The notes under the pieces: model-generated
What the model saw: the letters and a program-made list of their open reading frames with translations, nothing else
Databases searched by the model: none
Told to the model about the DNA's origin: nothing
Part shown: piece by piece, positions 1 through 64,000 of the stretch
Layout of the letters: every line of letters begins with the position of its first letter
Position numbering within the stretch: the stretch's first letter is position 1
Made by a program: the position numbers and the translations under genes
DNA from: an uncultured Gammaproteobacteria bacterium
Lineage (GTDB): Bacteria; Patescibacteriota; Patescibacteriia; UBA11705
Direction of reading: 5' to 3'
NCBI GenBank assembly: GCA_964413735.1
Contig: CAYPSS010000001.1
Coordinates: 140,679-204,678 of the forward strand
DNA: 64,000 nucleotides

Positions 1-113
1 GCAAAATGATAATGTCGGTAAAATTATAGCAAACTTTATTATAATAGTCAAGATTTAGTAGGTAAATAATTTTGATGAATTGAAAAATTTGATTTTTCCG
101 TTATAATGTATTT

Positions 114-1172
114 ATGTCTAGCTATAAAACAATAAAAATTTTAGCCATTGAAACCAGCTGTGATGAAACCGCGGTAGCTTTGATTTGTGTTGATCAAAAT
201 AATTTTACTCCATTGCAGAGCGTTATTTCTTCACAAGTAAAAACTCATGCTAAGTTTGGTGGAGTGGTGCCGGAAGTAGCCGCCAGAATGCATATTAAAC
301 AAATTTTACCTTTGATTGATTTGGTTTTGAAAAAAGAAAAAATTAAACCTCAGGATTTAAACGCTATTGCGGTTACCGGTGGGCCGGGGTTAATCAGTTC
401 TTTGTTGGTGGGAACAGAGACGGCTAAAGCACTGGCTTTTGCGTGGAAGAAACCATTGATTAAAGTAAATCATATTGAGGGGCATGTATATTCATCTTTA
501 ATAAATGAAAAACCGAAAAATATTGCAAAATTATTTCCCGCGCTTTCATTAGTTGTGTCCGGCGGACACACTGAGTTAATATTAATGAAAGAACATGGAA
601 AATATAAGTTTATCGGTGGCACGAGAGATGATGCGGTGGGTGAAGCTTTTGATAAAGTCGCCAAAATTCTTAATCTTGGTTATCCCGGGGGGCCGGCTGT
701 TTCTCGTTTGGCTCTTGAATATAAATCAATCAATAAAAAGCTTTTTGATTTACCGCGACCAATGATCAATGTCCCGGGATTTGAAATGAGCTTTTCCGGT
801 ATTAAGACTGCGGTTTTGTATGCCTGGGAAAAATCAGGGAAAACCAAAGCTCAAAAAATTGCCATGGCTTATGAATTTCAAGAAGCGGTAACTGATGTTT
901 TGGTGTCAAAAACTTTATTGGCAGCTAAAAAATATCAAGTTAAGAGTTTATTTATTGGGGGTGGGGTGGCGGCGAATCAAAGATTGCGATCAAAATTAAC
1001 CACTATTTTTGAAAACAATTTACCTGAGATTAATTTGAAATTTCCGGCTATGGAAAATACGGGTGATAATGCTTTGATGATTGCCTTGCCTGCTTATTTC
1101 CATTATTTGAAAAAAGATTTTCAAAAAATAAAAGGGTTTCGTCCTGATCCCAATTGGGAATTGGTGCGTTAA
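114..1172 (+). CDS. tsaD: tRNA N6-adenosine threonylcarbamoyltransferase TsaD (Kae1/YgjD family)
   Basis: 352 aa; HIEGH metal-binding motif (NHIEGHV), glycine-rich ASKHA-fold segments; followed immediately by tsaE. Confidence 0.9.
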   Translation: MSSYKTIKILAIETSCDETAVALICVDQNNFTPLQSVISSQVKTHAKFGGVVPEVAARMHIKQILPLIDLVLKKEKIKPQDLNAIAVTGGPGLISSLLVGTETAKALAFAWKKPLIKVNHIEGHVYSSLINEKPKNIAKLFPALSLVVSGGHTELILMKEHGKYKFIGGTRDDAVGEAFDKVAKILNLGYPGGPAVSRLALEYKSINKKLFDLPRPMINVPGFEMSFSGIKTAVLYAWEKSGKTKAQKIAMAYEFQEAVTDVLVSKTLLAAKKYQVKSLFIGGGVAANQRLRSKLTTIFENNLPEINLKFPAMENTGDNALMIALPAYFHYLKKDFQKIKGFRPDPNWELVR

Positions 1173-1178
1173 TTTTTT

Positions 1179-1604
1179 ATGAAAACATATTTAGTTAAAA
1201 CAGAAGAAGAAACTTTGCGTTTAGCAGCTGAATACGCTCAAAAATTAACAGGTGGCGAAGTGGTATTATTAAATGGTAATCTTGGTGCCGGTAAATCGGT
1301 TTTTGTCAGGGGTGTGGCACGAGCCTTGGGTGTTAGAAATCGTATTACCAGCCCGACATTTGTTTTATTAAAAGTTTATCCGATTAAAAATAAGAAAATA
1401 AAAAAATTGATTCATGTTGATGCTTATCGTGTTTCCCCTGAAGATTTATTGGCTGTCGGGCTCTCTGAATATTTGAATAATCCTGATACTGTCGTGATGA
1501 TTGAATGGGGTGAAAAACTAACCAAAGTTTTGAAAAAACAAAAGATTAAAATACAAACAATTGATATAATGATTAATCAGTCGGATCGGAAAATAAGTTT
1601 TTAA
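1179..1604 (+). CDS. tsaE: tRNA threonylcarbamoyladenosine biosynthesis ATPase TsaE
   Basis: 141 aa; P-loop GNLGAGKS; 6-nt gap after tsaD. Confidence 0.75.
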   Translation: MKTYLVKTEEETLRLAAEYAQKLTGGEVVLLNGNLGAGKSVFVRGVARALGVRNRITSPTFVLLKVYPIKNKKIKKLIHVDAYRVSPEDLLAVGLSEYLNNPDTVVMIEWGEKLTKVLKKQKIKIQTIDIMINQSDRKISF

Positions 1605-1608
1605 TTAT

Positions 1609-2472
1609 ATGGTTTTTAATCCCTTTGAAAAAAAGAGTGCTAGTGATTTAATTAATCCTCTCAAATTGGATCGATTTCATTGTTCTGAAAATTACCGGTT
1701 TACACAAAAGGTAATCACTCCTTGGGAGGAATTGCGACCTAAAATTGAGAATTTTGGTGACGCGGGCATGGAGTTAGTTGGTGAAGTTGAACGTCAACGA
1801 GACTTGGAAGATATAAGAAGAATTAAAGAAAGTCCTAGTTATATCCATCAACGAACGGAAGCGGCAATTGTGGCCGAATATTTGGTGCCACAAATTATTG
1901 AAGATGAAATGGTTTTGGGTGATGAAGAAATTAATATCGGGATGGCTAGTGAATATGATGATATTTTCAGTGGTATAGATATTTATTTTGGGGTTCAGTA
2001 TGATGATGAGCCGGATAGACAATTCGTGGCAATTGATATAAAAACCAATGAAGGTGGTAGTCGTGAAAATGTTTATGTTCAGCAAGCCATTAAAAAAAAT
2101 GTTGATCGACATCGCTTTGGTAATTTGCCGGAATTAAAATATTTTATTGATCCGAGTGATGGTAGCCAGCGGGTAAATGTTCCAATGCTTAGGTTTGTTT
2201 TGGTTTTGGATAAAGATTATGTGGTTAAGTTGCGAGATATCTGTGTAAAAAAAAGAAGTGAGCGCAGTGTTAATGATTTACAAGAATTAAGAAAGTTTCG
2301 TCGGGTATTTTTAGAACGAATTCTTTTGGAATGTGCTGATATTTTAATTCAATTAAAGGCTTATGAAATTTCTGCTTCAGGAACCAAAAAAGATAAAATT
2401 CAAACAATAATTTTAGCATATTCAAAGTTTCAAAAATATTTGCGAGAGTTAAAAAAAAGAGTCATTGGTTAA
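1609..2472 (+). CDS. hypothetical protein (287 aa), acidic, no recognised domain
   Basis: long ORF tightly following tsaE (4-nt gap); family unknown. Confidence 0.5.
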   Translation: MVFNPFEKKSASDLINPLKLDRFHCSENYRFTQKVITPWEELRPKIENFGDAGMELVGEVERQRDLEDIRRIKESPSYIHQRTEAAIVAEYLVPQIIEDEMVLGDEEINIGMASEYDDIFSGIDIYFGVQYDDEPDRQFVAIDIKTNEGGSRENVYVQQAIKKNVDRHRFGNLPELKYFIDPSDGSQRVNVPMLRFVLVLDKDYVVKLRDICVKKRSERSVNDLQELRKFRRVFLERILLECADILIQLKAYEISASGTKKDKIQTIILAYSKFQKYLRELKKRVIG

Positions 2473-2764
2473 TGACTCATAGCTTTACATGTATTTTTGC
2501 AGTTGATAGGCCGGCACAAAGTCCGGCTTGGCCATCCGCCAGTACCAGTGGTGCAGACGGATCACCAAATCCTTGATCGGTTGCGGCCAATGCAAAATGA
2601 AAAAACGCCAGTAAGGAGCAACTAAAAATCGAATTTGCCAAGAAATTTCTTGAAAGTTTTCTTTGAAAGAAATCAGCCTCTTCATAGGGGAGTCCCTCCT
2701 ATGGGAAAGTTCTATAGCTTGTATATATTACAAGAAAAATATATTTTTGTCAATAGCTAACAAA

Positions 2765-2790
2765 AAAACGCCAGATTAAAGGCGTTTTTA
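2765..2790. terminator. bidirectional intrinsic terminator (aaaacgcc-agattaaa-ggcgtttt) downstream of pilB-like gene
   Basis: GC stem flanked by A- and T-tracts. Confidence 0.6.
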
Positions 2791-2798
2791 TATATAAT

Positions 2799-4553
2799 TT
2801 ATTGAGCAACACGGAAAACTTCTTCAATCGAGGTGATTCCTTGAGAGGCTTTAATTAAACCATCTTGGAGCATGGTTAACATTTGATTTTCCGTCGCCCA
2901 TTTTTCAATATCATCAGTTGATGGTGTTCCGGAAATAATATTTTTTCGCATTTGTTCATTAAGAACCATAATTTCATAGATACCAATGCGTCCTTTGTAT
3001 TTCAAATTATTGCATTTTTCACATCCTTGACCAATATAAAATTTTAAATTATCCATTTTCGGACGATCAGGATGATCAGATGGTATTTTATTTAATTCAG
3101 ATTTAATTATTTCTAATTCTTCAGGGGTTGGTTGATACTCAGTTTTGCAATTCTCACAAATACGGCGAACTAATCTTTGTCCCATAATTGTGTTAATCGC
3201 TGGCGCTAAGAAATGTCCTTTTACTCCCATATTCATTAAACGCGGAATTGCTCCGGCCGCATTATTGGTGTGAATGGTAGAAATTACTAAGTGACCGGTA
3301 AGTGCAGCATTTACCGCTACATCAGCGGTTTCCAAGTCACGAATTTCCCCCACCATAACAATATCCGGATCTTGACGTAAAATGGAGCGTAGGCCATCAG
3401 CAAAAGAGTATTTTTTGCTGTGATCAATTTGACTTTGATTGATGCCTTTTAAACGATACTCAATTGGATCTTCCAAGGTAATTATTTTTGTTCCTTCTTT
3501 GTTTAATTTATTTAGAATTGCGTACAAAGTAGTGGTTTTACCGGAGCCGGTTGGACCGGTGGTGATTATCATACCATGAGGTTTGGAGCTTTCTTTTTCC
3601 AATCGTGTTTTGGCAATGCCAAATAAACCAAGATCTTCAAATTGTAAACTGGCCGCTGATGATTTCAAAATACGCATTACCACTGATTCTCCATAAGAGG
3701 TTGGTAAGGTGGAAACACGGACATCAATTTCTTCGTCGCTTTTTAAAATAGTAAAACGACCATCTTGCGGTTTGTCATTGATGTTGATTTTCAAACCGGA
3801 AACTTGTTTGATGCGGGCGATCAATTGAGTCCAAATTTCTTTTTGCAAACTGGCTGCATCATGTAAAATACCGTCAACCCGCAAACGAATTTTCACCTCA
3901 TCTTCTTCGGTCTCAATATGAATATCAGAAGATCCAGATTGCAAAGCCGCAGCAATTATCAAAGAAGTCATTTCGGTTAAATTGGTGATTTTTTTTAATG
4001 ATTCATTTAGTTTGGTAAAGTCATTGCCCAAATTTTCATATTTTAATAAATCCTTTTCAGTAATCTCAATACCTTTGGGCGGTTTTTTGTAAACCGGAAT
4101 TTTGTCGTAAAGTTTTGCCGTTATTTCAAAGCTATGATCGGAAATTTGATATATTTCCACTTTACCGCGCATTCTTTCACCAATTTGATAAGCTAATTCC
4201 TTGATCTTTTCGTCATTGGGATTAACAGCACCAATTCTAATCTCTTGACCAACATATAAAAAGCAGATTACCTTTAGTTCTTCCGCAGTTTGACGTGGAA
4301 TAATGGCAATGGTTTCCGGGCTGATGGGAAATCCGATTAAATCAATATAAGGGAGACCTTGTTGGAAGGCTTTTTTTTGGATTTTTTGTTCTTGTTCTTG
4401 CAAACTGATATCTGTTAATTTTTGGCTTAATTTAGCGGTTGGAGATTGATCATCAGAGGCTTTGCTCGCGGTGGCTTTTGTTTTTGTGGCGGAGGTTGAC
4501 TTCAGTTGCTTCGGATCTTTCAACAAATCTTCAATTGAATTGGCAGTAACCAT
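2799..4553 (-). CDS. pilB: type II secretion / type IV pilus assembly ATPase (GspE/PilB family)
   Basis: 584 aa; Walker A GPTGSGKTTT, Walker B DPDIVMVGEIRD, C-terminal tetracysteine CENCK...CEKC, N-terminal GSPII_E_N-like domain. Confidence 0.9.
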   Translation of the reverse strand: MVTANSIEDLLKDPKQLKSTSATKTKATASKASDDQSPTAKLSQKLTDISLQEQEQKIQKKAFQQGLPYIDLIGFPISPETIAIIPRQTAEELKVICFLYVGQEIRIGAVNPNDEKIKELAYQIGERMRGKVEIYQISDHSFEITAKLYDKIPVYKKPPKGIEITEKDLLKYENLGNDFTKLNESLKKITNLTEMTSLIIAAALQSGSSDIHIETEEDEVKIRLRVDGILHDAASLQKEIWTQLIARIKQVSGLKININDKPQDGRFTILKSDEEIDVRVSTLPTSYGESVVMRILKSSAASLQFEDLGLFGIAKTRLEKESSKPHGMIITTGPTGSGKTTTLYAILNKLNKEGTKIITLEDPIEYRLKGINQSQIDHSKKYSFADGLRSILRQDPDIVMVGEIRDLETADVAVNAALTGHLVISTIHTNNAAGAIPRLMNMGVKGHFLAPAINTIMGQRLVRRICENCKTEYQPTPEELEIIKSELNKIPSDHPDRPKMDNLKFYIGQGCEKCNNLKYKGRIGIYEIMVLNEQMRKNIISGTPSTDDIEKWATENQMLTMLQDGLIKASQGITSIEEVFRVAQ

Positions 4554-4740
4554 ATTGTTTGATTATTATTTCAACTATCATTATAGCAGATTTGATAATT
4601 TTATAAAAATTCAAATATAAATTAAATAAATAGTGTACATAACTTGGTTTGCCAAAATCCCGATTTATGGGTAAAATACTAGCAAGCACAATTGTAGGTA
4701 ATAATTAACTATTTCTGAAATAAAATAAATAATCAAAAAT

Positions 4741-5649
4741 ATGACAAGACGAAAGAAAACAACAGCTGAAGATTTGGGGCTTGAGGTTGAAACTGTACAA
4801 GAAAAAGCAAAAAAAACCACAAACAAAGAAGAACAAGTTTCTTTGTTTACTTTAGCGGTGGTGGCAATTGTAATTTTAGCCATTGTGGGCGTGGTTTTTG
4901 GCTATTTCCGTGATCAATTATCGGAAATTAAAAAAGAAGGCAAAGAAAATGTTGCCTTAAACAGTCAATTGGAAATTTTAAAAAAAGAAATCTCTGATTT
5001 GACCAGCAAAGCGCAAAAACTGGAATTGGAAAATATCATGAACAAGGAAATAGTTTTGAATTTATTTGATAAAAATCGTGAATTGCCCGATGAAGTTAAT
5101 TTTGAAGGTTGGTCGGTTTATAAAAATGAAGAAGCCGGTGTGCAATTAAATATTCCATCTGATTGGGAAGTGCAAAGCGCTAATAAGATTATAAATTCCG
5201 TTGAAAAAATGCCGGCATTAAGTGATGAACAAAAAAAGGAACAACCAGTTTCACCCAGTGAAAAGACATTAATATCAGAGGACGCAGATCCTCAATATCA
5301 ATTGATGCTTCAGCCGAAAAATGTGGCGGAAATGATTAAGGCCATAACTTTAAAAGATGATTATGTTGACTTATGGAAATTAAGTTTAGAAGAAAAACAG
5401 GATGTTTTTGCTAAAATAAATTTCATTGATCAACAAGAGTTTGATTTGGGAGTATTACTATATTTCATTGATATTGATGATAAGGACAATCAAATTCCTA
5501 CGGTTTTAATTTTAACCGATGATCGAATTATGCGCGCTACCTTTAATATTTTGGATCGTAATGTAAGTAATTATGTAAAGTACCGTTTGGATTTTGAAGC
5601 TTTGGTTACGGGAATAGAATTTTTGCCTGTGGCGGAAAAGACGGAATAA
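4741..5649 (+). CDS. hypothetical membrane-anchored protein (short cytoplasmic N-terminus, one TM, coiled coil, about 200-aa extracytoplasmic domain); PilN/PilO-like architecture only
   Basis: 302 aa; TM LFTLAVVAIVILAIVGVVFGYF followed by heptad-rich segment; divergent from pilB. Confidence 0.5.
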   Translation: MTRRKKTTAEDLGLEVETVQEKAKKTTNKEEQVSLFTLAVVAIVILAIVGVVFGYFRDQLSEIKKEGKENVALNSQLEILKKEISDLTSKAQKLELENIMNKEIVLNLFDKNRELPDEVNFEGWSVYKNEEAGVQLNIPSDWEVQSANKIINSVEKMPALSDEQKKEQPVSPSEKTLISEDADPQYQLMLQPKNVAEMIKAITLKDDYVDLWKLSLEEKQDVFAKINFIDQQEFDLGVLLYFIDIDDKDNQIPTVLILTDDRIMRATFNILDRNVSNYVKYRLDFEALVTGIEFLPVAEKTE

Positions 5650-5748
5650 TTTTTTGTTCAAAATTAGGAGACCTTGACGAAAGTCCGGGTCTTTTTTATT
5701 ATATGGAGGTATTAAAGATTATTTAATTTAATTTGATTTTATTAATTT

Positions 5749-6834
5749 ATGTCGTTTTCCATCGGAATTGTCGGGTTGCCAAATGTGGGGAAATCCACTC
5801 TTTTTAACGCTTTGACCAAAAAACAAATTGATATTGCCAATTATCCTTTTTGTACGATTGAGCCAAATAAAGGGATTGTCAAAGTCCCGGATGATCGTTT
5901 GGAAAAACTTTCGATTTTAAATAAATCAGAAAAAACCATTTATACAACGATTGAATTTATTGATATTGCCGGGTTGGTGCGTGGCGCTCATCAAGGCGAA
6001 GGCTTGGGAAATAAATTTTTGGCTAATATTCGAGAAGTGGATGCCATTGTCGAGGTGGTGCGAAATTTTCATAGCGGAGATATTATCCATGTGGCCGGTA
6101 AGGTTGACCCTGAAAGTGATATTGAAACCATTAATATGGAGTTGATATTTGCTGATTTGCAAACTTTGGATAATGCTTTGCCAAAAATGAAAGATAAATT
6201 AAAAAGCGCCAAAGCCAATGATGAAAAAAATTTACGCAAACAATTGGAAGTGTTTGAAAGAATCAAGCTTGATTTGGAAGCCGGCAAATTGATAAATAAA
6301 ATGGAATTAAGCGATGAAGAAAAAGAATTGATTAAAACTTATAATTTTTTAACTGCTAAGCCGATTTTTTATGTGGTTAATGTTGATGAAAATAACTTAA
6401 CCAAGGAGATTGATATTCCGCTTTTAAAAAATGAGGTGGTTATTCCCATTTGTGCCAAATTGGAATCAGATTTAACTTCATTATCTGATGAAGAAGTTAA
6501 GGAATATTTAACGCAAGCCGGATTGCCAATGACCGGACTTGATCGCGTGATTGTTGAGGCTTATAAAATTCTAAATTTAATTACTTATTTTACTTCCGGA
6601 CTAAAAGAATCGCGTGCTTGGACGATTGAGCGGGGAACTTTGGCACCTCAAGCGGCCGGTGTGATTCATACTGATTTTGAACGTGGGTTTATTGCCGCTG
6701 AAGTAATCAATTGGCGGGATTTATTGGATTGTGAGGGTGAAGTCAAGGCTAAGGAAAAAGGATTGTTAAGAATTGAAGGGAAAAATTATGAGATGAAAGA
6801 TGGTGATGTTTGTGTGTTTCGTTTCAATGTCTAA
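5749..6834 (+). CDS. ychF: ribosome-binding ATPase YchF (Obg-family GTPase)
   Basis: 361 aa; G1 [10 protein letters not shown]-terminal TGS domain. Confidence 0.9.
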
Positions 6835-6892
6835 ATTTGACAATAAAGATAAATAATTTTAAGATGTAAATCCCTTAATCAAGAGGGGGTCT

Positions 6893-7402
6893 ATGAATTC
6901 TAATGACATGGTCATTCGTTTAAGAAAGATGAAAAGTGAACTTTTAAATGAAAGAACAGAATCATTGGCATCTTTGGAAAAATTACAAGCTCAAGAAAAA
7001 GTTTTAAGGGATAATTTAGTTGCGATTGATATTCAAATGAAAAATTTGATCGATCAGCTGAATCTTCATTATGATTTGCTTGGATTCCCTTTGTTGTCTG
7101 TATCTTTTGATCGAAAACCAGAGGAACATTGGGCATTGTTTACCATGACTTTGAGATTTGAACAATCGAGTCCCGGTAAAGATAAAATTGAAGCCAAAGT
7201 TGTTTTTGAATCTAAGAATTGTTTTTGTGAGCTTGATGAAAAGTATCATTGTAATTTCAAAGGCATGAAAATGTTTGGTGACCAAGAATTTCAGATGGCT
7301 GTTAGCGCAGAGTTTTGGGAATATGTTGCGACGCAAGTCGAGTTTACGGAATTTGTTTTCTTGGGTGAGTTATATTTCTTGCCTCCGGAAAAGAAGGAAT
7401 AA
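6893..7402 (+). CDS. hypothetical protein (169 aa)
   Basis: ORF with upstream SD-like aagagggggtct; same strand as and 74 nt upstream of next hypothetical, probable two-gene operon. Confidence 0.5.
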   Translation: MNSNDMVIRLRKMKSELLNERTESLASLEKLQAQEKVLRDNLVAIDIQMKNLIDQLNLHYDLLGFPLLSVSFDRKPEEHWALFTMTLRFEQSSPGKDKIEAKVVFESKNCFCELDEKYHCNFKGMKMFGDQEFQMAVSAEFWEYVATQVEFTEFVFLGELYFLPPEKKE

Positions 7403-7476
7403 AAATTGAACACTCAAATTGAGTGTTTTTTGTTTATTTGTTAGAATATTATTATAATTAAATAATAATTAAATTT

Positions 7477-8592
7477 ATGGTTTGGGGAGTATTTGAGAGT
7501 TTATTAGGTAAGAAAAAAAAGCCAAAAAATGAAGAAAATATTAAGGAAAACAAGAGGGAAACAGAGAAGAGTGATGTGAAAATTGAATTATCTGATGAAT
7601 CATTAACCAAAGAAGTAATGGATTTTAATGGGAGTTTTGTTCAAGATTCAACCATTAAAAAAATGGAAATTCGAGAAATCCCTGGTACTCAAGAGGTGGA
7701 GGTAACAATTTACATGCCCTATGGTGAAAATAATAAAACAGGGGTCCCGACTTCATTTGCAGGTCGTTTACCAGCACGACGTTTAGAACATTTTTTGCAT
7801 AACATTAATACGATTCATGGTTATTTGGGTGATGAGGTTGGTTTACGTGGTTTGGTATATTTGCGGGGAGTGGAGTCGCTATGGAAAACATTTTTGCAAG
7901 AACGAGAGGGGAAATTTGATCAATTGGTTACTTCTGTAGCCTCAAGTTTGCACGATAATTGGCGCGAACCAAGAAAAAATCAAGTTACCGGTAAATATGA
8001 ACCTCGTTGGAAACCGGCCGGTGATGCTTTGTTTGAAGCACGTTATAAAACTCAATTGCAACCGGGAGAAACCAAAGATAATGTGCGTATGACCGCTGAC
8101 GGTAATGTTGAAATTGATATTGCGAATACTGATTATGAAAATTTAACCCCAAAATGGCAACAAGAGAATTTGGCTTCAGCCGAGGTGGCGGTTTTTCAAT
8201 TAATGAATTATGTAAATGGTGAAAAAGTTCGTGGTCAGGAATTAAAAGAAATTGATCATTATCGATTAGAGGTTATTTCCTCTTTGGTACATCATTTTTG
8301 GTTGGATCGTAACCAATATGCCAAGGAAGATGCCGTCATGTCATTGCCATATCATTTTATGCGCCAAATTGCTAAGGGATCATTGGATAAATTAGATAGT
8401 AAACAGTTTTTAAAACGCATTGAGCGTGATATAGCTCAAGCCGAAAAAGAAAAAGGAAGCATCTTATCTCCAAAAGAAATTCAGTCTTTGATTGAAAAAA
8501 TTGCGCCCCTACATGCACATGAAGAAATGGAAAAAGATCGTGATATTTCCAGACAGGTTTCGCGCATGGCCGGAATTGAGCCTAAAGAATAA
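7477..8592 (+). CDS. hypothetical protein (371 aa)
   Basis: long ORF; no recognised motif. Confidence 0.5.
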   Translation: MVWGVFESLLGKKKKPKNEENIKENKRETEKSDVKIELSDESLTKEVMDFNGSFVQDSTIKKMEIREIPGTQEVEVTIYMPYGENNKTGVPTSFAGRLPARRLEHFLHNINTIHGYLGDEVGLRGLVYLRGVESLWKTFLQEREGKFDQLVTSVASSLHDNWREPRKNQVTGKYEPRWKPAGDALFEARYKTQLQPGETKDNVRMTADGNVEIDIANTDYENLTPKWQQENLASAEVAVFQLMNYVNGEKVRGQELKEIDHYRLEVISSLVHHFWLDRNQYAKEDAVMSLPYHFMRQIAKGSLDKLDSKQFLKRIERDIAQAEKEKGSILSPKEIQSLIEKIAPLHAHEEMEKDRDISRQVSRMAGIEPKE

Positions 8593-8646
8593 AATTCATT
8601 ATAAAAGAAAAAAACAAGACCTTGTCCTGTTTTTGAATTAAAGAAA

Positions 8647-9159
8647 TTAAGATTGTTGTAGTTTCCTGATAATGGGTTGAACCGCCGGATGCTTTGATTT
8701 CTTGGTCGGACTTTGGATCAATAATGTTTCTTGCCAGTAATTGTCCATTGACGTAGTTCGGCTATAGGTGGCCACTTCTTGTGTATCGGTATAATAAATA
8801 AAGGTTCTTAAATCACTCTTGTGAAACCAGCTAATATTTTCTGGACAATGAAGAATAACGATTTTGGCAATTTCAACTTCGCCATCGCGACTTTGTGGTT
8901 TTTGGCAAATTGAAATTACGGCAAAATATTGAGTATCTTTTTCTTTGAGAAAAGGAAAACAAATTCCAAGTTCATGCCATTGATTAAAAAATCCAATGTC
9001 CATCGGAGTAAAGTTTAGATACCATTGAGCCGTTAATTTTTTCACTTCATCTTGATTCAGACCAAGAGCGGAAAAAATCCAACCGACTTTTTCAAATAAA
9101 CATTTGAGAATAGCATTTTGATGAATTTTCTTCCTAATTAATTTGACGGTATCTGCCAT
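8647..9159 (-). CDS. hypothetical protein, paralog family A (170 aa)
   Basis: shares motifs with 9250..9759 product (GLNQ(D/E)EVK.L..QWY, ATYSRT, GKHP.VQ); own TTGACA-N17-TAAGAT promoter and SD gtcggagga. Confidence 0.55.
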   Translation of the reverse strand: MADTVKLIRKKIHQNAILKCLFEKVGWIFSALGLNQDEVKKLTAQWYLNFTPMDIGFFNQWHELGICFPFLKEKDTQYFAVISICQKPQSRDGEVEIAKIVILHCPENISWFHKSDLRTFIYYTDTQEVATYSRTTSMDNYWQETLLIQSPTKKSKHPAVQPIIRKLQQS

Positions 9160-9249
9160 TATTCCTCCGACATTTTTAATGCGTAGTTATCTTAACAAAA
9201 TCGTAACTCTTGTCAAATAAAAAAACAAGACATTGTCTTGTTTGTAGTA

Positions 9250-9759
9250 TTAGGCTTTTTGTAATTGGGCAATCAGATGTTGAACTCCCGGATGTTTTCC
9301 CTTGTTATTCGGATTTTGGATTAACAATAATTCTTCGCTGGAATTATCCTTAAGTACAGTCCGACTGTATGTAGCTACTGTTTGAGTATTCACATAGTTA
9401 ATGAAAGCGTTTAAATCTCCATTTTTAAACCAATCATCATTAGGTGTCTGGATAACAATGATTTTGGTTATTTCGACTTTTTCACTAGGGTCACGGGTTT
9501 CCTCGGAGTAGGAAACTACGACATAATAGTGAATATCAGCTTGGAGAAAAATTGGAAAGCAAACGGCAAATTCAGAGATGCGATTCCAAGAATCAGTAGT
9601 ATTTCGGGCAAATTCTATATACCATTGATTAACCAAACTTTTAACTTCTTCTTGATTGAGACCAAGAATTTTAAAGATCCAAGCGGCTTTTTCAGAGATA
9701 AATCTTAAAACCGTTTTTTGTACTGTTTGTTCATAGAGGAGTTTGATTTTTCTTTCCAT
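9250..9759 (-). CDS. hypothetical protein, paralog family A (about 169 aa; start moved to MERKIK after SD gaggtga)
   Basis: paralog of 8647..9159; promoter atttgacaaaaaatattcccctgctaagatg; track ORF begins 30 nt earlier. Confidence 0.55.
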   Translation of the reverse strand: MERKIKLLYEQTVQKTVLRFISEKAAWIFKILGLNQEEVKSLVNQWYIEFARNTTDSWNRISEFAVCFPIFLQADIHYYVVVSYSEETRDPSEKVEITKIIVIQTPNDDWFKNGDLNAFINYVNTQTVATYSRTVLKDNSSEELLLIQNPNNKGKHPGVQHLIAQLQKA

Positions 9760-9862
9760 TATCACCTCAGATTTTGAATGCGTAAGCATCTTAGCAGGGG
9801 AATATTTTTTGTCAAATAAAAAGAAGCGGTTTGAAGGCCGCTTCTTTGCGTAAAAATAAGCA

Positions 9863-11512
<1,650 letters not shown>

Positions 11513-11605
11513 TTATTGATAAAAATAGTTAATTAATTTTAATAATAAATTTAATAGTTTTTAATTATCTACACCCCCTATTTTCTAATCCCAAATCCCT
11601 AATTT

Positions 11606-11893
11606 TTACTCAATCACCGCTAAAATATCTGATTCGCTTAAAACCAAATAAGTTTGGTTATCAATTTTCACTTCATTTGGAGAGTACTTGGTGAAAACCA
11701 CTTTATCGCCGACTTTCAAATCAAGCGCAATCCTTTCTCCTTTGTCATTTAATTTTCCCGGACCAATGGCAATCACTTCACCCTTTTCCGGTTTTTCTTG
11801 GTTAACGGTGTCGGGGATAATAATACCGGATTCAGTGGTTCGTTCGTCATTTAGAGGTTTAACGATTACATGATCGTTTAAAGGTTTTAACAT
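11606..11893 (-). CDS. groES: co-chaperonin GroES (Hsp10)
   Basis: 95 aa; LKPLNDHVIVKPL... family sequence; upstream of groEL. Confidence 0.9.
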   Translation of the reverse strand: MLKPLNDHVIVKPLNDERTTESGIIIPDTVNQEKPEKGEVIAIGPGKLNDKGERIALDLKVGDKVVFTKYSPNEVKIDNQTYLVLSESDILAVIE

Positions 11894-11956
11894 ATTTAGA
11901 ACAACGAATTAACGGATGATTACAAATCAATGCTTGATTGGTAATGCCGCCATTCG

Positions 11957-11983
11957 TTAGCAGTTAAGTGTTTAGAGTGCTAA
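11957..11983. promoter_or_regulatory. CIRCE-like inverted repeat (ttagcagtt-N9-gagtgctaa), HrcA operator upstream of groES-groEL
   Basis: 7/9 + 9/9 match to TTAGCACTC-N9-GAGTGCTAA; located just downstream of a TTGACA-N16-TACAAT promoter on the minus strand. Confidence 0.7.
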
Positions 11984-12091
11984 ATTCTATACTATATTGT
12001 ATTAGATTTTTATCATATGTCAAGAGCGCTTGTCAAATGTATTTTTATAATAAATTAATGAAAAAACAGGACTTTGCCCTGTTTTGAAATA

Positions 12092-12625
12092 TTATTTTCT
12101 TTTATCTGCCAATGTACAAATAACTTGCATTCCCGTTATGATTATTTGCTTTAGACTTTGGACATAGGCACTATGATTGTATTTGCCCGTCTGAGGATTA
12201 ATTGCTTTTTTGATAGCGAGTAAATATAGACTTCGTACATCAAGAGAGCATAGCATTACCACTATTTCACGCATACTTAGAGTCATTGTTTTCGGATCAA
12301 AAGATGTACTCGATTGCTGAAAACGATGAGGCATCATGTTGGTTAAGGTTTCAACGTATTTATTGTAAGCGGTGTGATTGAAATTACCGTTTTTTGTTGC
12401 CAAATTAATACCGGCCATCATCAAAAATTGTAGCGGAGTTTCTAGGTAAAGGTTTCGAGCTGAATCTATCGTAATCCCTTGCGCTAAAATTTTTAATCCT
12501 TGTTCTGTTGCCCGATCTCGTTGGTTGAATGCTTGTTGATTGGCAAATGTTTGAATAAATCGACAGCCATAACGAGGATGTTGAGAGTCAAGGTATTCGT
12601 AAACAACATAATAAGGATTTGCCAT
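12092..12625 (-). CDS. hypothetical protein, paralog family B (about 177 aa; start at MANPYY after SD aaaggag)
   Basis: aligns with 12714..13241 product (YxVV(Y/F)EY(L/I)D..S..RGCRFI, LLAI(K/E)K(A/S)I(N/D)P(Q/D)TG); track N-terminus overlaps its own promoter. Confidence 0.55.
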   Translation of the reverse strand: MANPYYVVYEYLDSQHPRYGCRFIQTFANQQAFNQRDRATEQGLKILAQGITIDSARNLYLETPLQFLMMAGINLATKNGNFNHTAYNKYVETLTNMMPHRFQQSSTSFDPKTMTLSMREIVVMLCSLDVRSLYLLAIKKAINPQTGKYNHSAYVQSLKQIIITGMQVICTLADKRK

Positions 12626-12713
12626 GGCATCTCCTTTTGAAAGGACGTTTAAATTTATCATAATAATAAATTATTGTCAATCAAAAAAAACAGGACTTTA
12701 TCCTGTTTATTAA

Positions 12714-13241
12714 TTAAAATTCTTCTTCTGAACAGCCAAAAAATGATTTTATGCAAGTATTGATATTTCGATTATAGGCCACGTCATTAAATTCTCCGGT
12801 ATCCGGATCAATGGATTTTTCAATCGCCAGTAATACCAAACCTCTGCCATTGTCGTTCTTTTGACGAAGCGCAAGAATTTCATTTTCAGTAACTCTCATC
12901 TTGGGGTTGTGAAAAAGTTTTTGACTTTCAATAAAGCGTCGCATGAAAATCTGACGCATAAATTCAACTTTCATTTTGTAAAGTTCAAAACTGAAATTTT
13001 CTCCGTAAGTGGCATCGCCTACACAAGAACGCATCAAGCATTCCAGAGGAACTTCATTGCAGAGTTTCTGAGCCTCTGCTTCAGAAATTCCTTGAGCAAT
13101 TACTTTAATGATTCCATTCTCTTCTGATGTTTCTCGAGAATCAAAAGCTGTTTTATCGGCATAGTTGATAATAAAGCGACAGCCACGATAATCGCTTTTT
13201 GGATCAATGTATTCAAAAACAACAGAGTATTCATTTCCCAT
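12714..13241 (-). CDS. hypothetical protein, paralog family B (about 175 aa; start at MGNEYS after SD aaggaggg)
   Basis: paralog of 12092..12625; promoter TTGACA-N17-TATTAT upstream. Confidence 0.55.
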   Translation of the reverse strand: MGNEYSVVFEYIDPKSDYRGCRFIINYADKTAFDSRETSEENGIIKVIAQGISEAEAQKLCNEVPLECLMRSCVGDATYGENFSFELYKMKVEFMRQIFMRRFIESQKLFHNPKMRVTENEILALRQKNDNGRGLVLLAIEKSIDPDTGEFNDVAYNRNINTCIKSFFGCSEEEF

Positions 13242-13574
13242 TATTGCCCTCCTTGGGGTGAGAAAAAAAGAATACATTACATAATATCAATAGCAGTACG
13301 TTTTGTCAATTGTTTAGAAAAATAAAAAACAGGACGTTGTCCTGTTTGAAGTTAATCACTGAAAATCATTTCAAGAGTTTGAATGGTTAAATTTGACACA
13401 CCTGATTTTTGTAATTGGTCGCGTTTGCGGGCTAGATCAACAATTGGTTGGCAATTGAATTCTCCAGCGGATTTGTTTCTTCGGTGTTGATGATAAATGA
13501 TTAGCTGGCGTAAATATGCTTGTAGCATTTTCTTTTGTTTTTTCGTACAAAGGAAATAAATTATGAGCATTTTG

Positions 13575-14921
13575 TCATGCGCCAATAGTTGTAATATTTT
13601 TTCTGATAGATTCATTTTTTTCTCCTGTTTGAAGGAGTGAAAAAACAATGCCCAGAACAATTGCGCTCAGCATTAAACCAAAATAAAAACTATATAAATA
13701 ATGATCAAATAAATTAATTATTCCCATTGCAATAATGATGGCGATGATAAAAGGAAACGTTTGGGTGGATTCTTTTTTTTGCCAAAATTCTTTTAAGGTA
13801 TTAAATATGCCTATAAAGAAAATTATTATTGTTATTAAGCCAATAATCCCGGTTTCTATCAATGGTAATAGCCAAGCATTGTGAAGGGGTTGATATTCAT
13901 ATCCAGGACGAGAGGAATTTAATTTGAATAATCCCAGAGTGTAGTTTCCTAGACCAGTACCTGTAATGGGATATTGTAAAAAAACTCTGGTTGCCATTAC
14001 ATATGAGCCAATTCGTTCGTTGTTTGAGGACTGAGTTAGTCGATTGTTTGAATTAAACCTTTGCGACAAAGCTCCAGGCAATAAAATACTGAATAAAATA
14101 ATTACTGTAATAAAAATTAGGGTAAAGCGATGCAGGTTTTGATAATTAAAGTTAGTTTTTTTGAAAAGATAAAGAAAAATAATTGCTATAGTGAGTGCAA
14201 TAATTCCGCTACGCGAGGCAGTGGTGAGCAAGGCTAAACAATTTAGGAAAAAAGAAAAATATAAAATTTTATGATATTTTTTTTGATAAAAAACAAAGGT
14301 GATTGTGAGCAAAGTACAAAAAACTAGTAAACCAGCTAAAATATTTGGATGGGGCAGGCTCCCAAAAGCGCGTAAAATTCTTTCGCCATTATTTTCAATT
14401 ACTGGCACGCCTAAGATATCGGGTGATTGGGAGGCCATCCCTAAAAATTTGGAAGCGAAAACTTTTTGCGTTATGAATTGGTAAATAGCTAAAATTGATT
14501 GGATCAGTCCGGCGGAAAGAAAGGCGCCAATTAAATAATTAATTTTTGGTTTAATTGTTATAATAACTAAAAATAAAGCGCCGGCGGAAATTAAATGAGT
14601 GAATTTATAAAAAGCTAATTCCGGATTGATGGCGTTGACAATAGTGATTGCAAGAAGACCGATAATAAGTAGTAATTTCCAAATTGGTGATTGCCAGCCA
14701 AGTTTCTCTTTTTTAAGCCCTTTTAGGTTTTGACTAAAATAAATGATTGCGAAAATTAGAATAATTGCTAAAATAAATTGGGTGGCATAAAGGCTTTGAG
14801 TGCCATATTCCCAATTGCTACCGTTTAAGGTAGCAGGATTATAAATCCAGCGCGTTTGCCAAGGTAATAAAAAAATCAGGCTATAAAGTGAATAATGGAT
14901 AATTTTTTTTAACAGTTGCAC
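13575..14921 (-). CDS. O-antigen ligase family (Wzy_C/WaaL-like) polytopic membrane protein
   Basis: 448 aa, about 10-12 TM segments; signature HNAWLLPLIETGIIGL matches H-N-x2-L-x4-E-x-G-x2-G. Confidence 0.65.
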   Translation of the reverse strand: MQLLKKIIHYSLYSLIFLLPWQTRWIYNPATLNGSNWEYGTQSLYATQFILAIILIFAIIYFSQNLKGLKKEKLGWQSPIWKLLLIIGLLAITIVNAINPELAFYKFTHLISAGALFLVIITIKPKINYLIGAFLSAGLIQSILAIYQFITQKVFASKFLGMASQSPDILGVPVIENNGERILRAFGSLPHPNILAGLLVFCTLLTITFVFYQKKYHKILYFSFFLNCLALLTTASRSGIIALTIAIIFLYLFKKTNFNYQNLHRFTLIFITVIILFSILLPGALSQRFNSNNRLTQSSNNERIGSYVMATRVFLQYPITGTGLGNYTLGLFKLNSSRPGYEYQPLHNAWLLPLIETGIIGLITIIIFFIGIFNTLKEFWQKKESTQTFPFIIAIIIAMGIINLFDHYLYSFYFGLMLSAIVLGIVFSLLQTGEKNESIRKNITTIGA

Positions 14922-15013
14922 AATTTTTCTAATTATGATAATTTAAACCATTACTATTATATAATAGCAGTTTTTTGACAATTAAGAAAAACCCTTTAAC
15001 ATGAGGGCAAAAT

Positions 15014-15322
15014 ATGTGGACAATTGAATTGTTCCTGGGGGTAATGGTCGGAATTTTGATTTTGGGCATTGTGATTTTCCTCTATTGGTTATTAAAAGTT
15101 CGCATGATCGTTGATTTACATAAGATTGGGTTCCCGGCAAAAGTGATTATGGATCGCTGGTATTGGAAGGTGACAATTATTTATAATGGGCAGAAAATAC
15201 AACATGAATTTGGTGGCGATCATCAAACTATCAGGGTTGGCGACGCAATCTTGGATATTAATTTCTCAGATAAATTGCCCTTGAGATTTTATCGTAATTT
15301 CTCGGCATCGGAGGCACAATGA
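15014..15322 (+). CDS. small single-pass membrane protein, tandem family member 1 (102 aa)
   Basis: N-terminal TM then beta-rich domain; shares (V/I)(D/N)L..(I/V)G(F/Y)P..V..R motif with next four genes; ATGA overlap with next gene. Confidence 0.55.
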   Translation: MWTIELFLGVMVGILILGIVIFLYWLLKVRMIVDLHKIGFPAKVIMDRWYWKVTIIYNGQKIQHEFGGDHQTIRVGDAILDINFSDKLPLRFYRNFSASEAQ

Positions 15323-15717
15323 ATCTGGTCGCTGAATATTTTAATTGGGTAATTATCGGATTGCTCGGTGCGGAAAAAATGAACAAATTCAATTTTATTT
15401 TTGTTTGGTTCACTTCATTAGCTCTTTTTATTTTATTGTTGTTTTTGGCGCATGGGATGTTGGTGTTGATTCGCTATTTGTTGTTTGTAAAGTGGTTTTA
15501 TTATATTAATTTGAAATCACTTGGTTATTGTGGTCATGTGTTTGTAAATCGTATTACTCGTCGCGCTGTTTGGTGGAATGGTAGATTAAGTAAGAAAATC
15601 AAAAATCCAGAAAAACTAGATTACCAAACAATTGAATTCATGGATGTTAAAATTGTGGTCAATTTTACTCTTCGTCAGCCGGTAAAAATTTATAAAAAGG
15701 GGGTGAACGATGATTAA
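15319..15717 (+). CDS. small single-pass membrane protein, tandem family member 2 (132 aa)
   Basis: paralog of 15817..16203 (FNW(V/L)..G.LG..KM motif); translationally coupled. Confidence 0.55.
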   Translation: MNLVAEYFNWVIIGLLGAEKMNKFNFIFVWFTSLALFILLLFLAHGMLVLIRYLLFVKWFYYINLKSLGYCGHVFVNRITRRAVWWNGRLSKKIKNPEKLDYQTIEFMDVKIVVNFTLRQPVKIYKKGVNDD

Positions 15718-15820
15718 ATATTTGGTTGGGGTTGAATATATGTTTTTCCCCTGTGAGCTTGATTTTGAGAGTAAATTTCCTTTGACTTTTTATCGCTTTT
15801 GCCCGGAGGGAGAACAATGA
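15710..15820 (+). pseudogene. 36-aa internally deleted remnant of a family member (MIKYLVGV...KFPLTFYRFCPEGEQ)
   Basis: N-terminus identical in style to member 5 (MIKYLVGVG), C-terminus like member 1 (KLPLRFYRNFSASEAQ); bounded by the duplicated ATGATTAA junction and an ATGA overlap. Confidence 0.45.
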
Positions 15821-16203
15821 ACATGGCTCAGCAATTTTTCAATTGGTTAGTGACCGGCGTTTTGGGCTTTGATAAAATGACGCAATCCAGTTATGTGGTA
15901 GCTTGGTTTTTGCTGGTAGTACTTGTTGTTGTTGGTTGTTTTATAGTGGCTGTTGTTTTGCGTTTTGTTTTTATTGATTTATTTTATGTGAATTTGAATC
16001 GTGTTGGTTATCCCGGTCGAGTGTTGATTGATCGACGGCGTCGACGTGGTATTGCTTGGTTCGGGAAAGTTGTTGTTTATGTAAAAAATGAAGAAAAAGA
16101 TTTGGTCCGAATTATTCCGCTTTTTGCCGGGACAAAAATCAAAATCAGCTTTAATAATCGTTATCCTGTAAAGCTTTTAACTCCGGAGGATCGTGATGAT
16201 TAA
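15817..16203 (+). CDS. small single-pass membrane protein, tandem family member 4 (128 aa; start MNMAQQ after SD ggaggga)
   Basis: paralog of 15319..15717; track ORF starts 18 nt earlier inside the SD. Confidence 0.55.
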   Translation: MNMAQQFFNWLVTGVLGFDKMTQSSYVVAWFLLVVLVVVGCFIVAVVLRFVFIDLFYVNLNRVGYPGRVLIDRRRRRGIAWFGKVVVYVKNEEKDLVRIIPLFAGTKIKISFNNRYPVKLLTPEDRDD

Positions 16204-16513
16204 GTACTTGGTTGGTGTCGGATTGTTACTTTTTCTGCTGGGTGGTTGGGTTTATTTGAGGAAATCAAAGAAGTATTATTTGAAAGTTGATTTAAAGCCT
16301 TTTGGTTTAAGCGGTTATGCCAATATTGATCGCACGAAAAAGCAAGTTCTTTTTGTTGTTGGTGAGCAAACACGGCGATATTTTAATGTTGAGGGTAGTC
16401 GAATAATTAAAATTGATCACGTGGAGTTATTGGTGAATTTAGATGTTGATCCGCCGATTAAAGTTTTGCCCGTTTCTCGGCCAACGGTTAATATGCGCGC
16501 AACAAAAAAGTAA
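16196..16513 (+). CDS. small single-pass membrane protein, tandem family member 5 (105 aa)
   Basis: ATG within the conserved gtgATGATTAAgtac junction, overlapping the upstream stop by 8 nt. Confidence 0.55.
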   Translation: MIKYLVGVGLLLFLLGGWVYLRKSKKYYLKVDLKPFGLSGYANIDRTKKQVLFVVGEQTRRYFNVEGSRIIKIDHVELLVNLDVDPPIKVLPVSRPTVNMRATKK

Positions 16514-16589
16514 TTTAACACAGGGAACCCCCTGTGTTTTTTAATACTTAGGCTATTGACAAAATTAAAATATCTGTTAAAATAATATA

Positions 16590-17186
16590 TTGCCCTTTCA
16601 CAATGAGGCAGAAATGGATTTGCTCTGGATTTTGATTGGCATTTTTTTGCTTGGTTTAATTGTTAGTAATCGAAAATCGATTAAACTAGCGATTTTAAGA
16701 ATGAGCGGTGAAGTGGTATTTGTGAATATCAGGCAATCTGATCCGCCCTATCTTTTGACCAATCGTGAAACTCATGAAGTAACTATTAAGCGAGAACAAT
16801 TTGTTTATGACCCCAACAAGTTCAAGGCTTTGAATTTGGCTGATTTCGAACTTTTTGACTTGGAATGTGAGGTTACAGTTCATAATTTTGACATGTCAGA
16901 AAAACATATTTTAAAGGTTCAAACATTGTGGGGGGTTGATTTTACGCCGAAAAATTTGGAGAAATTGCGAAAAGCATTTGTAATGCCCGATAAAGCGACT
17001 TATTCCAATTATTTAAATAATTTGGCAAATGCAATTGTTTTTAAGGTGGTTATGGACTTGGGTTTTGCTCCGCTACGAGATAATCGAACCGGAGAATACA
17101 TTGAATCAGCGAAAAAAATGTTGAATGAATATGCGGAAAGCGCGGGATTCAATATCCATGACTTGAGAATTTCTCAAGTATTATAA
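16590..17186 (+). CDS. hypothetical membrane-anchored protein (N-terminal TM, about 170-aa soluble domain)
   Basis: 198-aa ORF directly after the small-TM array; terminator ccgtcaaattatgacgg+T7 follows; start may be at the internal MDLLWIL. Confidence 0.5.
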   Translation: MPFHNEAEMDLLWILIGIFLLGLIVSNRKSIKLAILRMSGEVVFVNIRQSDPPYLLTNRETHEVTIKREQFVYDPNKFKALNLADFELFDLECEVTVHNFDMSEKHILKVQTLWGVDFTPKNLEKLRKAFVMPDKATYSNYLNNLANAIVFKVVMDLGFAPLRDNRTGEYIESAKKMLNEYAESAGFNIHDLRISQVL

Positions 17187-17288
17187 ATAATACCGTCATA
17201 ATTTGACGGTTTTTTTATCTGAATATCTTGACAAAGTTATTTGTTGAAGATAAAATATTAAATTCCCTTTGACCTATCGAGGTGATCT

Positions 17289-17600
17289 ATGAATAGGGTA
17301 AAAAAGATTATTCCTTTTTTGAAAGGAGAAACTCCTCTCCAAGCAATTGAACGGTTGAAACAATTCAAATGTCGTTTTTGTAACATCGCGGAGATCCAGC
17401 AATTTTGGCAGGATAATTTGCTTGAATGTAGTCATTATAGAGCAATTGTTTGCCTCCAAGAAGAAAGTTCTTTTTTTAATCAGGTTGCTTGTACGTGGTG
17501 TGGTGGGGAATTAAATCTTAAGAATATTTATATTGAATTTTCCAGTGTTGTTGATGAAAGATATGGAATTTTGGTTGAGGTTGATCCTTGGTTGTTGTAA
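17289..17600 (+). CDS. small Cys-rich protein, paralog family C (103 aa; CxxC...C...C...CxWCG)
   Basis: own promoter cttgacaaag...gataaaat, SD cgaggtga; terminator aaagccgcttaaatcagcggttttttt; paralogous to 17704..18021. Confidence 0.55.
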   Translation: MNRVKKIIPFLKGETPLQAIERLKQFKCRFCNIAEIQQFWQDNLLECSHYRAIVCLQEESSFFNQVACTWCGGELNLKNIYIEFSSVVDERYGILVEVDPWLL

Positions 17601-17703
17601 AAAAAACTTAAAGCCGCTTAAATCAGCGGTTTTTTTATACGCCTTGACAAAATAAATTTATATATATAAAGTATTAGATTCTCTTTCACCCAAGAGGTGA
17701 TAT

Positions 17704-18021
17704 GTGGCAAAGGTGAAAAAAATTGTTCGTTTTTTGGAAGAAGAAAATCCTCGACAAGCAGTTGAACGTTTGAAGCAATCAGGGTGTCGTTTGTGTACTA
17801 TTTCTGAAATTTTTGCATATTGGAAAGAATGTCGATTGGAGTGCAGTCGTTATGCAGCCATTGTTTGTCTTCATGAAGAGAGCTTTTTTGGTGATAATGT
17901 TTTTTGTTCTTGGTGTGGTTGGGGTAATTGGCAAAGTAATAACATTTACACTCAGTTTTCTCCTAACGTAGATAATAAACATGGAATCTTGGTTGAAGTT
18001 GAGGAACAAAATACACATTGA
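17704..18021 (+). CDS. small Cys-rich protein, paralog family C (105 aa; GTG start)
   Basis: MAKVKKIVRFLEE... aligns with MNRVKKIIPFLKGE...; conserved promoter/5'UTR; terminator ggccactaaatcagtggtcttttt. Confidence 0.5.
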   Translation: MAKVKKIVRFLEEENPRQAVERLKQSGCRLCTISEIFAYWKECRLECSRYAAIVCLHEESFFGDNVFCSWCGWGNWQSNNIYTQFSPNVDNKHGILVEVEEQNTH

Positions 18022-18161
18022 TAACATGTGAATATAATTAGTTTGAAGCATGGCCACTAAATCAGTGGTCTTTTTATTTTTCGTGATTGACAAATTAAAT
18101 GATTTGTAGTAATGTGGCAAGTTAATTAGTACATTGAAAAATCTCCCTAGAGGAGGGACTT

Positions 18162-18269
18162 ATGAAAAAAGAAGTTGTTATTGCCACAGTGGTTGAAAAA
18201 AATGAGAAATTTTGGTGGAAAATCAATGGAGTTTTCTTTGATATTTTACCGGTGGAATTTTTGATCTAA
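18162..18269 (+). CDS. candidate small ORF (35 aa, MKKEVVIATVVEKNEKFWWKINGVFFDILPVEFLI) with strong SD gaggaggg
   Basis: sits between promoter TTGACA-N17-TAATGT (about 18084) and the 178-aa ORF; no homology evidence. Confidence 0.3.
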   Translation: MKKEVVIATVVEKNEKFWWKINGVFFDILPVEFLI

Positions 18270-18284
18270 AGTGGAATCTATTTT

Positions 18285-18821
18285 TTGAATATGATTTTAC
18301 CTGATGGAAAACGCTTTGTTTTTGAAGCTGAACCGACCGATGGTCGGTTAGCTAGTGTATATGTTACTCGCGACTTGGAGTTTCGTCGTAATTATATTTA
18401 TGTACCAAATGGTCGTGGTGAAATTCTGCGGGCTAGTATTTTCCCGGTTGGAACTAAGTTGGTAATTGATCAACAAAAGTTATATAAAAGGACGTTACCA
18501 TCCAGAACATACCAAAAGCGGATTTGGGAAAATGCTGTTCGTTTGATGCTACTTGCAACAACTCAAGCTACAGAATTGGAAGATATTTATAATGAGCACT
18601 TTGGTCCTTATTATCAATGGGATAAAAAGTTTTTGGAAAGTGTGTCGGATGAATGGCAGAGAAATAGATTGCGATCGTTGTTCATGGCTGAATGTCTTGT
18701 CCATATGGGAAGAGATCGTTGGAAGCAAATTCATAAACAAATGAGATTGGTGCAATTTTTCCATGTTGGGCAGTATTATTGGAAAGCATTTTCTGGTTAT
18801 TTCAAATATGATCAGGACTAA
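18285..18821 (+). CDS. hypothetical protein (178 aa)
   Basis: ORF followed by hairpin terminator gtcactaaatttagtgac+T6. Confidence 0.5.
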   Translation: MNMILPDGKRFVFEAEPTDGRLASVYVTRDLEFRRNYIYVPNGRGEILRASIFPVGTKLVIDQQKLYKRTLPSRTYQKRIWENAVRLMLLATTQATELEDIYNEHFGPYYQWDKKFLESVSDEWQRNRLRSLFMAECLVHMGRDRWKQIHKQMRLVQFFHVGQYYWKAFSGYFKYDQD

Positions 18822-18850
18822 ACGTTATGTCACTAAATTTAGTGACTTTT

Positions 18851-19852
18851 TTATTTATTGTTTTTTAATAAATCAATTAAATCAGTCACAGAAACGCTGG
18901 GAATTAAAGTTTGACAACGCTGTTGCCATTGATGCTCAATATCCTTTCTGATGTCAGCTAAGTGTAGTTTTAAAATGTTATTTTGAAGTAGCACATTAGA
19001 ATTGTCTTGCTCAGCTAAAGTTTTTAAGTTTGGGGGTAAAATCAACAATTGAATCTTTTTTAATAATTTTTCTAAGAAGTCAGGCCAGATTTTTTCCATT
19101 ATAGATTTAATTTTTTGGCCCCTTGATTTTATTGAGCGTCGGAGTGATATTTTTTGCGGTTCACGATTAGCAAAGTATTGATTCAGCCATTTGTTTTCCT
19201 GCCAGAAATTTTGATATGTATTGCTTGGGTCAAAGATTGGGGTAAATTGTTTTGTCCAATAAGCCAAATGAATATCGTTTGGATAAGCAATTGATTCTAA
19301 ATCTAAATTATTTTCGGCTAAATAAAAACTCAAACAGATTTTATTTTTCCCGTTTTTCGGTTGTGGTCGGCGATTAAGCAGTTTCATCAATCCGGCGCAA
19401 AAAAACCGCGCACTCCAAATCCGATCAGTCTTGGTAATAATGGCTAAGTCAATGTCTCCGTCATTTGAAGTGTTTGAATAAGCCAGCTTGTTGACCACAA
19501 AAATCGCTTTAATGAATGGTAGATGACTTAACAATTTGGTATTTTTTAGGGCAATTTTGAATTTAATTTCCGCCAAAACATATTTTTCTTTTCGTTGTTT
19601 AACAATTTGGTCGCGTCCTAACAAAAAATAAAAACCTTCAGCCATTGCAACTGAAGATTTTAAATTATTCAAACTATTTTTAACGCCTGGTAAAGTGGTT
19701 TTTTCTTTGATGATTAAATTTTCTTGAATTTCTTCGGCCGTTAATGGGAAATCAAACAAATCAAAGTAGATTAAAGTGCGCAAAACCGCGCGATCGATTG
19801 CCGTGAGAATTGGCATATGATTATTCAAGATTTTTTTGAGTGGTAGTATCAA
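18851..19852 (-). CDS. hypothetical protein (333 aa); weak nucleotidyltransferase-like DGDIDLAII segment
   Basis: long ORF; ...SNDGDIDLAII resembles a degenerate GS-x(n)-DxD motif but the assignment is weak; start may be at the internal MPILTAID. Confidence 0.4.
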   Translation of the reverse strand: MILPLKKILNNHMPILTAIDRAVLRTLIYFDLFDFPLTAEEIQENLIIKEKTTLPGVKNSLNNLKSSVAMAEGFYFLLGRDQIVKQRKEKYVLAEIKFKIALKNTKLLSHLPFIKAIFVVNKLAYSNTSNDGDIDLAIITKTDRIWSARFFCAGLMKLLNRRPQPKNGKNKICLSFYLAENNLDLESIAYPNDIHLAYWTKQFTPIFDPSNTYQNFWQENKWLNQYFANREPQKISLRRSIKSRGQKIKSIMEKIWPDFLEKLLKKIQLLILPPNLKTLAEQDNSNVLLQNNILKLHLADIRKDIEHQWQQRCQTLIPSVSVTDLIDLLKNNK

Positions 19853-20147
19853 TTCCCGGTTGATTAATAATTTTCCCCGTGATTAAACTTTCGCTTGGCA
19901 CTACATTATCAGACACGATAATTTTTTTATCGGAAATTTCGATAATCTGCGATTGATCGATTAAATATTGTTGACTGAAAAAATTAGCGCGCACGATGAT
20001 TTTTGATACGGAAAAATCAGTGGTATTAATTTCCAAGTTTATTGGTTCGCCCAAATAAATTTCGCTCTGAGTTAATACCGGCAGTCCCTTTAATTGTTTA
20101 AAATCAATTTTCATTTTTTTTGTTAGTGATTTCTTCGGCTTTGACAT
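19821..20147 (-). CDS. hypothetical small protein (108 aa) downstream of yidC
   Basis: ORF overlapping yidC end; beta-rich, fold unassigned. Confidence 0.35.
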   Translation of the reverse strand: MSKPKKSLTKKMKIDFKQLKGLPVLTQSEIYLGEPINLEINTTDFSVSKIIVRANFFSQQYLIDQSQIIEISDKKIIVSDNVVPSESLITGKIINQPGIDTTTQKNLE

Positions 20148-20883
20148 CTATTACTTTGTTATCAATGTTTGGAGTAATCGGCTTTAAGAAAAACTTTTGT
20201 TGCACAACTGTCAGGACGGTGGTCAAAAACCAATACAAGGTTAACCCGGCCGGTAATGTTGAACCTATAAAAATGGTTAATAATGGCATAAAATAAAGCA
20301 TGGATTTGTTCATGTCAGCCATTAATTTTTCATCTTTTCCTCCTTTGCCCGCGGTGGCCGGCGGATTTTTCATTGATAACATTTTACCGGAAATATATTG
20401 CCCAATACCGGCTAATATCGCCAGAACAATACTGGGCGCAGCCATATCCATAAAGCCTAAAAACATTGGATCTACCGTTCCGGGATTATTAATGAAAGAA
20501 TATAGTTGATCAAAACTGTTATTGGCCAGTCCGGAACGAAATACTTGATAAACAGCGATTAAAAATGGGAATTGAATTAATAATGGTAAACAAGAAGAAA
20601 ATGGATTAACTTTATTTTCTTTATAAAGTTTCATGGTTTCTTGCGCCAACTTTTCCTTGTCATCTTTGTATTTTTCTCGCAAAGCATTCATTTTCGGTTG
20701 AATTTCCTGCATTTCTTTTTGAGCCTTGAGCGATTTCTTGGATAACGGCCAAAGGATTAGTTTAATCACCAAGGTTAATAGAATAATCGCCACCCCAATA
20801 TCTTGACCGGGAATAATATTGTAAAAGAAAATCAAAAGATTGAATAAAGGTTGATAAAGAAAAGTGTGATAAAGCCAAATCAT
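20104..20883 (-). CDS. yidC: membrane protein insertase YidC (short Oxa1-type)
   Basis: 259 aa, 5 TM; PLLIQFPFLIAVYQVF and basic C-tail typical of short Gram-positive-type YidC. Confidence 0.8.
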   Translation of the reverse strand: MIWLYHTFLYQPLFNLLIFFYNIIPGQDIGVAIILLTLVIKLILWPLSKKSLKAQKEMQEIQPKMNALREKYKDDKEKLAQETMKLYKENKVNPFSSCLPLLIQFPFLIAVYQVFRSGLANNSFDQLYSFINNPGTVDPMFLGFMDMAAPSIVLAILAGIGQYISGKMLSMKNPPATAGKGGKDEKLMADMNKSMLYFMPLLTIFIGSTLPAGLTLYWFLTTVLTVVQQKFFLKPITPNIDNKVIDVKAEEITNKKNEN

Positions 20884-20928
20884 AATATTTTTATTTTTAT
20901 TAATTTAAATCAAATAAAACATTGATAA

Positions 20929-22272
20929 TTACTTCTTGGTTTTTTTCGTAACTCGTTTTTTGGGTTTAGCTTCTTTGGCTTTGGAGGATTCATCTTCGGT
21001 AATTGGTTCAGTTGGAGTTTCTTTGACTTCAGTATTTTCTGTGGTTTGCTCAATATTGTTTACTTCAACCGGAGTAGCCATAATTTCTTTGCCGGATTCT
21101 TGCTCACGAATATTGATTTTCCAGCCGGTTAATCGAACGGCCAGACGGACATTTTGTCCATCACGACCAATGGTTAAAGATAATTGATCAGCCGGTACGG
21201 TCACGACTGCGCTTTGGTCCGCTTCATTGATTTCCACGTTGGTAATTTTCGCCGGCATCAAAGCGTTGCCAATATATTTTTTCGGATTTTGGTCGTATTT
21301 GATAATATCAATTTTCTCACCGTTTAATTCCGCGATAATAGTTTGAATTCTGGCTCCGCGTTGTCCGATACAAGAACCGATCGGATCGATATTTTCATCA
21401 TCGGTGTGGACCGCAACTTTGGCGCGCATGCCCGGTTCACGAGCAATGTTTTTTATGGTGATTGTTCCGTTGGCGATTTCCGGGATTTCATTTTCAAATA
21501 ATCGTTCAATAAAACTGTTGCTGGCACGAGAAACAATAATTTCCGGGCCTTTTAGGGTTTGTTCTATTTTTACAATCGCCACTTTGATACGATCACCCAA
21601 ATTGTAGCGTTCATTGCGCACTTGCTCTTGCATTGGCATTAAGGCGGGGATATTTTCCACATCCACTATGACGTTGCGTCCGTCGCGTTTTTGAACAATG
21701 CCGTAAACAATGGCGCCGATTTTATCTTTGTATTTTTCAAATACAATATTACGTTCCGCTTCGCGTAACTTTTGGATGATTACTTGTTTGGCGGTTTGGG
21801 CCGCCATGCGACCAAATTCACCGGGGACTTCCAATTCTGTGCGAATAATATCTCCGATTTGATATTTTTTATCAATTTCTTGAGCAACGGATAACTCGAT
21901 TTCATTTTTCGGGTTGAACTTTCTGGTAGTTTCTTCCAGCTGTTCTTCTTCGGTGCTTTTTTCCACCATTTTGCCGGTGTTTTCCATCTCGGTTTTTCGC
22001 GCTTCGCGCATTTCCTTTAATTTTTCAATCCCGACTTTTTCTTCCTCGGTTAAATTTTCCACCACAGTTTTTTCATCAAAGACGCGTAAATCACCATTTT
22101 CAATATTATATTCCGCTACAATATTTTGATCCTTATTACCAAAGTCCTTGCGATAAGCAGCCGCTAACGCCGAATTAATGGTTTCGTAAATTGATTCTTC
22201 AGGCAAGCCTTTTTCCATGGCAATTTGCTTGATGATTTTTTTTAGTTCAGACATAGTTTTATTGCTTGACAT
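20929..22272 (-). CDS. nusA: transcription termination/antitermination factor NusA
   Basis: 447 aa; N-terminal NusA domain, S1 and two KH domains, basic C-tail. Confidence 0.9.
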   Translation of the reverse strand: MSSNKTMSELKKIIKQIAMEKGLPEESIYETINSALAAAYRKDFGNKDQNIVAEYNIENGDLRVFDEKTVVENLTEEEKVGIEKLKEMREARKTEMENTGKMVEKSTEEEQLEETTRKFNPKNEIELSVAQEIDKKYQIGDIIRTELEVPGEFGRMAAQTAKQVIIQKLREAERNIVFEKYKDKIGAIVYGIVQKRDGRNVIVDVENIPALMPMQEQVRNERYNLGDRIKVAIVKIEQTLKGPEIIVSRASNSFIERLFENEIPEIANGTITIKNIAREPGMRAKVAVHTDDENIDPIGSCIGQRGARIQTIIAELNGEKIDIIKYDQNPKKYIGNALMPAKITNVEINEADQSAVVTVPADQLSLTIGRDGQNVRLAVRLTGWKINIREQESGKEIMATPVEVNNIEQTTENTEVKETPTEPITEDESSKAKEAKPKKRVTKKTKK

Positions 22273-22541
22273 ATCAAATGAATAGATATGTCAAATGATT
22301 TAATTTAATAATTTAATTATACCTTTAAAAAGAAAATCAGTATATTATCTATACTGATGTGACTTAATTATAGCATAGATCTCAATGTTTGGCAATAGGT
22401 GGTAAAAATTGCGCCCTTGCAAAATAAATAATTTTATGTTAATGTGCATTCATAAATTTATAACTGCAAATTTGGCTTTTTGCGCTTTAGTCCAATGAAA
22501 AACCCCAAGTTTTTCACAAAATAGCTAAATTAAGCAAAATT

Positions 22542-23201
22542 ATGGAGCAACATTTTGAATTGCTGTACATTGTTTCCATGAAGTATGCGGGTGATGAACT
22601 CAATACGATTATGGGATCAGTGGCCGGTTTAATCAAGGAAAACGGTGGAACCATTACGCACGATGATGTTTTCGCCAAACAAAAATTGGCTTATCCGATA
22701 AAAGGGGTACACCAGGGTGTTTATGTGGTCGTGGAGTTTGATATTGAAACGGAAAATGTAAAAAAATTGGAAAGATTGTTGACTTTGAACAACAATATTT
22801 TGCGTTACATGTTAGTGAAAAAGAAAGTGAAAACCGCAGAAGAATTGGAACGAGAACAAAAAATTCAAGCGCGAATTTTGAAACGAAAAGAAGAAGAATT
22901 GGCCGCTTTGGATGAAGGGAAAGCCACCAAATCAATTTCATCAGAAGATAAGTTAGTTGATGTGGTGACTGATGATGCGGTAATTGAAGAAAAACAAACA
23001 GAACCAATTGTTATGGAAGAAGCGGTTGAAAAACAAACAGTGACGGAAGAAAAACCGGCGGAAGAGGTTATTGAAAAGCCGGAAGTTAAAGAAGTAGCAA
23101 CTGATTTGGAAATCAAAGAAAAGAAAGTTAAAACCAGCAAAGTCAGTTTGGAAGACTTGGACAAAAAGTTGGACCAAATTTTGACTGATGATATTTTATA
23201 A
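22542..23201 (+). CDS. rpsF: 30S ribosomal protein S6 with long E/K-rich C-terminal extension
   Basis: N-terminal 95 aa are canonical S6; about 120-aa charged tail; followed by ssb and rpsR. Confidence 0.85.
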   Translation: MEQHFELLYIVSMKYAGDELNTIMGSVAGLIKENGGTITHDDVFAKQKLAYPIKGVHQGVYVVVEFDIETENVKKLERLLTLNNNILRYMLVKKKVKTAEELEREQKIQARILKRKEEELAALDEGKATKSISSEDKLVDVVTDDAVIEEKQTEPIVMEEAVEKQTVTEEKPAEEVIEKPEVKEVATDLEIKEKKVKTSKVSLEDLDKKLDQILTDDIL

Positions 23202-23236
23202 TTCATTATTTTGTCATAATCCATTAAATTTATTTA

Positions 23237-23695
23237 GTGGAAAAAAACAAACAAATTCATATGAATTTAAACAAAGCAATGATTATTGGAAATTTGACCA
23301 GAGATCCGGAAGTTCGAACCACCCCTCAGGGTGCTTCAGTGGCTTCTTTTTCCGTGGCGACCAATATGGTGTGGAATGATGCTAACGGTCAACGACAAGA
23401 AAAGGTGGAATATCATAATGTTGTGGCTTGGAGAAAGTTAGCTGATATTTGCGCCCAATATTTACGCAAAGGCAGTAAAGTATATATTGAAGGTCGATTA
23501 CAAACTAGAGATTGGGAAGGTCAAGATGGGATCAAGCGCTATCGTACGGAAATTGTAGCGGACAACATGATTATGCTTGATCGCGCCGGTTCAACACCAG
23601 CCATGAGTTCAGACAATACCGCCGACACGGTAATTCCTTCCGCCGACAAAGATAATGGTGAGGAAGAAATAAAGATTGAAAATATTCCTTTTTAA
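23237..23695 (+). CDS. ssb: single-stranded DNA-binding protein
   Basis: 152 aa; OB-fold SSB sequence with acidic tail ending DIPF-like (ENIPF). Confidence 0.85.
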   Translation: MEKNKQIHMNLNKAMIIGNLTRDPEVRTTPQGASVASFSVATNMVWNDANGQRQEKVEYHNVVAWRKLADICAQYLRKGSKVYIEGRLQTRDWEGQDGIKRYRTEIVADNMIMLDRAGSTPAMSSDNTADTVIPSADKDNGEEEIKIENIPF

Positions 23696-23721
23696 TTTAT
23701 TAAATAGATTGTTAAATTGTT

Positions 23722-23961
23722 ATGTATAATAATAATCGTAAAAAAAAGACTGATAATAAACCTAAAGCATGTTATTTTTGTGTAAATGGTTTGAATGATG
23801 TTGATTACAAAAATGCTACCGTATTGCGAAAGTTTATTTCGTCTTATGGCAAAATTGCCCCACAACGACGCAGTGATTTGTGTGCCAAACATCAGAGAAT
23901 GACCGCCATGGCCATTAAACGCGCGCGAATTATGGCTTTACTTCCTTTTACTTCCAGATAA
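23722..23961 (+). CDS. rpsR: 30S ribosomal protein S18
   Basis: 79 aa; KxCYFC...ISSYGKI...RRSDLCAKHQR motif. Confidence 0.85.
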   Translation: MYNNNRKKKTDNKPKACYFCVNGLNDVDYKNATVLRKFISSYGKIAPQRRSDLCAKHQRMTAMAIKRARIMALLPFTSR

Positions 23962-24014
23962 AACATAAAAAAACTCATCGCTTTTCGGCGGTGAGTTTTT
24001 TTGTTTGAGAGATT

Positions 24015-25073
24015 TTATTCTTCCGGTCCGAAATCCATATCCTGGGCATTGGCTTTTTTCTTCTCAGGTTTGTCCATATCCCAGATTTTTTTTCTGATTT
24101 CTTTTAATAATTTAGGGTTAGTTTTTAAATATTCTTTGGCTACTTCCCGGCCAACACCCAATTTTTCTTCACCATAACTGTAGGAGTTACCGCTTTTGGT
24201 GATTACATCATAAGCCAGGGCGGTGTCTAAGGCATCACCGGATAATGAAATTCCTTCATTGTACATAATATCAAATTCACAAGTCTGAAATGGAGGAGCC
24301 ACTTTATTTTTGACAATTTTGGTTTTGACACGATTGCCGATAATGTTTTCGCCTTTTTTTATTTGAGCACTGCGACGCACTTCAATTCTCACTGAGGAAT
24401 AAAATTTCAAAGCATTACCGCCAGGGGTGGTCTCCGGGTTGCCAAAAAATACACCGATTTTATGTCTGATTTGATTGATAAAAATCACGGTGGTTTTTGT
24501 TTTTCCGACAATGCCGGCTAATTTTCTTAGTGCTTGACTCATTAAGCGTGCTTGCAGCCCCATATGTTGATCCCCCATTTCACCTTCAATTTCAGCTCGA
24601 GGAGTAAGAGCGGCAACTGAGTCGATGATTACTAAATCTACGGCATTTGATCTAACTAATGTTTCCACGATTTCTAAAGCTTGTTCCCCGGTATCAGGTT
24701 GTGAAATTAGCAGGTCGTTGATTTTGATACCGATTTTTTTAGCATAGTCCGGATCAAGGGCATGTTCGGCATCAACAAAGGCGGCAATGCCACCCATTTT
24801 TTGGGTTTCAGCGGCAATGTGTTGCGCAAGTGTTGTTTTCCCGGATGATTCCGGTCCGAAAATTTCAATAATTCTCCCCCTTGGGACTCCGCCCACTCCC
24901 AGCGCCAGGTCTAAGGATAAGCAGCCGGTAGGAATGGCTTCAATTTCCATGGCTTTGGCATCACCCAAGAGCATGATTGCGCCATCACCGAATTTTTCTT
25001 TAATTTGAGCCATGGCTTCTTGGGCCGCACGATTTTTCCCTCCATCATCGTTGGTTGTCTTTGTTTTGTTCAT
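24015..25073 (-). CDS. recA: recombinase RecA
   Basis: 352 aa; Walker [11 protein letters not shown]1/L2 loops, canonical RecA sequence. Confidence 0.95.
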
Positions 25074-25082
25074 AATATTTAT

Positions 25083-25793
25083 TTAGGGGTTATTTTCAAT
25101 ATTTTGGGGTTCAAAAATAATTTGTTTATATATGGTAGTGATTTCCGAGTGTTTTTTCTGTGCTGTTATTTTAATAATATTTAAACCTTTTTGCAAATTA
25201 AGATCCACATTAAAGCGTCCATTGTCGTCGTAAAGCACTTGTTTAGAATTGATATATAATTCGACTTCTTTTTCCGTTACGCCATTGATTGTGATCGTTG
25301 GAATATTAACAACCACATTATTTTCCGCTGGTGTTTTAATTAACAATTCCGGAGGCAAAAAAATTTTATTAATACTGTTTACAATGTAGAATACAATAAT
25401 TAAAAATAAAATTATTATCAAGGTGTATTTAATGGTGTCGGGTTGGATTAATTTGCTGAAAATTTTGTGGCCGGTGATAGATTTTTGTTTCTTGTTTGGT
25501 GAATCGCTTTGGTGTGTTTTGAAAAAAATATTTTTTTCTTTATTAAACATGGAAATGGCCAATTGATCATTTAGATTCAGTAAACGACAATAACGTTTAA
25601 TGAAATTATTGGTATAAATTTCCGGTGGCAATTGACGATAGTCATTATTTTCAATCAGGCGTAAGTACTTGGGATTGATTTGCAATTTGGTTGCCGCTTT
25701 TTCCAGGGAAATACCTTGCTCGGCGCGTCTACTCGCTAATTTTTCTCCCAAAGTTTGAATCGCACTGATTTTCTTGTGTTTGAAAATAATCAT
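25083..25793 (-). CDS. RodZ-like cytoskeleton protein (XRE-type HTH + single TM)
   Basis: 236 aa; N-terminal HTH LGEKLASRRAEQGISLEKAATKLQINPKYLRLIENND...YTNNFIKRYCRLLNL, then TM. Confidence 0.6.
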   Translation of the reverse strand: MIIFKHKKISAIQTLGEKLASRRAEQGISLEKAATKLQINPKYLRLIENNDYRQLPPEIYTNNFIKRYCRLLNLNDQLAISMFNKEKNIFFKTHQSDSPNKKQKSITGHKIFSKLIQPDTIKYTLIIILFLIIVFYIVNSINKIFLPPELLIKTPAENNVVVNIPTITINGVTEKEVELYINSKQVLYDDNGRFNVDLNLQKGLNIIKITAQKKHSEITTIYKQIIFEPQNIENNP

Positions 25794-25803
25794 GACAAGC
25801 TAT

Positions 25804-28128
25804 TTAATTGTTTTTTTCATTGTTGGTAAAATCAGCAGAATCATCCTCAATAAAATCATTATTGTTTTCATCTGAATTTTGTGATTCATCAATATCATTG
25901 TTTTCCAAAGAGTTAATTTTATTAAAAACACTGGGAGTTGGTTGGTCGTCAATATCGGCGGCGGAAATCAAAACATCACGGGGTCGAGCACCATCGGCCG
26001 GGCCAACAATTCCGCGCTCTTCCAGCAGATCAATTAATCGAGCGGCTCTGGCATAACCGACACGCAGGCGACGTTGCAATAATGAGGCGGAAGCCTTCCC
26101 AGCCTGGATAACTACATTTTTCGCTTCATCAAGCAGACTGTCATCATCGTCACTATCGGAAAAATCAAAACTTGATTTACCTGATTGTTTTTCGGTGATT
26201 GAATCATCATATTCCGGATCACCGCCGGCTTGGCGCAAAAAGTTAGTAACGCGTTTGATTTCTTCATCACTGACATAACAACCTTGTAAACGGCGTGGTT
26301 TGGAAAGTTCCGCCGTTAAGTAAAGCATATCGCCCTTACCGATTAATTTATCGGCCCCAACCGTATCTAAAATAGTGCGAGAGTCCATTTGCGATGCCAC
26401 ACTGAAAGCCACTCGTCCGGGAATATTGGCTTTGATTAAACCGGTGATAATATCAACTGAAGGTCGTTGTGTAGCCACAATTAAGTGAATTCCGATTGCG
26501 CGAGCCATTTGAGTTAAGCGAATAATACAGGCTTCTACCTCAGCGGATGCCGCCGCCATAATATCGGCGAGTTCATCAATAATAATAACAATGTAAGGCA
26601 TTTTATCTTCCGTATCTTGATTATAAGATTCGATATTTCGTTTATTGGCTTTTGATAAAACATCAAACCGATGATCCATTTCATGAATCGCCCACCGTAA
26701 AGCATTGATGGTTTTTGTCACATCGGTAATTACCGGTGCCAATAAATGGGGGATTCCATTGTAAACGGTAAATTCCACGCGTTTGGGGTCAACCAAGATT
26801 AAGCGTAAAGTATCTGGGTTGTTTTGATAAAGCAGACTTAAAATAATTGAGTTTAAGCAGACGCTCTTACCTGAACCGGTGGCACCGGCTACTAATAAGT
26901 GCGGTAAGCTGGGAAGGTTAATGGCCCAACATTTTCCGGAAACATCTTTTCCCAGCGCAATTGCCAAACTTGATTTCGTGGTCTTGAATGATTCTGATTC
27001 AATTACGCTTCGCAATGGCACCATAGCCGGTTGATGATTTGGCACTTCTATCCCCACTAGAGATTTACCGGGAATAGGAGCCTCAATTCTGATTGGATGA
27101 GCGGCCAGAGAAAGAGCCAAATCATTATTCAGTGAAGTAATACGAGACAACTTAATCCCATCAGCCGGTTTGAAAGAATATTGCGTGACTGTTGGTCCGA
27201 CATTAACATCGGACATTTCAATATCAATACCAAAATTGTGTAAAGTGGAAACAATTCTTTGGGTGGCAAGATCAATATCGCCGCTTAATGGTTTGGTTGA
27301 TTTATTATTTAATAAGGCGAGGGGCAAGTCGATTTTTAATTTTTTATATTTTGAAACAGGAATAATTTCCGGTTCAGATGTTTCTTTGGCTTGATTAAAA
27401 GTACTTGATTTTTCTTGTCCTGAGGCACTTAATGGAGGAGCTGTTTGTTTTTTATCCGCCTCAGCTAAGATTTTTTTTGTTTCTTCGTCTAATTCGTCTT
27501 CTTCATCATTACTGTCTTCATCAATCTTGTTATTTGATAAAGAGCGTCGTTTAAATGGGTTTAAAATATTATGCTCACTTTGATTAAAATTTATTTTTTT
27601 CAAAATGTTAAATAATGGATTATTGAAAATAATAATCAGTGAAATTATGGTAATACCGATTAAAATAACTAAGGAAGCCCAAAAGTCCAAATATAAACGT
27701 AATGGATAACTCAGGGCTACACCTGATAATCCGCCACCGATTCCTTCGAGAGCGAGGGGCAAAGAATAAAGAAAATATTTTCGGGTTATAATTAAATGAA
27801 TTGTGCCGTTTAATCCCAAAAATAAAATTATAATTCCCAAGTAATTAACCCAAGTAAGTGATTGTTTGTCAGGTTTAATTAGGGAGTAAATAATATAAAG
27901 CAAGGCTAGGGGAAATAAATATTTCAATAAGCCAAACATAATTTCCAGCCCCGAATTAATTTGTTGCCCAATTACTCCGGCTAAGGAAAAAAAACTTAAA
28001 ATACTGATTAATGAAACAATGATTAATAAAATAATTATTATTCCTTTTTTTGCTTCTGCAGATAGTACGTGGTATTTTTCAATAATTTGGTTTTGATGCG
28101 CTTTTTTGTTTCGGCCTGATCTGCCCAT
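25804..28128 (-). CDS. ftsK: DNA translocase FtsK/SpoIIIE
   Basis: 774 aa; N-terminal TMs, Walker A GATGSGKS, gamma winged-helix LLQRRLRVGYARAARLIDLLEERGIV, acidic C-tail. Confidence 0.9.
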   Translation of the reverse strand: MGRSGRNKKAHQNQIIEKYHVLSAEAKKGIIIILLIIVSLISILSFFSLAGVIGQQINSGLEIMFGLLKYLFPLALLYIIYSLIKPDKQSLTWVNYLGIIILFLGLNGTIHLIITRKYFLYSLPLALEGIGGGLSGVALSYPLRLYLDFWASLVILIGITIISLIIIFNNPLFNILKKINFNQSEHNILNPFKRRSLSNNKIDEDSNDEEDELDEETKKILAEADKKQTAPPLSASGQEKSSTFNQAKETSEPEIIPVSKYKKLKIDLPLALLNNKSTKPLSGDIDLATQRIVSTLHNFGIDIEMSDVNVGPTVTQYSFKPADGIKLSRITSLNNDLALSLAAHPIRIEAPIPGKSLVGIEVPNHQPAMVPLRSVIESESFKTTKSSLAIALGKDVSGKCWAINLPSLPHLLVAGATGSGKSVCLNSIILSLLYQNNPDTLRLILVDPKRVEFTVYNGIPHLLAPVITDVTKTINALRWAIHEMDHRFDVLSKANKRNIESYNQDTEDKMPYIVIIIDELADIMAAASAEVEACIIRLTQMARAIGIHLIVATQRPSVDIITGLIKANIPGRVAFSVASQMDSRTILDTVGADKLIGKGDMLYLTAELSKPRRLQGCYVSDEEIKRVTNFLRQAGGDPEYDDSITEKQSGKSSFDFSDSDDDDSLLDEAKNVVIQAGKASASLLQRRLRVGYARAARLIDLLEERGIVGPADGARPRDVLISAADIDDQPTPSVFNKINSLENNDIDESQNSDENNNDFIEDDSADFTNNEKNN

Positions 28129-28194
28129 ATTTATTTTGATTTTAATATTAAGACTATCTGTATTTTAGCATAATTATGATATTTGTTAAAGTTT

Positions 28195-28600
28195 TGAAAT
28201 AATTAAAAAGAGGTGTCACCCACTTGGGATGACCCCCTTTACGCGAGAAAGTTTCCTTTCTCATAGGAGCAGACAAAGTATTCCCTAGTTAAAGAACTAA
28301 GAAATAGAGGAGAGAGAATCTTGTCTACTCTTATGAGTCAACAAACAGTCGCATTAATGAAGAGGAGTGTCGCCAGGGTCTAATTATATATAAAAAAATT
28401 TGTACCCTGCGCTCCCCCCCACATTAATACGACCATCGAGTTAGTCTTCACAGTGAAGCAGAGGATAACCATGAGATTGATGATAGGCGAATAAATAAGA
28501 ATTTAGGCCTGAAAATCTCAATTATTATTCCTTTTGACCAATTCCGGTCGCAAAACCTAGAAGTAGTCAGAAAGACTCTCTCCTCTACATCACTTTGAAG
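28195..28600. ncRNA. candidate large structured RNA of unknown class in ORF-free GC-enriched island between ftsK and clpP
   Basis: nested helices ctcataggag/ctcttatgag (28260-28269 with 28328-28337) and cagacaa/ttgtct; long-range 11-bp pairing agaggagagag (28306-28316) with ctctctcctct (28576-28586); no ORF over 60 aa in 700 bp. Confidence 0.35.
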
Positions 28601-28780
28601 ACTAAATGGTAGTATGTTTAATGAACGTAATTGAACATTATAGCATAATTAAATAAATTTGTCAATAGTAATAAACAATATATAATGTTTTTTTGCTAAA
28701 ATTAGGTTAAATTAAGTGTAATTAATTATTGACAATAATAGAAATCAATTGTTTTGTTTTGGATATTTACTAATTGATAA

Positions 28781-28810
28781 GTTGAATTTTCGATGGGATA
28801 TGATATAATA
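28781..28810 (+). promoter_or_regulatory. sigma70-type promoter for clpP (TTGAAT-N16-TATAAT)
   Basis: ttgaattttcgatgggatatgatataat about 30 nt upstream of clpP start. Confidence 0.5.
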
Positions 28811-28837
28811 TAAAAACTTATAATTAATCATAAAAAT

Positions 28838-29419
28838 ATGAATTTAGTACCAACGGTTATTGAAAAAACCAGTTATGGTGAACGCGCTTATGATATTTAT
28901 TCTCGTTTATTAAAGGAAAGAATCATTTTCTTGGGAACGGCCATTGATGATGTGGTGGCTAATTCGGTGATTGCTCAACTCTTGTTTTTGGAAAGTGAAG
29001 ACCCGAAAAAAGATATTAAAATTTATTTGAATACTCCTGGTGGGCAAGTGAGCGCTGGATTGGCGATTTATGATACTATGCAATATATTAAACCGGATGT
29101 TCAAACCATTTGCATTGGATTGGCCGCCAGTATGGGGTCGGTTCTTTTAGCCGCCGGAGCCAAGGGGAAAAGATTTGCTTTGCCAAACGCGGAAGTGATG
29201 ATTCATCAAGTAATGGGTGGAGCGCAGGGTCAAGCTTCTGATGTGAAGATTGCGGCTGAGCATATTCTCAGTATTAAGGATCGTTTGAATAAAATTATCG
29301 CTATGCATACTAATCAGCCAGTAGCCAAGGTGGAAAAAGATTCTGATCGAGATTATTTCATGAGCGCTGATGAAGCTAAAAAATACGGAATTATTGATAA
29401 AATTATTAGTAACAAATAA
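28838..29419 (+). CDS. clpP: ATP-dependent Clp protease proteolytic subunit ClpP
   Basis: 193 aa; catalytic Ser in GLAASMGS, His in MIHQV, Asp in D-R-D. Confidence 0.9.
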
Positions 29420-29614
29420 TTAGAAAAAATCCCAGTTTATGGGATTTTTTGTTTGTGGACAAAAGGGGGATAAAACCTGAATACTTTTTCTTTCCCTTAC
29501 CTATGGTTTAAATGTTATAATAATTAAAAGTAATGGCGGAATTATAACGATTTTCGTAAAATTAGCTAAAATTAATCTATTGACAAGAAAAATAATACAT
29601 GATAAGATGAGTCG

Positions 29615-29746
29615 TTGACTAAAGGCCGATTTTCAACGGCAGACACGACAAGCATGGGATTTTTACTTCAGGTTAAATCAGGCTCCGGCTCGATTTCGCC
29701 TTGGTAAAAATTTCTTGTCTGCCATTGAAAGTGGGTCTTTTTTATT
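29615..29746 (+). ncRNA. candidate small RNA or structured leader between TTGACA-N17-TAAGAT promoter (29580-29608) and a T-tract
   Basis: hairpins cgttga/tcaacg and ggcagaca...tgtctgcc (8 bp enclosing about 75 nt), then gtgggtctttttt; a second consensus promoter follows at about 29766. Confidence 0.3.
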
Positions 29747-29825
29747 TATAAAAATATTTCTATCTTGACAAATACCTGGGTTTTTCCTAAGATCAAAATC
29801 AGTTCTTTTACAAAGAGGAGTTTGT

Positions 29826-30566
29826 ATGGTTAACGGTGATATGGAACAGAATGCCAAGAAGGGTAAAAGGTTAATTACGCTTTTTAATTTAATGTACTAT
29901 ATTAATTTTTTGGTTAAATGTTTTTCCGGCGCCATGATAATTACAATTCCTTACCTTCTGTCGTTATCTATAAATGTGCCGAATTGGTTGATTGTTTTGT
30001 TTGTTTTTTCAATTACATATATAATTAGTTATAAAATCTACTTCTCATCAGTCAAGGTGTTGTGGTTTATTTATAATGAGAAATCAAATTATGTTGGGAT
30101 CTATCATAAAAATAGATCAAGAAAATGTTGGGAGTTGGTGAGTTTTAATCAATTAGCGGGTTTTTTTATTCGATCAGAAGTAATGCATATTCCATCTGAT
30201 TTTGACGTTATTCGTGATATTGACTGTACTATTAATGAAGCACTGAAGCCACAAATTACCATTACCTTTGAAGCAAAAGATAAAAAGCAATTTATTAAAA
30301 ATCTTGTTAACCGTGATTTTCATGAAATTCCTGATTTAATTGAAAAAATAGAAAGTGATTTAGAGGGACAGGTTGATGCCTTTTTGCAGTTCTTTACCTA
30401 TGAAATTTTTACTACTATTGAAGATTTTGAGCATCAATTGAGAGCCCTCTTAGTTGAACATAAAGATGAATTGGATTCTCCTGATTTCAGTGTCACGAAA
30501 ATTGAAGTTGATTATGATTGTAATCTGCAAACCGTAATTGTGCAGGCTGATCTGTCCCCACAATAA
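29826..30566 (+). CDS. hypothetical membrane protein (two TMs + about 150-aa cytoplasmic domain)
   Basis: 246-aa ORF with own promoter cttgacaaatacctgggtttttcctaagat and terminator tcccataattttgggag. Confidence 0.5.
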   Translation: MVNGDMEQNAKKGKRLITLFNLMYYINFLVKCFSGAMIITIPYLLSLSINVPNWLIVLFVFSITYIISYKIYFSSVKVLWFIYNEKSNYVGIYHKNRSRKCWELVSFNQLAGFFIRSEVMHIPSDFDVIRDIDCTINEALKPQITITFEAKDKKQFIKNLVNRDFHEIPDLIEKIESDLEGQVDAFLQFFTYEIFTTIEDFEHQLRALLVEHKDELDSPDFSVTKIEVDYDCNLQTVIVQADLSPQ

Positions 30567-30643
30567 AGCTATTTGTTAACTCCCAAAATTATGGGAGTTT
30601 TTTGTTATTCTAAAAACAGCGTATCAACGCTGTTTTTATTCTA

Positions 30644-32524
30644 TTATTGATTTGAATTTTCAGGTTCAAGGTCAGTTTCATTTTCTAATGGTATTGTTTG
30701 CTCTGTGGGCGGTGTTTGCGGTTCAGCCGGTTTGCTTGGGTCAACGCCGATTAAACATACCGCTTGCCAGGGAACATAATGGCTGGTCCAAGTTTCTTCT
30801 TTTGTTTCGCCATTGGCATAAGTAATGGTTCGTTTGAAATAAGCATCTGCACCGGCATGTGCACTTTCCGTACATTTTTTTTCTCCTGGTTTCAAATCAG
30901 TTGATTCAATTAATTTGGTGGGGCCTGGTTGAGTGATATTGTAAATCACCGGCTTGGTTTGTTCAACCACTCGACCATCTTTTGTTCCCCACATTTCAAA
31001 AATCAATTCATTGCCTTGAATTTTGGTTTGGATCAAAATGTGGTGTGCGGTATCATTCACAAATCGGAAATCCGGTTTAGGATCATAAATTGTGGCATCG
31101 GTACCGGCCGGTTCATAATAACTGACACGATAAGAATGGTTACGTCTTTCGGTAATGGTAACGCCGGCATCAAGGGCCATACGGAAAGTGGTGGTTCCCA
31201 CTTGGCACAAACCGCCACCATATTCAGGGATAGTTTTATTTTCTTTGATTACCAGTTCCGGCAAATAACCGCTTTGGGCATCAATTGTTCCCAGTGTTTT
31301 TACCAAAGAAAATTCTTGTCCGGGTGCAATTAAGGTGCCGTTAACCGAAGCGGAACCAACACCGATATTGTGTCGGCGATTAGCCGGTGAGCCTGCAAAG
31401 TTTGATCGTCCCACTCCGATTAATTCTTTAATTCCCAGCGTATTGGCATCGGCGGTTTTTATTTCCGGTTCTGTTTCCTCTACTATCATTGAAATAACAT
31501 TGTTTTTATTTTCAATCACCTCAGAAATAATTTTTTGATAACTGGCATCAAAGTCGAGGGCTCGGCCATTAAGACTGGCTTGAAATTCTGTTACCTTGTT
31601 ATTTTGAATAGATATTTTGGCATTTTTTGCCGGACGATTGATTGATTGAGCCAGTGATTCTAATTGCCCTAGTAATAATTGGCGATCGAGAGAAATTATC
31701 GGTTCGTGATTTTCATTAGGAATTATTTCGAGCATTTTGGCAAAATCCGACCAACTGATTTTTTGTTCAAGTTCTTCATGTTGTAAAATCAATCCATCTA
31801 AATTTAAATAATCTTTAATTTGGTTTTCAAAAATTTTTATTTGATCGATTGATAAGGTTGGTTGTTGTGTTTCCAGAGAAATTTCTATCGGTTTATTATT
31901 GAAATTAATTAAATTATTTCTTACTTTTCCATTGATTTTAGAATAATTAAATCCATTTCCCGTTTGGCCATCGGAATATTCCAGAGAGTAGGTTTTGGTT
32001 TGTTCGTTGTGAATGGTGACTTCCAATTTCGGTTCATTGGCCGGGGATTCAAAAGCGCCGAATTCATTGCGTAGTGCATTTTCCAGTGCTAGCTCGTCTA
32101 TTTTAAATTCCATTTTTAAATCAATTTGGAAAAATAAAGCGGTGCCAATAGCATGAATGTTATTGAAAAATCCGGAGCGACGACCAATGCTTAGGGCAAT
32201 TTGAGCTAAATTTTTGTTATCGTAATTAACCCATGGAGTATTGTTATAAATAAAAGGGATTTGTTTTTCCACATTATTGTGGTGAATGGTAATGGCATCA
32301 TTAAAAACAGATATAATTTCTCCGGTAATCACTTGTTGCGCTTGCTCTGCTGTTAATCCACCAAGGTTAAAATTATTAATTTTAATTCCCGGGTAGATTT
32401 TCCCCTCATAATATTTGGCAAAAGCCAAGCCACTGCCACTGATTATTACTATCAATGAAAAAAATATAATGGCGATACGAATCAGCCATTTTTGTTTCTT
32501 GATATCTAATTTTGATAGATCCAT
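30644..32524 (-). CDS. VanW-domain protein (membrane-anchored)
   Basis: 626 aa; N-terminal TM, C-terminal VanW-like region (GGGLCQVGTTTFRMALDAG...). Confidence 0.7.
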   Translation of the reverse strand: MDLSKLDIKKQKWLIRIAIIFFSLIVIISGSGLAFAKYYEGKIYPGIKINNFNLGGLTAEQAQQVITGEIISVFNDAITIHHNNVEKQIPFIYNNTPWVNYDNKNLAQIALSIGRRSGFFNNIHAIGTALFFQIDLKMEFKIDELALENALRNEFGAFESPANEPKLEVTIHNEQTKTYSLEYSDGQTGNGFNYSKINGKVRNNLINFNNKPIEISLETQQPTLSIDQIKIFENQIKDYLNLDGLILQHEELEQKISWSDFAKMLEIIPNENHEPIISLDRQLLLGQLESLAQSINRPAKNAKISIQNNKVTEFQASLNGRALDFDASYQKIISEVIENKNNVISMIVEETEPEIKTADANTLGIKELIGVGRSNFAGSPANRRHNIGVGSASVNGTLIAPGQEFSLVKTLGTIDAQSGYLPELVIKENKTIPEYGGGLCQVGTTTFRMALDAGVTITERRNHSYRVSYYEPAGTDATIYDPKPDFRFVNDTAHHILIQTKIQGNELIFEMWGTKDGRVVEQTKPVIYNITQPGPTKLIESTDLKPGEKKCTESAHAGADAYFKRTITYANGETKEETWTSHYVPWQAVCLIGVDPSKPAEPQTPPTEQTIPLENETDLEPENSNQ

Positions 32525-32527
32525 ATA

Positions 32528-32749
32528 TTATTCATTTGGTTTAAGAATTTGATTAAGAATATCTTTAGCCAGCTGTTCGTTATTTTGGGTGGTTTTTTCA
32601 TCTTTGGCGATGGTGAAGGTCAGTGTATCGCCGGCGACACAGTCTGCCGGTAAATTATTTTTGTCCCAAAAAATTTCTTGACCGGTGGTTAATTTAATTA
32701 CGGCGAAATTTTCTTCCAAGCGATCAATTGTTCCTATTATTTTTATCAT
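32528..32749 (-). CDS. small DUF3006-like protein
   Basis: 73 aa; IDRLEENFAVIKL...G....LP....AGD.L pattern; 3-nt gap from the VanW gene. Confidence 0.4.
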   Translation of the reverse strand: MIKIIGTIDRLEENFAVIKLTTGQEIFWDKNNLPADCVAGDTLTFTIAKDEKTTQNNEQLAKDILNQILKPNE

Positions 32750-32754
32750 ATATA

Positions 32755-33279
32755 TTATTCATCTAGGTCAATGACATTTATTTGTACGCTGTCATTTTTT
32801 TGGACTTTGGTTAAAATTACTTTTAAGATCCCATTTTTGAAAGTGGCGATTAATTTTTCTCGATCCACTTCAGTTGGTAAAATCAAACTGCGAGAAAATT
32901 TCCCCCAATAGCATTCTTGATATAAATATTCGGCATTGTCATTTTTTTCTTCGTTGCGTCGTTCCCCCTTGATCGTTAAAATATCACCTTCCAATAATAA
33001 TTCAATATCTTCGGGAAACACTCCGGCCAAGGTGGATTTTATGACAATATGTTCAGGTGTTTGATATACATCAACGGTTAATTGCCCTTCATGCTGATCA
33101 ATATTTTCTTCTTTGGAAAAGGGTGAAACAAAGAAATCATAAGTCGGATCAAAGTCTAATTTTTGGTTGGCACTTTTAATATTGTTAATAAAAAAATTTT
33201 CCGCCGATTGATCGGAATTCATGGCATCTAAATGTTTTTGCCATAAAATTTTATCATTTTCCCGTGAGTTGGTATCCAT
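32755..33279 (-). CDS. small heat-shock protein (Hsp20/alpha-crystallin family)
   Basis: 174 aa; alpha-crystallin domain ...ILTIKGERR...GILKVILTK. Confidence 0.8.
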   Translation of the reverse strand: MDTNSRENDKILWQKHLDAMNSDQSAENFFINNIKSANQKLDFDPTYDFFVSPFSKEENIDQHEGQLTVDVYQTPEHIVIKSTLAGVFPEDIELLLEGDILTIKGERRNEEKNDNAEYLYQECYWGKFSRSLILPTEVDREKLIATFKNGILKVILTKVQKNDSVQINVIDLDE

Positions 33280-33393
33280 TGTTTTTATTTAATACACTTA
33301 TTATAAAAAAATTACTGTAAAATGTCAAAAAAAATCATATGCAAAAACCCCGAATTATCGAGGTTTTGCTATCAGTTCGGTTAAAAAACAAAA

Positions 33394-33690
33394 TTAATCT
33401 TTCATCGCCAGTTTGAGAGTGCTTCCCGGTTTGAAGCGAGCCACCTTGGTAGGATTGATTTGAATTTTTTCTGAAGGATTTTGCGGATTAACGCCTTCAC
33501 GTCCCTTGCGGGTAAATGAGGAAAAACTTCCAAATCCGGTAATGGTGACTTCTCCATCATTTTTTAATTCTTTGATAATAACATCTACCATAGCGTCAAG
33601 CATTTCTTCGGCTTGTTTTTTGGTGACCCCCACTTTGTCCGCAATGGAAGCGGAAAGAGCTGCTTTGTTCATATTTTTAAGTTCTGACAA
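33394..33690 (-). CDS. hup: DNA-binding protein HU
   Basis: 98 aa; MNKAAL...GFGSF...R.GRNP.T pattern. Confidence 0.85.
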   Translation of the reverse strand: MSELKNMNKAALSASIADKVGVTKKQAEEMLDAMVDVIIKELKNDGEVTITGFGSFSSFTRKGREGVNPQNPSEKIQINPTKVARFKPGSTLKLAMKD

Positions 33691-33731
33691 TTGATAATGA
33701 AATCATTGGCAATTGTCTTTATTATTTATAT

Positions 33732-34547
33732 TTAAACTTCTTGATATTCTTTTATTTTTTCTATATTCTCAGTTTTACCCGTCCTTGTATTTATTTTAGC
33801 AAAAATTCCGTTAATTAGGCAAATCCCATGAGTGGAAATGGTTTTCGGTAATTTGGTTTCACTGACAAAAGTCTTGATAATATTATCAAAGTTCATTCCC
33901 AAGCTGGAATGTTCTATTCCCACCATCCCGATATCGGTAATATAACCGGTCCCTTCCGGCATAATATAATCATCGGAGGTTTGAATGTGCGTGTGTGTGC
34001 CAAAAACTAAGCTGACTCGACCATCGGCATAGGCGCCGAGTGATTTTTTTTCACTGGTAGCTTCGGCATGGAAATCAAGTAGGACAATATCCGGTTTTAG
34101 GCTTTTGGTTTCCAATAAAATGTCATCTAAAACTTTGAAAGGGTTTTGAAATTTAATATCGGGATAACTTTCTTGGATGAAAACACGGCCCATTAAATTT
34201 ATTATTAAAATTTTTGTTGTTCCGATTTCCAACAATTTGTATCCCGGACCGGGGGTTTCCGGAGGGTAATTGGCCGGTCTGATTAAATTATGTTTAGCAA
34301 AAAGTTTTTGTAAATCGTCGGTGGTCTTGAAAATATGATTGCCGGAAGTGAAAAAATCAATGCCGATTTTTTCCATTTCAGATAATACTTTTTCATTAAC
34401 GCCAAAACCATGCGCTAAGTTTTCCGCATTGGCAATAATTAAGTCCGGTTGATACTTTTCTTTTAATTCCGGCAGTTTGGCAATCAGCGCTTGACGCCCC
34501 GGTCGCCCAACAATGTCACCGAGAATCAGTACATTGAAAGTGGCCAT
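33732..34547 (-). CDS. ymdB: YmdB-like 2',3'-cyclic-nucleotide phosphodiesterase (calcineurin-like metallophosphoesterase, TIGR00282)
   Basis: 271 aa; ILGDIVGRPGR, GNHIF, GTHTH motifs; same strand as and close to rny as in Bacillus. Confidence 0.75.
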   Translation of the reverse strand: MATFNVLILGDIVGRPGRQALIAKLPELKEKYQPDLIIANAENLAHGFGVNEKVLSEMEKIGIDFFTSGNHIFKTTDDLQKLFAKHNLIRPANYPPETPGPGYKLLEIGTTKILIINLMGRVFIQESYPDIKFQNPFKVLDDILLETKSLKPDIVLLDFHAEATSEKKSLGAYADGRVSLVFGTHTHIQTSDDYIMPEGTGYITDIGMVGIEHSSLGMNFDNIIKTFVSETKLPKTISTHGICLINGIFAKINTRTGKTENIEKIKEYQEV

Positions 34548-34701
34548 ATTTTTATATGTTAAATTATAGCAAATTAGGTAAAATAATACAAATATTAAAG
34601 GTAATGACGCTGTTAGGTTGTTATTTTGATTGTGATATGAAAATTTAATTTTATATAAAAGATACCCTTTGAAAAAGGGTATCTAATTTGTTCTAAGTAT
34701 T

Positions 34702-35145
34702 TTATTTGAGAGAATCAATCACTTTGCTTTCTATAACCAACTTTTCTAGATTATCTAAAAACGGACCGTAATAAGTATAACCAGCTCCACCTTCTTGAGC
34801 TAAATAAAATTCTTGATTTCCAGCGTGGAGTAATTCTGGTGATAGTATTAATAATTCCCCACCACATGGTCCATCCGCGTTTTCCGGACAGGCAATTTTT
34901 ATGGAGGCGATTTCATTTAACCCTAATTCGTCAGGAGCTTTCATTAAAAAGGAATTATTTGTACCAAGTGTTTCATAATTTACTCTTGTTTTATAGTATT
35001 CAATTAACGATTTTTGTGAGATTGATGTATTTATAGATGGTTTAGTTTTGATACCATTTTGGAAGTAAAAAACTCCTCCAATAATAAGAGTCACAATAAT
35101 TACAAGAATGACAAGTACCCCAACATTAAATTTTTTTTGCTCCAT
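34702..35145 (-). CDS. hypothetical membrane-anchored/secreted protein (147 aa)
   Basis: N-terminal TM/signal; between ymdB and rny. Confidence 0.45.
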   Translation of the reverse strand: MEQKKFNVGVLVILVIIVTLIIGGVFYFQNGIKTKPSINTSISQKSLIEYYKTRVNYETLGTNNSFLMKAPDELGLNEIASIKIACPENADGPCGGELLILSPELLHAGNQEFYLAQEGGAGYTYYGPFLDNLEKLVIESKVIDSLK

Positions 35146-35229
35146 AATTTAAAAAATAATTTAATTATTAACTTAATTATATACTAAATAAAAATCCTGT
35201 ACAAATTATACAGGATTTTTATGTTAATT

Positions 35230-36747
35230 TTACCGAGCGTATTCCACAATTCGATTTTCACGAATAATGATAACGCGAATTTCACCAGGGTATTTTAGTT
35301 CCGCTTCAATTTTCTTGGCTAACTCTTGAGCCAGTTTTTCCGCTTTTAAGTCATTGATTTCTTGCGGATTAACAAACACGCGGATTTCTCGGCCGGCTTG
35401 AATGGCGTAAGTTTTTTCCACCCCTTCAAATCCTTGGGCTAAAGTTTCCAATTCGGTTAATCGTTGCAAGTATCGTTCATAAGTATCTTTGCGTGCCCCC
35501 GGGCGTGCGCCGGAAATGGCGTCGGCTGATTTGACAATAATTCCTTCCAAAGTTTCCGGTTTGTCATCATGGTGTTGCATGGCCGCTTTGATAATTTCTT
35601 CCGGTACATTAAATTTACGGGCAATATCATAGCCGATTTCTGTATGAGTACCTTGGATTTCATGATCTACCGCCTTACCGACATCATGCAAAAATCCGGC
35701 CTTTTTCGCCACATTAACATCGGCGCCCAATTGTTCGGCCAGTAAAGCGGATAAATTTGCTACTTCAATTGTATGTTGTAAAACATTTTGACCGTAGCTG
35801 GTGCGATATTTCAAGCGACCGATAATTTGAATTAATTTCGGATCAAGTCCGGCAATTCCCACTTCATAAGCCGCATCTTCTCCGGCTTTTTGAATATCAA
35901 GGGCAATTTCTTTTTTCGCTTCTTGTACCGCATCTTCAATTTTTGCCGGATGAATTCGACCGTCGGTAATTAATTTTTCCAACGCTTTTTTCGCGACATG
36001 ACGACGAATAGGTGAAAAACCGGAAATGGTAATGGCTTGAGGAGTGTCGTCAACCACAATTTCCACACCGGTAATTTGTTCAATGGTTTTGATGTTACGA
36101 CCTTCACGGCCAATAATTCGGCCTTTCATTTCATCACTGGGCAAATCAATGGTGGTGGTGGACATTTCCGCGGCATGATTAACACTGCAACGTTGAATTA
36201 CATTGGCAATGGTTAATTTAGCGCGTCGTTCCAGTTCAGTGGTGGATTCTTGATCAAGTTTTTTAATTCGACTCATTAGAGTTTCTTGATTTTCTCGTTC
36301 GACGTTATCAAGTAAAACTTTAACTGCAGTTTCTTTGTCCATGCCGGCAATTTTTTGCAATTTGGCAATCTGTTCTTCTTTGATTTTTTTAATTTCTTCT
36401 TTAATGTTTTCAATTTCTTTGGCTTTATCTTGCAATTTGTTTTGCTTGTTTTCCAGTTCCAATAGTTTTTGGTCAAATAAGGTTTCTCGTTTTTCCAAAC
36501 GATTTTGCAAATTGTTTAATTCATTGCGACGATTGCGTTCTTCTACTTTGGCATCGTCAATGATTTTAATGGCTTTATCCTTGGCTTGAATCAAAATTTC
36601 TCGTTCTTTGTTTTTAGCCTCTTCTACCATTGTCTGGGTTTTAGCTTCAATGGAATTAGCTTCGGTTTGGGCGATTTTTTTTCTAATAAAATAACCTAAC
36701 ACTAAGCTGATCCCTGAGGCGAAAACTCCCAAAATCAGATAATACAT
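35230..36747 (-). CDS. rny: ribonuclease Y (TM + KH + HD domains)
   Basis: 505 aa; N-terminal TM, long coiled coil, KH GREGRNIK, HD motif HDVGK. Confidence 0.9.
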   Translation of the reverse strand: MYYLILGVFASGISLVLGYFIRKKIAQTEANSIEAKTQTMVEEAKNKEREILIQAKDKAIKIIDDAKVEERNRRNELNNLQNRLEKRETLFDQKLLELENKQNKLQDKAKEIENIKEEIKKIKEEQIAKLQKIAGMDKETAVKVLLDNVERENQETLMSRIKKLDQESTTELERRAKLTIANVIQRCSVNHAAEMSTTTIDLPSDEMKGRIIGREGRNIKTIEQITGVEIVVDDTPQAITISGFSPIRRHVAKKALEKLITDGRIHPAKIEDAVQEAKKEIALDIQKAGEDAAYEVGIAGLDPKLIQIIGRLKYRTSYGQNVLQHTIEVANLSALLAEQLGADVNVAKKAGFLHDVGKAVDHEIQGTHTEIGYDIARKFNVPEEIIKAAMQHHDDKPETLEGIIVKSADAISGARPGARKDTYERYLQRLTELETLAQGFEGVEKTYAIQAGREIRVFVNPQEINDLKAEKLAQELAKKIEAELKYPGEIRVIIIRENRIVEYAR

Positions 36748-37087
36748 ATGGATCTCTTAATATAAGAGAAGTGTTAGGCGAAAATAATTACAAAATTTAA
36801 AATTAAGAGGAACTCCCCCAAAAAAATGGTTGATTTAAGCTATCAAGCATTAATTTAATTGTGGTAATGAAGTTCATGGTAATTGTTATTTTTGCTAGAA
36901 TTAGGATAAAATACTTGTAATTGGATTTTCGTTCTAATACTTCCTTAACTTTTATTTATTTATTAACTAGGTGAATTTTAACACAGAAAATATTTATTGA
37001 CAAGTATTTGATGTTTTTTATGCAAAATAAGGAAAATTATTTTTTTGTTGACTTGTTCGAAAAAAGTATTACAATGAGGATAATTTA

Positions 37088-38728
37088 ATGGGTTCTTTAC
37101 AACCTCTAACGGAGGATATAACAATGGGTTGGCGAAAACGACATTTGCTTGGAATCACTGAATTTACTGTTGATGAAATGGCTTACATCATGCGAAAAAG
37201 TCGGGAAGTGGAAATTGCTTTGCAACGACACGATCAAAGAGGGTATCAGTTTATCACTGATCCTGATGTGGTAGTGGGTAAGGCGATGTTTGAAGACAGC
37301 ACCAGAACACGAATCAGTTTTGAAGCAGCTGCTCGTTTATGCGGTGCGGTTGTGGAAGGTTTTGATTCAGCCAAAGGCACTTCTTATTCCAATAAAGGTG
37401 AGTCAACGGCGCATACCATGATTATGCTAAATGAATATCGAGCCGTGGTTGCTTTTGTTAGACATCATCTTGATGGTGCTCCACGTCATATTGCGCAAGT
37501 AATGCAACAGCGACAAATGTGTGGTGCACCTTTTACCGGAATCATTAACGCTGGCGATGGGAAGCATGAACATCCCACTCAAACCATTTTGGATCGTTAC
37601 ACGATTTTGAAAGCATTAAATCGTTTGTCGCCAGATAGTGATCATCAATATTCATTGCGTGGATTAACTATTTTGCTCGCTAATGATCTGAAATATGGGC
37701 GAGTTCCACATTCCAATGTCAAGGATTTTGCCCGTGATAAAGTGCATTTTATTTTTGTGGCTCCACCGCAAATGCAAATGCCGGAAATGTATCTTCGTTA
37801 TATTGAAGAGTGTGGCAGCACTTATGAGATGCATGATCGTTTGGATGATGAAGTTTTGCATCGGCCTGATGTTGTCTGTATGTTCCGTAGTCAGTTTGAA
37901 AGAATGCCTCCGGAAATTCAAGCGGAATTACGGGCGACCAGAAATGATTTTATTATGACACCGGAAAAAGTAAAAGCCATGAAACGCGAAGCGATTTTGC
38001 TTCATCCTTTGCCGATTCCGCGCTGGGATCCGGAAATTCATCCGTTGGTTGATAATTTATCGCAAGCCATGTATTTTGAACAAGCCGGTAATGGTATTCC
38101 GACCAGAATTGTGGAAATTGCTTTAACGGCCGGATATTTGGGCGAAGATTTTGAGGGCCAAACTTTTGTGGAAGAAACAGAAGAAGATATTTTCTTTACC
38201 CAGCGTCCGCATGTGGCGCGAGAGCATGATGGTTTGCACAGTATTCGTCCGATTCAAGATGGGGTGGTAATTGATCATTTGCCACCCGGTGAAGAAATCA
38301 CTTTGCTCATGATGCTTCATCATCGAAAAGGCGATGAACATCGAATTGCGACGGTGGAAAAGAAAAACCATCCCGGACAATACAAAGGAATGTTGATGTT
38401 GCCGGGCCGTGAGCTGACGATTGATGAATTGCGATTGGTTGGGGCGCGCGTGGGTGGACGGTTAACGCATGGTGAACCGGTAACCGTCAATACCATTCGT
38501 GGCGGACAAGTGGTGCAAAAATTGGATTTGCAAATGCCGCGTGCAGTGGTAGGGCTTGGTTCATGTAATAATATTATTCGTGATGCGCAAGGTAATGTCA
38601 TGGGTGGTTGTATTGCCCACCCGTATTTCAATGAACATGCGACGCCTCATTTTGTACGCGTGGCGGAAAATCTTTATCGTTGTTGGTATTGTGACCAACT
38701 GCATCAAGCCAGTGAAATTTTTAGCTAA
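37088..38728 (+). CDS. pyrB: aspartate carbamoyltransferase catalytic domain fused to PyrI-like regulatory domain
   Basis: 546 aa; STRTR, HPTQ, RSQFER, HPLP motifs (1-330), then PyrI-like IQDGVVIDHLPPG and C-terminal C..C/CWYC zinc domain; alternative start 37124 (MGWRK) after SD acggagga. Confidence 0.75.
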   Translation: MGSLQPLTEDITMGWRKRHLLGITEFTVDEMAYIMRKSREVEIALQRHDQRGYQFITDPDVVVGKAMFEDSTRTRISFEAAARLCGAVVEGFDSAKGTSYSNKGESTAHTMIMLNEYRAVVAFVRHHLDGAPRHIAQVMQQRQMCGAPFTGIINAGDGKHEHPTQTILDRYTILKALNRLSPDSDHQYSLRGLTILLANDLKYGRVPHSNVKDFARDKVHFIFVAPPQMQMPEMYLRYIEECGSTYEMHDRLDDEVLHRPDVVCMFRSQFERMPPEIQAELRATRNDFIMTPEKVKAMKREAILLHPLPIPRWDPEIHPLVDNLSQAMYFEQAGNGIPTRIVEIALTAGYLGEDFEGQTFVEETEEDIFFTQRPHVAREHDGLHSIRPIQDGVVIDHLPPGEEITLLMMLHHRKGDEHRIATVEKKNHPGQYKGMLMLPGRELTIDELRLVGARVGGRLTHGEPVTVNTIRGGQVVQKLDLQMPRAVVGLGSCNNIIRDAQGNVMGGCIAHPYFNEHATPHFVRVAENLYRCWYCDQLHQASEIFS

Positions 38729-38735
38729 AATTAAA

Positions 38736-38758
38736 ACCTCGAAAATCGAGGTTTTTTT
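38736..38758 (+). terminator. intrinsic terminator after pyrB-pyrI fusion (cctcgaaaatcgagg + T7)
   Basis: perfect 6-bp stem + T-tract. Confidence 0.65.
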
Positions 38759-38962
38759 GTGCTCAAAGTTCAATAATTCGTATATTCGTGGTTTTTGTAT
38801 ATTTGTTTTCATATTTTTTACTCAGACTCTGAAACAAGTTCAGAGTGAGATAAAAAACTTTTCACTTTCACACTCGTTATGCTTGTCCTTATTGACAACT
38901 AAAAATATTATGTTAAGATAGTCAATCCGCCCAGAGCGGAGGTTCTTTGACTGGAGGTTGGT
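38759..38962 (+). repeat. about 205-bp upstream cassette (hairpin actctgaa/ttcagagt, TTGACA-N17-TAAGAT promoter, 5'UTR hairpin, SD), copy 1
   Basis: about 97% identical to 39653..39858. Confidence 0.8.
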
Positions 38963-39616
38963 ATGGGAGAAGTAGTAAGATTGATTAAGTGTCCGATTTG
39001 CAGAAAAACATTTTCTGGTAGAGACGTGTTTAAATCACACATTATGGATTGTAAAAAAAATCAAAATGTCTTGTTTGTAAAAAATGAATTTATGGATATG
39101 TTTTCTCCTGGGACTTGTATTTGGGTCCATCGTCCAGCATTGGAGAAGGATTATCCTCAATTTAGGGAACAGGTATATGCTTTTTTGAATGCAAACAATT
39201 ACATTGCTGGTCAGATCTTATTTTCAAATTGTGATATCCAGTTCTTAACGGAAGAAACATCACCAGATAATAAGAGAAAAAGAAAGCAATTTATTAAGAT
39301 GGTTTTTACTTTGGTGATTTGGTTCCCGTATAATGATCGCGATGATTATGATTATACAAATGGAGAAGATTTGGCGCTTAGTTTGTCAGCAACTTTTTCT
39401 GGACAATTTCATACTATTCAGAAATCTAAGAGGTTTGTTAAGTTGAGTACACGAACATGTTACCCAGAAAAACGTTATTTTGAAAGTGATTGTGGAATTA
39501 TCGTTATTTATGATAAAGACACAAGGGCACAAATTTATTTTGCCCGCCAAGCCTCTGATGTCAGAATGGACACTAATGCCTTTAGTGATTTCGTAGAAGA
39601 GATAATTCCTAAGTAA
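38963..39616 (+). CDS. N-terminal C2HC zinc-finger protein, family D (217 aa)
   Basis: IKCPICRKTFSGRDVFKSHIMDC (C-x2-C-x12-H-x3-C); paralog of 39859..40563 (about 25% identity). Confidence 0.55.
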   Translation: MGEVVRLIKCPICRKTFSGRDVFKSHIMDCKKNQNVLFVKNEFMDMFSPGTCIWVHRPALEKDYPQFREQVYAFLNANNYIAGQILFSNCDIQFLTEETSPDNKRKRKQFIKMVFTLVIWFPYNDRDDYDYTNGEDLALSLSATFSGQFHTIQKSKRFVKLSTRTCYPEKRYFESDCGIIVIYDKDTRAQIYFARQASDVRMDTNAFSDFVEEIIPK

Positions 39617-39652
39617 AAAACAAATTAGGCCAAGACAATGTCTTGGTTTTTT

Positions 39653-39858
39653 GTGCTCAAAGTTCAATAATTCGTATATTCGTGGTTTTTGTATATTTGT
39701 TTTCATATTTTTTACTCAGACTCTGAAACAAGTTCAGAGTGAGATAAAAAGCTTTTCACTTTCACACTCGTCATGCTTGTCCTTATTGACAACTAAAAAT
39801 ATTATGTTAAGATAATCAATCCGCCCAGAGCGGAGGTTCTTTGACAATGGAGGTTTGT
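39653..39858 (+). repeat. about 205-bp upstream cassette, copy 2
   Basis: near-identical to 38759..38962; starts right after terminator ccaagacaatgtcttgg+T. Confidence 0.8.
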
Positions 39859-40563
39859 ATGGGGAAAATGCTAACTAAGTTGTTTAGATGTCCTAATTGC
39901 AATCAGCCATGTTATGATGCTGAAAGTTTGCATGAACATAAAAAGACTTGTTCTCAATATAACTACATGAGGAATTTTTACGATAGAGTGATGAAAGAAT
40001 TTCGTTCGGAAGGTTGTTTGCTTGTTTCTCGTAGTGTGGTAGAAAAGGAATTTCCCCAATTGGCTTCCCAGGGATATTGCCATATCAATGCGGTTAATCA
40101 AGTGGCTTGTGAAATTTTGCATTTTGATTGTGATTGTCGAGTGGTTAAAAATAGTAAGAAAAAAAGGGTTGCCAATCATCGAGTACAGAAGGGCGTTTCC
40201 TCTGATATACCTATTTTTAGGCTTAAGTTGACTTTGATTGTTTGGTTCCCTTCATCTCCTGATAAAATGTTTTGTGATGGGAAGGATCAAGCTTTTAAAT
40301 TTGAAGCCAATTATCAGGGATCGGTAGATGAATTGTTTAAGGAACCGGATTTGCGGTATTTGTATGAATATGATGGCTGGGGTCCTGGTCGTGTGCAAGG
40401 GTTTGTTTGTGATGATGGTATCCGTTTCACCTTGTTGTCGGTGGGAAGTTTGGCTGATATTTTCCATGAAAACAACGCGAGAAAACGGGCGAAAATGGGG
40501 AGTGATAGAGATTATCACATGACTTCTCCACGAATGATTTTTTTTGATCGTCATATCCGATAA
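39859..40563 (+). CDS. N-terminal C2HC zinc-finger protein, family D (234 aa; start MGKMLTKL after SD ggaggt)
   Basis: FRCPNCNQPCYDAESLHEHKKTC; track ORF starts 18 nt earlier. Confidence 0.55.
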   Translation: MGKMLTKLFRCPNCNQPCYDAESLHEHKKTCSQYNYMRNFYDRVMKEFRSEGCLLVSRSVVEKEFPQLASQGYCHINAVNQVACEILHFDCDCRVVKNSKKKRVANHRVQKGVSSDIPIFRLKLTLIVWFPSSPDKMFCDGKDQAFKFEANYQGSVDELFKEPDLRYLYEYDGWGPGRVQGFVCDDGIRFTLLSVGSLADIFHENNARKRAKMGSDRDYHMTSPRMIFFDRHIR

Positions 40564-40658
40564 TATAGCATTCTATTAAATCAAGTAAATCAAGACAATG
40601 TCTTGGTTTTTTGGTATAAAAAAACACCTCCGATCAAGGAGGGTGTTTTTATTGGTAA

Positions 40659-41831
40659 TTATTTTACTTCTTTGGTTTCTTCTGTTTCTTCCGTAGTCTC
40701 TTCTTTAACTTCTTTTTTCTTACCTTTTTTCTCGTTCATTGCTTTGAGGCTTAAACCAAGTCGATGTTCATTTGGTTCAATGGAAACAATCATGAAAGAC
40801 ATATTATCCCCGGGTTTGGCAATTTGAGTAATGTCATCCACTTGTTTATCAGATAATTCGGAAACATGAGCCAAGCCATGAATGTCTTGGTCAAGTTCGA
40901 CGAACAATCCGAATGGATTGGCTTTGATAACTTTACCTTCCACCACTTGGCCAATTTTGTATTTGCTGGCAATATCAAGCCAAGGATCATGTTGTAATTT
41001 TTTGATTGATAAGAAAATTTTTGAACCTTCAATGTTAATGATCTCGGCTTTGATAGTTTCTCCTACTTTGAATAAATCGTTTGGATCATCAATTCTTTGC
41101 CAAGCAAGTTCGGAAATATGTACCAAACCTTCCAAGTTTTCACCGAACTTAATGAAAATACCAAAGTCGGTAATCGCGGTGATGTTACCTTCTACCATGT
41201 CACCGACTTTATATTTTTCCAAAACATCGCGTTGGGTTTCTTCCCAGGCGGCTTTTTCGGAAACAATTAACTTCTCGGTTTCTTTATCAACATCTATGAC
41301 TTTTACTTCAAAGTCTGAGCCAACATAACTTTTTAATTTTTCCAAAATTTTGTTCTTATCACCACCCGGTACGCGTGGATAATGTTCTGGATTTAATTGT
41401 GAAACCGGCAAAAAGCCGTTGAGGTGATTGACTTGAACCAATAAACCACCTTTGTTGGCGTCCAAAATTCGCGCCTTGATGATTTTGTTGCTTTCTTTGT
41501 GTTGATTAAGGGTATCCCAAGCTTTTTGATTACCGGCAAAGCGGAAGGATAATTCTACCATGTCCAGTTCGTTTTCTAAATCAATAACAGTGGCTTCGAT
41601 TTCCGCGCCGACCGTTAGTTCATCGTTTTGACCTGATTCCAAGAAAAGTTCTTTTTTGCGGACAATACCGGTGGTCATTCCTTCAATATCCACCAAAACT
41701 TCGGACTTAGTAACGCTAATAATGGTTCCTTTAACCAATTGACCGACTTCCAATGGTTTGAATCCGGCTGAAGTTTTCTCCAATAGTTTTCCCATGGTAG
41801 AGTCGTCAGTGGTTTTTTTAACTGTTGTCAT
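40659..41831 (-). CDS. rpsA: 30S ribosomal protein S1 (four S1 domains)
   Basis: 390 aa; repeated S1 OB-fold motifs (GxV..I..fG.FV.......GLvH.SE). Confidence 0.85.
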   Translation of the reverse strand: MTTVKKTTDDSTMGKLLEKTSAGFKPLEVGQLVKGTIISVTKSEVLVDIEGMTTGIVRKKELFLESGQNDELTVGAEIEATVIDLENELDMVELSFRFAGNQKAWDTLNQHKESNKIIKARILDANKGGLLVQVNHLNGFLPVSQLNPEHYPRVPGGDKNKILEKLKSYVGSDFEVKVIDVDKETEKLIVSEKAAWEETQRDVLEKYKVGDMVEGNITAITDFGIFIKFGENLEGLVHISELAWQRIDDPNDLFKVGETIKAEIINIEGSKIFLSIKKLQHDPWLDIASKYKIGQVVEGKVIKANPFGLFVELDQDIHGLAHVSELSDKQVDDITQIAKPGDNMSFMIVSIEPNEHRLGLSLKAMNEKKGKKKEVKEETTEETEETKEVK

Positions 41832-42127
41832 AAAATAAAATTTCCGCTCGTAAGCGGATAATACTATAAGTAGTTAACCCGCTGTGATTATGGACAATCA
41901 CAGAGCAAGTCTCGGAGCAATTTGGCATTGTTTGGTCACCAATGTCCGAGGATTATTAATTAATGTTCTTAAAGTATAATGATTTTTTTCGTTCTTGTCA
42001 AGAGGTGAAAATAATGATGGCAACTGAAATATTTGGGGTTTTTGGGCTTGTGTTTTATCCTATATTTTGATAAAATAATTGCAGGATTATTGCGCCTTTG
42101 AATTTTTTAATAATTTAATTTCATTTT

Positions 42128-42787
42128 ATGAATATTTCATGGCTGGGGCACTCAATGTTTAAAATCAGTGAAAAAATTGATGGCAAAGAAGTGGTGGTGG
42201 TGACTGACCCTTATGACAAAGAAATCGGACTTTTCCCTCCGAAAGTTAAAGCTGATGTGGTGACTATTTCTCATGGGCATCATGATCATAATTATACGGA
42301 AAAAATCAGTGGTAATTTGGATGATGATTATATGATTTTTGATCACGCCGGAGAATATGAAACTCGGAAAGTTTTCATTACCGGAATTGAAAGTATTCAT
42401 GATGATAAATCGGGCAAGGAGCGCGGTTTAAATACTATTTTTCGCTTTGAAATTGAAGGAATGGTCGTTGTCCATTTGGGAGATTTGGGTGATAAATTAA
42501 CCGAGGAGCAAGTGGCGGCAATTGGAGATGTTGATATTTTACTTATTCCGGTTGGAGGTAAGTATACAATTGATGGAGAACAAGCGGCTCAAGTGGTGCG
42601 TCAAATTGAACCGCGAATTGTGATTCCTATGCATTATCAAATCTCGGGATTGAAAATTGATATTGCCGATGAGTCTAGATTTATCAAGGAAATGGGCGGT
42701 AAGGTGGAAAAAATGGCGAAATTGAAAATTATGCAAAAAGATTTGCCCGAGGATGATACCAAAGTTATTATTTTGGAAAAAGAATAA
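42128..42787 (+). CDS. MBL-fold metallo-hydrolase
   Basis: 219 aa; HGHHDH zinc motif (ISHGHHDHN), downstream His/Asp ligands. Confidence 0.7.
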   Translation: MNISWLGHSMFKISEKIDGKEVVVVTDPYDKEIGLFPPKVKADVVTISHGHHDHNYTEKISGNLDDDYMIFDHAGEYETRKVFITGIESIHDDKSGKERGLNTIFRFEIEGMVVVHLGDLGDKLTEEQVAAIGDVDILLIPVGGKYTIDGEQAAQVVRQIEPRIVIPMHYQISGLKIDIADESRFIKEMGGKVEKMAKLKIMQKDLPEDDTKVIILEKE

Positions 42788-42797
42788 AACAAAAAAT

Positions 42798-43280
42798 ATG
42801 GAGGATAACAAAAAATTTGATTATGATGATAGTCAAGAAATTGATCTGGAAGAAGAAGAAATTGAAGTTGATTTTGATGATCAATCATCTAAGACAAAAA
42901 ATAAAAATTTCAAGCACTCTCCAGCGCCGATCACTTGGTTGGCTTTGCTTATTGTGATTGCTTTGATCTTTTTCGGTTGGATTTATTTTACCAAGTTGCG
43001 ATTTGAGAGAATCAATGCTCAGACCAAAGTGACCGGGTTTGAAAATAATCAACAAGCGGTTAATGAAATAAGCCAATCATTAAATGAGTTGGGCTCATCT
43101 TTGCAGGAATTGGTTGGTTCGATTGATGTTGGTGAATTGCAAAAAGAAATCATTAATGAGCAATCAATTGATGAAAATAAAAATAATGGAGCGGTTGTGT
43201 CGGAAATGGCGGAAATAATCAAGGAAAATAAATTATCTGAAGAACCTGAAATGAATTTAAATAATTACGAGAATCAATAA
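42798..43280 (+). CDS. hypothetical acidic protein with one TM and coiled coil (about 160 aa from MEDNKK)
   Basis: ORF upstream of gyrA; track ORF begins earlier and overlaps the previous gene. Confidence 0.45.
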   Translation: MEDNKKFDYDDSQEIDLEEEEIEVDFDDQSSKTKNKNFKHSPAPITWLALLIVIALIFFGWIYFTKLRFERINAQTKVTGFENNQQAVNEISQSLNELGSSLQELVGSIDVGELQKEIINEQSIDENKNNGAVVSEMAEIIKENKLSEEPEMNLNNYENQ

Positions 43281-43298
43281 TTAAAAGGAAGTTTTTTT

Positions 43299-45863
43299 AT
43301 GGCCAGAATGAATAAACGAAAACCATTGAAAAAAATGGATAAAAAGGAGGAGGAAAAAAAGGTTCTTGAAATGGAGGCTGACGGTGGAAATAATGTTACT
43401 TATGATCGGATTGATAATCAACCGATTGTCAAGGAAATGCAAACTTCATACTTGGATTATGCGATGAGTGTGATTGTATCACGTGCTTTGCCCGATGTGC
43501 GTGACGGTTTGAAGCCGGTACATCGTCGTATTTTGTATGCTATGTGGAACATTGGTTTGCGTCCGAGTGCCAAATTTCGTAAATCAGCGACAGTAGTTGG
43601 TGAAGTTTTAGGTAAATACCATCCGCATGGTGATAGCGCGGTTTATGACGCAATGGTGCGTATGGCGCAAGATTTTTCCATGCGTTATCCTTTGGTTCAT
43701 GGTCAAGGTAACTTTGGCTCGATGGATGGTGATGGTGCGGCGGCCATGCGTTATACGGAAGCCAAATTGGCTGCGATTGCCGAGGAAGTAATGCGAGATA
43801 TTGATAAGGATACGGTGGATTTTGTCCCTAATTATGATGGTTCTCACAAAGAACCCAGTTTAATGCCAGCCCAATTGCCTAATTTGTTATTAAACGGTGT
43901 GGCCGGGATTGCCGTGGGAATGGCGACTAATATCCCACCTCATAACTTGCGAGAAATTTGTGCCGGTATCGAATATTTGATTGAAAATCCAAAATGTGAA
44001 GTGGAGGATTTGGTTAAATTGATTCCTGGGCCTGATTTTCCCACCGGAGGAATTATTTACAATATTAATGAAATCAAGAGCGCTTATGCTACCGGTCGTG
44101 GACGCATCATTACTCGGGCAAAAACGGAAATTGTGGAAGAAAAAGAAAATCGTTTTAATATTATTGTTAATGAAATTCCTTATCAAGTTAATAAAGCTAC
44201 TCTTTTGGAGAAAATCGCTTTGCTCGTTAAAGATAAAAAGATTGAAGGAATCAGAGATATTCGTGATGAATCGGACAAAGATGGTGTGCGTATTGTGATT
44301 GAATTGAAAAAAGAAGCCTTCCCGCAAAAAGTTCTTAATCGTTTATTTAAGTTAACTCCTTTGCAGTCAAGTTTCAGTGTTAATATGCTTGCCTTGGTGG
44401 ATGGTATCCAACCAAAAGTTTTAAATCTTAAAGAAGTTTTGGAGCATTATATCAAGCATCGTCAGGTCGTTGTTCGTCGTCGCACGGAATATGATTTGCG
44501 CAAAGCCGAGGAACGAGCCCATATTTTGGAAGGGTTGAAAATTGCCATCGATAATATTGATGCGGTAATTAAGTTGATCAAAAAGTCCAAGGATCGCGAA
44601 GAAGCGAAAAACGGTTTAATGAAACAGTTCAAATTAAGTGAACGGCAAGCGGTGGCGATTCTGGAAATGCGTTTGCAAAATTTGGCTAATTTGGAAAGAT
44701 TAAAAATCGAAAATGAATTAAAGGATAAGCGCGCCACCATAAAAGACTTGAAAGAAATTTTAAGTTCAGAAAAGAAAATTTTAAATATCATTGAAACTGA
44801 AGTTGGGGAAATGAAAGAAAAATACGGTGATGAAAGACGTACCAAAATTGTGGTGGGTGATGTGGGTGAATTTAAACAAGAAGATTTGGTGCCCAATGAA
44901 CCAACAATTGTATTTTTAACACGCGATGGTTATATCAAACGTATGCCACCGGAAACTTTCAAATCTCAAAATCGTGGTGGTAAAGGGGTGATTGGTTTGA
45001 CCACCAAAGAAGAGGATGTGGTGGATACTTTGCTTACCACTATGACGCATGATAATTTGTTGTTCTTCACTACCAAGGGTCGTGTTTTCCAATTAAAAGC
45101 TTATGATGTGCCGGTTGGCAGTAGAACGGCCAAGGGAAGTTCAATTGTAAATTTCTTATCATTGGCGCCGGGAGAAAAAGTTTCGACGATTTTGCCTTTT
45201 GATAATAAAGGGGATAAATTTAAATACTTGTTTATGGCGACTGTGCAGGGCACGGTTAAAAAAGTACCGGTAGAAGATTTCCATAATGTGCGTCGTTCCG
45301 GTTTGATTGCCATTAAATTACATCAAGATGATCGTCTCGAATGGGTAGAGCCAACAATGGGTAATGATGAAATTCAATTGGTATCTACCAAAGGCCAATC
45401 AATTCGCTTCAATGAAAAAAATGTACGTGATATGGGTCGTGCGGCAGCCGGTGTGCGTGGTGTGCGCTTAAAAGGAAATGATGAATTGGTGGGAATGGTG
45501 AAGATCGATCCTGCAACCGCTAAATCATTGCAAGTGGCGGTGGTGACGGAAAATGGCTTTGGTAAACGCAGTGAATTGCAATATTACAAGGTGCAAAATC
45601 GTGGTGGTTCGGGAATTCGTACTCAAAAAGTGACGACCAAGACCGGTAATGTGGTGAAAGCATTTAACATTAATAAAGAAGCGATTAATGAATTGGATTT
45701 GCTCGTAATTTCAGAAAAGGGACAAGTGATTCGTTTGCCATTGAAGAGCGTGCCATCATTGGGCAGAGATACTCAAGGAGTGAGAATTATGCGTTTCAAG
45801 TTAAGCAGTGATAAAATTGCTTCAGTGACATTGATTAATCAAGAAAATGAAAAAGTAGAATAA
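43299..45863 (+). CDS. gyrA: DNA gyrase subunit A
   Basis: 854 aa; active-site region [14 protein letters not shown]-like segment, C-terminal beta-pinwheel repeats; no gyrB in window. Confidence 0.95.
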
Positions 45864-45954
45864 AGTTAATTAAATAAAAAAGAAGCTGTCAAAGCTTCTT
45901 TTTTTATATTAGAATGTAAAAATAAATTTTTTTTATTTATTTTGTTATATTTTT

Positions 45955-46320
45955 TCCTTACGAACATTTTATATCCGGTGGGTAGGAGTCCCTGGCTCTA
46001 AATATTTATAATGTTCGTAGATTGGAAAGAAACAATGATTCTGTTAAAAATAACGCCAACTTGTCATTGCGAGGAGTTCCGTGAAACGGAACGACGCGGC
46101 AATCTAAAGGATCAGTGGGCGAAACTTTTGTAGTTTCTAAATATTTTATTGTTATTTTCTGGAAACATTCTGTATCAAGTACGGGAGTAACCAAAGATTT
46201 CCGGGGCTCCATATTCGCGAGCATTGATTATATTTTGTGTAATGATAACAACAAAGACTTCCTGCCTGCTCGCCTCGCTTCGCGGGCGAAGCGGGTCGAA
46301 TAAATAACTAAACAGGTTTT
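45955..46320. ncRNA. candidate structured RNA / GC-enriched noncoding island in convergent intergenic region
   Basis: about 490-bp gap with no convincing ORF; hairpins gttccg/cggaac, gaaact/agtttc, cgcttcg/cgaagcg; 10-nt inverted repeat tacgaacatt/aatgttcgta; P4-like aaagatttccggggctccata at 46194-46214. Confidence 0.3.
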
Positions 46321-46355
46321 TTAACAAAAAAGCAGATCAGTTGATCTGCAATGTT

Positions 46356-46865
46356 TTATTGTTTGTCTTCATCTTCTACAATTCGTGCTTCTGGATGCAA
46401 ATAGGCTTGAATCACCTTGTTGATCATTTCATTCTGAGCTTTTTCGCGATCTTGTTCTTGTCTCATCCCGAGAAGCATTTGATCAAAGTAATCAATCGGC
46501 TTGATATAACGCACATCAATAATGTAGTTGTCGCAAATGGGAGAAAAAACTACCGGAGCAATCAAGTTGTCAAACCATACGAATGATACCGGATTGTCTG
46601 GATTAAGCGTCTTCAACCGTTGCTTGTTGTCTTCACTCTTTTCAACTTCATACCGCAAGGAAAATTGCTGTTGCACAGTACTTTGGTAGTTGAAGAAAAG
46701 GTATTCATTGCATGATGAATCTCTGGAAGTAGAAGTAATGGTGGTGGTAGATGAATTCCCAGATGTTGGATTTCTTGTCATGACAAAATACGCTACAATT
46801 GCAGTCAAGGCTAACCCAATCATGAAAATCACAAAATAGCTTTCATTCCTTTTACTTATTTTCAT
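46356..46865 (-). CDS. secreted/membrane-anchored hypothetical protein, paralog family E (169 aa)
   Basis: N-terminal TM/signal; shares LNP(D/Q)N.VSFV...P(V/I)...(I/M)C..Y(I/V)(I/V)D core with the two neighbours; own TTGACA-N17-TATAAT promoter and terminator. Confidence 0.5.
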   Translation of the reverse strand: MKISKRNESYFVIFMIGLALTAIVAYFVMTRNPTSGNSSTTTITSTSRDSSCNEYLFFNYQSTVQQQFSLRYEVEKSEDNKQRLKTLNPDNPVSFVWFDNLIAPVVFSPICDNYIIDVRYIKPIDYFDQMLLGMRQEQDREKAQNEMINKVIQAYLHPEARIVEDEDKQ

Positions 46866-46956
46866 AAACCCCTCTCTGTGTTTGGGGGCTATTAATTATA
46901 GTTTAAATTTGTTGATTTGTCAATAATAAAAAACGGATCATTTGATCCGTAGAATT

Positions 46957-47418
46957 TTAATTTGCCATGAGCCATTGGTAAAAATATGTTTCGCCTGCCA
47001 GTTGCGGTTCTAGTTGACTGATATACCTGGTTTTTAGCTCAATCATTTTTTGATGCAAAATTAGAAAATCATCTTTTGGTTGCCCGGCCATTAAATCAAC
47101 AATATAACCTTTACAAATTATTGAATAGTACACCGGGATGATTTGTCCGTTATGAACAACAAAGCTCACAATATTTTGTGGATTCAATAAACTCAGTCTT
47201 TGTCGATTTAAGTTGGACATTTCCAATTGATTTTTTATCATCTCTTGTTGAGCCGGGAATCCATAGCCATTTTTTTGCAAAAATGGTTCACATTGTAAAG
47301 AGCTTTGAGCATGGAGGAAAAATAATCTGGGTTGTTCACTTTGTTTTGTTAAAACACGACCCAAGGCACCGGTAAACAAAAAAATTACAATCAGTGGAAT
47401 GAGCATTAATTTTGGCAT
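46957..47418 (-). CDS. secreted/membrane-anchored hypothetical protein, paralog family E (153 aa)
   Basis: as above; promoter gttattgacaaatcaa...taaaat, SD aaaggagag. Confidence 0.5.
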   Translation of the reverse strand: MPKLMLIPLIVIFLFTGALGRVLTKQSEQPRLFFLHAQSSLQCEPFLQKNGYGFPAQQEMIKNQLEMSNLNRQRLSLLNPQNIVSFVVHNGQIIPVYYSIICKGYIVDLMAGQPKDDFLILHQKMIELKTRYISQLEPQLAGETYFYQWLMAN

Positions 47419-47512
47419 TGGCGCTCTCCTTTGTTGTTGAAGAACAAATTATTTTAGCACAAAATATTGATTTGTCAATAACAAAAAAGCGGATTGTTTA
47501 ATCCGCTTAATT

Positions 47513-48325
47513 TCATGGATGTTTGATGGCCACGCAAGTATTTGCCAGGCAGCCACTTATGGTTCCATTCTGGAGGAGGATGATTGCGTGAAAGCCGATC
47601 GATAACTTTTTCCCTTGAGTATCCAGAAGGTATTGCATGGCGCCTTGGCGACCGATGTAATACCCGAGAATTGGGTCAAAGAAAACATCATGAAAAATTT
47701 CACCATTGATTTTATACACTTCACAAGAAAAGTATTCTGTATCCTTGGTCTCGGAATTCCAGCATTGCAGTGCGGAGCTGAATCCGGGTTGGCGGTAGTA
47801 TTCTCGAGTTCCCATGTTGGCGCAAATCGGATGTTTCACTGGGTCAACCAAGCGACACCATTCATACATCACTTCGGCGTTTCTCTTAACGTTGAGTGTC
47901 AACCCATTGGGCTTAATCGGTTCGCTTTCCTTTTTCATGACTTCAAGCATGTCATGCATGTCCAAGAGTGGCATACCCTTGGCTTGGTCGATAACGTACC
48001 CTCCGCACATCGGTTGCAGGTACACCGGCATGACCTTCTGATCTACTAGAACATAGGTGCTCAGATGATCAGGATTGAGCAAATTCAGTTGTTTCATGTT
48101 TTGCGCCGATTGCTCGGCCTTTTCCTTCATTTCATGTTGCTGATTCATGGTACCCAAACCATTTTTTTGCAAATAATCACTGCAAATATGGTTGGCTCGC
48201 AGAGAATTGGTTTCAGCAATTGTTTTTTCATGGCTAGAGCTATTTAGATTGCTAACAATAGTATGTAGCAAAGTACCCAGAGAAATAATAACTAGAGAAA
48301 CAATTATGGATTTGCCAATACTCAT
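47513..48325 (-). CDS. secreted/membrane-anchored hypothetical protein, paralog family E with C-terminal Cys-rich extension (270 aa)
   Basis: as above; SD gaaggaggg; extra about 110-aa Cys-containing domain. Confidence 0.5.
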   Translation of the reverse strand: MSIGKSIIVSLVIISLGTLLHTIVSNLNSSSHEKTIAETNSLRANHICSDYLQKNGLGTMNQQHEMKEKAEQSAQNMKQLNLLNPDHLSTYVLVDQKVMPVYLQPMCGGYVIDQAKGMPLLDMHDMLEVMKKESEPIKPNGLTLNVKRNAEVMYEWCRLVDPVKHPICANMGTREYYRQPGFSSALQCWNSETKDTEYFSCEVYKINGEIFHDVFFDPILGYYIGRQGAMQYLLDTQGKKLSIGFHAIILLQNGTISGCLANTCVAIKHP

Positions 48326-48406
48326 TTATTCCCTCCTTCAAATGAGGTGAGTTTTTAATGAACAATGAATAATATCAAGTATTTTATATAAAGTCAATGT
48401 TTGGTA

Positions 48407-49366
48407 TTAAACAATTTGCCATTTATCCTTAAACAGTTGGATTTTTCCTTTGACGGTAAAGCCGGCAGCTTTGCGATGTCCGCCGCCACCGAATTGTCCG
48501 GCCAGGCGGGCGACATCGATTTCCTCATCAGTGGTTCGTAAACTGCCCTTGATCAGATTGTCTCCAGCTTGGGTTAAAACCAAAATGATTTTTGCTTCAT
48601 ATATAGAAGTCAGAAAGTTGGAGATTCCTTCTAGTGCATCATCGGGTAAATTGGCAATCGCAATATCTTCTTGCGTAATAATGGCAATGGCGATTTGATA
48701 TTCTTGATTAAAAATTAAACGATCGAAAATTTTCCCCCAAAGTTTCAGAGAATTAATGTCTTTATTTCGCCAAACTTGGTTAGTAATTTGTTTAATATTA
48801 GCACCTTGATTGAGAAGATTAGAGGCAGCACGAATTGATTCAATGGTCGTAGCGGCATTGGAAAAATAAGTGGTGTCAGTTAAAATTCCAGTCAGCAAAC
48901 AGTTGGTCATATCTTTGCTAATGGTCACATTGTTGCTTTTGAAAAGTTGATAAACAATTTCCGCGGTTGATGAGGCTTCACTCCTGATTAAATTTACTTC
49001 GCCATAATTAGTATTAGTATAATGATGATCAATATTGACAATAATGGTGCGAGGTAATTTTTCTTTGATCAAAGTTTCAATTCCGGTTTGACTTTCGGAT
49101 GCACAATCAACGGTAATTACTAAATCATAGTCCGATAGACTTAAATTTTCTTTGTCGTGGCGATAAGGTAATTGGGGTAATAAGAATTTTAGGTTGGAAG
49201 GAATTTGGTCAACACAAAAACCGGTCGCTTGCTTGTTTTTTTCTTTTAAATAAACAAGCCAAGCGCCGGCCGAGCCAAGAGTATCGCCATCCGGTTTGCG
49301 GTGCGAGAGTACCAGAATATTATGGCTTTGATTGATTAAGGAAAAAATTTTTTCTTCCACGAGCAT
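48407..49366 (-). CDS. nrnA: DHH/DHHA1 phosphoesterase (NrnA-like nanoRNase / pAp phosphatase)
   Basis: 319 aa; DHH motif NIDHHYTN, DHHA1 GGGH motif FGGGGHRKAAG. Confidence 0.75.
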   Translation of the reverse strand: MLVEEKIFSLINQSHNILVLSHRKPDGDTLGSAGAWLVYLKEKNKQATGFCVDQIPSNLKFLLPQLPYRHDKENLSLSDYDLVITVDCASESQTGIETLIKEKLPRTIIVNIDHHYTNTNYGEVNLIRSEASSTAEIVYQLFKSNNVTISKDMTNCLLTGILTDTTYFSNAATTIESIRAASNLLNQGANIKQITNQVWRNKDINSLKLWGKIFDRLIFNQEYQIAIAIITQEDIAIANLPDDALEGISNFLTSIYEAKIILVLTQAGDNLIKGSLRTTDEEIDVARLAGQFGGGGHRKAAGFTVKGKIQLFKDKWQIV

Positions 49367-49408
49367 AGTTAAGGTTGATGGACAAGCGACATCGGAGATA
49401 AGTTTGTT

Positions 49409-49744
49409 TTAAGAATTGGCTTCATCAATTATTTCATTAATGGTGCTGACGCGTTCTTGCGTATCATCAATTTTGAAGTGAACGCGTGGGGTGAACTTCA
49501 TTTTTATAACTTTACCCAATTCTTTTTGGATTAAGCCTTTGTGTCTGATAATAAAACCTAAGGCTTCTTGGCTTTTATTAAAAGGCAAGACACTAATTCG
49601 GGCGCAAGCGGTTTTCAGATCCGGCGCCGTGGAAACATTAACAATGGTTACAAAAAATTCAATCGGGAATTCCAATTCTCGCGAAAAAATTTCCGCTAAT
49701 TTTTTTTGGAGTAAGCTGTTAATTTGAAGAATTCGCTCTGACAT
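49409..49744 (-). CDS. rbfA: ribosome-binding factor A
   Basis: 111 aa; KH-like RbfA sequence (...ELGKVIKMKFTPRVHFKIDD). Confidence 0.8.
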   Translation of the reverse strand: MSERILQINSLLQKKLAEIFSRELEFPIEFFVTIVNVSTAPDLKTACARISVLPFNKSQEALGFIIRHKGLIQKELGKVIKMKFTPRVHFKIDDTQERVSTINEIIDEANS

Positions 49745-49862
49745 AAAATAAGTTAAGGTTAATAATCAAGTTTAGGTTATTGTATCATATTTGTCAATTA
49801 TTGCGGATTCTTGAATATCAATATGTGTATTTTCAGTATTAAAATTGAAATTTTTCTCATAA

Positions 49863-51200
49863 ATGTTATACTTTTCTTATATGATAACAAAAATTAAAAA
49901 AATGATTCCTCGTCCGGTTTTAACCGCTTACCATATAGTTTTAGCGTATTTTGGCGCTTTTATTTATGGATTTCCATCACGAAAATTAATTGTGATTGGG
50001 GTGACGGGAACCAACGGTAAGTCAACAACGGTTAGTTTAATTGCCAGAGCTTTGGAGTCGGGGGGGGATAAAGTTGGGGCCATGTCTACGGTTTATTTCA
50101 AAGTGGGTGAAAAGGAAAAATTAAATGATAAGAAAATGACTATGCTTGGTCGTTTGGCGCTTCAAAAATATTTACATCTAATGGTTAAGGCCGGGTGCAA
50201 GTATGCGGTGATAGAAACTTCTTCCCAAGGAATAATTCAAAATCGTCATCGGGCGATTAATTATGATTATGTGGTATTTACCAATTTAACACCCGAACAC
50301 ATTGAAGCACATGGTGGTTTTGAAAACTACAAAAAGGCAAAAGGAAAATTATTTCAACATTTAACCGCCAAACCGCGAAAAAATATTTTTGGTCAAGAGG
50401 TACCGAAAGCGATTATTGTCAATGATGATGACGAATATGCGGGGTACTTCTTATCTTTTCCATCTGATCGAAAAATCACTTATGCGATTCACAATCAAGC
50501 GGATTGGCGCGCGCGAGAAATTGCGGTTGAATTGCAAGGAACTTCTTACGAGGTGAATAATTTCCAAGTGGTATTAAAATTAATCGGTGAATTTAATGTT
50601 TATAATTCACTACCGGCATTGATTATCGCTCATGAACAAGGATTACCAATGACGAATGTTTTGCAATATTTGAAAACAGTATCAGTTGTCCCGGGACGAA
50701 TGGAATTGATTGATCAAGGGCAAAATTTTTATGTTTTGGTGGATTATGCGCCTGAACCTTATGCTTTGAAAGCCTTATATCGAACTTTGGATGAGGTCTT
50801 ACGATTTTCTCCAAAAGTTGGTTTTAATAATTTGATTCATGTATTAGGTTCTTGTGGCGGTGGACGCGATGTGGCTCGGCGACCAATCTTGGGAAAAATG
50901 GCCGGAGAAAAAGCTGACATTGTGATTATTACCAATGAGGATCCTTATGATGATGATCCAAGAGAAATTATGGATGATGTGGCGCAAGGGGCAATAGAAT
51001 CAGGAAAAATTCTAAATCAGGATTTGTTTTTGATTGAAGATCGACGCGAGGCTATTGCCAAGGCTTTGTCATTGGCACAAGAAAATGATTTAGTTTTAGT
51101 AACCGGTAAAGGATCAGAGCAGGCCATGGCAATTGCCAATGGAAAATATCTTAAATGGGATGATCGGAAGGTAATCAGGGAGGAGCTGCAGAAAATGTAA
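49863..51200 (+). CDS. Mur ligase family protein (MurE-like, lacking a long N-terminal domain)
   Basis: 445 aa; P-loop GVTGTNGKSTT, central-domain motifs, C-terminal DDPR (DNPR-like) segment; contains G8 homopolymer at 50060-50067. Confidence 0.65.
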   Translation: MLYFSYMITKIKKMIPRPVLTAYHIVLAYFGAFIYGFPSRKLIVIGVTGTNGKSTTVSLIARALESGGDKVGAMSTVYFKVGEKEKLNDKKMTMLGRLALQKYLHLMVKAGCKYAVIETSSQGIIQNRHRAINYDYVVFTNLTPEHIEAHGGFENYKKAKGKLFQHLTAKPRKNIFGQEVPKAIIVNDDDEYAGYFLSFPSDRKITYAIHNQADWRAREIAVELQGTSYEVNNFQVVLKLIGEFNVYNSLPALIIAHEQGLPMTNVLQYLKTVSVVPGRMELIDQGQNFYVLVDYAPEPYALKALYRTLDEVLRFSPKVGFNNLIHVLGSCGGGRDVARRPILGKMAGEKADIVIITNEDPYDDDPREIMDDVAQGAIESGKILNQDLFLIEDRREAIAKALSLAQENDLVLVTGKGSEQAMAIANGKYLKWDDRKVIREELQKM

Positions 51201-51228
51201 TGCTAAGGCATCTTTAATTTTAATATTT

Positions 51229-51918
51229 ATGAATGCAGAATTTCCCATACAATCAAAATTCCCAACTGAAGATATTAAAGCAACATTAAAAAGGAATTTG
51301 TTTTTAGTTGATGTTATTGAAAATGAAAAACAGGAACAGTGTAAGGAAATTTCCAAAGAACTTGAAAAGAGGTTTGGGCAATACTCTTGGTTTTATGGAT
51401 TGTCATTAATGGGATCTAATCTCAGAGGATATGGGACGAAATCGTCAGATGTTGATTTTAAAATTTTTTATGATAGTTCTGAAATGTCGATGTCAAGGCT
51501 GGCAATGATTGTAAAACAGCATATTAAAGAAGTAGAGGAGTTTTTTGGTTTTGAATCCGGTCATATTTCCGTTCCTTATTTTGTTGGGTTTAATCTTGAC
51601 CTGATTAACAAAGGTTTACATGATGCTAAGGGGCAAGATCGCTTTAAGGCGTTGCTTACCCTAAAAGATTTGAGTGGGCCGATAGTTGGAGATAAAGTAG
51701 TTGAAGTTCGAAGAAAAATAAAAAATGTTTTATCTCAATTAAAAATGGAACAGAAAAGAACAATCCTTGATCAAGTTGTTGATTATGCAGTGCAAGAAGA
51801 AGAACTTGGAGAAAAAAAGTTAATGCAACGTTTGGGGATGGGAAATGATGAAATGGGGGAATTTTGGGAGGTAAGGCGTAATTTATGGGAAACACATATT
51901 AATGACCTTTGGTCTTAG
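51229..51918 (+). CDS. minimal nucleotidyltransferase (Pol-beta superfamily, KNTase/MNT-like) with helical C-terminal region containing an Rx5-6H HEPN-like motif
   Basis: 229 aa; GSNLRGYGTKSSDVDF fits hG[GS]-x9-13-DhD; C-terminal VRRNLWETH; 28-nt gap after the Mur ligase gene. Confidence 0.55.
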   Translation: MNAEFPIQSKFPTEDIKATLKRNLFLVDVIENEKQEQCKEISKELEKRFGQYSWFYGLSLMGSNLRGYGTKSSDVDFKIFYDSSEMSMSRLAMIVKQHIKEVEEFFGFESGHISVPYFVGFNLDLINKGLHDAKGQDRFKALLTLKDLSGPIVGDKVVEVRRKIKNVLSQLKMEQKRTILDQVVDYAVQEEELGEKKLMQRLGMGNDEMGEFWEVRRNLWETHINDLWS

Positions 51919-51951
51919 ATACATAATGTTATAAATTATTAATCTAAACAT

Positions 51952-52407
51952 ATGACAACTTCAAAAAAAATTTTATTTTTTTTGGTGTTACTGGTTTTGA
52001 TTGTCGCCGGTTGGTGGTTTTTTAGCGCGCGTGAATCATCTCCGGCGCTGAACAACAATCAGTTGGTTAATGAACAAAATCAAGACAACCAAAATGTTGG
52101 TTTAGCTAATCCGGCTAGTGTGAATTGTCTTGATCAAGGTGGTCAATTGGTAATGAAAGAAAAGCCGGATGGTAGTCAGTATGGTCTTTGTTACTTCGAT
52201 GACAATCGCGCTTGTGAAGAGTGGTCTATGTATCGCGGGGATTGCCCGGTCGGGGGCATGAAAACCACTGGTTATGATACTGAGGCACAAAGATTTTGTG
52301 CTTGGAATGGTGGTAGTACTACAGCCACGGAAAACGCTTTATGTGTTTTGCCTGATGGTCGTGCTTGCTTGGCAGATGATTTTTATCTTGGCCAATGTGA
52401 AGAATAA
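51952..52407 (+). CDS. secreted DUF333-like (putative-hemolysin family) protein with two Cys-rich repeats
   Basis: 151 aa; signal/TM then NPASVNCLDQGG...GLCYFDDNRACEEW...GDC repeated. Confidence 0.55.
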   Translation: MTTSKKILFFLVLLVLIVAGWWFFSARESSPALNNNQLVNEQNQDNQNVGLANPASVNCLDQGGQLVMKEKPDGSQYGLCYFDDNRACEEWSMYRGDCPVGGMKTTGYDTEAQRFCAWNGGSTTATENALCVLPDGRACLADDFYLGQCEE

Positions 52408-52433
52408 ATTATAATAAGGTTTAAAATAAAAAA

Positions 52434-52452
52434 CAGTCGATATTATCGACTG
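52434..52452. terminator. palindromic terminator cagtcgatattatcgactg, bidirectional, shared by the DUF333 gene and ZnF paralog 52463..53026
   Basis: perfect 7-bp stem; T-tract on minus strand; near-identical hairpin at 53177..53197. Confidence 0.6.
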
Positions 52453-52462
52453 TATAAATGTA

Positions 52463-53026
52463 TTATTCCAGTTTTGTTAAAGCATAGTGAGCACTTTTTT
52501 CAATTTGTCGAAGTTGTTCTCTGATTTCACTGATTTGTTCATCGGTTAGAGCTTGTTTCCCAAAAAAGGAGTGCTTTTCACCTTTATAAACCCCTGTTTG
52601 TAAAAATGATTCTAAACAATAAATCAATTTTTCTCTGGTAATGTCAGAGAGATGATCAGTAAAGTATTCGCTAACAATTCCATTCATATTAACCACCCTA
52701 TATTGAATATAGATCCCATAATCACCATCAACAGTTTGAACAGCAGAATTATCATTTTTAACGCTAATTCCCGTAACTTCAACTAAAAGAAAGTTCACGC
52801 CCTCAACTTCAGAGGAAATACCGTGGATTGGCCCATAGAAAAGGGCGCCTGCTTTTACATGAGCTTGGCCATGTAAATTGATTCTTAGAAAAAGAAAATC
52901 TCCGTGCTGTATAAATTCTTCAATTAATCTACAAACATTTTCATGATGAATTGCCTCATTCCCAGTTTCAAAATCTTTATTGCAATGTTCGCATTTATAA
53001 CGAGTCACTTGAATCTCTTTTGCCAT
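52463..53026 (-). CDS. N-terminal C2HC zinc-finger protein, family D' (187 aa)
   Basis: YKCEHCNKDFETGNEAIHHENVC (C-x2-C-x3-F-x7-H-H-x3-C); paralog of 53204..53758. Confidence 0.55.
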   Translation of the reverse strand: MAKEIQVTRYKCEHCNKDFETGNEAIHHENVCRLIEEFIQHGDFLFLRINLHGQAHVKAGALFYGPIHGISSEVEGVNFLLVEVTGISVKNDNSAVQTVDGDYGIYIQYRVVNMNGIVSEYFTDHLSDITREKLIYCLESFLQTGVYKGEKHSFFGKQALTDEQISEIREQLRQIEKSAHYALTKLE

Positions 53027-53106
53027 ATCAACCTCCAGTATTGGGCGTTTATCACGCCCGAAAAAATGTCAAAAAACATTGATACTTGATTTTAACTTAT
53101 TCATGG
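53024..53106 (-). repeat. about 80-bp conserved promoter/5'UTR cassette with operator-like palindrome GGGCGT-N5-ACGCCC (53043-53059), copy 1
   Basis: identical over about 78 bp to 53756..53838. Confidence 0.8.
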
Positions 53107-53203
53107 TTTTTGTCAACTGAATTACATAATAAGTTTCAAGAAATAATTTTTTAGACGGATAATTGTCAATTAAAAAGCAGTCGATGTTATCGACTGCTTG
53201 GTT

Positions 53204-53758
53204 TTATAAGGGGTTTAATTTACCCCAAGCATGATTGAAGTTGTCTCGAGCTTCCAGAATTTGATCGCTGATTCTTTTTAATCCGTTGGGGGAAATCACT
53301 TGAGGGTGGAAGAAAAGAGCGGAACGCATTTGCAAAATACCGGTTGTCAGATAGGTCTTGAGTCGTTCAATTAATGCTACTCTGGTGATCCCTGACAAAT
53401 TATCGGTCAGAGTATATTCTTGACTTGATTTACCCGGCAAAACTTTGCACTTTAAAACGAATTGGTATGTATCTTTTTTTTCTCTTTCGGCAATTTCAAA
53501 CCAAGTTACTTCCACTAAAACAAAATCATTGAATTTTCTTTCCGAAGTGAATTCTTCAATTTGGTCACAAAAAGCTGCCGCTTCTTGTAACTCCGCATAT
53601 TGCGAAACGCCAATATTCATGAATAATAGAGTGCCAGGTTTAACGAATCGGGAAATGAGTTCACAAAGATCTTCGTGATAGGTAGCTTCTTGTTGGGTTT
53701 CAAAATGACATTCGCAATAATCGCACTTGAATTGTCGTACTTGTATTTCACTTGCCAT
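53204..53758 (-). CDS. N-terminal C2HC zinc-finger protein, family D' (184 aa)
   Basis: FKCDYCECHFETQQEATYHEDLC; terminator gcagtcgatgttatcgactgc downstream. Confidence 0.55.
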   Translation of the reverse strand: MASEIQVRQFKCDYCECHFETQQEATYHEDLCELISRFVKPGTLLFMNIGVSQYAELQEAAAFCDQIEEFTSERKFNDFVLVEVTWFEIAEREKKDTYQFVLKCKVLPGKSSQEYTLTDNLSGITRVALIERLKTYLTTGILQMRSALFFHPQVISPNGLKRISDQILEARDNFNHAWGKLNPL

Positions 53759-53838
53759 ATCAACCTCCAGTATTGGGCGTTTATCACGCCCGAAAAAATG
53801 TCAAAAAACATTGATACTTGATTTTAACTTATTTATAA
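53756..53838 (-). repeat. about 80-bp conserved promoter/5'UTR cassette with GGGCGT-N5-ACGCCC palindrome (53775-53791), copy 2
   Basis: identical to copy 1. Confidence 0.8.
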
Positions 53839-54161
53839 GTTTTGTCAACTGCATTATAGTTGTGAATTTAATTAGATGTTTTGGTTGAAAAAAATAGCAT
53901 TTTTTTGCGATTAATTTACCTTAAATTAGTCAAATATATTGAGTTGTGGACAATAAGCTTGACAAGTACTTGACGATAGGCTTATTTTTTGCTAGAATAT
54001 ACTCATATTAATAACTTCCCTAAGCGGGAACTGTATCTTTTGATTGTGAGTCGGAGATAGGGTTTCCAAAAAAATTCACATGATTATTAGGGGATTTGTG
54101 GACAATTTAACTTAACTTTTTTAAAAAACTCGTTCCTCATGAAGAGGGAGGAGTATATTTT

Positions 54162-57100
54162 TATGTCTACTCAAAAAAACGCTCGAAAATTTTTCACTTC
54201 ACCTTACAAGGTGACTCCGCCGGATTTAATTGAAATCCAAAAAAATTCTTATAATTGGTTTGTTCGTGACGGATTACAAGAATTGTTCGAAGAAATTTCT
54301 CCGATCGTTGATGTGTCGGAAAAAGGTTTGGAATTGCACTTCAATGATTATTATTTGGATGAACCAAAGTTTGATGAAGTGACCAGTAAAGAAAAGAATA
54401 TTACCTATGAAGCGCCATTGCGTATCAAGGCGACCTTGACCAATACCAAGACCAAGAAAAAAGAAACTCAAGAAATTTATTTGGGAGATTTCCCTTTGAT
54501 TACCGATCGCGGTACTTTTATCATCAATGGTATTGAACGATCAATTGTTTCTCAAATTATTCGTACTTCAGGTGTTTTGTTTAATTCCAATTTTTTAAGA
54601 GAAAAGAACCGTCGTTTTTACGGTGCGAAAATTATTCCACAACGCGGTGCTTGGATGGAATTTGAAACCGACGCTAATAATGTAATTTGGGTAAAAATCG
54701 ATCGCAAGAGAAAAATTACCGCCACTTCCATTTTGAAGGCGTTTGGCATGTTTAATGAAGATGAAATCAGACAAAATTTCAAGGATGTTGACGTACATCC
54801 GGATATCAGTTTTATTGATGCTTCATTGGGAAAAGATGTGGCGAAAAATCAAGAAGATGCTCTTATCGAAGTCTATAAAAGAATTCGTCCCGGTGATTTG
54901 GCGACCGCTGATAATGCCAAGTCTTTGATTTTTTCCATGTTTTTTAATTTTGCGCGTTATGATTTCGGTAAAGTCGGTCGTTACAAAATGAATCAACGAT
55001 TTGGGACTGAATATGAATTAACTGAAGAAAATCGAGTTTTGAAAATTGAGGATATTATTGCGGTGATGAAAGAAATTATTCGATTAAATATTGAACAAAC
55101 TGATGCTGATGATATTGATCATCTTGGTAATCGTCGCATTCGAGCGGTTGGTGAATTGGTGCAAAGTCGCTTCCGTGTAGGTTTGGCTCGAATGGAAAGA
55201 ATTGTGAAAGATCGCATGAGTACTATGGATCCAACAATTTTGACTCCTTCCAAATTGATTAACGCCCGTCCGGTGATTGGTGTGGTAAAGGAGTTTTTCA
55301 TGTCCTCACAATTATCCCAATTTATGGATCAAACCAATCCGTTATCGGAATTGGAACATAAGCGCCGAATTTCGGCGATGGGTCCCGGCGGTTTAAGTCG
55401 TGAACGTGCCGGATTTGATGTTCGTGATGTGCACGCTACTCATTATGGTCGTTTATGTCCGATTGCCACACCGGAAGGTCCGAACATTGGTTTGGTGGGG
55501 CATTTGGCCACTTACGCACGCGTTAATGAATATGGTTTTATTGAAACTCCGTATTTTGTGGTGGAACATAAAGTTATCAGTGATTTAGTGGATCCGAAAA
55601 CTAAACAAGTTTTATTTAAAAAAGGTAGTTTTGTAAAAGGCGTGCAATTGGATAAGTGTAATTTGGCGCCGGAAGAAATCAATCAAGCGGTGAAAAATCG
55701 ATTGACCGATCAAATGGTTTATTTGAATGCGATTGTGGAAGAAAAATCCATTACCACTTCTTCGGCGGCCGTGGTTGATGATCAGGGTTATTTTGTGGCG
55801 GAAAAAGTGGCGGTACGAAAATACGGTAAACCTGATTTGGATTATGCTTATAAAGTTGATCACATGGACGTAGCTTCAAATCAAATTGTTAGTGTGGCCA
55901 CCGCTTTGATTCCATTTTTGGAACACAATGATTCTGTTCGTGCTTTGATGGGAACAAATATGCAACGTCAAGCGGTCCCAACCGTCAAACCTCAAGCGCC
56001 AATTGTTGGAACGGGAATGGAATTTAAGGCAGCTTGTGACTCCGGTCATGTTTTAGTTGCTCCGGAAGATGGTGAAGTGACGGCTGTTCAAGGTGACATG
56101 ATTCAAATTAAAGATAAAAAGGGCAAATTAAAATCTTATTATTTGAATAAGTATGCTTGTTCAAATTCATCTACTAGTATTAACCAATCACCAATTGTTA
56201 ATAAGGGTGATAAAGTAAAAAAGGGTGATGTTTTGGCTGATGGACCATCAACTGATCATGGTGAATTGGCTTTGGGGCAAAATGTTTTGGTCGCCTATAT
56301 GGCTTATGAAGGTTATAATTATGAAGATGCGATCGTTATTTCTGAAAGATTGGTAAAAAATGATACCTTCTCTTCTGTTCATATTGATAATTATTCAGTT
56401 GATATTCGTGAAACCAAATTGGGACCGGAATCGGTGACGGCGGATATTCCCAATATCAGTGAAGAAAAATTAAAAAATTTGGATGCGGACGGAATTGTAC
56501 GTGTCGGTGCCTTTGTAAAATCGGGCGATATTTTAGTTGGTAAAATCACACCAAAAGGAGAAACGGAATTGTCAGCTGAAGAAAAATTATTAAAAGCGAT
56601 TTTCGGTGAAAAAGCGCGCGATGTGCGTGATACTTCTTTGCGTTTGGAACATGGAGAACTTGGTAAAGTGGTGGATGTGAAAATCTTTTCCGCGGAAGCC
56701 GGAGATAAATTGTCTCCCGGGATTATCAAGACTATCCAAGTTTCCATTGCTAACTTACGAAAAATTCAAGTTGGCGATAAATTAGCCGGTCGTCATGGTA
56801 ATAAAGGTGTTATTTCTCGAGTGGTGCCGATTGAAGATATGCCTTTCATGGAAGATGGTACTCCGATTGATGTGTTATTAACGCCACTTGGTATTGCTTC
56901 TCGTATGAATTTGGGACAGATTTTGGAAACTCATATGGGATTGGCCGCTCATAAATTGAATTACAAAGTAGCAACACCGGTATTTAACGGAATTACCGAG
57001 GATATTATTCGTCAAGAATTGGAAAAAGCCGGATTACCGGTTAATGGTCAAGTTCAATTGTACAACGGTAAAACCGGTGAACCTTTTGATCATGAAGTAA

Positions 57101-57552
57101 CGATCGGTTATAAATATATTTTGAAATTAAATCATATGGTGGATGACAAGATTCACCAACGATCGATTGGGCCTTATTCCTTAATTACTCAACAACCTTT
57201 GGGTGGTAAAGCGCAATTCGGTGGTCAGAGATTCGGAGAAATGGAAGTGTGGGCGCTGGAAGCTTATGGAGCAGCTCATACTTTGCAAGAAATTTTGACC
57301 ATTAAGTCCGATGATGTTTTGGGACGCGCTAAGGCTTATGAGTCTATTATTAAAGGTGAATCAATCAGACGCTTAAATGTTCCCGAATCGTTTAATGTTT
57401 TGATCCGTGAATTAAAGGGTTTGTGTTTGAATGTGGAGCTGTTAAAAGATGGTAAAAAAGTGGAATATTCTGATTCTGACGAAGTGGAAGATCGTGGACC
57501 GAAACGTTTTCGAGATTTGCCTCCTCCTCCGGTTGAGGAAAATGAAGAATAA
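54162..57552 (+). CDS. rpoB: DNA-directed RNA polymerase subunit beta
   Basis: about 1130 aa from MSTQKN (SD gagggaggag); canonical RpoB blocks; track ORF includes 8 extra N-terminal codons. Confidence 0.95.
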
Positions 57553-57587
57553 TTAATTTAAATAAAATATATTAATATCAACATTAT

Positions 57588-60500
57588 ATGGGAGAGGCCT
57601 TAAAAATAAGCGACTTTAATTCAATCAGACTTAAACTCGCATCACCTGATGAAATTCGATCTTGGTCGCATGGGGAAGTTTTGCGACCGGAAACCATCAA
57701 TTATCGAACGCAAAAACCGGAAAAAGACGGTCTGTTTTGCGAAAAGATTTTCGGACCCAGTAAAGATTGGGAGTGTTATTGCGGTAAGTACAAGAAAATT
57801 CGTTACAAGGGTATTGTTTGTGATAAGTGTGGCGTGGAAGTGACACGAGCGGTGGTTCGTCGTCAACGCATGGGGCATATTAATTTGTCTTCACCGGTTT
57901 CGCATATTTGGTTTTTGCGCGGTGTCCCCAGCAAAGTGGGTTTGGTTCTTGATATGTCAGTACAAAAATTGGAAAAAGTAATTTACTTTGCCAGTTTCAT
58001 TGTGACTGAAGTTGATGAAGAAGCGCGCAAAGAAGAAATTGAAAAATTGAAACGTGAATATTTGTCTCGGAAAAAATCATATGAATCACAATACAATCAA
58101 AAATTGGATTTAATTGAAAAAAACGATCAATTGAACGCCAAAGAGAAAAAGGCTCAAGTTAAGGAATTGGAAGAATGGAAAACGACAGAATTTGCTTCAC
58201 TTGAAGAAGAATATGTCATGTCCGATCGTGATTTGAAAGATTTGCGACCATTGGCGGTAATTTCCGAAGCGCAATATCATGATTTATCATTAAAGTACGG
58301 ACATGTTTTTGATGCCGGTATTGGCGCTGACTCCGTGCAAAAATTATTAAAGGCTTTTGATGTAAAAAAGACTATTGAGGTTTTGGAAAAAGAATTGAAG
58401 GAAGATCGTGGCGGTAAAAAGAAAAAATTAATCAATCGTATTAAACTTCTGAAAAGTTTGGATCGTAACGGATTGAAACCAGAATGGATGATTTTGAATT
58501 CCATTCCGGTAATTCCGCCGGACTTGCGTCCCATGGTACCGCTTGACGGTGGACGATTTGCCACCAGTGATTTGAATGATTTGTATCGTCGCGTAATCAG
58601 TCGAAATAATCGTTTAAAAAGATTGTCCGAATTAAATGCTCCGGAAGTGATTTGTCGTAATGAAAAACGAATGTTGCAAGAAGCGGTTGATGCTTTGATC
58701 GATAATTCAGCGCGTCATACCAAAACCACCACCGCTTCTACCGGTCAAAAGCGCAGTTTGAAATCCATTGCTGATTATTTAAAAGGTAAACAAGGACGTT
58801 TCCGCCAAAATTTACTTGGTAAAAGAATTGACTATTCCGGTCGTAGCGTAATTGTGGTTGGTCCGAAATTAAAGTTAAATCAATGCGGTATTCCGAAAAA
58901 CATGGCGCTCGAATTATTTAAACCGTTTGTGATCAGTCGTTTGATTAAGCAAGAATTGGTTCATAATATTCGTAGTGCCAATCGTTTTATTGAATCCGAT
59001 CGTTCGGAGGTTTGGGATATCTTGGAAGATATTATTAAGAGCGCTCATGTTTTGCTCAATCGTGCGCCGACCTTGCATCGACTTGGTATCCAAGCGTTTG
59101 CTCCGATTTTGATCGAAGGTAAAGCTATTCAATTGCATCCGCTTGTTTGTACGGCATTTAACGCTGACTTTGATGGTGACCAAATGGCCGTCCATGTTCC
59201 GTTGACTGAAGATGCGAAAAAAGAAGCCCGCGAAAGAATGTTATCAACTAGAAATTTGTTGAAACCGGCTACTGGTAATCCGATTACTGTCCCTAATATG
59301 GATATGGTATGGGGAAGTTATTATGTAACCGGTATGGAACAAACTCCGGAAAACAAAATTAAAGTTTTTGCCTCGGCGGAAGAAGCAAAAATGGCGTATG
59401 CTCTTCGTAAAATAACTTTGCGCGATAAAATCAAAGTAAGAATTTCAAATCATAAATCGATCAGTAAAAAAATCAATGATGATATTTTGGAAACCACTTT
59501 GGGTCGGGTAATGTTTAATGAAAATTTGCCGGAAAAATTACCATATTATAATGAAATGATTGATAAGAAAAAAATGGGTGAAATTGTGAAATTATGTTTG
59601 GAATTTTACTCTTTTGATGAAGTGGCGAAGGTTTTGGATAAGATTAAAGATTTTGGATTTAAACAATTAACCAAGTCCGGATTTTCTTGGGGAATGAATG
59701 ATGTTCCGGAAATCAAGGAAAAGCAATATTTGGTGGCTGAAGGTAATCGTCGCGTGGATGAAGTTAATGAGCAATATGAAAACGGTTTATTAACCTTTGA
59801 TGAACGTTATTCCAAAGTGATTGAAATTTGGACTGACATAAAGGATAAAGTTACAGCGGTGACCAAACAATCGTTGGATGCTACCGGTCCGGTTTATTCC
59901 ATGATTAATTCCGGTGCTCGTGGTTCATGGGGGCAGGTGACTCAGATGATGGGTATGAAGGGGTTGGTAACCAATCCGGCCGGTCAAATTATTGAATTGC
60001 CGGTTAAGGCTAACTTTCGTGAAGGTTTTACCGTACTCGAATATTACATTTCCAGTCATGGTTCGAGAAAAGGTTTGACCGATACTGCCTTGCGTACCGC
60101 TAACGCCGGTTATTTGACTCGTCGTTTGGTGGATGTGGCGCAAGATGTGATTGTTATTCAGGAAGATTGTGGTGATGAAGAAGGTAAGATTTTTACCAAA
60201 GCGGAAAGTGAAGAAATGAATGAAACTTTGGTGGAACGAATTGTCGGTCGTTATTTGTTGTCAGATTTAAAAGATGCCGCTACCGGTAAAGTTTTGGTTA
60301 AAGCCGGAGAAGTGATTACAGATAAAATCGGTCGTGAATTGGTCAAACACAATGTGGAACAAGTTCACGTGCGTTCGGTTTTGTCATGTAAATTACCCCG
60401 CGGTGTTTGTCAGAAATGTTATGGTTATGACTTGGCTTATAACCGTAATGTTGATATTGGAACAGCGGTAGGAACAATTGCCGCGCAAAGTATTGGTGAA

Positions 60501-61535
60501 CCGGGAACTCAGCTTACTATGAGAACTTTCCATACCGGAGGTGTGGCCGGTGGTGATGATATTACTCAAGGTTTACCGCGAGTCGAAGAAGTTTTTGAAG
60601 CGCGTACTCCGAAGAAAAAAGCCTTGATCAGTGAAGTAACCGGTAAAGTGAAAATTACGGAAATGCCTCGCACGATTAATGGACCCAAGGGTGAAATTAT
60701 TGCGCGAACTTCATTTGGTGAAAAGGTTCTTAAAATTGCTTATCATGCGGAAGATGCGGTGGATTATAAGTACAATCCGACAGAAGTAAAATTAAAAGTC
60801 AAAAATGGTCAAGCGGTCAAGGAGGGAGATACTTTATTCATTGATCAAAATAAGAATAAATTAAAAACTTCAAAAGATGGTATTGTGACCTTGAAAGATG
60901 ATGTAATTGAAATTCGCAACATTGGGATGCAAGAAAAAGAATATGTCGTACCGGCAGGAACTGTTTTGTGGATTAAAGATGGTGAAGAAGTGCAAAAAGG
61001 AACACAATTAACCGAAGGTAGTGTTGATTTAGATCAACTTTATACCATTAGTGGCAAAGAAGCGGTTGGTAAATATATTTTGAAAGAAATTCAATATATT
61101 TATAAATCGCAAGGTCAACCGTTAAATGATAAGCATATTGAGATTATCATTAAGCAAATGTTTTCCCGCGTGTATGTAAATGATCCCGGGGATACTAATT
61201 TACTTGAAGGCGAAGTGGTGGAATATTCTGAATTGCGAGAAGAAAATGAACGAGTTGTTAAAGAAGGCGGTAAATCGGCGGATTACAACCAAATTTTCTT
61301 GGGTATCTCCAAAGTGTCATTATCTACCAAGAGCTTTTTAGCGGCCGCTTCGTTCCAGGAAACCGCTCGGGTATTAATCAACGCCGCCATAAATGGTAAG
61401 GTTGATAAATTGGAAGGATTAAAGGAAAATGTTATTATCGGTCGATTAATTCCGGCCGGTACGGGGTTGGAGTTAGAGGTTGGTGAAGGTGAAACGGAAA
61501 TGTTAGCCGAAGAACAAGTGGTAGAACAAAAATAA
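57588..61535 (+). CDS. rpoC: DNA-directed RNA polymerase subunit beta'
   Basis: 1315 aa; zinc motif CYCGKYKK...CDKCG, NADFDGD catalytic motif. Confidence 0.95.
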   Translation: MGEALKISDFNSIRLKLASPDEIRSWSHGEVLRPETINYRTQKPEKDGLFCEKIFGPSKDWECYCGKYKKIRYKGIVCDKCGVEVTRAVVRRQRMGHINLSSPVSHIWFLRGVPSKVGLVLDMSVQKLEKVIYFASFIVTEVDEEARKEEIEKLKREYLSRKKSYESQYNQKLDLIEKNDQLNAKEKKAQVKELEEWKTTEFASLEEEYVMSDRDLKDLRPLAVISEAQYHDLSLKYGHVFDAGIGADSVQKLLKAFDVKKTIEVLEKELKEDRGGKKKKLINRIKLLKSLDRNGLKPEWMILNSIPVIPPDLRPMVPLDGGRFATSDLNDLYRRVISRNNRLKRLSELNAPEVICRNEKRMLQEAVDALIDNSARHTKTTTASTGQKRSLKSIADYLKGKQGRFRQNLLGKRIDYSGRSVIVVGPKLKLNQCGIPKNMALELFKPFVISRLIKQELVHNIRSANRFIESDRSEVWDILEDIIKSAHVLLNRAPTLHRLGIQAFAPILIEGKAIQLHPLVCTAFNADFDGDQMAVHVPLTEDAKKEARERMLSTRNLLKPATGNPITVPNMDMVWGSYYVTGMEQTPENKIKVFASAEEAKMAYALRKITLRDKIKVRISNHKSISKKINDDILETTLGRVMFNENLPEKLPYYNEMIDKKKMGEIVKLCLEFYSFDEVAKVLDKIKDFGFKQLTKSGFSWGMNDVPEIKEKQYLVAEGNRRVDEVNEQYENGLLTFDERYSKVIEIWTDIKDKVTAVTKQSLDATGPVYSMINSGARGSWGQVTQMMGMKGLVTNPAGQIIELPVKANFREGFTVLEYYISSHGSRKGLTDTALRTANAGYLTRRLVDVAQDVIVIQEDCGDEEGKIFTKAESEEMNETLVERIVGRYLLSDLKDAATGKVLVKAGEVITDKIGRELVKHNVEQVHVRSVLSCKLPRGVCQKCYGYDLAYNRNVDIGTAVGTIAAQSIGEPGTQLTMRTFHTGGVAGGDDITQGLPRVEEVFEARTPKKKALISEVTGKVKITEMPRTINGPKGEIIARTSFGEKVLKIAYHAEDAVDYKYNPTEVKLKVKNGQAVKEGDTLFIDQNKNKLKTSKDGIVTLKDDVIEIRNIGMQEKEYVVPAGTVLWIKDGEEVQKGTQLTEGSVDLDQLYTISGKEAVGKYILKEIQYIYKSQGQPLNDKHIEIIIKQMFSRVYVNDPGDTNLLEGEVVEYSELREENERVVKEGGKSADYNQIFLGISKVSLSTKSFLAAASFQETARVLINAAINGKVDKLEGLKENVIIGRLIPAGTGLELEVGEGETEMLAEEQVVEQK

Positions 61536-61549
61536 AATTTGAATTTAAT

Positions 61550-63394
61550 ATGAAAAATGGAATTGTGAAAAACATTATATTTTTCATTGCCTCAGTTTTA
61601 ATTATTGGCGCGTTATTCAGTTTGTATAATTTTGATGCTTCCAGTAAGCAACCGGCTGATTTGCAAAAAATGGTAGCGCAAATCAATGATGAGAAAGTGG
61701 AAAAAGTTGAGGTTTTTGGCAATGAATTAAATGTGACATTGCTTGATGGTACGATTCTTGTGGTCAAAAAAGAAGCGGGAAGTTCTTTTACCGATATAAT
61801 GTCCGGTTACAATGTTGCTCCGGAAAAGCTACAGAAGTTTTCTTTGGAAGTAAAAGATGAAGAAGGTTGGGGGTATTTTGCGTCCAATATTTTACCCTAT
61901 TTATTTCCGGTTTTATTGATTGTGCTTTTCTTTTGGTTTATGTTTCGTCAAATTCAGGGTGCTAATCGTTCGGCTATGAGTTTTGGTCAATCGCAAGCGC
62001 GAGAAAATAAACCTAATGATAAAAATCGAATTACATTTAAAAATGTCGCCGGAGTAACTGAAGCCAAAGAAGAATTAAGTGAGATTGTGGAGTTTCTTAA
62101 AACTCCGAAAAAGTTTTCTGCTTTGGGAGCGAAAATTCCCAAAGGTGTTTTATTGATGGGACCGCCGGGAACAGGGAAAACTTTGCTCGCTCGGGCGGTA
62201 GCCGGAGAAGCCGGAGTGCCGTTTTTCAGTATTTCCGGTTCGGAATTTGTGGAAATGTTTGTGGGGGTTGGCGCTTCACGCGTGCGTGATTTATTCAAAC
62301 GTGCGAAAAAAAATGCGCCCGCCATTGTGTTTGTAGATGAAATTGATGCCGTTGGTCGACAGCGTGGCGCCGGTTTGGGCGGATCGCATGATGAACGAGA
62401 ACAAACTTTGAATCAAATTTTAACGGAAATGGATGGGTTTGAACCTCATACCAATGTTATCGTCGTGGCGGCCACCAATCGTCCTGATGTTTTGGACCCG
62501 GCCCTTTTGCGACCGGGACGCTTTGATCGGCGCGTTGTCCTGGATTTACCGGACATTAAAGATCGTAATGAAATATTACAAGTACATGCTAAAAATAAAC
62601 CGCTCGAAGAAAAAGTTGATTTACAAAAAGTAGCGGAAAGAACGCCGGGATTTTCCGGTGCGGATTTGGAAAATGTATTAAATGAAGCGGCGATTTTCGC
62701 GGCGCGAAAAAATCAAAAGAAAATTACGGAAAATGATGTTTTGCAAAGTATTGAAAAGGTGATGCTTGGTCCGGAAAGGAAAAGCCACATTTTGTCACCG
62801 GAAGAAAAAAAAGTTACCGCTTATCATGAAGCTGGTCATGCACTAGTGGCGCATTTATTACCAAATGCCGATCCGGTTCATAAGGTTTCTATTATTTCTC
62901 GCGGTCATGCGGCCGGTTATACTATGAGTTTGCCTGAAAGTGACAAATACTTGCATACCAAATCAGAATTTATTGATGAGCTTGCCGTCTTGCTTGCCGG
63001 ACATACTACGGAAAAACAAATTTTCGGTGAAGTGACTACCGGTGCTTCCAATGATTTGCAAAAGGCCACCGATTTGGCGCGTAATTTGATCACTCGTTAT
63101 GGGATGAGTGATAAATTGGTACCGCGAATTTACGGTGAAAAAGAAGAATTGGTTTTCTTGGGGCGTGATATTCGCGAGCAACGAAACTATTCGGAAAAAG
63201 TGGCGGAAATCATTGATGAACAAATTGATTATTTAATTGATAATGCGGTGAAAACCGTTCATCGAATAATTACGGACAATCAAGAAAAATTGGAAACGAT
63301 TGTGAAGGAACTCTTGGAAAAAGAAACCATTGAAAAAGAAAAATTTATTGAATTGGTTGGTCCGGCGGTTAGAAAACTCAAAGAAAATAAATAA
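61550..63394 (+). CDS. ftsH: ATP-dependent zinc metalloprotease FtsH
   Basis: 614 aa; two TMs, Walker [12 protein letters not shown], zinc motif HEAGHA. Confidence 0.95.
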
Positions 63395-63539
63395 TTGAAA
63401 TTGTTTTTTATATAAAAAAATCTTCTTCGGAGGATTTTTTTGTTTTTTTATTTCAATACAAATAAAAATGTGTTATAATATTATTGAAATAAAAATAAAA
63501 TCAAACGCAAAATAAAATTGTGTTTGTTCGTTTACCAAT

Positions 63540-64000
63540 ATGGGAAATTTTTATCGTAGTTTGTTAAAACGATCATGGGAAATAAGTTGGAAGTACAAAT
63601 GGTTATGGTTGTTTGGTTTTTTTGCCACTTTACTTGGCAATGGGACTTTCTATGAGTCGGTATTGCGAGGATTTACTAATTTAAGTGAAGGTCGATCAAT
63701 TTTTTATACCATCAAAGAGTATGTTAATTCCGGTCTTTTGAGTATATTTTCTTGGACCAGACTTTTGGAATTATGGGAAACGGATTCCACTTTTGTCAGC
63801 TTATCGGTTTTGACTTTAATTACAATCTTGTTGGTAGTGGCGATTTTCATTGTGATGTCAGTCGTATCGCAAATTGCCATTATTAAATCGGCGGTGACTT
63901 TGGATGAGAAAAAGAAAATTACCAAACTTCAAGCTTTTCGGTCCGGTATGGAAAAATTTTGGCCGGTATTTTGGCTTAATGTTATTACCAGAGTTTTGAT
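63540..64000 (+). CDS. hypothetical membrane protein, 5' fragment (runs off the window)
   Basis: open frame from ATG 63540 to window end (MGNFYRSLLKRSWEISWKYKWLWLFGFFATLLGNGTF...), several hydrophobic segments. Confidence 0.4.
   Translation, partial: MGNFYRSLLKRSWEISWKYKWLWLFGFFATLLGNGTFYESVLRGFTNLSEGRSIFYTIKEYVNSGLLSIFSWTRLLELWETDSTFVSLSVLTLITILLVVAIFIVMSVVSQIAIIKSAVTLDEKKKITKLQAFRSGMEKFWPVFWLNVITRVL

Follow-up and report, generated by a model that had tools for sequence, protein, structure and literature searches.

We found in the window (the whole stretch of 64,000 nucleotides analyzed) an array of small membrane protein genes that is real and under selection, is confined to one narrow low-GC lineage, and matches no known family or fold. 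Our preferred reading, to which we assign a probability of roughly 0.55, is that the array is a single operon encoding a lineage-restricted family of bitopic proteins of two subtypes (A and B), that it contains an extra unit derived from a crossover, and that its products assemble into a hetero-oligomer on the cytoplasmic side of the membrane. In terms of genome dynamics, the array is a neat illustration of tandem gene gain and loss, though not an exceptional one.

The array consists of five open reading frames (ORFs) on the forward strand, whose previously proposed coordinates were confirmed from the ORF listing. A1 (15014..15322; 102 aa) represents subtype A, with an N-terminal transmembrane segment (TM) and a basic beta domain of ca. 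75 aa; it follows the Shine-Dalgarno sequence (SD) GAGGG and has orthologs in all the relatives considered below (L001 to L011). B1 (15319..15717; 132 aa; SD GGAGG) represents subtype B, in which a short, conserved, hydrophobic N-terminal helix (MNxxxE/Q-Y/F-FNW) precedes the TM and the beta domain. Downstream lie a hybrid ORF of 36 codons (15710..15820; 36 aa), B2 (15817..16203; 128 aa, subtype B), whose SD is contained in the hybrid ORF, and A2 (16196..16513; 105 aa, subtype A), which has an RKSKK cluster immediately C-terminal to its TM. Every start has its own SD. The overlaps can be read directly in the sequence: ATGA between A1 and B1 (15319-15322) and between the hybrid ORF and B2 (15817-15820), and ATGATTAA at 15710-15717 and 16196-16203. 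The array is bounded by one promoter-like site (14975..15002, forward strand; TTGACA-16-TAACAT, 10/12, a consensus match only), which sits within the 92-bp divergent spacer common to the array and the upstream gene, and by one intrinsic terminator (16517..16545, forward strand; 9-bp stem with 5 GC pairs and a T-run). These signals point to a single operon running from near 14975 to near 16517. Folding of the RNA around each of the four gene junctions revealed no significant structure enforcing coupling, and the initiation region of B2 was unusually unstructured (z = +1.9), so coupling may be entirely dispensable for B2. The idea that the hybrid ORF is needed to unmask the B2 ribosome-binding site was dropped, since junction folding was without significant structure. 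Rfam and tRNA scans across the whole window found nothing.

BLASTP comparisons among the members gave E values of 6e-26 (B1/B2), 1e-8 (A1/B1), and 4e-7 (A2/B1). These similarities identify the members as true paralogs, which alternate between two subtypes, the short A and the B with its conserved N-terminal helix; together with the ATGA and ATGATTAA overlaps, this paralogy supports the translationally coupled tandem array put forward in the preliminary description. All share a core of approximately [VI][DN]Lxxx-G[FYL]x[GA]-x-h-x-h-[DN]R and an invariant C-terminal Pro, with small deviations from the motif first written as (V/I)(D/N)L..(I/V)G(F/Y)P..V..R. B2 retains the whole B-type motif set.

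A profile of the family recovered all three orthologous groups (A1, B, and A2) at E ≤ 2e-13 among 1.84e9 proteins, and the HMMER search of these 1.84e9 representatives returned four matches, every one of them the family itself; searches among 5.8e9 and 1.84e9 proteins produced self matches only. Word-indexed searches with B2 alone and with the four-paralog alignment detected nothing outside the same lineage. There was no match in Pfam, NCBIfam, PHROGs (only noise at E ≥ 0.06), PADLOC, or the PDB (0 matches at E ≤ 10 in a sequence profile search), and tblastn against phage and plasmid collections, as well as IMG/VR and BFVD, gave none; accordingly, PADLOC, PHROGs, and the phage, plasmid, and viral collections held nothing that would mark the array as an anti-phage defense or phage family. 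Scanning the GTDB species genomes with B1 and with the protein of the upstream gene uncovered no relatives and yielded no synteny at greater distance. In a metagenome scan with a degenerate junction pattern, none of the matches listed (at least 120) encodes a family member by tblastn, and these are chance matches. A literature search found no described counterpart of the array. The family had been presented as unrecognized and lineage specific, which these searches bear out, and HMM searches of Pfam and NCBIfam gave no assignment to a well-characterized family.

We compared the locus with 11 contigs of close and more distant relatives, which come from 11 distinct sample accessions. Because all 11 carry only A1-B-A2, the window has one extra unit of 486 bp (15710..16195), and the five-ORF form is so far known from this one assembly only. 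The window aligns to the relatives up to 15732 and then again from 16195; the extra unit is an indel at the strain level, with the junction repeat at its borders. The preliminary description had looked to independent assemblies for the junction repeats, and here the outcome was mixed: 11/11 of the relatives' contigs have a single junction and lack the second. The pN/pS ratios against the relatives (0.52 for A1, ca. 0.4 for B1, and ca. 0.2 for A2) show that these three genes are under purifying selection (pN/pS of 0.2 to 0.5). Two clades differing by a dS of 0.65 to 1.66 both retain the A1, B, and A2 groups and the two overlap types, which speaks for non-redundant members; the 4-nt and 8-nt start/stop overlaps, the gene order, and the SDs are conserved despite synonymous sites that are close to saturation. 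B1 is 96% identical to P0002 of the relatives. B2, seen only in this genome, is equidistant from every B1 ortholog (35 to 37% identity), and the B1/B2 pair has a dS of 1.05 and a dN of 0.62, versus 0.65 to 0.76 and 0.20 to 0.23, respectively, among B1 orthologs, with dS near saturation.

The junction repeat comprises a first copy at 15709..15737 (forward strand), which includes the B stop/A start overlap (GATGATTAA...), and a second at 16195..16223 (forward strand), 486 nt downstream and 83% identical over 29 nt. The sequence GATGATTAAATATTTGGTTGG occurs at 15709 and, with two mismatches, at 16195, and is absent elsewhere in the window (0 expected by chance); the recurrence reported for 15710 and 16196 is therefore confirmed, with these two mismatches in the second copy. 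In the single junction of the relatives, the variable positions, which are few, resemble copy 1 in the 5′ part and copy 2 in the rest. The hybrid ORF is made of ca. 16 codons of an A2-type start and ca. 20 codons of an A1-type end. These two parts align with the beginning of A2 and the end of A1, respectively, leaving no sequence unaccounted for between them, and the joint lies at ca. 15757-15760 (for example, TATATGTTTTTCCCCTGTGAGCTTGATTTTGAG). The earlier view that it fuses an N terminus like that of the fifth member to a C terminus like that of the first thus proved right, and such a make-up is what unequal crossing over of A2 with A1 would be expected to yield. The tandem duplication with a preserved junction, which had also been claimed, stands, although the duplicated unit is not simply the second member plus the following gene, given the hybrid ORF that fits the A2/A1 crossover; the proposed collapse of a copy into the 36-aa ORF is possible but optional, since the crossover joint alone suffices. 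This remnant has no credible TM (the best 19-residue hydropathy is 0.85), so the array encodes four membrane proteins and not five, as had been counted. It was not called as a gene in a collection of 15 billion proteins, and its open frame is not significant by itself (P of ca. 0.05 to 0.3).

We propose that the base state was A1-B-A2, the form present in all sampled relatives, and that a second unit was gained when the 5′ end of A2 recombined with the 3′ end of A1 in an unequal crossover. The product would be A1-B1-[A2 start::A1 end]-B2-A2, with the 36-codon ORF as the crossover joint, possibly short from birth or shortened by one clean later deletion. Since B2 is so distant from every B1 (dS of ca. 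1), the extra unit would be old or imported. The junction repeat of ca. 20 nt would now bracket a 486-bp presence/absence polymorphism, arising most simply from repeat-mediated deletion in the other lineages or, less simply, from recombination of the unit into this one; the relatives may thus have lost the unit, or the window may have gained it. Translation of the hybrid ORF is likely, as its initiation region is the one that drives A2 in the relatives; the ORF probably has no function beyond holding the B2 ribosome-binding site and the ATGA overlap in place.

Topology was predicted by a hand-applied positive-inside count of K/R in the flanks of the TM. The N-flanks have 0 to 2 such residues and the C-flanks 2 to 6, and all C-terminal domains have a net charge of +3 to +10. 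In A1 orthologs, two or three positive residues immediately follow the TM and none precedes it, and A2 has one before and five or six after (including RKSKK), whereas the flanks of subtype B are less decisive (+1 to +2 versus +2 to +3). Because of this distribution of charges, the members are predicted to be N-out/C-in, with basic beta domains that are cytoplasmic rather than exposed at the surface. The AlphaFold2 (AF2) model of B2 (pLDDT of 77) has a helix at 3-16, a TM helix at 23-54, and seven strands at 55-121. Ribosomes would translate the genes as a coupled train, leading to fixed A:B ratios; the short N termini would insert so that membrane-proximal, basic (pI of 9.4 to 10.3), seven-stranded beta domains face the cytoplasm, where they would co-assemble. 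Our best guess for the product is a stoichiometric, membrane-anchored A/B hetero-oligomer.

Upstream and divergent from the array is a gene of the Wzy_C (O-antigen ligase/polymerase) superfamily (13575..14921, reverse strand; 448 aa; PF04932, E = 7e-18), all of whose NCBIfam matches fell far below the cutoffs. Downstream is a monocistronic orphan unit (16556..17216, forward strand) with its own promoter-like site (16556-16583) and terminator (17192-17210), coding for a TM-anchored protein of 190 aa (16614..17186). Its start had been placed at TTG 16590, but it is most likely ATG 16614, as called in the relatives. By its signals and by hhalign (probability of 0.2% against the array family), it is a separate transcription unit unrelated to the array. 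A word-indexed search with the 190-aa protein found nothing outside the same lineage. Its AF2 model (pLDDT of 40) is unusable. A YidC gene also lies in the window, ca. 4 kb from the array.

The preliminary description had joined the array and both neighbors into an envelope or surface module. In that case the members would be N-in/C-out signal-anchored surface proteins working with the Wzy_C-like enzyme and the 190-aa protein, for instance, as substrates or partners of an O-oligosaccharyltransferase. Pilin genes adjoin tfpO or tfpM, and the Wzy_C gene neighbors the array in divergent orientation both in the window and in all relatives with contigs long enough to include it; this linkage is uninformative, as the genomes showing it are too closely related for conserved gene order to be telling. 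The TfpM-like match of the Wzy_C protein is likewise weak (41 bits, far below the 600-bit cutoff). Strains differ more in this region than anywhere else at the locus (88 to 94% versus 98% in the flanks), as is common for surface functions, and the flank charges of subtype B are indecisive; against this stand the export-blocking charge patterns of A1 and A2 and the lack of conserved Cys pairs in the array proteins. With cytoplasmic domains indicated by the positive-inside count, the 190-aa gene separate and unrelated, and the Wzy_C gene divergent, the module is unsupported, and we regard a surface role as unlikely. A long shot is that an unseen fold family builds a lineage-specific membrane device that cooperates with the adjacent Wzy_C-like glycan enzyme of an ultrasmall, probably symbiotic bacterium; it would be, for example, a hetero-oligomeric cytoplasmic platform, or a surface array if the predicted topology is wrong, and would be tuned by subunit numbers that differ from strain to strain through recombination at the junction repeat.

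It is quite unlikely that the array is a divergent branch of a known family missed by sequence methods, such as type IV or Tad pseudopilins, PilZ, YajC, or NfeD-like partners of an SPFH protein, which the 190-aa neighbor would then be. The architecture is similar (N-terminal TM, small beta domain, and tandem coupled genes), the C-terminal motif of the 190-aa protein (GFNIHDLRISQV) looks by eye like the last strand of SPFH domains, and its low-confidence model orders strands, three helices, and a final strand; this protein had no match to the Pfam Band_7 model and no relevant match among PDB sequences. Decay of a nonfunctional orphan sequence, or an extra A′-B2 unit that is an assembly artifact, is most improbable. 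The family is very small, a single assembly contains B2 and the remnant, and the open frame of the remnant is compatible with chance; yet purifying selection acts on A1, B1, and A2, the gene order, overlaps, and SDs persist across clades with near-saturated dS, and B2 combines the full B-type motif set with a confident fold model. A false join by the assembler needs shared k-mers, while the junction copies share only exact runs of 8 to 9 nt and the remnant's internal joint is a unique sequence.

If our preferred reading of a crossover-expanded A/B operon is correct, the locus is a worked example of gain and loss of orphan membrane protein genes in small-genome bacteria, in which an overlapping stop/start junction serves as a recombination substrate and the crossover joint is a short ORF guarding the signals for translating the gene that follows. 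The array also enlarges the “dark” membrane proteome of bacteria inferred to be CPR-like by one protein family without sequence or fold relatives. Structural work has recently turned similar CPR unknowns into new machines, such as the Pam pili. As it stands, the locus opens no long-standing question.

Among known systems, pseudopilin and minor-pilin operons (ComGC-GG, GspG-K, and TadE/F) encode paralogs of 100 to 150 aa with an N-terminal hydrophobic helix and a small beta-rich domain, from head-to-tail genes with overlapping start and stop codons, and their products form one hetero-oligomer. The array resembles them in its run of small paralogs, its helix-plus-beta-domain layout, and its overlapping genes. 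The type IV pilin N_methyl model (PF07963) gave no match at E ≤ 1 to 10, and neither the class III signal peptide (short basic leader, Gly at −1, and Glu at +5) nor the pilin fold (a long N-terminal helix on a four- to five-strand antiparallel sheet) was found; B-type proteins have a hydrophobic leader and LG-A/F-E/D-K/E-M, in which the acidic residue is at +2. The pilin-like “WTIEL” start of A1 (MWTIE...) was discarded, the Glu being missing in orthologs (MSLLVGF and MGLFLGF), as were Tad pseudopilins, with no TadE (PF07811) match and no G/xxxxEY processing site in the sequences. The array proteins show neither the PilZ (PF07238) signature of RxxxR followed 20 to 30 residues later by D/NxSxxG in a six-strand barrel nor the C-terminal five-strand OB-fold domain of NfeD (PF01957). 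The beta-barrel proteins of the NfeD type (YuaF/YqeZ-like), which are membrane anchored, pair with SPFH/flotillin genes and share with the array (as predicted) an N-terminal anchor and an all-beta cytoplasmic domain of 60 to 80 aa, upstream of a TM-anchored alpha/beta protein; Pfam gave no support for an SPFH-NfeD pairing at this locus. YajC (SecDF-YajC-YidC) is similar in its single N-out/C-in N-terminal TM (predicted for the array), and small cytoplasmic beta-rich domain of ca. 110 aa, but it is single copy and universal, while the array is lineage specific and alternating, and the array proteins gave no Pfam (PF02699) or NCBIfam match to YajC.

The Pam pili of CPR bacteria are built from the pilins PamA/B and the chaperones PamC/D, two-domain proteins of 38 to 55 kDa with cleaved N-terminal Sec signal peptides, Ig-like donor-strand-exchange domains, and anchors that, where present (in the chaperones and the anchor component), are C-terminal TM helices (bioRxiv 10.64898/2026.03.03.709456). 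Like the array, they involve beta-sandwich proteins that are hard to detect by sequence, several paralogs per operon, and CPR hosts (inferred for the window). The array proteins are set apart by this described architecture, being of 11 to 15 kDa with an uncleaved N-terminal TM, and a Pam pilus component was rejected on size, signal peptide, and TM position. In classical unequal crossover, paralogs flanking a gene recombine to give a duplicated unit and a hybrid joint ORF, and direct repeats mediate loss or gain. The array matches this scheme in its duplicated unit and hybrid ORF at the joint, and departs from it in that the duplicated copies are at 35% protein identity and the joint is a 36-codon in-frame stub that retains both overlapping translation-initiation contexts.

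The array proved to consist of five consecutive plus-strand open reading frames (ORFs), as the preliminary description had it, with both the called ORFs and the nucleotides themselves giving A1 (15014..15322, 102 amino acids [aa]), B1 (15319..15717, 132 aa), a 36-codon ORF here called the remnant (15710..15820), B2 (15817..16203, 128 aa), and A2 (16196..16513, 105 aa), where letters denote subtypes of small membrane protein. The overlap was ATGA from A to B and ATGATTAA from B to A, and a purine-rich Shine-Dalgarno-like element, sited within the preceding gene, was found before all five starts (in order, GAGGG, GGAGG, GGGGGTG, GGAGGGAG, and GGAGGA). The translational coupling proposed earlier holds. 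Because a promoter-like site (14975-15002, 10/12) precedes A1 and the sequence after A2 holds a strong intrinsic terminator (16517-16538, then a T-run), the array is, judging by these signals, one operon. None of the four junctions showed significant RNA structure, and the B2 start region was unusually open (z=+1.9); for that reason, we make no claim that B2 expression depends on the remnant.

The array locus was present in 11 relatives' contigs from independent assemblies (L001 to L009 and L011 from Logan and L010 from ENA); L001 and L007 are the same contig seen twice, and 5 of the 11 are cut short, either ahead of the A2 end or ahead of A1. Clade 1 (L001 to L009) was 88 to 98% identical to the window at the DNA level, and clade 2 (L010 and L011) was 67 to 82% identical, with a B protein 61 to 67% identical to B1. 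All relatives had three genes in the order A1-B-A2, overlapping by the 4 and 8 nt seen in the window, and the five-ORF form is so far unique to this genome. The alignment of the window with the relatives ran to 15732 and picked up again at 16195; therefore, the window carries an extra 486-bp unit (remnant plus B2). This unit is flanked on both sides by the junction repeat, the B-stop/A-start overlap sequence (copies at 15709 and 16195), in keeping with the tandem duplication already suggested. The repeat spans 21 nt with 2 mismatches, can be extended to 29 nt at 83% identity, and is unique within the window (0 expected by chance). The single junction of the relatives was copy-1-like at the first variable position and copy-2-like from there on, a pattern compatible with, but not proof of, a repeat-mediated deletion of the unit.

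The first ca. 16 codons of the remnant aligned to the A2-type 5' end and the last ca. 20, through the CAATGA overlap into the next B gene, matched the 3' end of the A1 type; the two parts abut at about 15757-15760 with zero unassigned sequence between them. The preliminary description saw here a duplicated unit of the second member and its following gene, one copy of which had collapsed. The duplication holds, but neither a simple [B+A] nor a simple [A+B] unit accounts for both remnant ends, and the remnant makes better sense as the joint of a crossover: unequal crossing-over of A2 with A1 would yield A1-B-[A2 5'::A1 3']-B-A2. The joint may have arisen already truncated, with illegitimate breakpoints, or a full-length hybrid with homologous breakpoints may have been shortened later by one clean in-frame deletion (the "collapse"), and the data are compatible with both. 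An unequal crossover that leaves a hybrid joint and a repeat-bounded indel is an already known, classical mechanism. That the extra unit is instead an assembly artifact is unlikely, given that the two junction copies have in common only exact runs of 8 to 9 nt and that the joint inside the remnant is unique sequence.

B2 was 35 to 37% identical to each B1 ortholog, and B1 versus B2 gave a dS of about 1.05 and a dN of 0.62, compared to 0.65 to 0.76 and 0.20 to 0.23 for B1 orthologs between the two clades. Because of this divergence, we regard B2 as an old paralog or an import rather than a recent copy; no other entry in a collection of 15 billion proteins contained it.

Similarity within the array was clear for B1/B2 (BLASTP E=6e-26, 34% identity) and extended to A1/B1 (1e-8) and A2/B1 (4e-7). 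Family alignments showed a common core of a [VI][DN]L strand straight after the transmembrane (TM) segment, then G[FYL]x[GA], [DN]R, a Gly that is conserved, and lastly a C-terminal Pro. Subtypes alternate strictly along the array, A being the short one and B carrying 22 extra N-terminal residues that are conserved, MNxxx(E/Q)(Y/F)FNWxxxxLxGxxxM, and form a moderately hydrophobic helix. The AlphaFold2 model of B2 built from the family alignment (mean pLDDT of 77) had a helix at 3-16, a TM helix at 23-54, and seven beta strands within 55-121. In the clade 2 B-type genes (L010, 456..902; L011, 1231..1677), a 16-residue insertion (NLRNDVSSRLASGLVS) separates the TM from the beta domain, so the length of this linker is not constrained.

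No array member or ortholog checked had a meaningful match in Pfam, NCBIfam, PHROGs, or PADLOC, a profile search of PDB sequences with the family gave nothing at E≤10, and Foldseek against PDB and BFVD gave nothing below E=0.3. When 1.84 billion cluster representatives were searched exhaustively with the HMMER profile, four matches came back, all of them family members; word-indexed searches of 5.8 billion proteins matched the same lineage only, and scans of phages, plasmids, IMG/VR, GTDB representatives, and JGI metagenomes turned up no relatives. The family is indeed unrecognized, uncharacterized, and very narrow in distribution. The 35% GC, many orphan genes, and small source contig would point to a putative CPR-like genome. 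Within the first 20 kb of the window, roughly half the checked proteins lacked a Pfam domain.

The array genes are real. The pN/pS ratios against clade 1 were 0.52 for A1, about 0.4 for B1, and about 0.2 for A2, with A1 changes mostly within a swapped N-terminal TM segment. Codons 1-33 of A1 (15014..15110) read MWTIELFLGVMVGILILGIV... in the window and MSLLVGFVLGSIVIFVVLVIG... in the L001 group, the remainder being nearly identical, which looks like recombination or a cassette-like exchange at the operon's 5' end. That the three groups of orthologs and the two kinds of overlap persist between clades near synonymous saturation argues against redundancy among A1, B, and A2. The remnant, which lacks a TM, is probably translated, because its initiation region (GGGGGTGAACGATGATTAAATA) almost matches that driving A2 in the relatives. 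Taken alone, its open frame is not significant (P of about 0.05 with 36 codons drawn at random and 0.31 with the middle alone shuffled).

Lys/Arg residues flanking the hydrophobic segment numbered 0 before and 2 to 3 just after it in A1 orthologs, 1 and 5 to 6 in A2 orthologs (RKSKK, RWLKK), and 1 to 2 and 2 to 3 in B types, and the C-terminal domains were all basic (pI of 9.4 to 10.3, net charge of +3 to +10). Under the positive-inside rule, these charges predict N-out/C-in insertion. The beta domain would lie against the cytoplasmic face of the membrane, since its first strand begins right after the TM helix in the B2 model. The predicted cytoplasmic domains argue against the envelope or surface module envisaged in the preliminary description. 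A putative A/B hetero-oligomer of fixed stoichiometry would fit three features: the subtypes alternate and are nonredundant, the coupling overlaps are conserved, and the array has one promoter and one terminator.

Nor was there support for counting the neighbors into such a module. The Wzy_C gene (PF04932, E=7e-18) lies 92 bp upstream of the array and is transcribed away from it, and the downstream TM-anchored 190-aa gene (16614..17186, plus strand, start most likely ATG 16614, as called in relatives) has its own promoter-like site (16556-16583, 11/12) and terminator (17192-17210) and does not resemble the array family at the profile level (hhalign probability, 0.2%). Its pN/pS ratio against clade 1 was 0.2 to 0.3. 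The predicted strand/helix order of the 190-aa protein, which ends in GFNIHDLRISQV, may loosely recall SPFH domains in an AlphaFold2 model with a pLDDT of 40; the Pfam Band_7 model gave no match.

Farther out, tandem orphan paralogs (12092..12661 and 12714..13277, minus strand; 189 and 187 aa, 33% identical) without Pfam, NCBIfam, PHROG, or PADLOC matches vary in copy number by strain, with a single copy in L008. Cys-rich tandem paralogs (17289..17600 and 17704..18021, plus strand; 103 and 105 aa, 54% identical) with at least four invariant Cys are possibly zinc-ribbon-like, had no family match, and occur in one or two copies in relatives (one in L002 and L008). Across 9215..17600, DNA identity to L001, L002, and L008 fell from ca. 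98% in the flanks to 88 to 94% in a GroEL-to-array island, and because these steps coincide with the array, they suggest mosaic recombination among strains. A T2SSE/PilB-type ATPase gene lies at 2799..4553 (minus strand); the protein encoded next to it (4741..5649) is 302 aa long and gave weak PsbP_2-like and DUF6377 matches. No tRNA genes or Rfam families were detected within the 64-kb window.

No membership test that was run assigned the array to a known family, and the components of the CPR Pam pilus, a recent description, are unlike the array proteins in size, signal peptide, and anchor position. Closest in gene layout and protein size are pseudopilin operons, and NfeD- and YajC-type proteins resemble the array proteins in combining an N-terminal anchor with a small cytoplasmic beta domain.

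Follow-up and report, generated by a model that had tools for sequence, protein, structure and literature searches.

The gap between ftsK and clpP in the window, i.e., the whole 64-kb stretch of patescibacterial DNA analyzed here, very probably contains the gene for an independently transcribed, highly structured noncoding RNA (ncRNA) of ~425 nt, which is encoded on the minus strand (~28630 to 28205), co-directionally with ftsK. Sequence comparison makes it just as probable that the RNA belongs to a modular family without a match in Rfam 15, known from a narrow clade of Falkowbacteria-like members of the ultra-small Patescibacteria. Its mode of action is a much more tentative matter, and when the claims on identity and on mechanism are taken together, a compromise assessment comes down slightly in favor of the reading as a whole.

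Transcription unit upstream of ftsK

From 5' to 3', the transcript consists of a leader, module A, module B, a 3' domain, a small hairpin, and a terminator. The features of the locus are as follows (window coordinates).

28637 to 28665, minus strand: promoter of the RNA, with TTGACA (28665-28660), a 17-nt spacer, and the extended -10 element TGCTATAAT (28645-28637)
28205 to 28630, minus strand: inferred primary transcript, ~425 nt, with ends set by the promoter and the terminator
28444 to 28602, minus strand: module A, a three-way junction (P1 5' strand, 28602-28581; P2 arm, 28575-28529; P3 arm, 28527-28466; P1 3' strand, 28465-28444)
28576 to 28585, minus strand: GA element GAGGAGAGAG, with GAGGA closing P1 and GAGAG forming J1/2, a single-stranded segment of the junction
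28344 to 28437, minus strand: module B, a long hairpin capped by an AU-rich apical loop and carrying the degenerate GA element GUGGGGGGGAG on its 5' strand
28260 to 28337, minus strand: 3' domain, a long helix (5' strand, 28337-28320; 3' strand, 28278-28260) around the CU element and an inner hairpin (28301-28284)
28305 to 28318, minus strand: CU element UUCUCUCUCCUCUA, located in the internal loop that interrupts the 3'-domain helix and exactly complementary to UAGAGGAGAGAG of module A
28245 to 28262, minus strand: small hairpin GAGAAAG-GAAA-CUUUCUC between the 3' domain and the terminator, read from the sequence
28205 to 28240, minus strand: intrinsic terminator, AAAGGGGGUCAUCC-CAAGUGG-GUGACACCUC followed by UUUUU, matched in a terminator scan
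28162 to 28189, minus strand: the own promoter of ftsK, TTAACA-16-TGCTAAAAT, downstream of the RNA terminator and outside the RNA

The promoter of the RNA agrees with the full sigma-70 consensus (TTGACA-17-TGcTATAAT; 12 of 12 consensus positions, plus TG) and is one of eight such promoters in the 64 kb, where 0.01 would be expected by chance; transcription is inferred to start at about 28630. An equivalent promoter occupies the matching position in all 12 homologous loci and in the minimal variant L003, and the terminator is likewise retained in each of them. The terminator stem shows covariation in all six inner pairs, and its loop, CGUGUGG or a one-base variant, is kept in seven relatives. 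Since ftsK has its own promoter past the RNA terminator, the RNA represents a separate transcription unit. An extended -10 element of the TGNTAAAAT type (TGCTACAAT in L093) precedes ftsK in the loci read, including L098, whose ftsK locus lacks the RNA. A promoter and a terminator of its own, kept across relatives, and a secondary structure with compensatory substitutions on one strand are among the general marks of an ncRNA gene, and both were found here.

The predicted transcript has a minimum free energy (MFE) of -156 kcal/mol. For positions 28195 to 28600, the stretch that a sequence-only reading had singled out as a candidate large structured RNA without calling a strand, the z-scores of the fold energy are -6.2 on the plus strand and -7.8 on the minus strand, and none of 100 shuffles was as stable. 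All features listed in that reading are present where it placed them, apart from the claimed perfection of one helix, but the element extends ~30 nt further, to about 28630. The noted GC enrichment amounts to 39.2% for 28205-28630 versus 14.5% and 16.9% in the two flanking spacers. The lack of a long open reading frame (ORF) was also borne out, with none of more than 66 amino acids (aa) in any frame under translation table 11 and 74 aa with TGA read through. The C7 homopolymer at 28414-28420 corresponds to the G7 of the degenerate GA element in module B. The similarity of two GC-rich segments is real and relates the terminator to the 3' strand of module B, a likeness for which no evidence of meaning was found.

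Covarying helices and the transcribed strand

The comparison with relatives that the sequence-only reading had suggested revealed strongly covarying helices, with 85 to 90% of the cells paired versus 39 to 60% in slid controls. In the 3' domain and terminator, 90.2% of the cells are paired (39 to 56% in slid controls) and 25 of 36 pairs have compensatory changes, a score that was reached by none of 500 shuffles. The 24-bp helix of the 3' domain accounts for 17 compensated pairs with 92.6% of its cells paired, and in module B 15 of 23 pairs are compensated (85.1% of cells paired versus 42 to 60% slid). G·U cells outnumber A·C cells in the helices by 112 to 22, which identifies the minus strand as the transcribed one. 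Model R1, composed of the 3' domain, the downstream hairpin, and the terminator, scored 127 bits on the minus strand (28196-28345) and 26 bits on the plus strand. Of the nested helices proposed earlier, agacaa/ttgtct, tagtt/aacta, and gagaaag/ctttctc are real; the 10-bp helix ctcataggag (28262-71)/ctcttatgag (28329-38) is paired as well but not perfect, because one position is G·T on the plus strand and A·C on the minus strand. A closing of the 5' and 3' ends by UUACG/CGUAA pairing was rejected, as it occurs in the window and L093 and is not conserved elsewhere.

Members of the family contain zero to three copies of the three-way-junction module of ~150 nt, the window one. All 15 module copies from 10 lineages fold singly into one two-arm topology with z-scores of -2.2 to -8.3 (mean, -4.9). 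The MAFFT alignments of the inner arms (A6 and A7) were out of register, with no RNAalifold consensus on A7, and the arms were therefore judged by per-sequence folds and z-scores; their sequence is variable, and their shape is kept. P1 covaries (e.g., a pair that is A-U eight times and G-C seven times), and no conservation is seen in the junction strands J2/3 and J3/1. A purine tract, GAGGAGAGAG, is presented by each copy at its closing helix and junction, and the single hairpin module bears a degenerate version. The GA element of the three-way junctions is near-invariant across the 15 copies, and its GAGAG part has a predicted probability of being unpaired of 0.85 to 0.92.

L003 and 10 of 13 full-size lineages share an identical pyrimidine tract, UCUCUCUCCUC, in the 3' domain. 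This tract is almost invariant while the surrounding helices covary, it is predicted to be unpaired in the ensemble with a probability of 0.77 to 0.99, and its motif has a single exact copy within the 64-kb window. The GA and CU elements are complementary in every GA-bearing lineage over 9 to 14 bp, with duplex energies of -16 to -25 kcal/mol. The 11-bp long-range complement between 28306-28316 and 28576-28586 that had been pointed out before is exact and even grows to 12 bp (28305-28316/28576-28587); a perfect complement of at least 12 bp was observed in 1 of 200 dinucleotide shuffles of the region.

Distribution and variants of the family

The nhmmer searches gave homologues with E values between 1e-36 and 3e-5. 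Homologues are now known from 12 distinct lineages besides that of the window, all of them Falkowbacteria-like (L001, L081, L082, L084, L086, L092 to L097, and L127), always just upstream of ftsK and co-directional with it. The RNA ranges from 105 to 825 nt in size, and the distance between its terminator and ftsK varies from 77 to about 350 nt. The ~105-nt relative in L003 consists of the 3' domain alone without a GA module, and a 143-aa ORF is located between its terminator and ftsK. This minimal variant alone emerged when 78 other patescibacterial ftsK loci (L002 and L004 to L080) were searched with nhmmer and model R1, which detected no homologue among the latter. A metagenome scan with the module pattern retrieved five contigs, all of already known lineages, so the family is rare or the pattern too strict. 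Carriage by phages or mobile elements was not indicated: the RNA had no blastn match among 50,697 phage and 72,556 plasmid records, and nine of the 28 pattern matches in IMG/VR were read and found to be unrelated sequence, mostly one repeated coding stretch. No protein-partner gene is consistently adjacent among the loci, and no description of the RNA was found in the literature on ncRNAs and structured RNAs of Falkowbacteria, Patescibacteria, CPR, and Parcubacteria. On the far side of clpP (29581-29745, plus strand) lies another conserved ncRNA that lacks annotation, and an Rfam E-value search of the clpP-distal spacer gave only noise.

A putative seed and its decoys

Our best guess, to which we would give somewhat less than an even chance, is a riboregulator that acts by base pairing through a pyrimidine seed, with purine decoys of the same molecule masking this seed. 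The tract UCUCUCUCCUC would be the working end of the molecule and, as a seed, would pair with purine-rich, Shine-Dalgarno (SD)-like sequences on other RNAs. The purine tracts GAGGAGAGAG in the upstream modules would serve as intramolecular partners or decoys that mask the seed or tune the access to it, and the number of these putative decoys differs between lineages. The CU tract is both conserved and predicted to be accessible, as is typical of the seed of a trans-acting base-pairing small RNA (sRNA), and the CU domain is the sole part that has been retained in L003. Consistent with pairing, L127 and L092 shorten the CU tract to UCUCUCCUC, with pairing position 10 changed from G-C to A-U or U·G, and L094 to L097 have extra local GGAG partners beside it. 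GA-rich SDs, the possible targets, precede about a quarter of the genes in the window, and the best partial complements of the CU tract in the 64 kb are GA-rich SDs of hypothetical genes (-11 to -14 kcal/mol).

Several observations weigh against a seed. The exact GAGGAGAGAG was found only inside the RNA itself when the 64-kb window and the ~8-kb flanks of the relatives were searched, and the majority of genes in the genome are devoid of an SD. Covariation of the GA:CU pairing is limited to a few edge changes because both tracts are invariant, and GAGGA is also needed by P1, a helix that covaries. A fold in which the complete 12-bp GA:CU helix is enforced lies about 10 kcal/mol above the MFE, and the ground state leaves 5 to 7 nt (GAGAG) free for a pseudoknot. 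The three-way-junction modules, of 150 nt each, are more elaborate than a simple decoy requires, and classical sRNAs do not usually have their seed within the internal loop of a long helix. As another use of the CU tract, a pyrimidine-motif triplex with P1 is geometrically possible, but it is unlikely since five C+·G-C triples would be needed.

The closest parallels to the proposed riboregulator are the C/U-rich-seed sRNAs of Gram-positive bacteria, e.g., RsaE/RoxS, RNAIII of Staphylococcus aureus, and the Rsa RNAs. These have an exposed pyrimidine motif (in our case a predicted one) complementary to SD-like purine tracts, their own promoter and intrinsic terminator, and a seed (here a putative one) that is far more conserved than the remainder. 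In those RNAs, 100 to 500 nt in size, short C-runs within hairpin loops or single-stranded linkers act as seeds, whereas the RNA described here has an 11-nt CU tract in an internal loop and, unlike them, itself bears one to four complementary GA tracts in elaborate modules; the negative Rfam result speaks against homology. In SreA/SreB of Listeria and EutX/Rli55 of Enterococcus/Listeria, a single transcript unites a trans-acting part and a structured part for sensing or sequestering, but the analogy is one of logic only; no ligand, sensor domain, or sequestered protein was recognized here.

Competing explanations

The main rival of the riboregulator is an architectural or self-assembling RNA, which we regard as possible but rather unlikely. 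The GA and CU tracts would then pair within the molecule (a pseudoknot of GAGAG with CUCUC, stacked on P1) or between molecules, and the resulting compact fold or multimer would be the scaffold of a ribonucleoprotein (RNP) or an RNA-only complex, the pairing not being meant for targets in trans. Such roles have been proposed for OLE, ROOL, and GOLLD. The RNA is large (105 to 825 nt over the family), and its three-way junctions and long covarying helices give it an ornate structure. The sequences of P1 and of the 3'-domain helix are conserved beyond the needs of pairing alone, and both tracts are predicted to be single-stranded in the ground state and hence free for tertiary contact. GA:CU complementarity exists in every GA-bearing member, and intermolecular branching would be possible with one to four GA tracts opposite a single CU tract. 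Yet in L003 the CU domain persists with no GA partner, covariation like that of the other helices would be expected of a purely structural helix but both tracts are frozen, zero to three modules are hard to reconcile with one fixed three-dimensional architecture, and no partner-protein gene is consistently adjacent. The RNA resembles OLE, ROOL, GOLLD, the raiA motif RNA, and HEARO in being a stand-alone RNA of several hundred nucleotides with many covarying helices and multiway junctions, restricted to a clade, recognized by comparative genomics, and surrounded by genes that suggest no obvious function. It differs from them in the combination of a variable tandem module with one complementary 3' domain and in its occurrence in Patescibacteria, and none of their Rfam models matched in the window or the homologues.

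By analogy with CsrB/RsmZ, which titrate CsrA, the modules might alternatively act as a sponge whose purine-rich, SD-like sites (AGGAG or (AG)n) titrate an RNA-binding protein (Hfq, KH, or S1 type) or the 30S subunit, with the CU tract as regulator of the sponge; we consider this improbable. Tandem modules that vary in copy number and are most conserved in the P1 and J1/2 sequence, not in the arms, would fit, as would arms that vary in sequence and hold their shape like spacers presenting a site, and the full-consensus promoter suggests high expression. CsrB/RsmZ share the repeated units with species-variable copy number, the purine-rich, GGA-containing sites in a structured context, and the strong promoter, but the units described here are three-way junctions of ~150 nt and not short hairpins, GGA is part of a helix or junction and not of a hairpin loop, and some members lack any unit. 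We know of no CsrA-type partner in the clade of the RNA, and no candidate protein was found. Members with zero or one module exist (L003, L092, and L097), and the AUG lies upstream and not downstream of the SD-like tract, which argues against modules as ribosome-loading sites.

A riboswitch- or attenuator-like leader that regulates ftsK in cis, in which the modules would sense a ligand and control terminator read-through, is very unlikely. The constant position upstream of ftsK in the same direction and the intrinsic terminator at the end of the RNA are compatible with it, and RNAalifold points to a possible overlap of the small hairpin with the base of the long 3'-domain stem. The tandem three-way junctions with a GGAGAG-like string after the P1 5' strand are superficially reminiscent of tandem glycine aptamers, but the glycine riboswitch (RF00504) was rejected, as were all other Rfam riboswitch models, at E of ≤10; the strings of the glycine pocket are absent, and J2/3 and J3/1 lack the conservation of ligand pockets. 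Moreover, ftsK keeps its own extended -10 promoter past the terminator, even in L098 without the RNA, the spacing to ftsK is variable, and an ORF intervenes in L003.

A divergent housekeeping RNA, an option left by the sequence-only reading, is already largely refuted and hardly tenable. The size range overlaps those of RNase P RNA and transfer-messenger RNA (tmRNA), the promoter is strong, and no other housekeeping RNA was detected within the window. However, none of the 4,227 models of Rfam 15, which include RNaseP_bact_a/b, tmRNA, SRP_bact, 6S, OLE, ROOL, GOLLD, and raiA, matched anywhere in the 64 kb at the gathering score, and at E of ≤10 there was only noise in 28050-28900 and eight related loci (seven homologues and L003). 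Bacterial RNase P RNA (RF00010/RF00011) is marked by a P4 helix with GAGGAAAGUCC/ACAGAA strings and a conserved catalytic core, and a fixed core of this kind is incompatible with a module number of 0 to 3. The formerly noted resemblance to its P4/P5 region comes down to AGAAAGU on the nontranscribed strand of the small hairpin; relatives keep a hairpin at this position with other sequences (GGGA/UCCC, GAGGG/CCCUC, and GAGGGC/GCCCUC), so the resemblance is due to chance. The tRNA-like acceptor, T-arm, and tag reading frame of tmRNA have no counterpart in an ARAGORN search, which reported no tRNA or tmRNA genes in the window. Signal recognition particle (SRP) RNA has domain IV loops and 6S RNA is a rod with a central bubble, whereas the shape predicted here is multidomain and not a single rod, with no P4, T-arm, or domain IV motif. 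Finally, the RNA was found in only 13 lineages and L003 and is absent before ftsK in the 78 other patescibacterial loci and L098.

Next to no credence is left for a decayed pseudogene, a small-protein gene, or spacer DNA with chance hairpins: one could cite 66 aa without a stop on the minus strand and, in the L001 region, an ORF of 87 aa, but no ORF is conserved among the homologues, the translations of all fragments of at least 36 aa (six frames, tables 11 and 25, UGA read-through included) yielded a single chance match in Pfam (E = 0.035), the GC content is 39% versus about 15% in true spacers, and the compensatory helix substitutions together with promoters and terminators kept in 12 of 12 homologous loci and L003 refute this reading.

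Significance

The genomes of Patescibacteria (CPR) measure about 1 Mb, contain very little DNA to spare, and encode few known regulators, and to our knowledge almost nothing is known about the ncRNAs of these bacteria beyond rRNA, tRNA, the introns of these, and universal RNAs. Large structured bacterial RNAs of unexplained function are rare, and several of them have since been recognized as ribozymes, riboswitches, or large assemblies. The locus analyzed here adds a strongly supported promoter-to-terminator ncRNA gene, whose family of 105 to 825 nt has no Rfam 15 match and shows an unusual layout of repeatable modules and one complementary domain. The alignments, model R1, and the second RNA near clpP provide concrete material for a follow-up study. 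It is conceivable, although unlikely, that the family represents a new type of riboregulator or self-assembling RNA, in which a variable array of structured purine "locks" (the three-way-junction modules with GAGGAGAGAG), open to tandem amplification, buffers an invariant pyrimidine "key" (UCUCUCUCCUC) on the same transcript. If so, the array would set an intramolecular threshold for the release of the seed or link molecules into multimers, and the RNA would be a control or scaffolding device at the RNA level that is specific to ultra-small Patescibacteria with their few protein regulators.

A structured RNA gene between ftsK and clpP

The 709-bp ftsK-clpP spacer harbors a promoter and a terminator that together define a transcription unit of about 425 nt (~28630 to 28205), predicted from the sequence to encode a structured noncoding RNA co-directional with ftsK.

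Features of the locus (coordinates along the window)
25804-28128, minus: ftsK, with FtsK domains
28189-28162, minus: separate ftsK promoter with extended -10, 3' of the RNA terminator
28233-28215 and U-run, minus: terminator-like site, the sole one in the region
28317-28307, minus: CU tract UCUCUCUCCUC, a pyrimidine string in the 3' domain
28585-28576, minus: GA tract GAGGAGAGAG, a purine string in module A
28665-28637, minus: promoter of the RNA, TTGACA-17-TGCTATAAT, 12/12 consensus, extended -10
28838-29419, plus: clpP

Full-consensus promoters number 8 in the 64-kb window versus 0.01 expected by chance. A sequence-only reading had described the spacer as devoid of ORFs over 60 aa and GC-enriched; no ORF in it exceeds 66 aa, and the GC content is 39.2% in 28205-28630 versus 14.5% and 16.9% in the true spacers flanking it. 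The C7 run at 28414-28420 is present, and the proposed long-range complement is exact and even spans 12 bp (28305-28316 / 28576-28587); a perfect complement of at least 12 bp occurred in 1 of 200 shuffles. All nested helices were recovered, although the 10-bp one contains a non-Watson-Crick position and is thus not perfect. Both strands fold much more stably than dinucleotide shuffles, the minus strand best (-146.7 kcal/mol, z = -7.8, versus -111.8 kcal/mol, z = -6.2, for the plus strand).

Relatives and distribution

The source organism is a Patescibacterium, and a search of the genome collection with its FtsK gave Candidatus Falkowbacteria (locus L001) as the top match, at 65% identity. Closer FtsK relatives and their contigs were gathered for a comparison of the ftsK upstream spacers (loci designated by L numbers). 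Homologues of the RNA were present upstream of ftsK in 12 more distinct lineages (L001, L081, L082, L084, L086, L092-L097, and L127; nhmmer E-values of 1e-36 to 3e-5), L127 being recognized by reading of the sequence, while L090 is almost identical to the window. The RNA is absent from L098 (FtsK identity of 54%, different neighbors), and nhmmer and R1, a model built from the 3' domain, small hairpin, and terminator, found no match in 78 other Patescibacteria ftsK loci (FtsK identity of ≤51%); R1 did match one further locus, L003 (33.8 bits, E = 0.002). This minimal version of about 105 nt in the non-Falkowbacteria Patescibacterium isolate nzgw375 (L003:2270-2412, plus) comprises a promoter, a long helix around UUCUCUCUCCUC with a small hairpin, and a U-run. 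Since it possesses the CU domain without a GA module, the CU domain is suggested to be the ancestral core. Scanning metagenomes for the module pattern retrieved just five contigs, all of lineages already named, and no similarity was found in phages, in plasmids, or in the 9 of 28 pattern hits in viral contigs that were read. In L086, the annotated ftsK start (L086:3001) overlaps the RNA terminator hairpin; it is probably a gene-calling artifact, with the true start further downstream.

Anatomy and covariation

Behind the promoter and a leader come modules A and B, then the 3' domain, and finally the small hairpin and the terminator; inferred transcript lengths range from ~105 nt (L003) via ~215 nt (L097) up to ~825 nt (L082). 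Module A (~150 nt) occurs in zero to three copies depending on the lineage.

Copies of module A
0: L092, L097
1: window, L086, L093-L096, L127
2: L081
2, the upstream one decayed: L001
3: L082, L084

The decayed extra 5' copy (L001:2207-2450) has kept the promoter and GAUGUAGAGGAGAGAG and lost the 3' closing strand. All 15 module A copies fold alone into one two-arm topology (z of -2.2 to -8.3), with closing helix P1 (GAUGUAGAGGA / UCCUCUGCnUCAy), a single-stranded GAGAG in J1/2, and arms P2 and P3 that vary in sequence at constant shape. Module B forms one long hairpin, AU-rich at its tip; the closing helix (GAUGnGGAGGGGA / CUCCUCUUCAUC) echoes the module A theme, and the module bears the full GAGGAGAGA(G) in L092 and L097. 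In the 3' domain, a helix of ~24 bp (CAAAUGAGUAGRCAAG / CUUGYCURCUCAUUUG) surrounds the CU tract together with a variable inner hairpin. The terminator stem covaries, but in seven relatives the loop is conserved as CGUGUGG or differs from it by one base.

The proposed helices indeed covary among the relatives (alignments A2, A3, and A4). For the 3' domain and terminator (A2), 25 of 36 pairs are compensatory, 90.2% of cells are paired versus 39 to 56% with slid partners, and none of 500 shuffles matched any of five measures. Module B (A4) has 15 compensatory changes in 23 pairs (85.1% paired versus 42 to 60% slid), and P1 of module A (A3) has 6 in 15, e.g., A-U:8 / G-C:7. These helices contain 112 G·U versus 22 A·C cells, and pairing therefore falls by 4 to 12 points if the opposite strand is read; the R1 score is 127 bits for the minus strand, compared with 26 bits for the plus strand.

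A second conserved RNA beside clpP

Features downstream of clpP
29425-29452: clean hairpin flanked on each side by A- and U-tracts, AAAAAATCCCAGTTTATGGGATTTTTT
29581-29745, plus: second conserved, unannotated RNA gene with its own consensus promoter TTGACA-17-TGATAAGAT

The hairpin looks like a bidirectional intrinsic terminator that parts clpP from the second RNA gene. Relatives of this gene lie at L094:1382-1551(-), L089:6951-7132(+), L087:4176-4296(-), L096:1320-1452(-), L095:1397-1525(-), L097:1735-1854(-), and L127 ~1400-1490(-). The RNA is a rod-like hairpin of about 120 nt ending in a U-run, with an apical ~85 nt almost invariant in seven lineages, a covarying base (49 pairs, 14 compensatory), and the near-invariant core GGCAGACACGACAAGCAUGG...AUCAGGCUYCGGCUCGAU...UAAAAAUUUCUUGUCUG; Rfam returned no match at E ≤ 10. 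The AGACAAG/CUUGUCU stem of this second RNA is similar to the stem in the 3' domain of the main one.

Elsewhere in the window, two pairs of neighboring Pfam-less ORFs, each pair with identical 5' leaders (52463-53026 / 53204-53758, minus; 38963-39616 / 39841-40563, plus), resemble tandem paralogues whose leaders are conserved; one pair has TAAACGCCCAATACTGGAGGTTGATATG in common, the other an identical promoter TTGACAACTAAAAATATTATGTTAAGAT, a CCGCCCAGAGCGG hairpin, and GGAGG. Gaps of 450 to 1100 nt between ORFs of at least 120 aa occur, e.g., at 17187-18284, 11507-12091, 45864-46355, and 49367-49862.

Possible function of the GA and CU tracts

No other strings of the family are as conserved as the mutually complementary GA and CU tracts; the helices around them covary freely. 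In the predicted ensemble, the CU tract (unpaired probability of 0.77 to 0.99) and the GAGAG of the GA tract (0.85 to 0.92) are largely open, GAGGA is engaged in P1, and imposing the GA:CU helix over its full 12 bp carries a penalty of about 10 kcal/mol. A GA:CU duplex of 9 to 14 bp (about -16 to -25 kcal/mol) is possible in every GA-bearing member, and such pairing fits the few natural changes: the CU tract of L127 and L092 is 9 nt long, with G-C to A-U or U·G at pairing position 10, and L097 has a flanking U-A to C-G exchange. L094-L097 carry additional local GGAG partners beside the CU tract, and L003 retains the CU domain alone. We regard the CU tract as the functional core and the GA tracts as its partners within the same RNA; a contact between the CU tract and an outside partner is probable and would account for the invariance of the tract.

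Our tentative proposal is a base-pairing riboregulator, whose pyrimidine seed would pair with purine-rich, Shine-Dalgarno (SD)-like sequences while the GA modules would mask or buffer it. An SD precedes only about one-quarter of the 52 window ORFs whose start regions were read. SD-bearing genes are nearly all Pfam-less and 130 to 270 aa long (Pfam match in 1 of 11), several behind full-consensus promoters, 4 of the 8 in the window preceding such genes; SD-less ORFs mostly have a Pfam domain (9 of 15) and include ftsK, clpP, recA, tsaD, tsaE, ychF, and yidC. The SD-bearing genes are thus a plausible candidate target set. An architectural or self-assembling RNA, with GA:CU pairing as a tertiary or intermolecular contact, is the chief alternative and only somewhat less likely, and a protein or 30S sponge is improbable. 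Less credible still is an ftsK leader, rejected in any simple sense because ftsK keeps its extended -10 promoter 3' of the terminator in the loci read; L098 still has this promoter without the RNA, the terminator-to-ftsK spacing varies from 77 to ~350 nt, and an ORF intervenes in L003.

An apparently new RNA family

A housekeeping RNA or nonfunctional sequence is effectively excluded. Rfam 15 detected no family at gathering score in the whole 64-kb window (including tRNA, tmRNA, and rRNA), and nothing at E ≤ 10 in the main-RNA region; seven loci with homologues, along with L003, were likewise negative at E ≤ 5. ARAGORN gave zero finds, and translated fragments had no Pfam match, UGA read-through included. 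The suspected RNase P-like string lies on the nontranscribed strand within the small hairpin, where relatives swap sequence and keep pairing. The reading as an uncharacterized large RNA is supported. No description of this RNA was found in the literature searched. Based on the Rfam 15 and literature negatives, we rate it as a new family of a known kind, the stand-alone structured bacterial noncoding RNAs; its repeat-plus-complement design is unusual, and the noncoding RNAs of the host phylum are hardly charted.

What the first reader, a model, noticed from the sequence alone, without database searches (positions are those of the whole stretch)
37088..38728. Single polypeptide fusing an ATCase catalytic domain to a PyrI-type regulatory domain, with no other pyrimidine genes nearby
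The 546-aa ORF carries all ATCase catalytic motifs (STRTR, HPTQ, RSQFER, HPLP). It continues without a stop into a domain matching the PyrI regulatory chain: allosteric-domain start IQDGVVIDHLPPG, then a C-terminal zinc domain with C...C and CWYC. The canonical arrangement is separate pyrB and pyrI genes assembling as c6r6. A covalent fusion is uncommon and fixes 1:1 stoichiometry. The gene has two stacked promoters (TTGACA at about 36998 and TTGACT at about 37051) and is isolated from pyrC/pyrD/pyrE/pyrF in this window. This raises the question of whether the host has a complete de novo pathway or uses the enzyme differently.
Basis: partly seen in the sequence, partly recalled or inferred. 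Interest (0 to 1): 0.6.

Follow-up and report, generated by a model that had tools for sequence, protein, structure and literature searches.

The report
Fused catalytic-regulatory aspartate carbamoyltransferase (PyrBI)
This gene encodes the pyrimidine-pathway enzyme aspartate carbamoyltransferase with its regulatory subunit joined onto the same chain, an arrangement known since 1998 and common in metagenomes, so it is a real but ordinary gene from a small-genome (CPR/Falkowbacteria-like) bacterium.

Summary
The ORF at 37088..38728 is real. It is a single chain: ATCase catalytic domains, a roughly 36-residue linker, then a full PyrI regulatory chain. All catalytic residues and all four zinc cysteines are conserved. 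The protein is identical in three independent assemblies, so the fusion is not an artefact.

The true start is probably ATG 37124, giving 534 aa. The architecture is not new:
- Reviews list class B ATCases as "fused or unfused", citing Thermotoga maritima (Chen 1998).
- NCBIfam has a "bifunctional" model, NF009916.
- I found about 160 full-length fused proteins among the hits.

The window protein belongs to a divergent Falkowbacteria-like clade. That clade scores far below the NF009916 cut-off. It also has its own insertions, including a Cx14C first zinc knuckle instead of Cx4C.

No other pyr or car gene lies in the 64 kb. Solitary placement is typical of fused pyrBI, though: 17 of 19 fused loci of 8 kb or more were solitary, against 1 of 28 unfused pyrB loci. 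The rny|pyrBI|rpsA order is kept in three Falkowbacteria lineages.

I could not test whether the host has the rest of the pathway. Verdict: a new member of a known kind, of low interest.

The parts
37124..38728 (+). pyrBI coding sequence from the most likely start (534 aa plus stop)
   Evidence: Closest homologues P0002, P0003, P0004 and P0270 start at the equivalent of M13. GGAGGA lies 7 nt upstream. AF2 pLDDT is below 50 for residues 1-9.
37088..37123 (+). In-frame upstream 12 codons of the mechanical ORF, probably 5' leader rather than protein. Contains the motif GGTTCTTTACA (37091-37101).
   Evidence: The -10 hexamer ends at 37075, only 12 nt before ATG 37088. The equivalent stretch in L001 has no ATG. 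In L005 it is a separate 19-codon uORF.
37048..37075 (+). Promoter-like site TTGACT-16-TACAAT
   Evidence: 10 of 12 matches. A TTGACT hexamer with a nearby -10-like hexamer is also present upstream of the orthologues in L001 and L005.
37111..37116 (+). Shine-Dalgarno GGAGGA for the 37124 start
   Evidence: Read directly from the sequence. GGAGG sits at the same place in L001 and L005.
37139..37609 (+). Carbamoyl-phosphate-binding domain (residues 18-174; STRTR 71-75, S99, K103, R125, HPTQ 162-165)
   Evidence: Pfam OTCace_N, 87.3 bits. These residues are invariant in 116 homologues. Mapping to E. coli residues is.
37661..38107 (+). Aspartate-binding domain (residues 192-340; R205, R267, Q269, HPLP 306-309)
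   Evidence: Pfam OTCace, 52.5 bits. Residue conservation. Foldseek gives a target TM-score of 0.87-0.94 to solved ATCase catalytic chains.
38132..38239 (+). Linker (residues 349-384) with the conserved motif G-E-D-F-E-G (352-357)
   Evidence: GxDFxG occurs in 96 of 162 fused-length homologues. G349, G352, D354 and F355 are at least 90% conserved in alignment A1. The linker is modelled at pLDDT 86-97.
38240..38530 (+). PyrI allosteric (nucleotide-binding) domain (residues 385-481)
   Evidence: Pfam PyrI, 36.5 bits, above its cut-off. The C-terminal profile matches solved PyrI chains. Equivalents of E. coli r-chain D19, H20, N84 and K94 are conserved; K60 is not.
38531..38725 (+). PyrI zinc domain (residues 482-546). 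Cys codons lie at 38564, 38609, 38681 and 38690. The clade-specific insertion is residues 494-507 (38567-38608), giving Cx14C instead of Cx4C.
   Evidence: The four Cys are invariant. Cx4C occurs in 139 of 160 fused proteins; Cx14-15C occurs in P0001, P0002, P0004, P0005 and P0121, and the alignment shows the same insertion in P0003. The PDB profile match covers this domain.
38733..38760 (+). Intrinsic-terminator-like hairpin and T-run, 5 nt after the stop codon
   Evidence: 10-bp stem, 3-nt loop, then a T-run.
36997..37002 (.). Distal TTGACA hexamer, within a block TTGACAAG conserved in three lineages. More plausibly the -35 of the divergent rny promoter on the - strand.
   Evidence: The - strand reads TTGTCA-17-TAAAAT with TG, 10 of 12 matches; no + strand hit was reported. 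The block is conserved in alignment A3.

Best explanation
The gene encodes a class B aspartate carbamoyltransferase in which the regulatory chain (PyrI) is joined through a conserved linker of about 36 residues to the C-terminus of the catalytic chain (PyrB).

The enzyme makes N-carbamoyl-L-aspartate from carbamoyl phosphate and aspartate. [quoted passage not shown]

By analogy with the E. coli c6r6 holoenzyme and the fused T. maritima enzyme, six chains should assemble. The catalytic parts would form two trimers with active sites shared between chains. The allosteric domains would pair as three dimers, and the zinc domains would clamp the trimers. Nucleotide binding in the PyrI part would then tune activity.

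The gene is a resident, vertically inherited, monocistronic unit with its own promoter-like site, Shine-Dalgarno sequence and terminator. It lies in a Falkowbacteria-like (CPR/Patescibacteria) genome.

Shown here: the architecture, residue conservation, the fold, synteny and how widespread the fusion is.

Inferred: the hexameric assembly, nucleotide regulation, and that the host uses the enzyme for its own pyrimidine synthesis.
For: Domain content and end-to-end alignment to the 'bifunctional' model NF009916. TIGR00670 (aspartate carbamoyltransferase equivalog) scores 241.4 bits against a cut-off of 236.95.

Every catalytic residue is present and invariant across 116 fused homologues (cross-check). 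These include S99 and K103, whose E. coli equivalents are contributed by the neighbouring chain of a trimer.

The PyrI assignment holds over both subdomains, and the four Zn cysteines are invariant.

The AF2 model of the whole chain has mean pLDDT 94.2 and pTM 0.92, with an ordered linker. The catalytic half superposes on solved ATCases with a target TM-score up to 0.94.

Precedent for the fused form comes from two reviews citing Chen et al. 1998.

The protein is 58-61% identical to its Falkowbacteria orthologues. That falls within the 51-87% range of the flanking housekeeping genes, and the gene order rny|pyrBI|rpsA is the same. GC3 is in the genomic range.

A related fused gene (P0013) sits 4 nt downstream of a dihydroorotase gene.
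Against: No other pyrimidine or carbamoyl-phosphate gene lies in the 64 kb.

A preprint reports that 93% of Patescibacteria genomes examined lack de novo nucleotide pathways. A complete pathway in this host is therefore not a safe default.

The equivalent of E. coli regulatory-chain K60 is Met. The first zinc knuckle, whose E. coli counterpart lies at the regulatory-catalytic contact (from my memory of the E. coli structure), carries a 10-residue insertion. Regulation may therefore differ from the E. coli model.

The protein fails the curated cut-offs of NF009916 (243 against 800) and TIGR00240 (35 against 149).

No biochemical data exist for this clade.
Confidence: 0.8

Rival explanations
1. 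Stand-alone or repurposed ATCase. The host, like most CPR bacteria, lacks the rest of the de novo pathway. The enzyme then serves another purpose. It might make carbamoyl-aspartate for exchange with a partner cell. It might instead run in reverse, so that carbamoyl phosphate can feed a carbamate kinase for ATP.
For: No pyr or car gene in 64 kb, nor within 10 kb either side of the orthologues in two other Falkowbacteria lineages. 93% of Patescibacteria genomes lack de novo nucleotide synthesis, and pathway genes are scattered across the phylum.
Against: Solitary placement is the norm for fused pyrBI in all lineages sampled: 17 of 19 loci of 8 kb or more. In E. coli the pyr genes are also unlinked (established knowledge). 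A nucleotide-binding regulatory domain has been retained under constraint, which fits feedback control of biosynthesis. Some Patescibacteria do carry a full pyrD-E-F-C-carA-carB-pyrB operon. No carbamate kinase was seen in the window.
Confidence: 0.12
2. Fused ATCase whose PyrI part is only a structural clamp. The regulatory half keeps the zinc-domain scaffold but no longer binds or responds to nucleotides.
For: The E. coli K60 equivalent is Met or another non-basic residue throughout the fused families. There are clade-specific insertions in the allosteric domain (VGGRLTHGEP region) and in the zinc knuckle. PyrI_C and TIGR00240 score below their cut-offs.
Against: Equivalents of D19, H20, N84, V91 and K94 are conserved, and several of them are invariant across 116 sequences. 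The title of the T. maritima paper says the fused enzyme is allosteric.
Confidence: 0.12
3. Artefactual fusion. Separate pyrB and pyrI genes were joined by a sequencing or assembly frameshift, or by loss of a stop codon.
For: None found.
Against: The 546-aa product is identical in three independent runs. The same single-chain architecture and the conserved linker motif GxDFxG occur in many lineages. The linker is modelled with high confidence.
Confidence: 0.01
4. A different carbamoyltransferase (ornithine, putrescine or another acceptor) that happens to carry a PyrI-like tail.
For: OTCase models give weak partial hits, as expected within the superfamily.
Against: The aspartate-specific residues (R205, R267, Q269 and the HPLP loop) are conserved. 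The best models and the best PDB hits are all ATCases.
Confidence: 0.02

Closest known systems
Thermotoga maritima PyrBI (Chen et al. 1998, J Bacteriol 180:6389; cited in PMC4581275 and PMC6022934)
   Same: One polypeptide with the catalytic chain at the N-terminus and the regulatory chain at the C-terminus. The paper's title reports that it forms an allosteric enzyme. It is classed as a class B ATCase with a 'fused' regulatory subunit.
   Different: The window protein comes from a CPR bacterium and carries clade-specific insertions.
NCBIfam NF009916 (PRK13376), bifunctional ATCase catalytic/regulatory subunit
   Same: The alignment runs end to end (residues 16-545 against model positions 6-523 of 525), with the same domain order, linker and four cysteines.
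   Different: The score is 243 bits against a cut-off of 800. Of the sequences tested, only P0132, which clusters with proteins annotated as Spirochaetia, passed (808); P0093 and P0097 came close at 764 and 772. The window protein is about 30% identical to those.
Unnamed fused family of about 498 aa, annotated as from Myxococcota, 'Deltaproteobacteria', Acidobacteria and Woesearchaeota (e.g. P0006, P0017, P0040)
   Same: These are the nearest relatives outside the Falkowbacteria-like clade, at 35-41% identity. They share the linker motif and a solitary gene placement.
   Different: They have the canonical Cx4C knuckle. They lack the insertions after the HPTQ helix, in the allosteric domain and in the knuckle, which make the window protein about 36 residues longer.
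E. coli ATCase holoenzyme c6r6 (separate PyrB and PyrI)
   Same: Same catalytic residues, same two-subdomain regulatory chain with a 4-Cys zinc site, and a pyrBI unit unlinked to the other pyr genes.
   Different: E. coli has two genes and two chains. Here there is one chain with fixed 1:1 stoichiometry. The K60 equivalent is not conserved and the zinc knuckle is longer. No pyrL-type leader or attenuator was recognised (no Rfam hit).

Membership tests
Aspartate carbamoyltransferase catalytic chain (TIGR00670 / Pfam OTCace_N + OTCace) | Scores above the curated cut-offs of the family models | tested here: met
   TIGR00670 scores 241.4 against 236.95. OTCace_N scores 87.3 against 29.9. OTCace scores 52.5 against 29.4.
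Aspartate carbamoyltransferase catalytic chain | Carbamoyl-phosphate and aspartate ligands (E. coli S52, T53, R54, T55, S80', K84', R105, H134, Q137, R167, R229, Q231, L267) | tested here: met
   All are present: S71, T72, R73, T74, S99, K103, R125, H162, Q165, R205, R267, Q269, L308. All of these except T72 (at least 90% conserved) are invariant in 116 homologues.
Aspartate carbamoyltransferase catalytic chain | ATCase fold | tested here: met
   AF2 pLDDT 94.2. Foldseek against the PDB gives E 1.6e-27 and a target TM-score of 0.87-0.94 to ATCase catalytic chains.
Aspartate carbamoyltransferase catalytic chain | Enzymatic activity with aspartate | not testable with these tools
   Needs an enzyme assay.
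PyrI regulatory chain | Allosteric-domain model (Pfam PF01948) | tested here: met
   36.5 bits against a cut-off of 25, residues 385-481 covering model positions 2-92 of 93.
PyrI regulatory chain | Zinc-domain model (Pfam PF02748) and the stand-alone equivalog TIGR00240 | tested here: not met
   PF02748 scores 15.8 against 23.4. TIGR00240 scores 34.8 against 148.55. The shortfall coincides with the 10-residue knuckle insertion and with general divergence.
PyrI regulatory chain | Homology over both subdomains to solved PyrI chains, with four zinc-binding cysteines | tested here: met
   Profile A4 against the PDB matches 12 PyrI sequences and nothing else, with E 2.7e-27 to 3.7e-34 over chain residues of about 3-148. 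C493, C508, C532 and C535 are invariant.
PyrI regulatory chain | Nucleotide (CTP/ATP) binding | tested here: inconclusive
   Equivalents of D19, H20, N84, V91 and K94 are conserved; the K60 equivalent is Met. Binding itself cannot be tested here.
NF009916 bifunctional PyrB/PyrI equivalog | Score at or above the curated cut-off (800 bits) | tested here: not met
   242.8 bits, although the alignment is end to end. P0132 scores 808.
Fused class B ATCase (T. maritima type) | Catalytic and regulatory chains on one polypeptide, in the order catalytic-linker-regulatory | tested here: met
Fused class B ATCase (T. maritima type) | Assembly equivalent to c6r6, with allosteric kinetics | not testable with these tools
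   No multimer prediction or coordinates were available. The active-site residues contributed by a neighbouring chain (S99, K103) are conserved, which fits a trimer.

The most novel reading that the evidence does not exclude
In this Falkowbacteria-like lineage the fused ATCase may be the only pyrimidine-pathway enzyme kept. It would then work outside a complete pathway, for example in metabolite hand-off with a host cell, or in reverse to feed carbamoyl phosphate to ATP synthesis. The clade-specific Cx14C zinc-knuckle insertion at the regulatory-catalytic contact would give it a different allosteric coupling from all characterised ATCases.
Probability: 0.1. Interest if true: 0.55.

Novelty: new member of a known kind. 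Interest (0 to 1): 0.2.

Why it matters
The significance is modest. The finding adds a divergent, CPR-specific clade to the known fused (PyrBI) class B ATCases. It also shows that the fused form is far more widespread in uncultivated bacteria and DPANN archaea than the single biochemical precedent suggests.

Two things could interest specialists:
1. No fused ATCase has a solved structure. The ordered, conserved GxDFxG linker and the enlarged zinc knuckle would show how the textbook allosteric machine tolerates covalent coupling.
2. A conserved ATCase in a phylum that mostly lacks nucleotide synthesis marks lineages that either kept or regained pyrimidine autonomy. That is checkable once the whole genome is inventoried.

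Tried and rejected
- Reading Chen et al. 1998 (PMC107728): the paper is not held, so I relied on two reviews.
- Inventorying the host genome:
  - The genome-contig scan with P0001 returned only unfused archaeal ATCases and not the window's own genome.
  - Walking beyond the window ends via TsaD and FtsH look-ups found no record.
  - The look-up of P0001 returned only short Logan contigs, not the 318,699-bp NCBI contig.
  - Searching with the dihydroorotase next to P0013 gave no hit on a contig whose length matches the Falkowbacteria contigs.
It recovered no close clade members, but it was useful for the neighbourhood statistics.
- Foldseek against afdb50 was unavailable, so there is no full-length comparison with named fused models.
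- Recent horizontal transfer was rejected. The gene has the highest GC of the 48 ORFs (0.441), but its GC3 (0.358) is within the genomic range. Synteny and divergence match the neighbouring genes.
- A riboswitch, PyrR site or leader family was looked for with Rfam at gathering threshold: no hit in the window.
- PHROGs, PADLOC and Pfam gave nothing for the two downstream ORFs.
Full report
**What is there.** The window has an uninterrupted ORF at 37088..38728 on the + strand, 546 aa.

Pfam places four domains:
- OTCace_N at residues 18-174.
- OTCace at residues 192-340.
- PyrI at residues 385-481, above its cut-off.
- PyrI_C at residues 508-544, below its cut-off (15.8 against 23.4 bits).

NCBIfam gives two relevant results. 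The aspartate carbamoyltransferase equivalog TIGR00670 scores above its cut-off (241.4 against 236.95). The 'bifunctional catalytic/regulatory subunit' model NF009916 aligns end to end (16-545 against 6-523 of 525) but scores only 243 bits against a cut-off of 800.

**Is the C-terminal half really PyrI?** Yes. I built a profile from the last 171 residues and the same region of 17 homologues. It matches only PyrI regulatory chains in the PDB, over both the allosteric and the zinc subdomains, with E-values from 3.7e-34 to 2.7e-27.

The four zinc cysteines (C493, C508, C532, C535) are invariant in alignments of 20 and of 116 fused homologues. The weak PyrI_C score has a simple cause. The first knuckle is Cx14C instead of the usual Cx4C, because of a 10-residue insertion (IIRDAQGNVM). 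P0001-P0005 and P0121 all carry it in the alignment. The regex count gives Cx14-15C in P0001, P0002, P0004, P0005 and P0121, whereas 139 of 160 fused proteins have Cx4C.

**Is the catalytic half intact?** Yes. Every residue that binds carbamoyl phosphate or aspartate in E. coli ATCase has its counterpart: S71, T72, R73, T74, S99, K103, R125, H162, Q165, R205, R267, Q269 and the HPLP loop. All of these except T72 (at least 90% conserved) are invariant across 116 homologues.

S99 and K103 correspond to residues that, in E. coli, reach into the active site of the neighbouring chain. This fits a trimeric catalytic core.

**Structure.** An AlphaFold2 model built on the 116-sequence alignment has mean pLDDT 94.2 and pTM 0.92. 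The linker is ordered (pLDDT 86-97), and only residues 1-9 fall below 50.

The catalytic half superposes on solved ATCase catalytic chains with a target TM-score of 0.87-0.94. No PDB chain covers both halves, so no fused ATCase appears to have been solved. The tools return no coordinates, so I could not check which catalytic surface the zinc domain touches.

**Not an artefact.** The identical 546-aa product is called on contigs from three different sequencing runs. Orthologues at 58-62% identity from JGI, NCBI and ENA assemblies have the same single-chain architecture.

**Start codon.** The real start is probably ATG 37124 (M13), giving 534 aa. Four lines of evidence agree:
- The closest homologues, including a member of the same 90% cluster, begin at the equivalent Met.
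- GGAGGA lies 7 nt upstream of 37124.
- The best promoter-like site ends at 37075, only 12 nt before ATG 37088. A transcript from it would have almost no leader for that ATG.
- The first residues are modelled as disordered.

The stretch between 37088 and 37123 corresponds to untranslated leader in the orthologue of L001. In L005 it is a separate 19-codon uORF that ends in a TGA overlapping the pyrBI ATG.

**Promoters and terminator.**
- The proximal TTGACT-16-TACAAT (37048-37075) scores 10 of 12. Similar hexamers precede the orthologues.
- The distal TTGACA (36997-37002) has no acceptable -10 on the + strand. On the - strand it reads TTGTCA-17-TAAAAT with a TG extension. It lies in a block conserved in three lineages, so it may belong to the divergently transcribed RNase Y gene.
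- Promoter-like matches are common in this AT-rich DNA (21 found against 12.8 expected). These assignments are predictions.
- A hairpin with a T-run follows the stop codon at 38733-38755.

**Is the fusion unusual?** No.
- Two reviews of the transcarbamylase family state that the dodecameric, regulated class of bacterial ATCase has regulatory subunits that are either 'separated or fused'. Both cite Chen et al. [quoted passage not shown]
- NCBIfam curates a model for the bifunctional protein.
- Nearly all of the best 120 hits in the 5.8-billion-protein collection are proteins of about 500-545 aa with both halves. The names their sources give them include Myxococcota, 'Deltaproteobacteria', Acidobacteria, Spirochaetia, Woesearchaeota and Falkowbacteria.
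- 57 of the best 150 representatives at 50% identity are of fused length. In all, 162 fused-length proteins were collected, and 160 of them carry the Cx(n)C...CxxC pattern.
- A linker motif GxDFxG is present in 96 of the 162. In a rough neighbour-joining tree of the catalytic domain, without bootstraps, fused proteins fall mostly outside the large clade of unfused ones. Both points are consistent with one old fusion that then diversified. I did not test this rigorously.

**Where the window protein sits.** It belongs to a small clade with P0002-P0005 and P0121. One of these, P0003, is annotated 'Candidatus Falkowbacteria bacterium'.

Besides the zinc-knuckle insertion, the clade has extra residues after the HPTQ helix (about 10 residues, SPDSDHQYSL) and in the allosteric domain (VGGRLTHGEP region). 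It is about 35-41% identical to the family of about 498 aa. It is about 30% identical to proteins annotated as Spirochaetia, which are the group that reaches or approaches the NF009916 cut-off (P0132 at 808 bits; P0093 at 764; P0097 at 772). It is therefore a new, divergent member of a known kind, not a member of the curated equivalog.

**Genomic setting.** The window looks like a CPR/Patescibacteria genome at 36.5% GC. It encodes rpoB, rpoC, gyrA, recA, ftsK, groEL, nusA and a type IV pilus ATPase, with many ORFs lacking any Pfam hit.

No pyr or car gene is present:
- Pfam scans of all 48 ORFs of 150 aa or more found none.
- tblastn with PyrC, PyrD, PyrE, PyrF, CarA and CarB from a Patescibacteria operon found nothing in any frame.

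The order ClpP...VanW-Hsp20...YmdB...RNase Y | pyrBI | S1...MBL-GyrA is conserved in two other Falkowbacteria lineages. PyrBI identity to those lineages (58-61%) lies within the range of its neighbours (51-87%).

The gene's GC (0.441) is the highest of the 48 ORFs, but its GC3 (0.358) is ordinary. The gene is thus a long-resident, vertically inherited part of this lineage.

**Does solitary placement mean anything?** Probably not.
- Among loci fetched from metagenomes, 17 of 19 fused pyrBI loci of 8 kb or more have no pyr or car neighbour. In contrast, 27 of 28 unfused pyrB loci of that size do, usually pyrC-carA-carB. The loci are not phylogenetically independent, and sensitivity is limited to tblastn with one query set.
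- The fused genes of P0021 and P0040 are also solitary.
- Exceptions exist. P0013 lies 4 nt after a dihydroorotase gene, and L053 and L065 have pyrC with pyrE or pyrF nearby.
- In E. coli, too, pyrBI is unlinked to the other pyr genes (established knowledge).

**The open question.** A 2026 preprint reports that 93% of Patescibacteria genomes examined lack de novo nucleotide synthesis, and that pathway genes are scattered across the phylum. At least one Patescibacteria MAG carries a complete pyrD-E-F-C-carA-carB-pyrB operon, with an unfused pyrB.

I could not reach the rest of this host's genome. Whether the pathway is complete here is therefore undecided. The enzyme and its regulatory half are strongly conserved, which makes ordinary feedback-controlled biosynthesis the most likely role. 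I put about 0.1 on the enzyme working outside a full pathway.

**Mechanism.**
- Shown: the chain has everything needed for ATCase catalysis and a complete PyrI module with a zinc site, held by an ordered, conserved linker.
- Inferred by analogy with E. coli and T. maritima: six chains assemble into two catalytic trimers bridged by three pairs of allosteric domains, with 1:1 stoichiometry fixed by the fusion.
- Inferred: nucleotides bind the C-terminal half and shift activity.
- Uncertain: the K60 equivalent is lost, and the enlarged knuckle lies where, in my memory of the E. coli structure, the regulatory chain touches the catalytic chains. The details of regulation may therefore differ.

**Verdict.** The interpretation that this is an uncommon arrangement with a telling genomic isolation is not supported. 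The finding is a new member of a known kind and of low interest.

Noticed in passing
window 38753-38951 and 39647-39845; ORFs 38963..39616 and 39841..40563: There is a 199-nt direct repeat, 98% identical. Each copy sits directly upstream of one of two ORFs (217 and 240 aa). The ORFs are only 26% identical paralogues, and each begins with a CxxC...HxxxC zinc-finger-like motif. Each repeat carries a TG-extended TTGACA-16-TAAGAT site and a small hairpin. Near-identical upstream regions in front of very diverged genes is odd. The ORFs have no Pfam, PHROGs or PADLOC hit and no counterpart in the syntenic loci L001 and L005.
   Followed up: partly
window 37091-37101, 38941-38951, 39835-39845; L001 9954-9964: The motif GGTTCTTT(G)AC occurs in the pyrBI 5' leader of the window (as GGTTCTTTACA) and of the P0003 lineage (GGTTCTTTGAC). 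It also occurs at the 3' end of both 199-nt repeats, between the promoter-like site and the Shine-Dalgarno of the two downstream ORFs. This could be a shared regulatory site or chance. Matches in the window as a whole are not significant: 6 with at most 1 mismatch against 2.6 expected.
   Followed up: partly
L005 9942-10001: In the P0004 lineage, the ATG equivalent to window 37088 opens a 19-codon uORF (MCSLQITFDSSPQEDKGGH). Its TGA stop overlaps the pyrBI ATG (TGATG). In the window the same ATG is in frame with pyrBI, and in L001 there is no ATG. It is a possible leader peptide or translational coupling, but it is not conserved.
   Followed up: partly
L027-L106 (metagenome loci): There is a strong contrast in gene neighbourhood. 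Fused pyrBI is solitary in 17 of 19 loci of 8 kb or more. Unfused pyrB is next to pyrC, carA, carB or pyrD in 27 of 28. The loci are not phylogenetically independent.
   Followed up: partly
L023 7271-16426 (GCA_043812335.1, Patescibacteria group bacterium): A Patescibacteria MAG carries a complete, contiguous pyrD-pyrE-pyrF-pyrC-carA-carB-pyrB operon with an unfused 305-aa PyrB. At least two different ATCase types therefore exist within the phylum.
   Followed up: no
L007 839-3800: In the contig carrying P0013 (36% identical, 545 aa), a dihydroorotase gene ends 4 nt before the fused pyrBI. The nearest relative of that dihydroorotase is annotated as Woesearchaeota.
   Followed up: partly
window 36975-37003, - strand: TTGTCA-17-TAAAAT with a TG extension lies about 230 nt upstream of the RNase Y start on the - strand. 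The block TTGACAAG is conserved in three lineages.
   Followed up: partly
whole window: The window's own sequence was not found in the species-representative genome collection by peptide-pattern scan. No tRNA genes and no Rfam family at gathering threshold occur in the 64 kb.
   Followed up: no

Follow-up and report, generated by a model that had tools for sequence, protein, structure and literature searches.

Two tandem genes in the window (the whole stretch of 64,000 nucleotides that was analysed), here named zfA1 and zfA2, are probably ancient, lineage-restricted paralogs whose non-coding flanks have recently been homogenised by gene conversion between the adjacent units. Their control regions, R1 and R2, are 97.2% identical, whereas the coding sequences share 47% of their nucleotides and the proteins 26% of their amino acids, with sharp edges between conserved and diverged parts. 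A similar pattern recurs on the opposite strand in a second pair, zfB1 and zfB2. For pair A, which stands without an outgroup, we infer conversion from the pattern of the sequence itself. The features of pair A are as follows:

38753..38967, forward strand: R1, the control cassette of zfA1, taking in the whole intergenic region, with the T-tract of the pyrBI terminator at its left end and codon 2 at its right; 97.2% identity to R2
38824..38848, forward strand: CGTC-type REP hairpin AGACTCTGAAACAAGTTCAGAGTGA in R1; 25 of 25 nt match a repeat at >115 genome loci
38892..38919, forward strand: predicted sigma-70-type promoter of zfA1 (consensus scan); TTGACA, 16-nt spacer, TG-extended TAAGAT
38926..38940, forward strand: 5'-proximal leader stem-loop of zfA1, TCCGC-CCAGA-GCGGA (centroid fold), identical in both copies
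38953-38957, forward strand: SD GGAGG of zfA1, 3' of the leader stem-loop
38963..39616, forward strand: zfA1, an orphan of 217 aa whose N-terminal finger reads C-x2-C-x12-H-x3-C
39630..39653, forward strand: predicted intrinsic terminator of zfA1, CCAAGAC-AAT-GTCTTGG plus T6
39647..39863, forward strand: R2, the control cassette of zfA2, from sequence comparison with R1
39718-39742, 39786-39791 and 39808-39813, forward strand: REP hairpin, -35 and -10 of R2
39820-39834 and 39849-39853, forward strand: leader hairpin and SD of R2
39859..40563, forward strand: zfA2, a 234-aa paralog of zfA1 (26% identity)
40590..40613, forward strand: predicted intrinsic terminator of zfA2; 23-nt core identical to that of zfA1

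The original prediction described upstream elements of about 205 bp with about 97% identity, and flanks more conserved than the coding sequence; both descriptions stand. R1 and R2 align at 97.2% over 212-217 nt (BLAST, E=8e-100) and at 98% over 199 ungapped nt. All differences between them amount to four substitutions (38857 A/G, 38878 T/C, 38921 G/A and 38960 G/T) and a single 2-nt indel after 38951, and none of these five falls in the REP hairpin, -35, -10, inner leader hairpin or SD. About 140 AT-rich nt upstream of the -35 are 99% identical. R2 begins in the terminator of zfA1, whose T-tract forms its first 7 nt, and identity is lost within 5 nt past the ATG.

Logan contigs from other samples bear on the reality of this repeat. 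Two of them (L125 and L126) end 30 nt (k-1) inside R1, and two others (L001 and L002) start exactly 30 nt upstream of position 39815, where R1 and R2 differ by a SNP. Samples containing the organism include SRR29243433, SRR19732727 and SRR19743522. Breaks at repeat edges and at such a SNP are the behaviour of a de Bruijn graph at a true two-copy repeat, and this one is no assembly duplication, a case that the original prediction had allowed for: contigs of at least four other samples break in this way, and the copies differ. Variants specific to R1 or R2 recur unchanged in other samples, and L124, from another sample, has a private SNP in R1. No further copy of R was found in the window, in viral contigs (searched with the promoter) or in JGI metagenomes (searched with the leader), so the idea that the element might also stand beside other coding sequences found no support there.

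The proteins are 26% identical over 156 aa (BLASTP, E=7e-18) and 25% globally, in agreement with the predicted value of about 25%. Third-position identity is 0.40, and at 53 conserved degenerate residues the same codon is used 30 times, against 26.8 expected from codon usage. With synonymous sites thus saturated, the duplication must be ancient, and the identity of the flanks is no leftover of it. Diversifying selection had been suggested as the cause of the low protein identity, but the divergence is old and zfA2 is not fast-evolving between strains: in two other samples it is 99.7-99.9% conserved, with 1-2 nt changes in 705, no more than in its housekeeping neighbours.

All four finger proteins share the C-x2-C-x12-H-x3-C spacing with Cys as the last ligand. 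Pfam models (zf-C2H2, zf-met and zf-C2H2_jaz) score zfA1 at 17-19 bits, against gathering cut-offs of 21-25, and do not match zfA2. In a PDB profile search, the profile of the pair matched designed and consensus C2H2 fingers (2i13, E=2e-7; 1mey, E=4e-4), and the AF2 model of the finger has a pair of short strands and then a helix. The likeness to classical C2H2 fingers (PF00096 and relatives) lies in the C-x2-C-x12-H-x3-(C) spacing and the ββα order and covers the N-terminal 30 residues only; the differences are Cys instead of His as the fourth ligand, a single finger, the bacterial origin of the protein and the sub-threshold Pfam scores. Weak finger matches were all that searches of Pfam, NCBIfam, PADLOC and PHROGs yielded. 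Neither a word-indexed search of 5.8 billion proteins nor an exhaustive profile search of 1.84 billion representatives returned homologs of zfA1 or zfA2, only these proteins themselves and unrelated multi-finger proteins matching the finger, and for the domain of about 180-190 aa that follows the finger there was no detectable homolog or fold match. The family appears to be confined, as far as these 1.84 billion representative proteins go, to one Falkowbacteria-like lineage. Given the resemblance of one finger to the classical C2H2 type, nucleic-acid binding is a candidate function, and these single-finger classical-type proteins are candidates for a lineage-specific role of that kind in an episymbiotic CPR bacterium.

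Both zfA1 and zfA2 would be separate transcription units, each with its own predicted promoter, SD and terminator. The predicted promoter of zfA1 agrees with the consensus at 10 of 12 positions and has the TG; the TTGACA and TAAGAT boxes of the original prediction are there, but the spacer is of 16 nt, not 17, and the -10 is of the extended type. Similarly, the inner TCCGC/GCGGA stem of the proposed 5'UTR hairpin is present in both copies, whereas the outer stem, AGTCAA/TTGACT, is perfect in copy 1 only and reads AATCAA/TTGACA in copy 2. The terminators, thought to be identical, do share the 23-nt core CAAGACAATGTCTTGGTTTTTTG (39631-39653 and 40591-40613) but differ in the first stem base (CCAAGAC vs TCAAGAC); they belong to a CA[AG]G[AG]Y family with seven members in the window. 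The 5'UTR of pair A folds no better than shuffled sequence (z=+0.5). The leader end TGGAGGTTnnTATGG is common to all four finger genes, and promoters of the type TTGACA-16-TGTTAAGAT also precede other orphan genes. Presumably these promoters and terminators are active and zfA1 and zfA2 are co-expressed; a consensus promoter and SD on each finger gene would predict strong expression. The idea of a riboswitch was dropped, and Rfam covariance models of known cis-regulatory RNAs gave no match over the promoter, leader or REP part of R1/R2 at E up to 10. Sub-threshold matches at the left edge of R1 and downstream of zfA2 (Phe_leader, rimP, BSnc120 and STnc370) sit on terminators, and the remaining ones are all weak and lie inside coding sequence. 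A small ORF was rejected likewise, the R1/R2 substitutions being non-synonymous in the sole ORFs crossing R.

In relatives, the gap between pyrBI and S1 is empty or holds unrelated genes, which makes the zfA1/zfA2 pair a lineage-specific insertion. The closest named relative is MFGJ01000001.1. The neighbours are core genes; the window ORFs checked revealed no integrase, transposase or recombinase, and no phage or plasmid DNA or protein was matched. An integron gene cassette (a promoterless ORF with a 3' attC, next to an IntI integrase and attI) was considered and rejected: each gene has its own consensus promoter, the scan of window ORFs showed no recombinase, and what stands 3' of the genes are terminator hairpins of 15-17 nt with a T-tract behind them. 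A DGR-like system was dismissed too, with neither a recombinase nor a reverse transcriptase nearby.

The second pair offers a comparison between strains. Its features are:

53759-53851, reverse strand: promoter/leader cassette of zfB1; 53752-53833 (82 nt) identical to that of zfB2
53775-53791, reverse strand: leader hairpin of zfB1
53204-53758, reverse strand: zfB1 coding sequence, unit 1 of the pair (53204..53851)
53172-53197, reverse strand: zfB1 terminator, a near-copy of the zfB2 terminator
53027-53119, reverse strand: cassette of zfB2; identical stretch 53020-53101
52463-53026, reverse strand: zfB2 coding sequence, unit 2 of the pair (52428..53119)
52428-52453, reverse strand: zfB2 terminator

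zfB1 and zfB2 are tandem C2HC-finger orphans whose proteins are 33% identical; hhalign related pair A to pair B with 10% probability, over the finger only, and relatives of pair B were absent from JGI metagenomes. From the -35 to the ATG the cassettes are 96% identical over 100 nt, the last 82 nt at 100%, and upstream of the -35 the units have no similarity. In strain L123, which is 97.9% identical overall, 8 sites distinguish the zfB1 leader from the zfB2 leader, whereas in the window the two agree at 82 of 82. Purifying selection is therefore not what keeps them identical, and in the lineage of the window the identity must be recent. Parsimony fits conversion in that lineage and import of diverged alleles in L123 equally, and cannot tell one from the other. 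The leader hairpin of pair B is intact in all four sequences from the two strains, but the chance that 8 changes would miss its 17 nt is about 0.16 and the intactness is not significant.

Differences between the window and L123 are unevenly spread. Two hot spots at the cassettes hold 25 and 33 of them, against 0-3 per 200 nt elsewhere; the 25 lie immediately upstream of zfB1, whose coding sequence has 0 in 555 positions. zfB2 has 17 amino acid changes in its N-terminal half and 2 in the C-terminal half, zfB1 none, and pN/pS of zfB2 between the strains is 0.67, i.e. not above 1. Gene order downstream of zfB2 differs as well (metK vs a 151-aa ORF). Such mosaic differences, clustered at the cassettes, point to recombination. 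The upstream regions of two other tandem pairs of orphan genes, at 8647-9789 and 12092-13277 in the window, are not homogenised; tandem genes here thus do not undergo conversion as a rule, and a factor peculiar to the finger genes, perhaps selection for matched expression, may play a part.

Altogether, recent gene conversion, one of the causes originally suggested, is the best supported: the coding sequences are saturated, pair B repeats the pattern and its leaders, identical in the window, differ in L123. zfA1 and zfA2 would be old tandem members of a lineage-restricted small-protein family with coding sequences that diverged long ago, each protein composed of one N-terminal classical-type C2HC finger and a domain of about 180 aa, and each gene having an intrinsic terminator of its own, a GGAGG SD and a strong sigma-70 promoter whose short leader carries a stem-loop at its 5' end. 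Non-reciprocal homologous recombination between the neighbouring units would recently have made the flanks alike, with tracts ending where homology ends, at the start codon on one side and at the T-tract of the upstream terminator on the other. Both paralogs would thereby come under the same expression signals, and matched co-expression would fit partners acting together.

It is established that tandem paralogs can evolve in concert through intrachromosomal gene conversion, as the tuf and rrn genes of bacteria do. As there, segments of paralogous units are near-identical, far younger than the duplication, and the tracts are bounded by loss of homology. The difference is that only control regions and terminators were converted here, and pairs A and B are the reverse of usual concerted evolution, which homogenises coding sequences. 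Both pairs are an instance of known genome behaviour (concerted evolution or 'promoter propagation') and not a new mechanism. They make a clean bacterial case, found twice in 64 kb, of regulatory regions that evolve together and leave the coding regions under their control at 26-33% identity, and show how recombination can keep paralogs co-expressed.

Tract ends on functional boundaries would also fit a copied 'promoter module'. R and the pair B cassette could be a portable promoter/leader module recently placed, non-homologously, before a pre-existing gene, by template switching or illegitimate recombination as in putative mobile promoters (Matus-Garcia, Nijveen & van Passel 2012, NAR 40:10032, PMC3488235), a reading we consider unlikely. 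That survey found pairs of near-identical promoters to be the commonest case and concerns highly similar upstream regions of 50-200 nt before coding sequences unaligned at the nucleotide level. R1 and R2 (98% over 199 nt) exceed its >50 nt at >=80% in -150..-50, and at the nucleotide level the pair qualifies operationally, with no blastn alignment of the zfA1 and zfA2 coding sequences beyond about +40, nor of the +50..+150 fragments or the upstream genes. The edges of the cassettes are functional edges, and the shared leader end and the recurrent promoter type agree with this reading too. However, the downstream genes are not non-homologous (E=7e-18): adjacent, co-oriented true paralogs are an ideal substrate for ordinary conversion. 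Moreover, the terminators were copied along, and nothing shows R moved to unrelated loci, with no extra copy in the window, viral contigs or JGI metagenomes and no mobility gene nearby.

Distinctly unlikely, in our judgement, is that the cassette modules are more than a by-product of conversion and make up a working system of C2HC-finger genes. They would be either integrase-free expression cassettes that carry a promoter and whose conserved arms allow a CPR population to swap and re-assort extremely diverged finger alleles, or an autoregulatory circuit in which the finger proteins bind a leader or operator shared by their own genes, which could include a co-opted REP hairpin. It is considered because the pattern is seen in both finger pairs and in neither of the two non-finger tandem pairs, and strain differences pile up at cassette borders.

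Functional constraint, by which the whole cassette would be cis-regulatory and purifying selection would keep the copies alike (the finger proteins might, for example, autoregulate by binding it as an operator or leader RNA), is quite improbable. It would account for core motifs free of all five R1/R2 differences, for the intact pair B leader hairpin and for the restriction of the pattern to the finger pairs. Yet the original suggestion of selection on the flanks is insufficient by itself, because pair B is unconserved upstream of the -35, where pair A keeps its 140 nt, and leaders vary between strains (8 of 82 sites in L123, besides the SNP of L124 in R1); the Rfam, shuffling and hairpin-chance results also tell against it.

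Equally improbable is cassette exchange, in which leader and terminator would serve as homology arms for swapping diverged finger alleles between strains at a population-level diversity locus. Clustering of differences beside the cassettes of 98%-identical strains, including the 17 changes in the N-terminal half of zfB2, the altered gene order downstream of it and the variable pyrBI-S1 gap among relatives are in its favour, but two other samples carry an almost unchanged zfA2, the exhaustive search of 1.84 billion representatives gave no further alleles or family members, and the pN/pS of zfB2 is not above 1. An assembly artefact, be it a collapsed or a duplicated repeat, is refuted: no supporting evidence was found, R1 and R2 are distinguished by 4 SNPs and one indel, and independent assemblies from at least four samples carry R2-specific variants and have their branch points exactly at the edge of the repeat or at a copy-specific SNP.

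Under gene conversion of the flanks, the REP hairpin would be a passenger, present in the cassette before its last copying. The predicted 8-bp hairpin was found in each element, with arms ACTCTGAA/TTCAGAGT at 38826-38846 and 39720-39740 (2 matches vs 0.01 expected by chance); in R1 it is part of a longer, interrupted palindrome of 44 nt, 38814-38857 (DNA fold). Judged by its sequence, it is a copy of a known cross-phylum CGTC-tagged REP (Di Nocera, De Gregorio & Rocco 2013, BMC Genomics 14:522, PMC3733652), a family described from five phyla with stems of 8-9 bp starting with A-T, loops of 4-5 nt and an unpaired end tag CGTC (or TGTC/CCTC). The hairpin, ACTCTGAA/ACAAG/TTCAGAGT, has an 8-bp stem with A-T first and a 5-nt loop; its second pair is C-G, not T-A; the variants ATGCT, ATTCT and ATCCT have A-T then T-A.

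The exact 21-mer occurs at >115 loci, where chance would give about 0.3. These loci are spread over about ten phyla, among them Patescibacteria, Melainabacteria, Ignavibacteriota, Caldisericota and WOR-3, a range wider than the five phyla of the published family. Over 231 instances the 3' flank is GAC (209-217 of 231 per position) followed by A or G, which corresponds to a (C/T)GTC tag on the opposite strand, before a short tail. Six main compensatory stem variants give covariation, and inverted, head-to-head pairs 20-30 nt apart form dimers at some loci; both traits belong to the known family too, and, as there, no dedicated transposase goes with the repeat. It was absent from viral contigs, eight other loci belonged to no Rfam family, and the hairpin strings returned nothing useful from the literature. 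Both R copies differ from typical members in a degenerate tag (flank GAGA, i.e. TCTC, with 2/4 matches to CGTC and 3/4 to CCTC) and in standing singly, 46 nt before the -35, within a promoter-proximal cassette. By crude ORF calls, 61 loci lie in unidirectional, 29 in convergent and 5 in divergent gaps and 8 are intragenic; the published elements likewise sit between unidirectional or convergent genes. The window has two copies only, both in R, and a Falkowbacteria relative carries at least three on one 261-kb contig.

The control cassettes R1 (38753-38967) and R2 (39647-39863), which precede the tandem C2HC-finger genes zfA1 (38963-39616, plus strand) and zfA2 (39859-40563, plus strand; together, pair A), are 97.2% identical, with four substitutions and a single 2-nt indel between them. 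The encoded proteins, of 217 and 234 aa, are 26% identical across their first 150 residues (E=7e-18), and the aligned codons have 47% nucleotide identity, which bears out the original observation of near-identical flanks around diverged coding sequences. The region of identity opens with the preceding terminator's T-tract and runs five bases past the ATG. The terminators, also said to be identical, have a common 23-nt core, CAAGACAATGTCTTGGTTTTTTG, behind both genes. The repeat is genuine and not an assembly artefact: in other sequencing runs, contigs end 30 nt into R1 (L125, L126) or start at a distance of exactly 30 nt ahead of position 39815, a SNP that tells the copies apart (L001, L002), and R2 variants are present in the latter. 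From 5′ to 3′, the cassette consists of:

AT-rich DNA, about 70 nt
REP hairpin (38824-38848 and 39718-39742)
spacer, about 45 nt
predicted promoter TTGACA-16-TGTTAAGAT
GC stem-loop TCCGC/GCGGA, 1-3 nt from the predicted mRNA 5′ end
GGAGG, followed by ATG

All five differences leave the hairpin, promoter, stem-loop, GGAGG and ATG untouched. The TTGACA promoter proposed earlier stands, with a spacer of 16 nt, not 17, and a TG-extended -10; as for the proposed 5′UTR hairpin, its outer stem is intact in copy 1 and not in copy 2. Fold stability of the leader was not above that of shuffled sequence, and the cassette had no match in Rfam.

At 53 aligned positions with the same degenerate amino acid, zfA1 and zfA2 use the same codon in 30, against 26.8 predicted from codon usage, and third-position identity is 0.40. 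Codon matching near chance and this low third-position identity show that synonymous sites are saturated, and the two genes are ancient paralogs, not a young duplicate split by positive selection. Diversifying selection on the proteins, as once suggested, finds no support in this saturation or in zfA2, which differs from its counterparts in two other samples by 1-2 of 705 nt, a difference not above that of S1 and below that of the MBL-fold gene or gyrA; such near-invariance agrees with ancient paralogy. Since 215 nt of mostly AT-rich non-coding DNA cannot hold 97% identity through saturation of the coding sequence, the flanks must have been copied recently. We consider it fairly probable that ancient tandem paralogs had their control regions and terminators kept, or recently made, alike by gene conversion, which would place the same expression signals on both genes. 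A rival reading is that the flanks are a promoter module that was copied, in the manner described by Matus-Garcia et al. 2012 (PMC3488235).

Whole-window scans for repeats and for the finger motif identified a second pair (pair B):

52428-53851, minus strand, pair-B locus: tandem orphan C2HC-finger genes with leaders and terminators
53204-53758, minus strand, zfB1: N-terminal C-x2-C-x12-H-x3-C finger
52463-53026, minus strand, zfB2: N-terminal C-x2-C-x12-H-x3-C finger

Pair B shares the architecture of pair A, with diverged tandem finger genes (33% protein identity), alike leaders, and terminators that are near-copies of one another. Upstream DNA of zfB1 and zfB2 is unrelated up to the -35 box and 96% identical over 100 nt from there on; the last 82 nt, comprising the -10, leader hairpin and SD and running into codon 3, are 100% identical. 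The leader end TGGAGGTTnnTATGG is common to both pairs, and among the ORFs of the window only zfA1, zfA2, zfB1 and zfB2 combine it with the finger.

One Logan contig (L123), from a different sample, contains both zfB genes and is 97.9% identical to the window over 3.7 kb. Its two 82-nt leaders show eight differences (five private to B1, three to B2), whereas those in the window are identical. Purifying selection on an autoregulatory element, another explanation for alike flanks, is thus weakened: leader identity is not enforced everywhere by selection and is recent in the lineage of the window. Differences between L123 and the window are clustered: none in the 555 nt of the zfB1 coding sequence, 25 in the 200 nt directly upstream of it, 33 in the cassette and N-terminal half of zfB2, and 0-3 per 200 nt elsewhere. 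Among 19 amino-acid differences in zfB2 (L123 3103-3666 vs 52463-53026), 17 lie within the first 75 residues, around and directly after the zinc finger, in strains otherwise 98-100% identical and with a neighbouring zfB1 at 100%. Such a mosaic is a signature of recombination, and its breakpoints lie at the cassettes. Either B1 was converted from B2 in the window lineage, or diverged alleles were imported by L123; both readings imply recombination using the conserved cassette. A further rival takes the flanks to be homology arms for allele exchange. In the DNA downstream (3′) of zfB2 (L123 3667-5174 vs 51952-52462), L123 has metK and the window a 151-aa signal-peptide-like ORF; this rearrangement or insertion boundary lies directly at the zfB2 terminator.

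The hairpin within R appears to match the CGTC-tagged REP superfamily, a known repeat. Members of the latter (Di Nocera et al. 2013, PMC3733652) carry a (C/T)GTC tag and a stem of 8-9 bp that begins with A-T and closes on a 4-5-nt loop, form head-to-head dimers, lie between unidirectional or convergent ORFs, and occur in several phyla (five reported in 2013); no dedicated transposase was found. The 21-mer ACTCTGAAACAAGTTCAGAGT is present in more than 115 stretches among GTDB species-representative genomes (about 0.3 expected by chance), including Bacteroidota, Ignavibacteriota, Alphaproteobacteria, Spirochaetota, Melainabacteria, Elusimicrobiota, Caldisericota, WOR-3, Nitrospirota and Patescibacteria (Falkowbacteria among them). 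In 812 kb of fetched loci we counted 231 perfect-stem instances of a conserved 25-27-nt unit, with covarying stems (ACTCT, ATGCT, ACCCT, ATCCT, ATTCT, ATTCC), a conserved loop (ACAAG or ATAAA) and conserved unpaired flanks AG...GAC(R). They are commonly found in inverted pairs, 20-30 nt apart, and rarely in divergent intergenic regions (5 of the 95 cases that could be classified). Stem, loop, dimers, ORF placement and multi-phylum hosts are as in the superfamily; the copy inside R stands alone and its tag is degenerate, and no other such element occurs in the window. The element was absent from 2.9 million viral contigs and has no Rfam family. Near base-for-base conservation of GAGACTCTGAAACAAGTTCAGAGTGAC(R) extends over about ten phyla (CPR, Melainabacteria, Caldisericota and WOR-3 among them), a wider range than the five reported in 2013. 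We regard the hairpin as a passenger that was already present when the cassette was copied for the last time; less probably, it may act as a palindrome to which a protein binds, at 46 nt upstream of the -35.

The pattern is real and recurrent and falls under phenomena already known, namely concerted evolution, promoter reuse and REP elements. Its main interest is the family of orphan finger proteins, together with leader homogenisation restricted to finger-gene pairs. No relatives of zfA1 or zfA2 were found in a word-indexed search of 5.8 billion clusters, and a profile search that covered 1.84 billion representatives exhaustively yielded only unrelated multi-finger proteins matching residues 7-33. 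The N-terminal finger resembles classical C2H2 fingers (sub-threshold Pfam matches; PDB profile matches to finger arrays, down to E=2e-7). The finger by itself makes a nucleic-acid-binding role a plausible guess. The remainder of the proteins had no match in Pfam, NCBIfam, PADLOC or PHROG and no structural match; the confidence of the AF2 models is low.

The window lies in the core part of a low-GC (~36%) Patescibacteria (CPR) genome and contains tsaD, groES/EL, nusA, recA, ftsK, clpP, RNase Y, a pyrB-pyrI fusion, S1, gyrA, rpoB and rpoC. The closest homologs of its S1 belong to Falkowbacteria and other Patescibacteria, and Candidatus Falkowbacteria RIFOXYC2_FULL_36_12 is collinear with it at 70-76% nucleotide identity. 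Between pyrBI and S1, one related lineage (L119/L120 11236-11407) has an empty gap, and in another (L122 11359-13094) the gap contains three unrelated ORFs, all small and two encoding membrane proteins; pair A is therefore a lineage-specific insertion at a spot variable among Falkowbacteria-like relatives. In the 546-aa ORF at 37088-38728, the catalytic (PyrB) and regulatory (PyrI) aspartate carbamoyltransferase domains are fused (Pfam OTCace_N, OTCace and PyrI, scanned on the identical protein from L124).

The pattern CA[AG]G[AG]Y-N3-RYCYTG plus T-tract describes seven near-identical terminator hairpins in the window:

8615-8629, 9226-9240, 12067-12081, 12691-12705 and 13330-13344, 8.6-13.3 kb region
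39631-39645, behind zfA1
40591-40605, behind zfA2

Each of the seven directly follows a small lineage-specific tandem gene, and none follows a housekeeping gene of the window; those have other hairpins. The 15-nt hairpin behind 9250-9789 is identical to that of the pair-A terminators. Two minus-strand pairs of orphan paralogs, 8647-9159/9250-9789 (170/179 aa, 42% identity) and 12092-12661/12714-13277 (189/187 aa, 37% identity), have a predicted TTGACA...TAAGAT-type promoter and terminator for each member; their upstream regions, when compared, lacked homogenisation of the finger-pair kind. A further tandem array of small orphan paralogs, a run of four small membrane proteins (102-134 aa), is encoded at 15014-16513 on the plus strand. 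Duplicated orphan units, monocistronic and inserted between core genes, seem to be abundant in this genome.
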